IMG/VR virus record: IMGVR_UViG_2585427766_000017
DNA: 5,659 nt
Direction: 5' to 3' (one strand)
Origin: a virus
Taxonomy: Duplodnaviria > Heunggongvirae > Uroviricota > Caudoviricetes
Part shown: in pieces, positions 1-5,659 of the stretch
Position numbering within the stretch: position 1 is the stretch's first letter
Layout of the letters: each line of letters opens with the position of its first letter
Translations under genes and position numbers: made by a program
The notes under the pieces: generated by a model
Seen by the model: the letters and a program-made list of their open reading frames with translations, nothing else
Database searches by the model: none
Told to the model about the DNA's origin: nothing

Positions 1-2053
1 TGGCTGATTAAAACGGAACTGCTGGAAACGCAGACCGTGGACTTCAGCGTGGGTGCGGAAGGGCTTCGCCATGTACCGGGGGATGTCATTGAAATCTGCG
101 ATGATGACTATGCGGGTATCAGCATCGGCGGGCGCGTGCTGGCGGTGAACAGCCAGACCCGGACGCTGACGCTCGACCGTGAAATCACGCTGCCATCCTC
201 CGGTACCACGCTGATAAGCCTGGTTGACGGAAGTGGCAATCCGGTCAGCGTGGAGGTCCAGTCCGTCACCGACGGCGTGAAGGTAAAAGTGAGCCGTGTT
301 CCTGACGGCGTTGCCGGATACAGCGTGTGGGGGCTGAAGCTGCCGACGCTGCGCCAGCGCCTGTTCCGCTGCGTGAGTATCCGTGAGAACGATGACGGCA
401 CGTATGCCATCACCGCCGTGCAGCATGTACCGGAAAAAGAGGCCATCGTGGATAACGGGGCGCACTTTGACGGTGACCAGAGCGGCACGGTGAATGGTGT
501 CACGCCGCCAGCGGTGCAGCACCTGGCCGCAGAAGTCACTGCAGACAGCGGGGAATATCAGGTGCTGGCGCGATGGGACACACCGAAGGTGGTGAAGGGC
601 GTGAGCTTCCTGCTCCGTCTGACCGTAACAGCGGACGACGGCAGTGAGCGGCTGGTCAGCACGGCCCGGACGACGGAAACCACATACCGCTTCACGCAAC
701 TGGCGCTGGGGAACTACAGGCTGACAGTCCGGGCGGTAAATGCCCGGGGGCAGCAGGGCGATCCGGCGTCGGTATCGTTCCGGATTGCCGCACCGGCAGC
801 ACCGTCGAGGATTGAGCTGACGCCGGGCTATTTTCAGATAACCGCAACGCCACATCTTGCCGTTTATGACCCGACGGTACAGTTTGAGTTCTGGTTCTCG
901 GAAAAGCGGATTGCGGATATCAGGCAGGTTGAAACCAGCGCCCGCTATCTTGGCACGGCGCTGTACTGGATAGCCGCCAGTAGCAATATCAAACCGGGCC
1001 ATGATTATTATTTTTATATCCGCAGTGTGAATACTGTTGGCAAATCGGCATTCGTGGAGGCCGTCGGTCGGGCGAGCGATGATGCGGAAGGTTACCTGAA
1101 TTTTTATAAAGGGTTGATCAATAAAACACATCTCGCCAAGGAACTGTGGAAAACATTGATAACGGAAGATAACGCCAGCTGGCTGAAATCAGGACGTCCA
1201 TTCGAAAGAGTGAAAGGACGCCAACAAGAAATGGAAGACCATGTGGGGCGTCAAAATTGAGCAGACCAAAGACGGCAAACATTATGTCGCGGGGCTTGGC
1301 CTCAGCATGGAGGATACGGAGGAAGGCAAACTGAGCCAGTTCCTGCTGGCAGCAGACAGGATTGCGATGATTAATCCTGCAAACGGGAATGAAACGCCGA
1401 TGTTTGTGGCGCAGGGCAACCAGATATTCATGAACGACGTGTTCCTGAAGCGCCTGACGGCCCCCACCATTACCAGCGGCGGTAATCCTCCGGCATTTTC
1501 CCTGACACCGGACGGGCGGCTGACGGCGAAAAATGCCGATATCAGCGGTAACGTGAATGCGAACTCCGGGACGCTCAACAACGTCACGATTAACGAGAAC
1601 TGTCGGGTTCTGGGAAAATTGTCCGCGAACCAGATTGAAGGCGATCTCGTTAAAACAGTGGGCAAAGCTTTCCCCCGGGACTCCCGTGCACCGGAGCGGT
1701 GGCCATCAGGAACCATTACCGTCAGGGTTTATGACGATCAGCCGTTTGACCGGCAAATTGTTATTCCGGCGGTGGCATTCAGTGGCGCTAAGCATGAGAG
1801 AGAGCATACTGATATTTACTCCTCATGCCGTCTGATAGTGCGGAAAAACGGTGCTGAAATTTATAACCGTACCGCGCTGGATAATACGCTGATTTACAGT
1901 GGCGTTATTGATATGCCTGCCGGTTACGGTCACATGACACTGGAGTTTTCGGTGTCAGCATGGCTGGTAAATAACTGGTATCCCACAGCAAGTATCAGCG
2001 ATTTGCTGGTTGTGGTGATGAAGAAAGCCACTGCAGGCATCACGATTAGCTGA
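1..2053 (+). pseudogene. J: Tail-tip host specificity protein J (lambda gpJ family), 5'-partial and disrupted: central portion in frame 1 (1..1260) and C-terminal receptor-binding portion in frame 2 (about 1214/1241..2053)
   Basis: Frame 1 is open from nt 1 (the GTG at 37 is only the first start-like codon, not a real start) and reads [41 protein letters not shown]...[64 protein letters not shown]...[34 protein letters not shown], which I recognise as near-identical to the central, FN3-like region of lambda J (from memory). Frame 2 ORF 1241..2053 reads [30 protein letters not shown]...[45 protein letters not shown]...DMPAGYGH, matching the lambda J C-terminal region. The two parts are in different frames, and frame 2 carries TGA stops at 1184-1186 and 1211-1213, so no single ORF spans the gene. 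Confidence 0.85.
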
Positions 2054-2071
2054 ATTTTATAACCCAGATAC

Positions 2072-2097
2072 GGGCGCCAGAAATGGCGCCTTTTTTA
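2072..2097 (+). terminator. Putative rho-independent terminator between J and lom
   Basis: GC stem gggcgcc / ggcgcc (2072-2078 and 2085-2090) around loop agaaat, followed directly by TTTTTT (2091-2096); it lies 19 nt after the J stop codon (2051-2053). Confidence 0.65.
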
Positions 2098-2109
2098 TTG
2101 CAGAAAAGC

Positions 2110-2115
2110 GAGAGG
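2110..2115 (+). promoter_or_regulatory. Shine-Dalgarno-like ribosome-binding site for lom
   Basis: GAGAGG ends 5 nt before the ATG at 2121. Confidence 0.5.
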
Positions 2116-2120
2116 TAATT

Positions 2121-2720
2121 ATGCGTAAATTATGTGCTGTTATTTTGTCCGCAGTAGTCTGGCAGGTCGCCGCTGCTACGCCAGCGAGTGCAGCAGAACA
2201 TCAATCCACGCTGAGCGCGGGGTATCTCCATGCCTCGACGAACGTTCCCGGCAGCGATAATCTGAACGGGATTAACGTGAAATACCGTTATGAGTTTACG
2301 GACGCGCTGGGGCTGATTACGTCCTTCAGTTATGCCAATGCTGAGGATGAGCAAAAAACGCGCTACAGCGATACCCGCTGGCATGAAGATTCCGTGCGTA
2401 ACCGCTGGTTCAGCGTGATGGCGGGGCCGTCTGTACGCGTGAATGAATGGTTCAGCGCGTATGCGATGGCGGGTGTGGCTTACAGCCGTGTGTCGACTTT
2501 CTCCGGGGATTATCTGCAGGTGACCGGCAATACGGGGAAAACGCACGATGTGCTGACAGGAAGTGATGACGGTCGCCACAGCAACACGTCTCTGGCGTGG
2601 GGAGCTGGCGTGCAGTTTAACCCGACCGAATCCGTGGCCATTGATATTGCTTATGAAGGCTCCGGCAGTGGCGACTGGCGCACTGACGGTTTCATCATGG
2701 GTGTCGGTTATAAGTTCTGA
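2121..2720 (+). CDS. lom: Lom/Ail/PagC/OmpX-family outer-membrane beta-barrel protein (phage lambda Lom homologue), with N-terminal signal peptide
   Basis: 199-aa ORF with a signal-peptide-like N-terminus (MRKLCAVILSAVVWQVAAATPASA). The motifs GINVKYRYEFTD, SVMAGP, SAYAMAGVAYSR and the C-terminal AIDIAYEGSGSGDWRTDGFIMGVGYKF match lambda Lom as I remember it, including the terminal aromatic residue typical of outer-membrane barrels. Position directly after J matches lambda gene order. Confidence 0.92.
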   Translation: MRKLCAVILSAVVWQVAAATPASAAEHQSTLSAGYLHASTNVPGSDNLNGINVKYRYEFTDALGLITSFSYANAEDEQKTRYSDTRWHEDSVRNRWFSVMAGPSVRVNEWFSAYAMAGVAYSRVSTFSGDYLQVTGNTGKTHDVLTGSDDGRHSNTSLAWGAGVQFNPTESVAIDIAYEGSGSGDWRTDGFIMGVGYKF

Positions 2721-2745
2721 TTAGCCAGGTAACACAGTGTTATGA

Positions 2746-2773
2746 CAGCCCGCCGGTTCAGGCGGGCTTTTTT
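2746..2773 (+). terminator. Putative rho-independent terminator between lom and stf
   Basis: Stem agcccgcc (2747-2754) / ggcgggct (2761-2768) with loop ggttca, followed by TTTTTT (2768-2773); it lies 26 nt after the lom stop codon. Confidence 0.7.
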
Positions 2774-2784
2774 GTGGGGTGAAT

Positions 2785-4295
<1,511 letters not shown>

Positions 4296-4296
<1 letters not shown>

Positions 4297-4925
4297 TGGA
4301 AGCAGTGGACTTTATTACTGCGGTCAGAAATGCCGCTTACAACGAATATGGTGCTATCACCTGCGAGGTTCAATTTGAGGGGGCCGTGGATGCCAGAGGG
4401 GAGCCGAAATGGTCTCCTTTTACGGCCACATCCTTAGATGTTACGGACTATGGCCGACAGCTTTACCATGATCTGGTAAATGGCAAATATGGCGAAGTCA
4501 CCCCATTCTCAGTCACACCTGAGATACTGGAAAGAGAAAAAGCAGCCAGGTGTGAAGAAATTAATCTCTGGCGCGACCAGCAGGAGAATATCGAATACCT
4601 GATGGAGTTTAACGGTCGTCGCTGGGATTACGGCAAGCACACAAAGGAGCGAATTTCAACATCGCTGACCGTTGCCAGAAGCGGGCAACTACCTGAGGGT
4701 TTTGCCTGGACAGATGGCGACAACAATATCGTGCCGGTCACGGCGGCTGAACTGCTGGCTCTGGGGGATGCCATTGAGCTGGCGATGTTCAACAAAGGTG
4801 TGGAAATAAATACCCGCCAGCTGCAGATGAAGGCTGAGGTCAGCGCGCTGCAAACGCTGGAGGAGATTCGGGGTTACGTGGTTGGATGGGCGCATGAGCA
4901 GGTTCACGACACCCGCAATTCTTGA
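4296..4925 (+). CDS. Hypothetical protein in the tfa position; putative tail fibre assembly/chaperone or accessory protein (possibly DUF4376-like, unverified)
   Basis: 209-aa ORF whose ATG (4296-4298) overlaps the stf TAA stop (4294-4296), giving a TAATG translational-coupling junction, with a GAGGGTAAGG Shine-Dalgarno-like stretch just upstream. It occupies the position of tfa in lambda, but I see no similarity to the lambda Tfa sequence. Confidence 0.6.
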
Positions 4926-5271
4926 AATGCTGGATGACTACCGCTGGCGACTGGTGGAACCGTTTGAATTCTGGCTCACGGACGAGCCGGAAGATGTTAT
5001 CAGCGTGCCGGCAGGTTACGTCACTGACCTGGCAAGCGTACCTCGCATCCTGTGGGCGATATTTCCTCCGCACGGGCGTTATGCCAAGGCTGCAATCATT
5101 CACGACTGGATGTACGACAATGGGCTCCGGACAAAAAGAGAGGCAGACAGGATTTTCCTGGATGCCATGAAGGTGCTTAAGGTACCTGCCTGGCGGCGTC
5201 TGATGATGTACTGTGCTGTACGTCTCTTCGGGCGGGGTAACTACGAACCGATACATCAAAAAACAATGTGA
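4894..5271 (+). CDS. DUF1353-like hypothetical protein (phage tail-region accessory protein of unknown function)
   Basis: ORF in a different frame that overlaps the 3' end of the 209-aa gene. It contains PAGYVTDLASVPR...AAIIHDWMYD, which resembles the motif I associate with DUF1353 proteins. The start is ambiguous: TTG 4882 (ORF-track start), ATG 4894 (chosen here), or ATG 4927, which lies one nt after the upstream TGA stop (4923-4925). Confidence 0.6.
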   Translation: MSRFTTPAILEMLDDYRWRLVEPFEFWLTDEPEDVISVPAGYVTDLASVPRILWAIFPPHGRYAKAAIIHDWMYDNGLRTKREADRIFLDAMKVLKVPAWRRLMMYCAVRLFGRGNYEPIHQKTM

Positions 5272-5410
5272 TTTCAGTGATTCACATATCCGGGATAAGA
5301 ATCAAGAAGCCTCAGACACGACGTATGCAGGACGTGCTGCGGTTGGCTGGTGAACTTTCGATAGTGCGAGTATTGAATGATTTCCAGCCGTTACCGATTT
5401 TACGTGTTAA

Positions 5411-5659
5411 TTAGTGAGCAAACCACTCGTCAGCAGACTCCCAGGTATCTTTCAGAGTTTCCTGAACAAAAGTTTTAGCTGAATCTTTATCGGCGGTGCG
5501 CGTAACAGAAAGGCCATCGTTGCTGGTAGCTTTTACGATCACCTCTACATCGTCATAACGTTTACTGATGCGTCGGGTTAATTCTTCCTTTAACGCATCC
5601 ACAGCACCGGTTGGCATTTTAGTCATTTTTTCTTTGGCTATGCAGATTTCAATACGCAT
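5411..5659 (-). CDS. dinI: DinI-family DNA-damage-inducible protein (RecA/SOS modulator homologue), complete; start codon is the last 3 nt of the window
   Basis: 82-aa minus-strand [14 protein letters not shown]...[20 protein letters not shown]...LSV...[11 protein letters not shown]. It matches the E. coli DinI pattern MRIE..IAK...P.GA.DAL..EL.RRI...LSV...QETWESADDWF in length and in N- and C-terminal signatures. Confidence 0.85.

Follow-up and report, generated by a model that had tools for sequence, protein, structure and literature searches.

The host-specificity gene J of a lambdoid prophage in Escherichia coli 5-172-05_S3_C3 is divided between two reading frames. The question that this locus raises is whether the division reflects decay of a cryptic prophage, a separately made receptor-binding fragment, recombination between J alleles or an error of assembly. 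The window analysed here, meaning the whole stretch of 5,659 nucleotides, was located by exact-protein look-up at positions 1-5659 of contig JOQO01000036.1 (48.5 kb) in the draft assembly GCA_000714135.1. It is filled by the distal tail region of the prophage, in which lom, stf, tfa, DUF1353 and dinI are all intact, and holds the following features:

1..2053, plus strand, two frames: J, last ~685 codons
2072..2091, plus strand: terminator-like hairpin and T run, after the J stop codon
2121-2720: lom
2785-4296: side tail fiber gene
4296-4925: tail-fiber assembly gene, DUF4376
between the DUF4376 tail-fiber assembly gene and the DinI-like gene in the listed order: DUF1353 ORF
5411-5659, minus strand: DinI-like gene

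Downstream of the window, the contig continues into yecD and aspS, with 100% identity to E. coli chromosomes. At its other end the contig starts inside J, so the gene is also truncated by the contig end; its 5′ end is lost on top of the internal break, and its hub part lies upstream of the contig start and hence outside the window. A literature search with the accession, made to learn the assembly method, found no paper.

The break in the J reading frame

Direct reading of the sequence bore out the two-frame break described in an earlier note on this DNA. The J frame (frame 1) is open from base 1 and stops at TGA 1258-1260, and frame 2 holds TGA codons at 1184-1186 and 1211-1213. Just 5′ of 1211, frame 2 reads NQDVHSKE*, in which that note had seen a likeness to the SKEW of lambda J; TGA 1211 indeed occupies the conserved Trp codon of ...SKEW.... 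The first start after this TGA is ATG 1241, which opens a 270-aa ORF ending at 2053 and annotated as KEL42527.1, a 'fibronectin type III family protein'. The elements of the break are as follows, the term long-type referring to a second J allele described in the next section:

1..1260, plus strand: upstream part of J in frame 1, with Pfam Ig_J and Ig_J_second
1184..1186, plus strand: frame-2 TGA, inside a long-type patch
1211..1213, plus strand: frame-2 TGA in place of the conserved SKEW Trp codon; its A, at 1213, matches the long-type allele (AAT GAA ATC)
1241..2053, plus strand: 270-aa ORF, central straight fiber and receptor-binding domain of J, with Phage_Tail_Tip and Ig_GpJ_C

Intact relatives of J in lambda, in other phages and in E. 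coli prophages are continuous here (...LTEDNAS[RK]...). Positions 1000-1500 of the window comprise 501 nt as opposed to 497 nt in every intact J aligned, a net shift of +1, and the final ~27 codons of the upstream part (from 1180) are an out-of-frame reading. A functional J occupies a single frame of ~1130-1160 codons and is continuous in all close relatives; in the window it is not in one frame. When the repaired J translation was scanned against Pfam, Ig_J, Ig_J_second, Phage_Tail_Tip and Ig_GpJ_C all scored above their cut-offs, with the break falling between Ig_J_second and Phage_Tail_Tip.

The same Pfam series is present in lambda gpJ (1132 aa; PDB 8IYK, 8XCK and others), which has the same gene position (...I-J-lom-stf-tfa) and whose DNA is 86.5% identical to the window over 1000-1500. 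The C-terminal ORF of the window aligns to gpJ 862-1131, and the Met of ATG 1241 is gpJ residue 862 (PDB 8IYK), an internal, conserved residue of J. Whereas lambda gpJ is continuous, the frame in the window is interrupted within the alpha-helical shaft, at ~gpJ 824-862. The earlier note was therefore right to place the break ahead of the C-terminal receptor-binding part, but the site is the alpha-helical shaft of the central fiber and not a linker. In gpJ, residues 841-861 form the AHS helices, which refold into beta-sheet on LamB binding and free the FNIII domains; this lower part of the shaft passes the receptor signal on to tail opening (PMC11101478). Given this refolding role, the break lies inside a mechanically important element rather than a passive linker. 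The last ~150 aa of the window J, its receptor-binding domain, are of a specificity class unlike the LamB-binding domain of lambda, and the closest solved receptor-binding domain is 'A8 gpJ 713' (PDB 9WCA).

Could the two ORFs nevertheless be a working arrangement, with the 270-aa fragment made from ATG 1241 by termination-reinitiation, or full J made by +1 frameshifting within 1214-1257? ATG 1241 precedes the frame-1 stop by 17 nt (a 20-nt ORF overlap), so coupling is physically possible, and one +1 shift anywhere in 1214-1257 would join both ORFs. Isolated C-terminal gpJ fragments (gpJ713) also fold and bind receptor in vitro (PMC11101478). The GGAAG reported 3 nt 5′ of ATG 1241 is present as well, at 1233-1237. 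Against a functional split, however, that motif is only 3 nt from the start codon and is a by-product of a 2-nt long-type patch (see below), the start Met is an internal conserved residue, and no promoter-like site was found 5′ of ATG 1241. The break destroys the lower alpha-helical shaft, and an unattached fragment would have no tail-tip link. The two-ORF layout occurs in no close relative: J is continuous at all seven loci found to share the tail module. We therefore consider a functional split hardly probable at all, and the suggestion that the 270-aa fragment is made separately finds no support in these observations. Recoding by frameshift or readthrough was rejected on the grounds that direct reading of 1214-1257 found no slippery motif (X XXY YYZ or prfB-like) and that the two-frame arrangement is not conserved. 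A separately encoded receptor-binding protein was likewise rejected, as neither start signals of its own nor a conserved two-ORF layout was found.

Two J shaft alleles and their mosaic

To compare shafts, the segment between ...EGYL and MW[AG]V... was measured in J proteins. Only two segment lengths, 46 aa and 74 aa, occur among the 283 J relatives that we retrieved. The lambda-type allele has the 46-aa segment (for example, prophages L016 and L023), and the long-type allele has the 74-aa segment (for example, metagenome contig L010 and E. coli GF153 (L004), whose J is longer, at 1159 aa). The two classes are 28 residues apart, which would correspond to four heptads. Even if repaired, the hybrid shaft of the window would be ~47-48 aa long, which is neither natural length, and none of its 5-mers is present in the 283 relatives. 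A natural intact allele with a hybrid shaft was sought in three protein searches, one of which used a repaired query of 683 aa so as to bring up full-length J proteins. These searches returned only 46- and 74-aa shafts, and the best full-length identity was 94%. The discrete length classes plausibly explain why hybrids go unseen.

Relative to the lambda-type allele, the window shows -1 at 1146, -2 at 1159, +7 at ~1180-1199 and TGG>TGA at 1211. The three indels are accompanied by 8 substitutions within ~110 nt, and the bin 1141-1200 contains 19-24 differences from lambda-type alleles, compared with 0-6 in most other 60-nt bins. The earlier note had proposed a TGG>TGA point mutation plus one 1-nt indel; the net +1 shift stands, but it is made up of the -1, -2 and +7 together with substitutions, all of them long-type.

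The zone that contains these changes, 1123-1241, was examined in a three-way alignment of the window, the lambda-type allele (L011/L001) and the long-type allele (L010). The alignment was curated by hand and used instead of MAFFT and low-gap-penalty pairwise alignments, which misplaced patches, and its degapped rows were verified against the real sequences. In this 119-nt alignment, the hand curation of which favours finding a parent for every base, 66 columns are informative; the window takes the lambda-type state in 38/66, the long-type state in 28/66 and a private state in 0/66. At 8 of the 9 indel blocks it takes the gap state, whichever parent carries the bases, and a ~75-nt long-specific block is absent.

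Long-type patches supply the A of TGA 1211, the net +7 and the GA at 1237-1238, a 2-nt patch that creates the GGAAG ahead of ATG 1241. The +7 comes from a 24-nt patch, CTGGCTGAAATCAGGACGTCCATT, which stands in place of ~17 nt of lambda-type sequence and is flanked by the short microhomologies CTGG, TT and CGAA. The long-shaft alleles of GF153 and L010 supply this patch exactly, together with other donor-type sites. In those alleles the 74-aa shaft is intact, whereas in the window the ~75 additional bases are missing and the patch common to both falls out of frame. Examples of the patch junctions of the chimeric sequence are GCCAGCTGGCTGAAATC and GTCCATTCGAAAGAGTGAAAGG.

The mosaic extends beyond this zone. 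In a site-by-site comparison with L016 as the recipient and L010 as the donor, every variable site in 572-1700 could be assigned to one of these two, leaving 0 private sites. The tracts, on the strand of J, are:

695..1098, plus strand: long-shaft-like (L010-like) stretch, mostly donor-type with a few short recipient-type blocks, which resolves into the next seven tracts
695-879: donor, 32 consecutive sites
937-939: recipient
942-954: donor
955-983: recipient
990-1053: donor
1062: recipient
1065-1095: donor
1099-1107: recipient
1123..1241, plus strand: scrambled zone, fine-scale chimeric and frame-breaking, 15 alternating tracts with 14 switches
1179..1202, plus strand, within the scrambled zone: 24-nt patch identical to long-shaft alleles, where it encodes LAEIRTSI in a third frame
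to 1342: recipient
1343..1380, plus strand: clean in-frame long-type patch within lambda-type sequence, 13 informative sites (donor sites 1346-1378, 13 sites)
1381-1519: recipient, 20 sites
1597-1678: donor

Block lengths range from 1 to 185 nt. There are ~12 parental switches outside the scrambled zone, some of which may be stand-in differences given that L010 and L016 stand in for the true parents, and ~26 switches in ~1.6 kb overall. Across 1239-1342 the window is purely lambda-type at every informative site (~42), and neither border of the 38-nt patch at 1343-1380 recurs outside this record. When 7-mer peptides of the window were mapped against the 283 relatives, support was lacking only at 1117-1258, at the borders of the 1343-1380 patch and at one H>Y site, the last of which is also carried by L010. 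This metagenome contig has an intact long-type J and an identical Lom, and differs from the window at 7 positions in 572-1098 and at 3 in 1520-2855. Another, independent metagenome contig (L009) breaks exactly at window position 1520, where the allele types converge, which indicates that assemblers meet a branch point there. Judged by its sequence, the broken J is chimeric, being composed of a lambda-type allele and an allele with the long-type shaft. Targeted mutagenesis of the DGR type was considered and rejected, as the changes show no specificity for adenine and a second allele accounts for all of them.

Intact J in the same prophage and split J genes elsewhere

An exact look-up of the Tfa protein returned seven loci with the same tail module, 6/7 of them at the yecD/aspS site, and in all seven J is intact and continuous, at 1131-1132 aa. 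A look-up of a 206-aa Tfa variant common to four assemblies of one project found no record. The two-ORF arrangement was looked for in close intact relatives and was absent from all of them, J being continuous. L016 (GCA_049977625.1) and L023 (GCA_042859095.1) are the same prophage at the same yecD/aspS site, with 98.3% identity overall to the window and with the neighbours DinI, yecD and aspS in common. Their J is one 1131-aa ORF with a pure lambda-type 46-aa shaft segment. With 1 difference in 1-694 and 0 in 2300-5659, the window departs from these prophages only between 695 and ~2290, and always towards the long-type allele. E. coli H101 and H102 have an identical yecD-aspS flank but different tail modules, and so provided no direct comparison.

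J is commonly present in more than one copy: E. coli genomes contain a median of 2 copies of J-like sequence, and up to 10. The chromosome of GCA_900450395.1 has two copies of the module (L019 and L020), the J copies of which share one set of differences from the window over its positions 1-1600.

The chimeric junction itself was found in this record alone. In 5,426 complete E. coli genomes the best match to the junction (138 nt) was 83%, and exact scans for a 29-mer and a 23-mer of the junction showed both to be absent from species-representative genomes, IMG/VR and JGI metagenomes. An exact-protein look-up placed the 270-aa protein on contig JOQO01000036.1 only, and the best matches among 50,697 phage records have an intact, single-ORF J.

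Split J genes of other kinds do occur. In E. coli DEC3F (L026), a 270-aa ORF begins at the same Met and lies beside a contig start, as in the window. The cause of that split is a single extra C, CCC>CCCC, ~80 nt 5′ of the equivalent Met, and the gene is not a two-allele chimera. The CP-933K fragment P0139 is another J gene broken by a simple frameshift. Two error-rich assemblies (L012 and L013) also have a separately annotated C-terminal J ORF, but there J is in many pieces and is not a chimera. The short J ORFs P0121 and P0146 were considered as similar chimeras and set aside as uninformative, J being shattered throughout those assemblies. 'Split J' annotations thus have several trivial origins.

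These comparisons bear on ordinary pseudogene decay, in which a spontaneous TGG>TGA change and a nearby 1-nt indel would have arisen in a cryptic prophage. The TGA where relatives have TGG, the net shift of +1 and the existence of J genes with simple frameshifts (DEC3F and P0139) all fit such an origin. By contrast, the -1, -2 and +7 indels and 8 substitutions in ~110 nt all match the long-type allele, and chance would not align every change with one particular other allele. Private sites number 0/66 in the scrambled zone and none in 572-1700, and the 3.4 kb downstream are 100% identical to prophages with an intact J. The lack of private changes and the perfect conservation of the neighbouring genes exclude gradual decay, and the cryptic-prophage decay that the earlier note had raised is, in our judgement, very improbable.

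Assembly or recombination as the source of the chimera

Assembly error was among the options of the earlier note, and comparison of the sequences now leads us to favour it, with modest confidence. Specifically, the broken J is, on balance, probably an assembly or consensus chimera of two co-resident J copies. Reads or sub-assemblies of the two copies would have been collapsed to a single consensus. Such a consensus would track one copy at a time, in blocks tens to hundreds of bases long, wherever the two align well; in 1123-1241, where they differ by indels, column-by-column merging would produce scrambled sequence of the wrong length with an in-frame TGA. The real prophage would then carry an intact J, and the two-ORF arrangement would have no biology behind it. 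We infer that the assembly process, not the cell, merged the alleles, and that a second, long-type J copy is present in the genome; the two-allele chimera of J is most probably no biological feature.

Several observations argue for this origin. The first donor-type site is 694 nt from the contig end, which falls inside J, and J is multi-copy, with single chromosomes such as that of L019 and L020 carrying two copies of the module. The same prophage has an intact J in L016 and L023, with near-identical flanks. All variable sites are two-parent and none is private, and the blocks are fine, from single bases to <200 nt. The bias towards the gap state (8/9 indel blocks) and the missing ~75-nt block are what one would expect if two alleles had been merged by majority vote. 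None of the collections searched contained the junction a second time, and L009 breaks exactly at 1520. The locus therefore combines multi-copy sequence near a contig end with a full two-allele mixture that occurs in no independent assembly. Two observations point the other way. Allele switches every 5-25 nt are impossible for a pure de Bruijn assembler, so an assembly chimera requires an overlap/consensus, gap-closing or polishing step. Moreover, 1239-1342 is purely lambda-type, whereas a simple 50:50 vote would mix the alleles.

If the chimera was formed during assembly, its significance is mainly that of a caution: an orphan 270-aa J ORF mimics a domesticated or decaying receptor-binding module, and counts of 'defective' prophages and orphan receptor-binding fragments drawn from draft assemblies will include such cases.

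Alternatively, a real and very recent recombination between co-resident (or infecting and resident) lambdoid J genes may have made the chimera, a reading to which we assign a lower, though appreciable, probability. It could have proceeded by homeologous gene conversion with patchy heteroduplex repair, or by repeated template switching at microhomologies. Long-type sequence would have entered a lambda-type J, leaving the shaft scrambled, J dead and the tail module otherwise intact. Zero private changes in a mosaic of two parents are as compatible with a recent event as with an artefact. The microhomologies at the flanks of the 24-nt patch are in keeping with such an event, and the pure lambda-type 1239-1342 and the clean patch at 1343-1380 resemble discrete tracts and not a per-column vote. 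The exchange of short diverged segments by Rad52-like recombinases is, in addition, documented in lambdoid phages and prophages (PMC3945230).

Several points weigh against a real event. Biology offers no obvious reason why gaps should be favoured at indel blocks, and the junction, a singleton, sits within the last 1.3 kb of a contig whose end is a repeat. In E. coli, methyl-directed mismatch repair acts over long tracts, which also counts against so patchy a product. The scale of the mosaic is a further difficulty. De Paepe et al. 2014 (PMC3945230) describe lambdoid mosaicism in which short diverged segments are swapped by relaxed homologous recombination, as this explanation invokes, and in which small fragments are exchanged more often than whole modules. 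Those mosaics, however, have a median length of ~400-500 bp; they span hundreds of bp with recognisable homologous borders, not 14 switches in 119 nt, and ~26 switches in ~1.6 kb are far finer than any that they report (PMC3945230).

It is thus possible, although doubtful, that the chimera is genuine DNA, in which a fresh recombination between the J genes of two co-resident prophages is recorded at nucleotide resolution. Equally tentatively, the event would have left a ~1.6-kb conversion tract broken up into >25 patches, donor and recipient in turn and some as short as one base, across a segment in which the partners differ by 28 codons. Were the junction real, it would show, as a modest snapshot, how prophage tail genes recombine homeologously on a very fine scale, and would be an example of natural multi-switch homeologous recombination in E. 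coli, by template switching or ultra-short-patch repair. It would also represent a one-step inactivation of a prophage by recombination, which as such is known, though here it would be unusually fine-grained. In that case, the existence of 46- and 74-aa shaft classes without viable hybrids would explain why the exchange was lethal to J.

Shaft length classes and the convergence point in J

We compared the tail-tip gene J of the window with 283 retrieved J relatives (P0001–P0283) and with related loci and contigs. Position 1 of the window is also position 1 of contig JOQO01000036.1, and the contig end therefore falls within J, indicating that the N-terminal approximately 450 codons of J are either absent or located on a different contig. 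A mechanical ORF list proposed a GTG start at position 37, which was rejected as a real ORF start.

Across the J relatives, the alpha-helical shaft segment of gpJ (equivalent to window 1100–1240) is exactly 46 aa or 74 aa long, with no intermediates, and the 28-aa difference between the two classes corresponds to four heptads. The same upstream body and the same receptor-binding domain can be combined with either shaft class, as seen when L010, a metagenome contig with an intact long-type J, is compared with the lambda-type allele L011 and with L016, the same prophage at yecD/aspS with an intact lambda-type J.

The lambda-type and long-type alleles converge at window 1520. An independent metagenome contig (L009; ERZ1026808 NODE_2229), which is 99.8% identical to the window, has its first base exactly at this position. 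This coincidence of contig start and convergence point marks 1520 as both a natural recombination or module boundary and an assembly branch point.

The split J and its receptor-binding end

A split J is also present in E. coli DEC3F (L026; AIFJ01000092.1, positions 1–400), in which the gene lies in two pieces, one a fragment upstream and the other a 270-aa ORF that begins at the same Met as that of the window. As in the window, the split lies near a contig start, in this case less than 400 nt from it. The DEC3F split is caused by one extra C within a CCC run (GAATCCCCATCTC), which resembles either a sequencing error in a homopolymer or a simple frameshift.

For the receptor-binding end encoded by window 1241–2053, the solved 'A8 gpJ 713' (PDB 9WCA/9WCB; E = 2e-128) is a much closer match than lambda gpJ, for which E = 1e-105. 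The receptor class of the window prophage is thus probably that of A8 rather than that of the LamB-binding domain of lambda.

Side tail fiber and the downstream tfa–DUF1353 module

The side tail fiber gene contains one repeat feature:

3727–3839, collagen-like Gly-X-Y array, (GDK)n

The array can be described as 12 copies at period 9, or as 4 copies at period 27 with a 90% match. Its length is variable among relatives, because the 3701 bin holds 27 differences from the window in each of three related loci (L020, L024 and L025) and Stf lengths differ (494 aa against 503 aa). Further downstream, the DUF1353 ORF (4882–5271) and the tail-fiber assembly gene (tfa, DUF4376; 4296–4925) share approximately 30–45 nt, in different frames, at the 3′ end of tfa, a layout that is kept in all related loci.

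The identical tfa(DUF4376)–DUF1353 module occurs in two copies, 130–180 kb apart, in single E. coli chromosomes:

GCA_054888795.1, copies L017 and L018
GCA_900450395.1, copies L019 and L020

In L017, L018 and a further locus, L021, the module adjoins unrelated genes, and J, lom and stf were not called upstream, which suggests that these modules are remnants or rearranged prophages. At yecD/aspS, a hot spot for prophage integration, tail modules differ by strain; of the loci there (L014, NZ_CP195498.1; L015, NZ_CP166722.1), one carries a 1232-aa J, and another is a remnant that IS1 interrupts within the tail fiber gene.

Follow-up and report, generated by a model that had tools for sequence, protein, structure and literature searches.

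Protein J of phage lambda is a described relative of the protein encoded at the locus analysed here. Its structures (8XCJ, 8XCK, 8IYK; PMC11101478) show the domain order FNIII, alpha-helical shaft, straight fibre and receptor-binding domain (RBD), and its receptor is LamB. In the lambda model, loops of three RBDs enter the porin trimer, the RBDs move apart at the base, the straight fibre is twisted and the shaft flipped, and the tube opens; shaft residues 841-861 refold into beta-strands upon tip opening (PMC11101478). Frequent recombination has uncoupled the phylogeny of the distal "specificity region" of J (lambda residues ~960-1132) from that of the remaining protein, and indel hotspots lie at residues 1012 and 1107 (PMC6646904).

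Several J tips use OmpC. Brödel et al. (Nature 2024; PMC11338833) joined the C-termini of natural E. coli prophage J proteins to lambda J at residue 964, giving the chimeras A8 and 1A2, both of which delivered into ΔlamB ΔompC cells only when OmpC was supplied. Among 23 natural OmpC variants, 1A2 gave 76-99% GFP-positive cells with 20 and failed on G1, G2 and G40 (PMC11338833 source data); of the two variants detailed in that study, it was efficient with EDL933 OmpC and not with MG1655 OmpC. The 1A2 chimera is already in use for gut-targeted DNA delivery particles. For the Stx2a phage phi330, OmpC dependence was established with Keio mutants and complementation (PMC12502783), and our protein alignment showed that A8 and phi330 have the same domain. 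The PDB entry 9wcb is a solved A8-OmpC complex.

We analysed a 5,659-nt stretch of DNA (the window) from a virus of the Caudoviricetes (IMG/VR record IMGVR_UViG_2585427766_000017), which corresponds to the first 5659 nt of contig JOQO01000036.1 (GCA_000714135.1), with gene J cut by the contig start. Nucleotides 1598-2050 very probably encode a standard, shared 1A2-type J receptor cassette for OmpC, carried in a J gene that was killed upstream within a decaying prophage.

Gene J layout and its mosaic distal domain

The window holds the 3' two-fifths of J (nt 1-2053) and constitutes the right end of a lambdoid prophage. The J 5' fragment (1..1260, + strand) is open in frame 1 from base 1, where the contig start cuts it. 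It covers the last part of the hub, two Ig/FNIII-like domains (matching PF24421 Ig_J and PF24489 Ig_J_second) and the beginning of the alpha-helical shaft. The frame 1 translation is out of the J frame from ~1189 and ends at a TGA stop at 1258-1260. An orphan ORF of 270 aa (813 nt; 1241..2053, + strand), whose initial Met corresponds to lambda M862, encodes the straight fibre and the RBD. These two parts, named after the lambda domains in PMC11101478, are a central straight fibre, or beta-prism, segment (1241..1597, + strand) and an Ig-like RBD of the 1A2 type (1598..2050, + strand).

Protein alignment with lambda J (NC_001416) showed that residues 1-119 of the ORF are identical to lambda residues 862-980 at 109 of 119 positions (91.6%), whereas residues 120-270 match lambda residues 981-1132 at 63 of 152 positions (41.4%), with a single 1-residue gap. 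At the DNA level, identity to lambda calculated per 100 nt is 93-99% at 101-1100, 62% at 1101-1200 and 83-98% at 1201-1500, before falling to 81% at 1501-1600 and to 45-60% between 1601 and the stop codon. From these identity profiles, the junction between the J body and the receptor-binding cassette was placed at 1545..1607 (+ strand; lambda residues ~964-984), with DNA divergence starting from ~1545 and protein divergence after ...NVTINENC, at ~1607.

Profile searches support the same division. A PF09327 match (tail tip fibre, straight fibre; 101 bits) covers residues 1-111, directly upstream of the RBD, and a PF12421 match (Ig_GpJ_C; 129.5 bits, cut-off 26.2) covers residues 140-270 (nt 1658-2050) and positions 1-135 of the 135-position profile. 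The distal domain aligns with that of lambda from end to end (tblastn, E = 4e-29). The mosaic pattern is genuine and far beyond chance. A first-pass annotation made from the sequence had claimed a J C-terminus that is mosaic relative to lambda, starting at 1560; the identities on either side of residue 120 agree with this, and the start is fair in view of the junction at ~1545-1607. Its description of the distal part as keeping only scattered motifs understates the homology, as seen from the lone 1-residue gap and the full-length PF12421 match.

Overall, the window J resembles lambda J in gene position, in domain order, in its Ig-like RBD family and in sequence up to residue 980 (92% identical). 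Lambda J differs in its RBD (41% identical), in its use of LamB and in being encoded by an intact gene. The window domain does not have the character of the lambda RBD, whose loops L1-L4 insert into LamB: besides the 41.4% identity, differences from lambda are seen at residues 1012, 1049 and 1107, and there is an indel at 1103. Among solved structures, the nearest chain to the 270-aa ORF by sequence is "A8 gpJ 713" (9wca, 9wcb; E = 2.4e-128 for 9wca), ahead of lambda J (8xcj/8iyk, E ~1e-106). An AlphaFold2 monomer model of the ORF, built from a 17-sequence alignment, had a mean pLDDT of 47.7, which is too low for use.

The receptor-binding domain and gpJ 1A2

The sequence of gpJ 1A2 was available as machine-read supplement text (PMC11338833), in which letters were dropped, 8 domain codons were unreadable and a few were corrupted. 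In a frameshift-tolerant alignment with the window domain, 136 of 143 legible codons were identical, with no indels, an identity that is approximate because of the corrupted text. Only R187K and Y229H are credible as differences, with Arg187 and Tyr229 in the window and Lys187 (as read) and His229 in 1A2; the other mismatches, which include an impossible in-frame stop, are attributable to text corruption. The window domain thus shows both the near-identity and the three loop lengths of 1A2 and, judged by this alignment, is the 1A2 allele. The two share the RBD, the loop lengths, the NNWYP hairpin and the region of the junction with the J body. They differ in that 1A2 is a working engineered fusion to lambda J 1-964, whereas the window carries natural DNA broken upstream, and OmpC use has been demonstrated for 1A2 alone.

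Three variable sites were located in the RBD with the aid of an indel map. Variable loop 1 (1676..1700, + strand) aligns with lambda residues 1007-1015, including S1012, and exceeds the A8/phi330-type loop by 4 residues (window nt 1685-1696); its counterpart in phi330, T918-Y921, has been discussed as an OmpC contact in phage 434 (PMC12502783). Variable loop 2 (1790..1813, + strand) aligns with lambda residues ~1045-1052 and falls short of the A8/phi330-type loop by 5 residues (after nt 1798); its phi330 equivalent is the hairpin E953-S962, predicted by AlphaFold3 to enter the OmpC barrel (PMC12502783). The variable hairpin LVNNWYPT (1961..1984, + strand) aligns with lambda residues 1103-1110 and with phi330 A1015-P1020, a predicted contact of the OmpC rim (PMC12502783). 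The three sites coincide with the predicted OmpC-contact loops of phi330, which are AlphaFold3 predictions for phi330 and not for the 1A2-type allele, and with the lambda J hotspots 1012, 1049 and 1107. Residue N245 (nt 1973-1975) occupies the position of lambda D1107, at which alleles that are otherwise near-identical have N, G or D. Residue 245 sits in the predicted contact hairpin.

Other OmpC users are more distant. The A8/phi330 domain belongs to the same fold family and is 59-60% identical to the window RBD, with the straight fibre being 93% identical to that of the A8 construct, and its receptor is likewise OmpC. It differs in that the window loops are +4, -5 and 0 residues in length where phi330 is predicted to touch OmpC, and in that A8 works on K-12 OmpC whereas the 1A2 type does not (PMC11338833). 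The J of phage 434 (h434) is likewise lambdoid, has an exchangeable specificity domain at its C-terminus and uses OmpC, but its RBD is 41% identical, is longer by ~5 residues (468 nt matched, against 453), and represents a separate allele class. Phage 21 J was rejected as a comparator, as it natively uses LamB and has 94% DNA identity to lambda J. For the ECOR-derived PhiR phages, which carry this allele too, we looked for an outer-membrane receptor, and their paper gives only dependence on the inner-membrane ManYZ.

The cassette is widespread. A match of some kind to the 464 nt coding for the domain is present in 3382 of 5426 complete E. coli genomes, and in 2134 records drawn from these genomes the DNA identity reaches at least 95%. 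At a protein identity of at least 95%, the domain is present in 53 phage records, including 2G7b, O157:H7 Stx2a-converting phages and PPompW prophages. The J proteins of phage 2G7b and E. coli AH21B060 differ from the window domain at 2 of 151 residues (98.7% identical), and that of E. coli UPEC-245U combines a Pankowvirus-type body with a receptor domain 1 aa off that of the window. The occurrence of the same domain on two unrelated J backbones indicates an exchangeable cassette, and the database protein P0082 is a recombinant that begins as the A8 type and continues as the 1A2 type. Movement among J backbones would occur by recombination at a conserved 23-residue joint. The domain ranks with the most frequent J tips of E. 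coli, and is not new.

These results bear on the receptor proposed by the first-pass annotation, which had expected an outer-membrane target other than LamB and had treated the domain as novel. The expectation agrees with the OmpC dependence of the near-identical gpJ 1A2 (PMC11338833). The novelty falls: alignment to J domains of known receptor, the check that the annotation itself had proposed, yields a match of high identity to OmpC-using 1A2, an outcome that it had named as refuting its claim, and near-identical domains (98-99%) are found in dozens of phages and in ~2100 E. coli genome records.

Compared with the other copies, the window domain carries a private change at 1925..1927 (+ strand), where TAC encodes Tyr229 in the motif DMPAG[H/Y]GH and every other copy inspected has CAC (His). 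We weighed whether the tip might recognize something other than the OmpC variants of 1A2. That Tyr229 and Asn245 shift the specificity to a different OmpC type or to a different porin (OmpF, for example) would be in keeping with the single J substitutions that change receptor use in lambda and phage 21, with the one J mutation that adds OmpC to the receptors of phage 21, and with the natural variation at position 245 (N, G or D). We nonetheless regard such a shift as very unlikely: Asn is present at 245 in 1A2 too, Tyr229 is the sole private change and lies outside the three highlighted OmpC-contact loops, and the gene is broken and hence now without host-range selection. Hardly tenable is a J that is intact and functional, with a distal domain forming a novel mosaic for an outer-membrane receptor not yet described. 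The 270-aa ORF does lack an internal stop and its distal domain is just 41% identical to that of lambda, but the frequency of the domain in phages and E. coli genomes, its match to a gpJ whose receptor is OmpC and the break in the J frame upstream all speak against it. The domain of the window copy, with Tyr229, would probably still bind OmpC.

By analogy with lambda J on LamB, an intact J with a 1A2-type domain would be expected to work in a lambda-like manner on OmpC. Three copies of the Ig-like domain would form the tip of the central fibre, which would dock on the trimeric porin OmpC via the three variable loops. Docking would then lead to rearrangement of the straight fibre and alpha-helical shaft, and to opening of the tail tip.

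The interrupted reading frame in the shaft

The J frame is broken in a private lesion patch at 1141..1230 (+ strand; lambda J residues ~831-858), in the alpha-helical shaft segment. Lesions were called by alignment to lambda, to 2G7b and to two intact E. coli J alleles that share a 14-residue variant with the window, and comprise a loss of 1 nt after 1146, a loss of 2 nt after 1159, a gain of 7 nt at 1189-1195 and 13 substitutions. Further on, the J-homologous frame contains a TGA at 1211..1213 (+ strand), in place of the TGG (Trp, lambda W852) of intact alleles; the frame 2 translation across it reads ...HSKE-stop-KDANKKW..., and the J-homologous frame reopens only at ATG 1241. The indels and the TGA together span lambda residues ~831-852, within the alpha-helical shaft.

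A continuous frame of ~1130 aa from the hub through the shaft to the RBD is therefore absent, being interrupted by the stops at 1211-1213 and 1258-1260. As J is discontinuous within the shaft, the RBD cannot be linked to the hub, and since the interruption lies upstream of the domain, the copy as sequenced makes no full-length tail tip. Programmed frameshifting that would rescue J was rejected, because the homologous frame has its own TGA at 1211-1213 downstream of the shift. The private indels and nonsense codon in the shaft would split J in two, leaving no full-length tip attachment protein. J at this locus is most likely a pseudogene or fragment from which no functional tip is made. The first-pass annotation had discussed the receptor under the proviso that the element is functional, which the interruption upstream of the domain contradicts. 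It had also seen a divergent linker at 1100-1240, as expected for a recombination junction. The divergence is real, but the segment does not form an intact linker. Some of the difference from lambda at ~1100-1240 reflects an ordinary switch to the common allele type with the 14-residue variant, and the remainder is strain-private and includes the frame-breaking indels and the nonsense codon, while the junction of the receptor domain lies at ~1545-1607.

No intact allele with the 1141-1230 patch was found in 5426 complete E. coli genomes, where the best blastn match was 85.8%, and the best match in 50,697 phage records was only 76.9% (blastn). An exact 24-mer of the patch was absent from IMG/VR and the JGI metagenomes, as were gapped patterns from IMG/VR, and a search of GTDB species representatives gave a single chance match, in a Lewinellaceae MAG. 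When the hypothetically repaired protein was used as the query, the top matches carried the canonical 30-residue sequence, and no protein with the patch was found in this non-exhaustive search, which returned only short proteins. Thus, no donor for the patch was found in E. coli genomes, phages, IMG/VR, metagenomes or GTDB. Copying from a Pankowvirus-type J such as that of phi330 was rejected, as there is no DNA similarity in the segment, and diversity-generating (adenine-directed) mutation was rejected, as the substitutions are not specific to adenines.

Differences from the nearest allele cluster in two short patches, with 0-4 changes per 30 nt in the flanks. The second patch (1346..1378, + strand) is in frame and contains 13 substitutions in 33 nt in a codon comparison with the J of AH21B060; the 12-letter protein segment that it yields reads like that of another J type, and was set against a 12-letter segment of Pankowvirus-type J proteins. 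The 1346-1378 tract looks like one acquired from another J allele by short-tract gene conversion. Across the 813-nt ORF, 12 codon differences are synonymous and 6 non-synonymous, with zero stops. Uniform neutral decay fails to account for the frame-breaking patch, which points to a local event; an assembly artefact is the less likely explanation. Since the downstream ORF is fully intact, the break is either recent or not real.

The latter would mean that J is intact in the living strain and makes an ordinary OmpC-binding tip, the indels and stop of 1141-1230 having arisen in the draft assembly or sequencing. An assembly problem is possible, given a draft assembly and a contig that starts inside J, a member of a repeated gene family; the start within J shows that the assembler had difficulty there, the rest of J is undecayed, as reflected in the codon differences and lack of stops in 813 nt, and the patch is without a counterpart anywhere searched. 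We consider this unlikely. Three indels (-1, -2, +7) and 13 substitutions within 90 nt are unlike short-read error, and if two real alleles had been joined in a chimeric assembly, stretches of known alleles should be recognizable, whereas the patch matches none. In addition, the contig is recorded in 2 samples by the database, and the nearest relative by flank holds a heavily decayed prophage at the same site. The lesions are thus probably real rather than assembly errors, and we retain the reading of a 1A2-type cassette stranded in a disrupted J.

Prophage context and neighbouring genes

The end of the prophage abuts yecD-aspS-nudB-yebC-ruvC. The chromosomal flank is 100% identical to that of E. 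coli CEA106S, which identifies the host as E. coli. At the yecE-yecD site of CEA106S, only int, xis, IS1, a partial stf (tail-fibre gene) and dinI are left, and the protein database contains many internally deleted J fragments with a 1A2-type RBD (P0079, P0083). Against this background, a broken J in an ageing prophage is nothing unusual. The locus is a remnant, or edge, of a decaying prophage beside yecD.

It is conceivable, though highly improbable, that the orphan ORF starting at ATG 1241 is kept intact, either as a host-range cassette that lambdoid phages, co-resident or infecting, acquire through recombination at its conserved flanks, or as a separately expressed fragment with the HepS-triggering segment. 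The J segment of lambda residues 902-933, with F924, triggers the HepS abortive-infection nuclease (PMC13043305), and its equivalent lies inside 1241..1597, with F924 corresponding to F63 (nt 1427-1429). Under the favoured reading of a disrupted J, 1241-2053 should be annotated as a part of that gene and not as a functional host-range determinant. The finding is already known in kind, as a characterized OmpC-type J cassette within a disrupted gene; exchange of the J specificity region was described years ago (PMC6646904), and the significance here lies mainly in annotation, where J tips of the 1A2 kind can carry the label "OmpC-type (1A2-like)".

Downstream of J, the gene order conforms to that of a lambda-type J, which is the last gene of the tail operon and is followed by lom and side-tail-fibre genes. 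A consensus scan identified a terminator-like GC hairpin with a T run (2072..2101, + strand) just past the J stop codon. It is followed by a homologue of lom, encoding an Ail/Lom outer-membrane beta-barrel (2121..2720, + strand; PF06316, 406.5 bits), a side-tail-fibre gene (stf) with a collagen-like repeat (2779..4296, + strand), a DUF4376 gene resembling tail-fibre-assembly genes (tfa-like; 4296..4925, + strand), a DUF1353 gene (4882..5271, + strand) and a dinI-like gene on the opposite strand (5411..5659, - strand). The window thus has the order J, lom, stf, tfa-like, dinI, and J, lom and the tail-fibre genes occur in the same order in lambda and 2G7b.

Two substituted patches in J

The segment coding for the alpha-helical shaft of J, in which indels and a TGA codon split the gene, carries 13 substitutions and 10 gap positions within 90 nt (1141-1230), whereas its flanks are clean. 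A donor or counterpart for this patch was sought in E. coli genomes, phage records, IMG/VR, JGI metagenomes and GTDB representatives, and none was found. A second patch lies within the orphan ORF, the 270-aa 3' piece of J (1241-2053, + strand). Relative to the nearest J allele, positions 1346-1378 contain 13 substitutions in 33 nt, all in frame, and the residues LVAANRIAFIDP of that allele are replaced in the window by a different 12-residue string. The tract reads like that of another J type; Pankowvirus-type J, compared at the equivalent 12 residues, has a DNA identity to the window of only ~72% there. The 1346-1378 patch is probably a short gene-conversion tract, with a third J type as donor.

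Trigger segment and hairpin residue of the orphan ORF

The J segment corresponding to lambda residues 902-933 has been reported as the trigger of HepS, a prophage-encoded abortive-infection nuclease (PMC13043305). The matching segment is kept in the orphan ORF (1361-1456), with the equivalent of lambda J Phe924 at F63 (1427-1429). Closer to the C-terminus, N245 (1973-1975) lies in the hairpin VN[N/G/D]WYP, and varies (N/G/D) between otherwise near-identical copies of the 1A2-type allele, a variation that may tune the range of OmpC variants recognised. N245 aligns with lambda D1107, the position required for lambda's OmpF gain of function.

Genes downstream of J

Terminator-like GC hairpins followed by T runs, both consensus matches only, were located directly 3' of J (2072-2101) and directly 3' of lom (2747-2778), and thus appear to bracket lom as its own unit. 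The side-tail-fibre gene stf (2779-4296) encodes 505 aa, far shorter than the stf of phage 2G7b (2376 nt), and the sole domain recognised in its product is the N-terminal PF08400. Within stf, a collagen-like Gly-Asp-Lys/Gly-Glu-Lys repeat (3727-3839) has a 9-nt period (~12 copies) and a 27-nt super-period (~4 copies). The position of a tail-fibre assembly gene is occupied by a gene for a DUF4376 protein (4296-4925), the end of which is overlapped by ~44 nt by a DUF1353 ORF (4882-5271). The prophage ends with a DinI-like gene encoded on the - strand (5411-5659).

Prophage site

Chromosomal DNA beyond the window (L005 5660-12053), compared with the corresponding site of E. coli CEA106S (L008 4284-8960), places the prophage between yecE (DUF72) and yecD. 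The flank is 100% identical in CEA106S, where this site contains no more than int, xis, an IS1 element, dinI and part of stf. The window prophage and the CEA106S remnant look like successive stages in the decay of a prophage that occupies a single attachment site.

Follow-up and report, generated by a model that had tools for sequence, protein, structure and literature searches.

The 5,659-nt stretch of DNA analysed here in full (hereafter the window) covers, according to its ORF list and Pfam matches, the tail end of a lambdoid prophage, and its features are collected in Table 1. The GC-rich hairpin between lom and stf (an 8-bp stem with seven GC pairs, followed by a T-run) marks the start of a unit formed by stf, a DUF4376 gene and a DUF1353 gene. 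With a strong terminator-like hairpin 5' of stf, antitermination or read-through would be needed for expression of stf and the genes downstream of it. A consensus scan of the plus strand from stf to the end of the DUF1353 gene found no promoter-like or terminator-like site. Relative to the intact J genes of two related loci (L004 and L007), the window's J carries indels of -1, -2 and +7 nt near 1150-1200, with a net frameshift that reflects either a defective prophage or sequence errors. No complete E. coli genome in RefSeq covered at least 80% of the window; in public assemblies that encode an identical 209-aa protein, the prophage neighbours are yecD-aspS-nudB-ruvC, a chromosomal context of the E. 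coli/Shigella type.

Table 1. Features of the window; positions are counted from its first nucleotide.
Feature	Position	Strand	Basis
J, C-terminal part, split in two overlapping ORFs	37-1260 and 1241-2053		
lom	2121-2720		Ail_Lom, 2e-122
GC-rich terminator-like hairpin and T-run, between lom and stf	2747-2768	+	
stf, side tail fibre, 505 aa	2779-4296	+	Pfam; PHROG 3279 tail fiber
GAGGG, Shine-Dalgarno-like, within the 3' end of stf	4284-4288	+	Sequence inspection
TAATG stop/start overlap of stf and the 209-aa gene, 1 nt	4294-4298	+	
DUF4376 gene, 209 aa, predicted intermolecular tail-fibre chaperone	4296-4925	+	PF14301, PHROG 1141
Variable N-terminal module, residues 1-75, putative fibre-tip binding part	4296-4520	+	AF2 model, homologue alignments
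Conserved DUF4376 domain, residues 81-190, inferred trimerisation/assembly module	4536-4865	+	Pfam envelope
DUF1353 gene, 125 aa from ATG 4894, TtaP-like phospholipase A2 candidate	4894-5271	+	PF07087, 5e-34
DinI-like gene	5411-5659	minus	

The Stf fibre opens with a PF08400 domain (phage_tail_N, 2.9e-72), continues through an Ala-rich coiled-coil region and GDK collagen-like repeats (Pfam Collagen), and ends in a C-terminal globular region. Directly behind it, ATG 4296 and TGA 4925 delimit an intact ORF of 209 aa, with the position and sequence given in the first-pass annotation. The A at 4296 serves both as the last base of the stf stop codon (TAA, 4294-4296) and as the first base of this ATG, and 8 nt, a plausible Shine-Dalgarno spacing, separate GAGG from the start codon. 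The TAATG overlap and the ribosome-binding site upstream of it had been read at first pass as signs of translational coupling with stf. Both signals are where they were said to be, the 1-nt overlap and the Shine-Dalgarno sequence support coupling, and the tight junction recurs across the family: GAGG-containing junctions are found in related loci, and the junctions of L001, L004, L005, L007, L015 and L016 are identical to that of the window.

That the ORF is a real, conserved gene is shown by its product: the exact protein turns up in 321 blocks of a public assembly index and carries the NCBI title 'MULTISPECIES: DUF4376 domain-containing protein [Enterobacteriaceae]', while dN/dS values of 0.12-0.14 against homologues of 83-89% nucleotide identity indicate purifying selection. 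As J is frameshifted, the window copy may nevertheless sit in a defective prophage, and one could suppose it to be a functionless relic of a decaying element, the more so as stf has been deleted from several loci that encode the identical protein. We consider this quite unlikely given an ORF that is intact, identical across many assemblies and drawn from a family under purifying selection; the indels that split J could, moreover, be sequencing or assembly errors. Such decay would in any case bear on present activity and not on the identity of the gene.

At first pass the protein had been called uncharacterised. At the level of the family this was mistaken: its score for the Pfam domain DUF4376 (PF14301) is 58.5 bits, where the gathering threshold is 25 (E 1e-15; residues 81-190, profile positions 2-101 of 106), it matches PHROG 1141 at 2e-75, NCBI already labels it accordingly, and members of the family have been tested experimentally. 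No NCBIfam model matched the protein. A word-indexed search yielded 209 relatives, mostly annotated as 'DUF4376 domain-containing protein' of E. coli, Salmonella, Citrobacter and Cronobacter, and an HMMER search through all of 1.84 billion cluster representatives yielded 317 at E <= 1e-3, the distant ones being mostly alignable only from about residue 75 to about residue 200. Family proteins are approximately 170-240 aa long. Their conserved columns correspond to residues 92-179 of the window protein and include the near-invariant W92, R93, E97, D111, P133, W138, Q175 and K179. Judged from these alignments, the architecture is a variable N-terminal part followed by a conserved C-terminal DUF4376 domain. 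One E. coli relative (P0105) joins a window-like N-terminal part to a divergent C-terminal part, which indicates that the modules shuffle.

Comparisons with solved structures and with other classes of protein were negative within their scope. Sequence searches of the PDB returned nothing relevant, whether started from the protein itself or from a profile of 105 sequences, and none of the solved structures matched the DUF4376 module. Against prefoldin and Skp-type helical chaperones, no fold match rose significantly above what a generic helical hairpin gives. The literature describes DUF4376 chaperones as resembling in shape the intramolecular chaperones of T5 pb1 and K1F endosialidase (Peptidase_S74), with a helical core and beta-hairpin 'tentacles' acting at the C-terminal tip of the fibre in both cases; the 209-aa protein does not show the combination by which that class is recognised, a Peptidase_S74 HMM match and fusion to a fibre C-terminus with an autocleavage serine.

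The gene occupies the slot held in other phages by Tfa-type chaperones. Lambda Tfa, Mu U and P2 G are likewise encoded directly after a fibre gene and translationally linked to it (in lambda, orf-314 followed by orf-194). Lambda Tfa and Mu U/U' match the Caudo_TAP family (PF02413) at 1e-37 to 1e-43; a Pfam scan found no such match in the 209-aa protein at E <= 0.1, BLASTP against lambda Tfa and Mu U returned nothing significant, and hhalign of the 105-member family profile against the Tfa profile gave a probability of 1.3%. The claim that the protein shares no similarity with lambda Tfa is thus borne out by all three comparisons. A short stretch, LPEGFAW (residues 131-139, 4686-4712), recalls LPENFTW of lambda Tfa (BLASTP E 0.01 in a single comparison). 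Because the profile comparison gave 1.3%, we rejected this LPEGFxW motif as evidence of homology, and the likeness is probably due to chance or convergence.

Tfa-type chaperones bind the fibre through an N-terminal domain and trimerise through C-terminal helices (PMC9608196). Both the Tfa and the DUF4376 types combine a variable N-terminal part, which in the DUF4376 type too would be the fibre-binding one, with a conserved, helical C-terminal part. The C-terminal helices of Tfa are, however, about half the length of the DUF4376 module, which has no detectable sequence or profile homology to Caudo_TAP.

Experimental work on DUF4376 proteins comes from other phages. In the Alteromonas myovirus V22, the gene for gp27 lies directly 3' of that for the receptor-binding fibre gp26, which binds cells only if gp27 is co-expressed, and gp27 separates fully from the mature, functional fibre on SEC (PMC7289586). 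Our Pfam scan assigned gp27 to PF14301 at 3e-21, and hhalign aligned the window-family profile with it over the whole conserved domain (97.2% probability, E 3.5e-11, 123 columns). The homologous gp9 of phage A5 binds its own fibre more stably and co-elutes with it, yet is dispensable for a functional fibre; on these grounds its authors suggested a 'transient cap' (PMC10579305). In AlphaFold-Multimer models, such chaperones form a trimer with a core of helices and with beta-hairpin tentacles, and three strands at the N-terminus add to a sheet of the fibre head (PMC10579305). Similarly, a prophage of Campylobacter, CJIE1, carries a DUF4376 gene downstream of its H-fibre gene whose co-expression is needed for fibre function (PMC7882524). 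The statement in the same paper that Mu U contains DUF4376 was not borne out by our Pfam scan.

The window protein shares with V22 gp27 and A5 gp9 the Pfam domain, the slot after the fibre gene, a comparable size (195-239 aa, against 209 aa here) and, in the monomer model, the arrangement of strands at the N-terminus, a body of helices, and beta hairpins. It differs from them in sequence, with some 22% identity in the conserved domain and unrelated N-terminal parts, and in partner: a knob fibre of a myovirus or schitovirus in those phages, a lambdoid, collagen-like Stf of the PF08400 type in an enterobacterial host here. The DUF4376 gene of CJIE1 again directly follows its fibre gene, as does the window gene, although in a myovirus of the P2/Mu type with an epsilonproteobacterial host. 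The best-supported reading of these comparisons is that the 209-aa gene would be a new enterobacterial member of a known fibre-chaperone class, a family already recognised in databases.

We collected 79 loci from viral contigs, five from a one-genome-per-species set and six with the identical 209-aa protein. They contain 98 instances of DUF4376 genes, two of which lay at contig edges and were left out, leaving 96 usable. In 82 of these 96 instances the DUF4376 start is preceded on its own strand by an ORF of 130 aa or more whose end falls at -11 to +33 nt from it, which bears out the co-occurrence of an stf-type gene with a gene of this kind across genomes. The commonest spacing is 8-14 nt; the 1-nt overlap occurs at ten loci, and a gap of 3-20 nt at most of the rest. 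PF08400-type N-termini were recognised in 58 of the 82 upstream ORFs. The others that were inspected are fibres or fibre fragments with different N-termini or frameshifts, and display Ala-rich coiled coils, collagen repeats, P2 H-like N-termini or HxH-motif tips. Annotated phages offer the same picture: fibre gene L56 of phiP27 overlaps its DUF4376 gene L57 by 4 nt, the corresponding overlaps are 1 nt in Av-05 and 4 nt in Vibrio phage H188, and a DUF4376 gene is likewise next after the fibre gene in a P2-like Helicobacter prophage and in V22.

Most of the 14 exceptions can be explained, whether by frameshifted collagen regions (L017-L019), second tandem copies (L039-L042) or a mis-assigned start codon (L012). 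Only a short ORF (<75 aa) precedes the DUF4376 gene in L020, L031, L047, L050, L051 and L072. Three loci with the identical 209-aa gene (L002, L003, L006) have lost most of stf, yet a remnant of the Stf C-terminus is still joined to the upstream sequence, which suggests that they are deletion derivatives and not independent placements. The first-pass annotation had named frequent occurrence away from tail-fibre genes as an observation that would speak against a chaperone; what we found was adjacency in 82 of 96 instances, with the stf-less loci apparently being deletion derivatives.

Several of these loci merit a description of their own. In L002 (9003-10001), L003 (9552-10001) and L006 (9399-10001), an unrelated upstream CDS, for example an FII-like Phage_attach ORF, runs in frame into the last ~20-185 residues of Stf; these fusions have the appearance of scars left by deletion or recombination in prophages that are decaying. 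L039-L042 (~4253-5591) carry tandem DUF4376 genes after a single fibre gene, followed by DUF1353. The phage phiP27 (L095, 450-4058) has a Tfa-annotated gene (L55) after one of its two fibre genes and DUF4376 after the other, and both chaperone classes appear to coexist there, the Tfa type by annotation.

The fibres upstream of DUF4376 genes also resemble one another at their very ends. A C-terminal signature, ...G[TS]W... and some 20 residues later ...[TG]LFQR[IV]x, was found in 78 of the 96 instances. In the window it is carried by Stf residues ~483-505 (4225-4293), and the fibres of L001-L093 are otherwise diverse in sequence. The Stf C-terminal domain, described at first pass as novel, is by this signature one of a type of fibre tip that is met repeatedly in company with DUF4376 genes, so that its novelty was overstated. 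The signature may mark a tip domain served by DUF4376 chaperones. Fibre-tip similarity correlated weakly with chaperone similarity for both modules (rho 0.22 and 0.26), and as adjacency alone would give some correlation of this kind, these values do not discriminate which module reads the fibre.

A clearer indication of how the modules divide their labour comes from Salmonella enterica subsp. diarizonae CCUG 30040T (L012, segment 3471-7877). Here a serine invertase (Resolvase, 3e-49) adjoins a convergent pair of cassettes, in each of which a DUF4376 gene comes after a fibre C-terminus. The Mu G segment has this layout, the places of U and U' being taken here by DUF4376 genes. The gene at 4848-5549 of this locus is chimeric: residues 1-113 are 49% identical to residues 1-114 of Mu U (E 2e-36), and the remainder is a DUF4376 domain (8e-18). 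This composition argues that DUF4376 is able to replace the C-terminal module of Tfa, and the chimera supports a conserved domain that acts in assembly and trimerisation and a variable N-terminal part that recognises the fibre. A chimera of this kind could also explain the published statement on Mu U mentioned above.

The position of the gene could be given quite another meaning, since the region 3' of lambdoid tail-fibre genes is a known hotspot for cargo: the 209-aa gene might be a moron, a lysogenic-conversion gene or a defence gene, unrelated to fibre assembly. Homologues (ORF-191) adjoin eib genes in P-Eib prophages, and lom and a DinI-like gene flank the cassette in the window. Cargo of this sort would hardly be expected to overlap stf by 1 nt and to show no promoter-like site of its own in our scan, or to have homologues after fibre genes in the virulent phages Av-05 and V22 and inside an invertible fibre cassette. 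The PADLOC defence models matched neither the 209-aa protein nor the DUF1353 protein, and the stf-deleted loci look like deletion remnants. We regard an origin as cargo as highly improbable.

Structure prediction is in keeping with the family assignment. An AF2 model of the 209-aa protein, built from a 105-sequence alignment, reached a pLDDT of 95.4 and a pTM of 0.82. Its N-terminal part consists of three beta strands (residues 7-15, 21-31 and 37-44) and a short helix; the body is formed by two long helices (75-98 and 150-184) and a further one (114-128), with a hairpin at 101-112 and a second, small one at 137-147. The model is of a monomer only, and as such has the strands, helical body and hairpins expected of DUF4376 chaperones, in a layout that agrees with the published description of the V22 and A5 proteins. 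For the C-terminal 156 aa of Stf, the AF2 monomer derived from a shallow alignment of 19 sequences had a pLDDT of 33.7, too low for a fold to be assigned.

The product of the 209-aa ORF is, in our assessment, probably a DUF4376-class intermolecular chaperone for tail fibres, which fills the role of Tfa for an Stf with a different distal domain. The earlier suggestion of a non-homologous chaperone in the tfa slot, matched to a novel Stf tip, is supported as regards the slot and the function by the coupling, the adjacency to fibre genes and the homology to V22 gp27, and was overstated as regards the supposed lack of relatives and the novelty of the tip. A plausible course of events would begin with ribosomes that terminate at TAA 4294-4296 and restart at ATG 4296, so that coupled translation would put the chaperone beside nascent Stf chains. 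The N-terminal beta module (approximately residues 1-75) may then dock on the C-terminal tip domain of Stf, while the helical DUF4376 module (approximately residues 78-200) would trimerise and bring three Stf C-termini into register. Folding would run from the tip to the collagen-like and coiled-coil shaft, after which the chaperone may dissociate or linger as a weakly bound cap. Where this scheme involves binding, stoichiometry, trimerisation, a requirement for Stf function or the fate of the chaperone after assembly, we infer these. The dispensability of A5 gp9 means that membership of the DUF4376 family does not guarantee a requirement. EPclA, a collagen-like prophage fibre that is related but has another C-terminal domain, forms trimers in E. 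coli when no partner is co-expressed (PMC3368898).

The scheme leaves room for the 209-aa protein to persist on the fibre. TfaMu and T2-type gp38 stay attached to their fibres, and the protein might mainly be part of the mature fibre tip, either as a cap that masks the receptor-binding site up to its release or as a retained adhesin. PHROG 1141 and several phage records do label its homologues 'tail fiber protein', although these are positional annotations with no tests behind them. Two studied homologues point in opposite directions: A5 gp9 co-elutes with its fibre, is unneeded for folding and has been proposed as a transient cap, whereas V22 gp27 separates fully from a mature and functional fibre. 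Neither the helical conserved part nor the small variable part resembles a typical receptor-binding domain. We consider a main role in the fibre tip unlikely, and it would overlap with the chaperone reading rather than exclude it. Of the accessory roles allowed for by the first-pass annotation, a secondary capping or adhesin function is possible, while an unrelated role of the moron type is improbable.

The preferred identification of the protein as a fibre chaperone is of practical concern. Retargeting of phages, tailocins and delivery particles makes use of the side-tail-fibre genes found in lambdoid prophages, and moving a fibre usually requires its cognate chaperone too. In about half of the enterobacterial prophage fibres sampled, the next gene is a DUF4376 gene instead of a Tfa gene, and public annotation gives it as 'DUF4376 domain-containing protein', 'tail fiber protein' or 'hypothetical protein'. 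With the gene known as the likely chaperone, engineers can choose the right partner for co-expression, and annotation gains as well. DUF4376 is, in this sense, an ordinary and little-studied replacement for lambda Tfa; the more original leads are the Tfa/DUF4376 chimera, the fibre-tip signature and a candidate phospholipase A2 chained to the chaperone gene.

This last candidate is the product of the DUF1353 gene, which overlaps the 209-aa gene by 32 nt if the start at ATG 4894 used in public gene calls is adopted. TtaP, the founding characterised member of DUF1353, is a phospholipase A2 with catalytic residues H70, D71 and D85 (PMC11525133). The window protein has the same length as TtaP (125 aa) and carries all three residues at identical positions. 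A DUF1353 gene lies no more than 500 nt downstream of DUF4376 in 24 of the 61 loci with room downstream, which makes it an optional third gene and not an obligate partner of the fibre. On the evidence of these sequences, DUF1353 often appears translationally chained to the DUF4376 chaperone in lambdoid prophages of E. coli, Shigella and Salmonella, and is a candidate phospholipase A2.

PHROG 1158, the family of the DUF1353 protein, is labelled 'tail assembly chaperone', and the stf, 209-aa and DUF1353 genes are mutually overlapping. One might accordingly reverse the roles, with the DUF1353 protein as the real assembly chaperone and the 209-aa protein as a small distal fibre subunit. The label is probably positional, and a gene present in 24 of 61 loci compares poorly with a near-universal pairing of fibre and DUF4376. 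The catalytic residues of the phospholipase TtaP are kept here, and the chaperones validated by experiment are DUF4376 proteins. Such an exchange of roles is, in our estimation, most improbable.

For the DUF4376 protein as the chaperone, a broader, tentative possibility concerns how such proteins are built. DUF4376 and the C-terminal helices of Tfa might be non-homologous, interchangeable 'trimerisation engines', each combinable with any fibre-binding N-domain, with the chimera as a record of the swap and a chained DUF1353 lipase as a possible companion. Such a lipase of the fibre module would possibly act at the outer membrane during entry or release. As regards the modularity of fibre chaperones, the Mu U/DUF4376 chimera lends itself to a simple test.

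A third gene in tight array is also seen in V22 (L094), where ORF28 (10960-11370) follows the gp27 gene with a 1-nt overlap. It encodes a small Peptidase_C92-like 'permuted papain-like amidase', a match that is weak and below the Pfam cut-off, and its place loosely parallels that of the hydrolase-like DUF1353 protein in the window.

What the first reader, a model, noticed from the sequence alone, without database searches (positions are those of the whole stretch)
4882..5271. DUF1353-like gene overlapping the end of the 209-aa gene: a conserved but unexplained tail-distal accessory gene
The small ORF overlaps the upstream gene by 32-44 nt (or starts one nt after its stop if ATG 4927 is used), so it belongs to the same operon as stf. 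It carries a T-D-x-A-S-x-P-R ... H-D-W-x-Y-D signature (identification from memory of the family). Function is unknown, and the tail-fibre-downstream position is a known hotspot for cargo genes, so it could be a virion accessory factor or a host-directed cargo or defence-type gene. Together with the 209-aa gene it is the best candidate for an uncharacterised module in this window.
Basis: partly seen in the sequence, partly recalled or inferred. Interest (0 to 1): 0.5.

Follow-up and report, generated by a model that had tools for sequence, protein, structure and literature searches.

The report
Prophage TtaP-like phospholipase A2 gene
The small gene after the tail-fibre genes is a real, conserved member of the DUF1353 family, whose one characterised member (Salmonella TtaP) is a phospholipase A2, so it most likely encodes a membrane-lipid-cutting enzyme made late in phage growth; its role in the phage is still untested.

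The parts
4894..5271 (+). DUF1353 / TtaP-like phospholipase A2 gene (125 aa; the in-frame TTG at 4882 is probably not the start)
   Evidence: ORF. Pfam PF07087 at E=5e-34. The 99%-identical 125-aa E. coli protein P0001 starts at this ATG. 63% identical to the S. arizonae TtaP orthologue. dN/dS 0.04-0.11.
4894..4925 (+). 32-nt overlap between the end of the DUF4376 gene and the start of the DUF1353 gene (translational coupling inferred)
   Evidence: Read directly from the sequence. Relatives show overlaps or gaps of a few nt: 4-nt overlaps in many IMG/VR loci, and an 8-nt overlap in E. coli E423 and a 4-nt overlap in Campylobacter CJIE1.
5023..5046 (+). T-D-L-A-S-V-P-R loop motif; D45 is a candidate Ca2+/active-site ligand (inferred)
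   Evidence: D45 is conserved in 95%, P50 in 99%, T44 in 93% and A47 in 95% of 140 family representatives. D45 is invariant in 11 diverse phage homologues.
5101..5148 (+). Catalytic core: H70-D71-x-x-Y74 ... D85
   Evidence: H70 99%, D71 99%, Y74 95%, D85 96% in 140 representatives. These residue numbers match the TtaP catalytic H70/D71/D85, and D85A abolishes PLA2 activity in TtaP (PMC11525133). In the AF2 model they lie on helices 64-76 and 81-94.
4296..4925 (+). DUF4376 protein (209 aa), the probable tail-fibre chaperone of the cassette
   Evidence: Pfam PF14301 at E=1e-15 and PHROG 1141. DUF4376 proteins V22 gp27, A5 gp9 and the CJIE1 chaperone were tested experimentally.
2779..4296 (+). 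Side tail fibre Stf (505 aa), with an N-terminal phage_tail_N domain and collagen-like G-D-K repeats at 3727-3839
   Evidence: Pfam PF08400 at E=2.9e-72 and a below-cut-off Collagen match (24.8 bits against 27.2). Tandem repeat of 9/27-nt period.

Best explanation
The gene encodes a small (125 aa) cytoplasmically made phospholipase A2 of the TtaP/DUF1353 family. It has no signal peptide and a single cysteine. An N-terminal beta-hairpin module is followed by a three-helix core that carries a His70/Asp85 dyad plus Asp71, as in group XIII/XIV secreted PLA2s. This identity is supported by homology to an assayed enzyme, conserved catalytic residues and a fold match. The gene is translated from the late tail operon, coupled to the DUF4376 fibre-chaperone gene, so it is made only at the end of the lytic cycle (read from the sequence). 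The proposed role is inferred. The enzyme would hydrolyse host envelope phospholipids once the lysis programme breaches the inner membrane, acting as an accessory to holin, endolysin and spanin that helps break up the membranes of a diderm cell and free progeny. It would stay inactive in the cytoplasm until exposed to external Ca2+, by analogy with Ca2+-dependent secreted PLA2s; this is also inference. The ttaP-ttsA pair of the typhoid-toxin islet would then be a domesticated PLA2 + muramidase pair from such a phage. I put the PLA2 identity at about 0.85 and the lysis/egress role at about 0.4. The confidence figure given is for the whole statement.
For: Identity:
- Pfam DUF1353 at E=5e-34.
- 63% identity over 113 aa to the DUF1353 gene directly downstream of cdtB in S. 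arizonae, which is the ttaP position.
- TtaP was shown to be a PLA2 by EnzChek assay and lipid HPLC, and D85A abolishes activity (PMC11525133).
- H70, D71 and D85 are invariant in 11 diverse phage homologues and 96-99% conserved in 140 representatives.

Late expression:
- 32-nt overlap with the chaperone gene, and no promoter-like or + strand terminator-like site between stf and the stop.

Link to lysis:
- DUF1353 lies 0-2 genes from an endolysin, holin or spanin in 11 of 22 phage lineages sampled.
- Examples: phiRTG5 (endolysin-hyp-DUF1353-holin); FNU2; JD-Fnp5 and Funu2; the AH02 clade (holin-holin-endolysin-DUF1353); Segz_1 and Bas80 (endolysin-holin-Rz spanin-DUF1353); SPN3US (endolysin gp156, DUF1353 gp157); DA10 (holin upstream); SYP (lysozyme downstream); NrS-1; the Aquificae virus.
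- One metagenomic protein, P0382, is a DUF1353-Phage_lysozyme fusion.
- TtaP-type loci have a GH108 + PG_binding_3 muramidase (TtsA-like) as neighbour.
- Every named host among about 100 sampled phage hits, plus the top genera lists, is diderm.
- SPN3US gp157 is absent from the virion mass-spectrometry table.

Not the fibre chaperone:
- The DUF4376 gene fills that role.
- As described, the campycin constructs carried only the H-fibre and the DUF4376 gene.
- DUF1353 stays 73-88% identical while the adjacent DUF4376 and Stf drop to 41-53%.
Against: - In this window, and in most close relatives, the gene is not in the lysis cassette. It is tightly linked to the tail fibre and its chaperone: DUF4376 is the upstream gene in 29 of 65 distinct cases. 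That linkage would also fit a fibre- or virion-associated role.
- No lysis phenotype has been reported for any DUF1353 gene. A ttaP deletion gave no envelope or secretion phenotype.
- Segz_1 and Bas80 already carry a spanin, so the enzyme is not a spanin substitute.
- Some phages place the gene in neither context: CP81, CBB and 201phi2-1.
- Ca2+ gating is pure inference.
- The SPN3US virion table as held may be incomplete, since gp158 is named in the text but missing from the extracted table.
- The 22-lineage sample was chosen from spread BLAST rows and relies on depositors' annotations.
Confidence: 0.4

Rival explanations
1. The protein is a virion- or fibre-associated PLA2 used at entry. It would be carried on the side tail fibre, possibly through the DUF4376 cap, and would locally hydrolyse envelope lipids of the next host to help adsorption or penetration, in the way the parvovirus VP1u PLA2 or virion-borne lysins work.
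For: The gene is tightly and repeatedly linked to the fibre and its chaperone in lambda-like, P2-like and Mu-like prophages and in Francisella and Helicobacter phages. It appears translationally coupled to the chaperone gene. The N-terminal beta module is not found in other PLA2s and could be a docking module. Lysozyme domains, as in the P0382 fusion, also occur in virion proteins.
Against: The outer leaflet of the diderm outer membrane is LPS, so there would be little substrate (general knowledge). DUF1353 conservation is uncoupled from fibre and chaperone divergence. Many phages keep the gene in the lysis cassette, far from fibre genes. SPN3US gp157 is not in the virion proteome table. No virion proteomics evidence was found in the literature searched.
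Confidence: 0.2
2. The protein is a lysogen-benefit factor, as proposed for TtaP. It would be expressed from the prophage, or kept by the host after the prophage decays, and would remodel the bacterial envelope, for example for outer-membrane vesicle formation or for release of proteins and toxins.
For: The closest characterised relative, TtaP, was domesticated into a toxin islet and put under a PhoPQ-activated promoter. The window's J gene is frameshifted, so this prophage may be defective while the DUF1353 ORF remains intact. The gene sits at the extreme end of the prophage next to a dinI-like moron.
Against: It has no promoter of its own and no terminator separates it from the late operon. 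Its GC content matches the fibre genes. It overlaps the chaperone gene. It is also present in strictly lytic phages such as the Bas80 group, SPN3US, the Campylobacter Fletcherviruses and jumbo phages.
Confidence: 0.15
3. The protein is a non-enzymatic tail or tail-fibre assembly chaperone, as the PHROG 1158 and GenBank labels state.
For: PHROG 1158 'tail assembly chaperone' matches at E=6.7e-49. Many GenBank records carry that label. The gene occupies the position where tfa sits in lambda and P2.
Against: I found no experiment behind the label. There is no Pfam Caudo_TAP match. The DUF4376 gene is the tested chaperone. Near-invariant His/Asp/Asp catalytic residues would be unexpected in a pure chaperone. 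The gene sits in lysis cassettes far from tail genes in many phages. A family member has demonstrated PLA2 activity.
Confidence: 0.08
4. The gene is an anti-phage defence or superinfection-exclusion cargo gene sitting in the hotspot downstream of the tail fibre.
For: Phospholipases do serve as effectors in some defence systems (mentioned in PMC13236601).
Against: There is no PADLOC hit. There is no sensor partner. The gene is coupled to the chaperone gene and conserved as part of the fibre cassette in many phage types, including lytic phages. Its composition is not atypical.
Confidence: 0.04

Closest known systems
TtaP (typhoid toxin-associated phospholipase; STY1887/t1110), DUF1353/PF07087; Gartly et al., J Biol Chem 2024 (PMC11525133)
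   Same: Same Pfam family and same length (125 aa). 63% identical to the S. arizonae orthologue. Identical positions for H70, D71 and D85. No signal peptide and no disulfide pairs. The same predicted fold, with a three-helix PLA2-like core.
   Different: It is not in a typhoid-toxin islet: there is no cdtB upstream and no ttsA nearby. It sits at the end of a prophage tail-fibre operon behind a DUF4376 chaperone gene. It is therefore a prophage paralogue, not TtaP itself. Its activity has not been assayed.
Group XIII/XIV secreted PLA2s (Tuber borchii TbSP1, PDB 4AUP; Streptomyces violaceoruber PLA2, PDB 1LWB)
   Different: Under 20% identity. No match to any Pfam PLA2 family. No sequence-level hit in the PDB. 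No secretion signal or propeptide. No conserved disulfides (one Cys). An extra N-terminal beta-strand module.
Accessory envelope-lipid enzymes of phage lysis, e.g. mycobacteriophage LysB (mycolylarabinogalactan esterase), and spanins or disruptin as outer-membrane disruptors
   Same: Recurrent placement next to endolysin, holin and spanin genes, restriction to hosts with an outer membrane, and a lipid-ester-hydrolysing chemistry all suggest an analogous step that deals with the outer lipid barrier.
   Different: There is no homology to LysB (an alpha/beta-hydrolase cutinase-like enzyme) or to spanins. No lysis phenotype has been shown. In this window the gene lies in the fibre cassette, not the lysis cassette.
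Tail-fibre assembly proteins (lambda Tfa / P2 G / Mu U, Pfam PF02413) and DUF4376 chaperones (Alteromonas V22 gp27, Campylobacter CJIE1)
   Same: The gene occupies the position downstream of the fibre gene and carries database labels such as 'tail assembly chaperone'.
   Different: There is no sequence match to PF02413 or DUF4376. The DUF4376 neighbour is the chaperone. DUF1353 has a conserved catalytic centre and is often found away from tail genes.

Membership tests
DUF1353 (PF07087) / TtaP-type PLA2 | Profile match above the Pfam gathering threshold across the whole domain | tested here: met
   E=5e-34, 116.2 bits against a cut-off of 22.5, profile positions 1-91 of 91.
DUF1353 (PF07087) / TtaP-type PLA2 | Catalytic His70/Asp85 dyad plus Asp71 | tested here: met
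   H70, D71 and D85 are present at the same numbering and aligned with the TtaP orthologue. They are 96-99% conserved in the family.
DUF1353 (PF07087) / TtaP-type PLA2 | Small single-domain protein with no signal peptide and no structural disulfides | tested here: met
   125 aa, one Cys, maximum 19-residue Kyte-Doolittle hydropathy 1.15, so no transmembrane or signal-like segment.
DUF1353 (PF07087) / TtaP-type PLA2 | Three-helix PLA2-like core fold | tested here: met
DUF1353 (PF07087) / TtaP-type PLA2 | sn-2 phospholipid hydrolysis activity | not testable with these tools
   Shown only for S. Typhi TtaP (PMC11525133). It needs an enzyme assay for this protein.
TtaP orthologue (typhoid-toxin islet gene) | Located directly downstream of cdtB in the five-gene islet with ttsA, pltA and pltB; at least about 80% identity to TtaP | tested here: not met
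   The neighbours here are stf, DUF4376 and dinI. Identity to the islet copy is 63%. The paper uses 80% as its cut-off.
Group XIV secreted PLA2 (prokaryotic/fungal) | Sequence-family match, secretion signal or propeptide, and two conserved disulfides | tested here: not met
   No Pfam PLA2 family at E<=0.01. No PDB sequence hit. One Cys and no signal-like segment.
Tail-fibre assembly protein (Caudo_TAP PF02413) | Profile match; required for fibre folding | tested here: not met
   No PF02413 hit. The second feature cannot be tested here. Literature constructs gave functional fibres with only the DUF4376 gene.
Prophage moron / cargo gene | Own promoter and terminator, atypical composition, variable presence independent of neighbours | tested here: not met
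   No promoter-like site and no terminator upstream. GC is 0.52-0.56, like the fibre genes. It co-occurs with DUF4376.
Known anti-phage defence systems (PADLOC) | Match to a defence-protein model | tested here: not met
   0 families at E<=0.01.

The most novel reading that the evidence does not exclude
DUF1353 phospholipases A2 are a widespread, so far unrecognised accessory component of phage lysis or egress in diderm bacteria. They would be made in the cytoplasm late in infection and switched on when the holin exposes them to external Ca2+. They would then degrade inner- and outer-membrane phospholipid alongside endolysin and spanin. The ttaP-ttsA pair of the typhoid-toxin islet would be a domesticated copy of this PLA2 + muramidase module, which would explain the unknown role of TtaP in toxin release.
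Probability: 0.3. Interest if true: 0.7.

Novelty: new member of a known kind. Interest (0 to 1): 0.35.

Why it matters
Database labels for this very large family are either empty ('DUF1353') or probably wrong ('tail assembly chaperone'). The family has more than 11,000 clusters at 50% identity. Recognising its phage members as TtaP-like PLA2s gives a testable biochemical activity to a common late phage gene. It also links an orphan virulence-islet gene (ttaP, next to the phage-derived muramidase ttsA) to a phage origin. If the lysis link holds, it would add a lipid-hydrolysing step to the holin-endolysin-spanin model for Gram-negative hosts. These small, disulfide-free PLA2s could also be useful enzymes. 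For this particular window the finding is an ordinary member of that family.

Tried and rejected
- A single-sequence AlphaFold run was useless, at pLDDT 42.7. An alignment of two clades fixed this.
- NCBIfam has no model for either small gene.
- The genome-contig scan with the single protein gave only 3 loci, but one was the S. arizonae cdtB-ttaP locus.
- The search for related loci with the very diverse alignment A1 failed because there was no conserved stretch.
- A profile search of the big protein database with A1 returned only the same enterobacterial clade and was a wasted search.
- My crude gene caller mis-called small antisense ORFs, so I replaced it with a same-strand neighbour rule.
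- Literature searches for PF07087, for follow-up work on TtaP, and for phospholipases in phage lysis found nothing relevant beyond the 2024 paper.
- I looked for virion proteomics support. SPN3US gp157 is not in the virion table, but the extracted table may be incomplete. I did not check 201phi2-1 gp4 or the Campylobacter phage proteomes.
- Rejected readings: defence gene; moron; start at ATG 4927, which removes a conserved N-terminus; start at TTG 4882, whose extension is absent from annotated homologues.

Full report
**What is in the window.** The 5.66-kb window is the right end of a lambdoid prophage of E. coli.
- It holds the C-terminal two-thirds of the tip protein J, lom, a side tail fibre gene stf (2779-4296), a 209-aa gene (4296-4925), the ORF in question, and a convergent dinI-like gene (5411-5659, minus strand).
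- Bases 3808-5659 are 99.95% identical to an E. coli draft assembly. In that assembly the same genes are followed by host yecD-like and aspS genes, so the ORF is the last gene of the late operon at the prophage edge.

**Observation check.** The ORF exists.
- The motifs T-D-L-A-S-V-P-R and H-D-W-M-Y-D are present.
- Pfam DUF1353 matches over its full length at E=5e-34.
- The likely start is ATG 4894, giving 125 aa. The 99%-identical database protein starts there, and the N-terminus MS(R/K)FTTPA is conserved across the family, including in TtaP. The overlap with the upstream gene is therefore 32 nt.
- No promoter-like site, and no terminator-like site on the + strand, lies between stf and the stop codon. 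The only + strand terminator-like site is after lom. GC content is the same as in the fibre genes.
- The gene is under strong purifying selection: dN/dS is 0.04-0.11 and dS is saturated.
- It recurs in many prophages. It is rare in complete E. coli genomes, matching at DNA level in 51 of 5,426. Named database relatives are mostly from Salmonella.

**What it is.** The family is no longer of unknown function.
- A 2024 paper showed that TtaP, the DUF1353 protein of the typhoid-toxin islet, is a phospholipase A2. The evidence was a fluorogenic sn-2 assay and lipid HPLC, and D85A abolished activity. The catalytic residues are H70, D71 and D85. The paper found a distant HHpred relationship to group XIV PLA2s (1LWB, 4AUP) (PMC11525133).
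- I recovered a ttaP orthologue in S. enterica subsp. arizonae, directly downstream of cdtB. The window protein is 63% identical to it over 113 residues without gaps. It has the same length and the same H70/D71/D85.
- These residues, together with Y74, D45 and P50, are invariant or 95-99% conserved. This holds in 11 diverse phage homologues and in 140 representatives of a family of about 11,100 clusters at 50% identity.
- An AlphaFold model built on a two-clade alignment has pLDDT 84.7. It shows four short N-terminal strands and three helices.
- The protein has one cysteine and no hydrophobic segment. It is a cytoplasmic product and not a classical secreted PLA2.

**The neighbour.** The 209-aa gene is a DUF4376 protein.
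- DUF4376 proteins downstream of fibre genes are experimentally supported fibre chaperones. The examples are Alteromonas V22 gp27 and A5 gp9 and the Campylobacter CJIE1 prophage.
- In CJIE1 the gene order is H-fibre (cje0231), DUF4376 (cje0230), DUF1353 (cje0229). As described in the paper, the functional 'campycin' constructs carried only the fibre and the DUF4376 gene.
- The same trio occurs in an E. coli P2-like prophage, in Francisella phage KIRK and probably in Helicobacter phages.
- In 80 IMG/VR loci with 47-88% identical DUF1353 genes, DUF4376 was the upstream gene in 29 of 65 distinct cases. CdtB was upstream in 8, which are typhoid-toxin-type loci. Those loci also account for the 9 GH108 + PG_binding_3 (TtsA-like) downstream neighbours.
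- DUF1353 stays 73-88% identical where the adjacent chaperone and fibre fall to 41-53%. It is therefore not co-evolving with the receptor-binding parts.
- Together with the catalytic conservation, this makes the PHROG and GenBank label 'tail assembly chaperone' unlikely to be correct. I found no experiment behind that label.

**A second context.** In 22 phage lineages inspected, DUF1353 lies within 0-2 genes of lysis genes in 11.

| Phage | Arrangement |
|---|---|
| Fusobacterium phiRTG5 | endolysin-hyp-DUF1353-holin |
| Fusobacterium FNU1/FNU2 | two genes before an amidase |
| Fusobacterium JD-Fnp5, Funu2 | downstream of an M15 peptidase |
| Pseudomonas AH02 clade | holin-holin-endolysin-DUF1353; GenBank already says 'phospholipase' |
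| Segz_1, Bas80 | endolysin-endolysin-holin-Rz spanin-DUF1353 |
| SPN3US | endolysin gp156, DUF1353 gp157 |
| Campylobacter DA10 | holin upstream |
| Pseudomonas SYP | lysozyme downstream |
| Nitratiruptor NrS-1 | before holin and lysozyme |
| Aquificae virus | two genes before holin and lytic transglycosylase |

- One metagenomic protein, P0382, fuses DUF1353 to a phage lysozyme domain.
- Every named host among about 100 sampled phage hits, and in the top genera lists from two different queries, is diderm.
- SPN3US gp157 is not in the published virion mass-spectrometry table as held here. That extraction may be incomplete.
- Some phages place the gene in neither context: CP81, CBB and 201phi2-1.

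**Mechanism.**
- Supported by evidence: the family has PLA2 chemistry, this member keeps the catalytic residues, and it is made from the late operon coupled to the chaperone gene.
- Inferred: it acts on host envelope phospholipid at the end of infection as an accessory to the lysis machinery. It may be held inactive by low cytoplasmic Ca2+ until the membrane is breached. D45 and D71 would be the Ca2+ ligands, by analogy with the Streptomyces enzyme, whose residue numbers I recall from memory.
- The ttaP-ttsA pair would be a domesticated version of such a PLA2 + muramidase module.
- The main rival is a fibre- or virion-borne entry enzyme, which the tight fibre linkage in this clade favours.
- Lesser rivals are a lysogen-benefit factor (the J gene here is frameshifted), a true chaperone, and a defence gene (no PADLOC hit).

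**Novelty and verdict.** The 2024 paper already states that other DUF1353 proteins are probably PLA2s and notes the prophage homologues. This gene is therefore a new member of a known kind.
- What is not in the literature I could search is the dual fibre-cassette and lysis-cassette distribution, the lysozyme fusion and the restriction to diderm hosts. Together these make a lysis or egress role a concrete, testable hypothesis.
- Interest is moderate at 0.35.
- My confidence that it is a PLA2 is about 0.85. My confidence in the lysis role is about 0.4.

Noticed in passing
window 1-2053 (shift near 1188-1202): The tip attachment gene J is split between two reading frames. J residues 450-846 read in frame 1 up to nt 1188, and residues 849-1133 read in frame 2 from nt 1202. 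The related E. coli contig has an intact 1132-aa J. This is either a sequencing error or a frameshift that makes the prophage tail-defective.
   Followed up: partly
window 3727-3839 (inside stf): A collagen-like G-D-K tandem repeat (9-nt unit, about 12 copies; 27-nt super-unit) lies in the side tail fibre. Stf is 505 aa here but 476 aa in the otherwise near-identical E. coli contig L044, and identity drops to about 93% upstream of nt 3808, so the fibre shaft differs between the two; I did not check whether repeat copy number accounts for the length difference.
   Followed up: partly
Members of that family are experimentally supported tail-fibre chaperones (Alteromonas V22 and A5, Campylobacter CJIE1). 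PHROGs labels it 'tail fiber protein'.
   Followed up: yes
L004 7271-7759 (E. coli E423) and L012 7571-8041; L014 7851-8065: Downstream of the cassette, some prophages carry a second, truncated DUF4376 gene (annotated as a pseudogene) or a second partial DUF1353 copy. These look like remnants of fibre-cassette exchange.
   Followed up: no
P0382 (JGI metagenome contig, L126 219-965): A natural fusion of DUF1353 (residues 17-105, HD and D intact) with a Phage_lysozyme domain (120-242). The contig is only 1.2 kb, so there is no genomic context.
   Followed up: partly
P0278 (270 aa): A tandem duplication of the DUF1353 domain within one protein. Both copies keep the HD...D residues.
   Followed up: no
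L086-L088, L092-L097, L100 (IMG/VR contigs): Typhoid-toxin-type loci (cdtB, then ttaP-like, with a divergent GH108 TtsA-like muramidase) are present on contigs that IMG/VR classifies as viral. This fits a prophage origin or prophage carriage of the islet.
   Followed up: partly
L002 11418-12386 (S. arizonae): About 2 kb from the cdtB-ttaP pair lies a 322-aa protein with a Tox-PLDMTX (dermonecrotoxin papain-like) domain and then a phage tail C-terminal domain protein. IS-like fragments lie between them.
   Followed up: no
window 5411-5659 (minus strand) and 2747-2768: A dinI-like gene converges on the DUF1353 gene at the prophage edge, and megablast matches to this region were found in most E. 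coli genomes. A strong terminator-like hairpin follows lom. Both are typical moron features and contrast with the DUF1353 gene.
   Followed up: partly
L006 3495-4201 (Fusobacterium phage phiRTG5): In this phage a DUF4376 protein (220 aa) sits immediately upstream of the endolysin-hyp-DUF1353-holin block and is separated from the tail fibre gene by an integrase. The fibre-chaperone and lysis contexts of DUF1353 therefore meet in one cluster.
   Followed up: no
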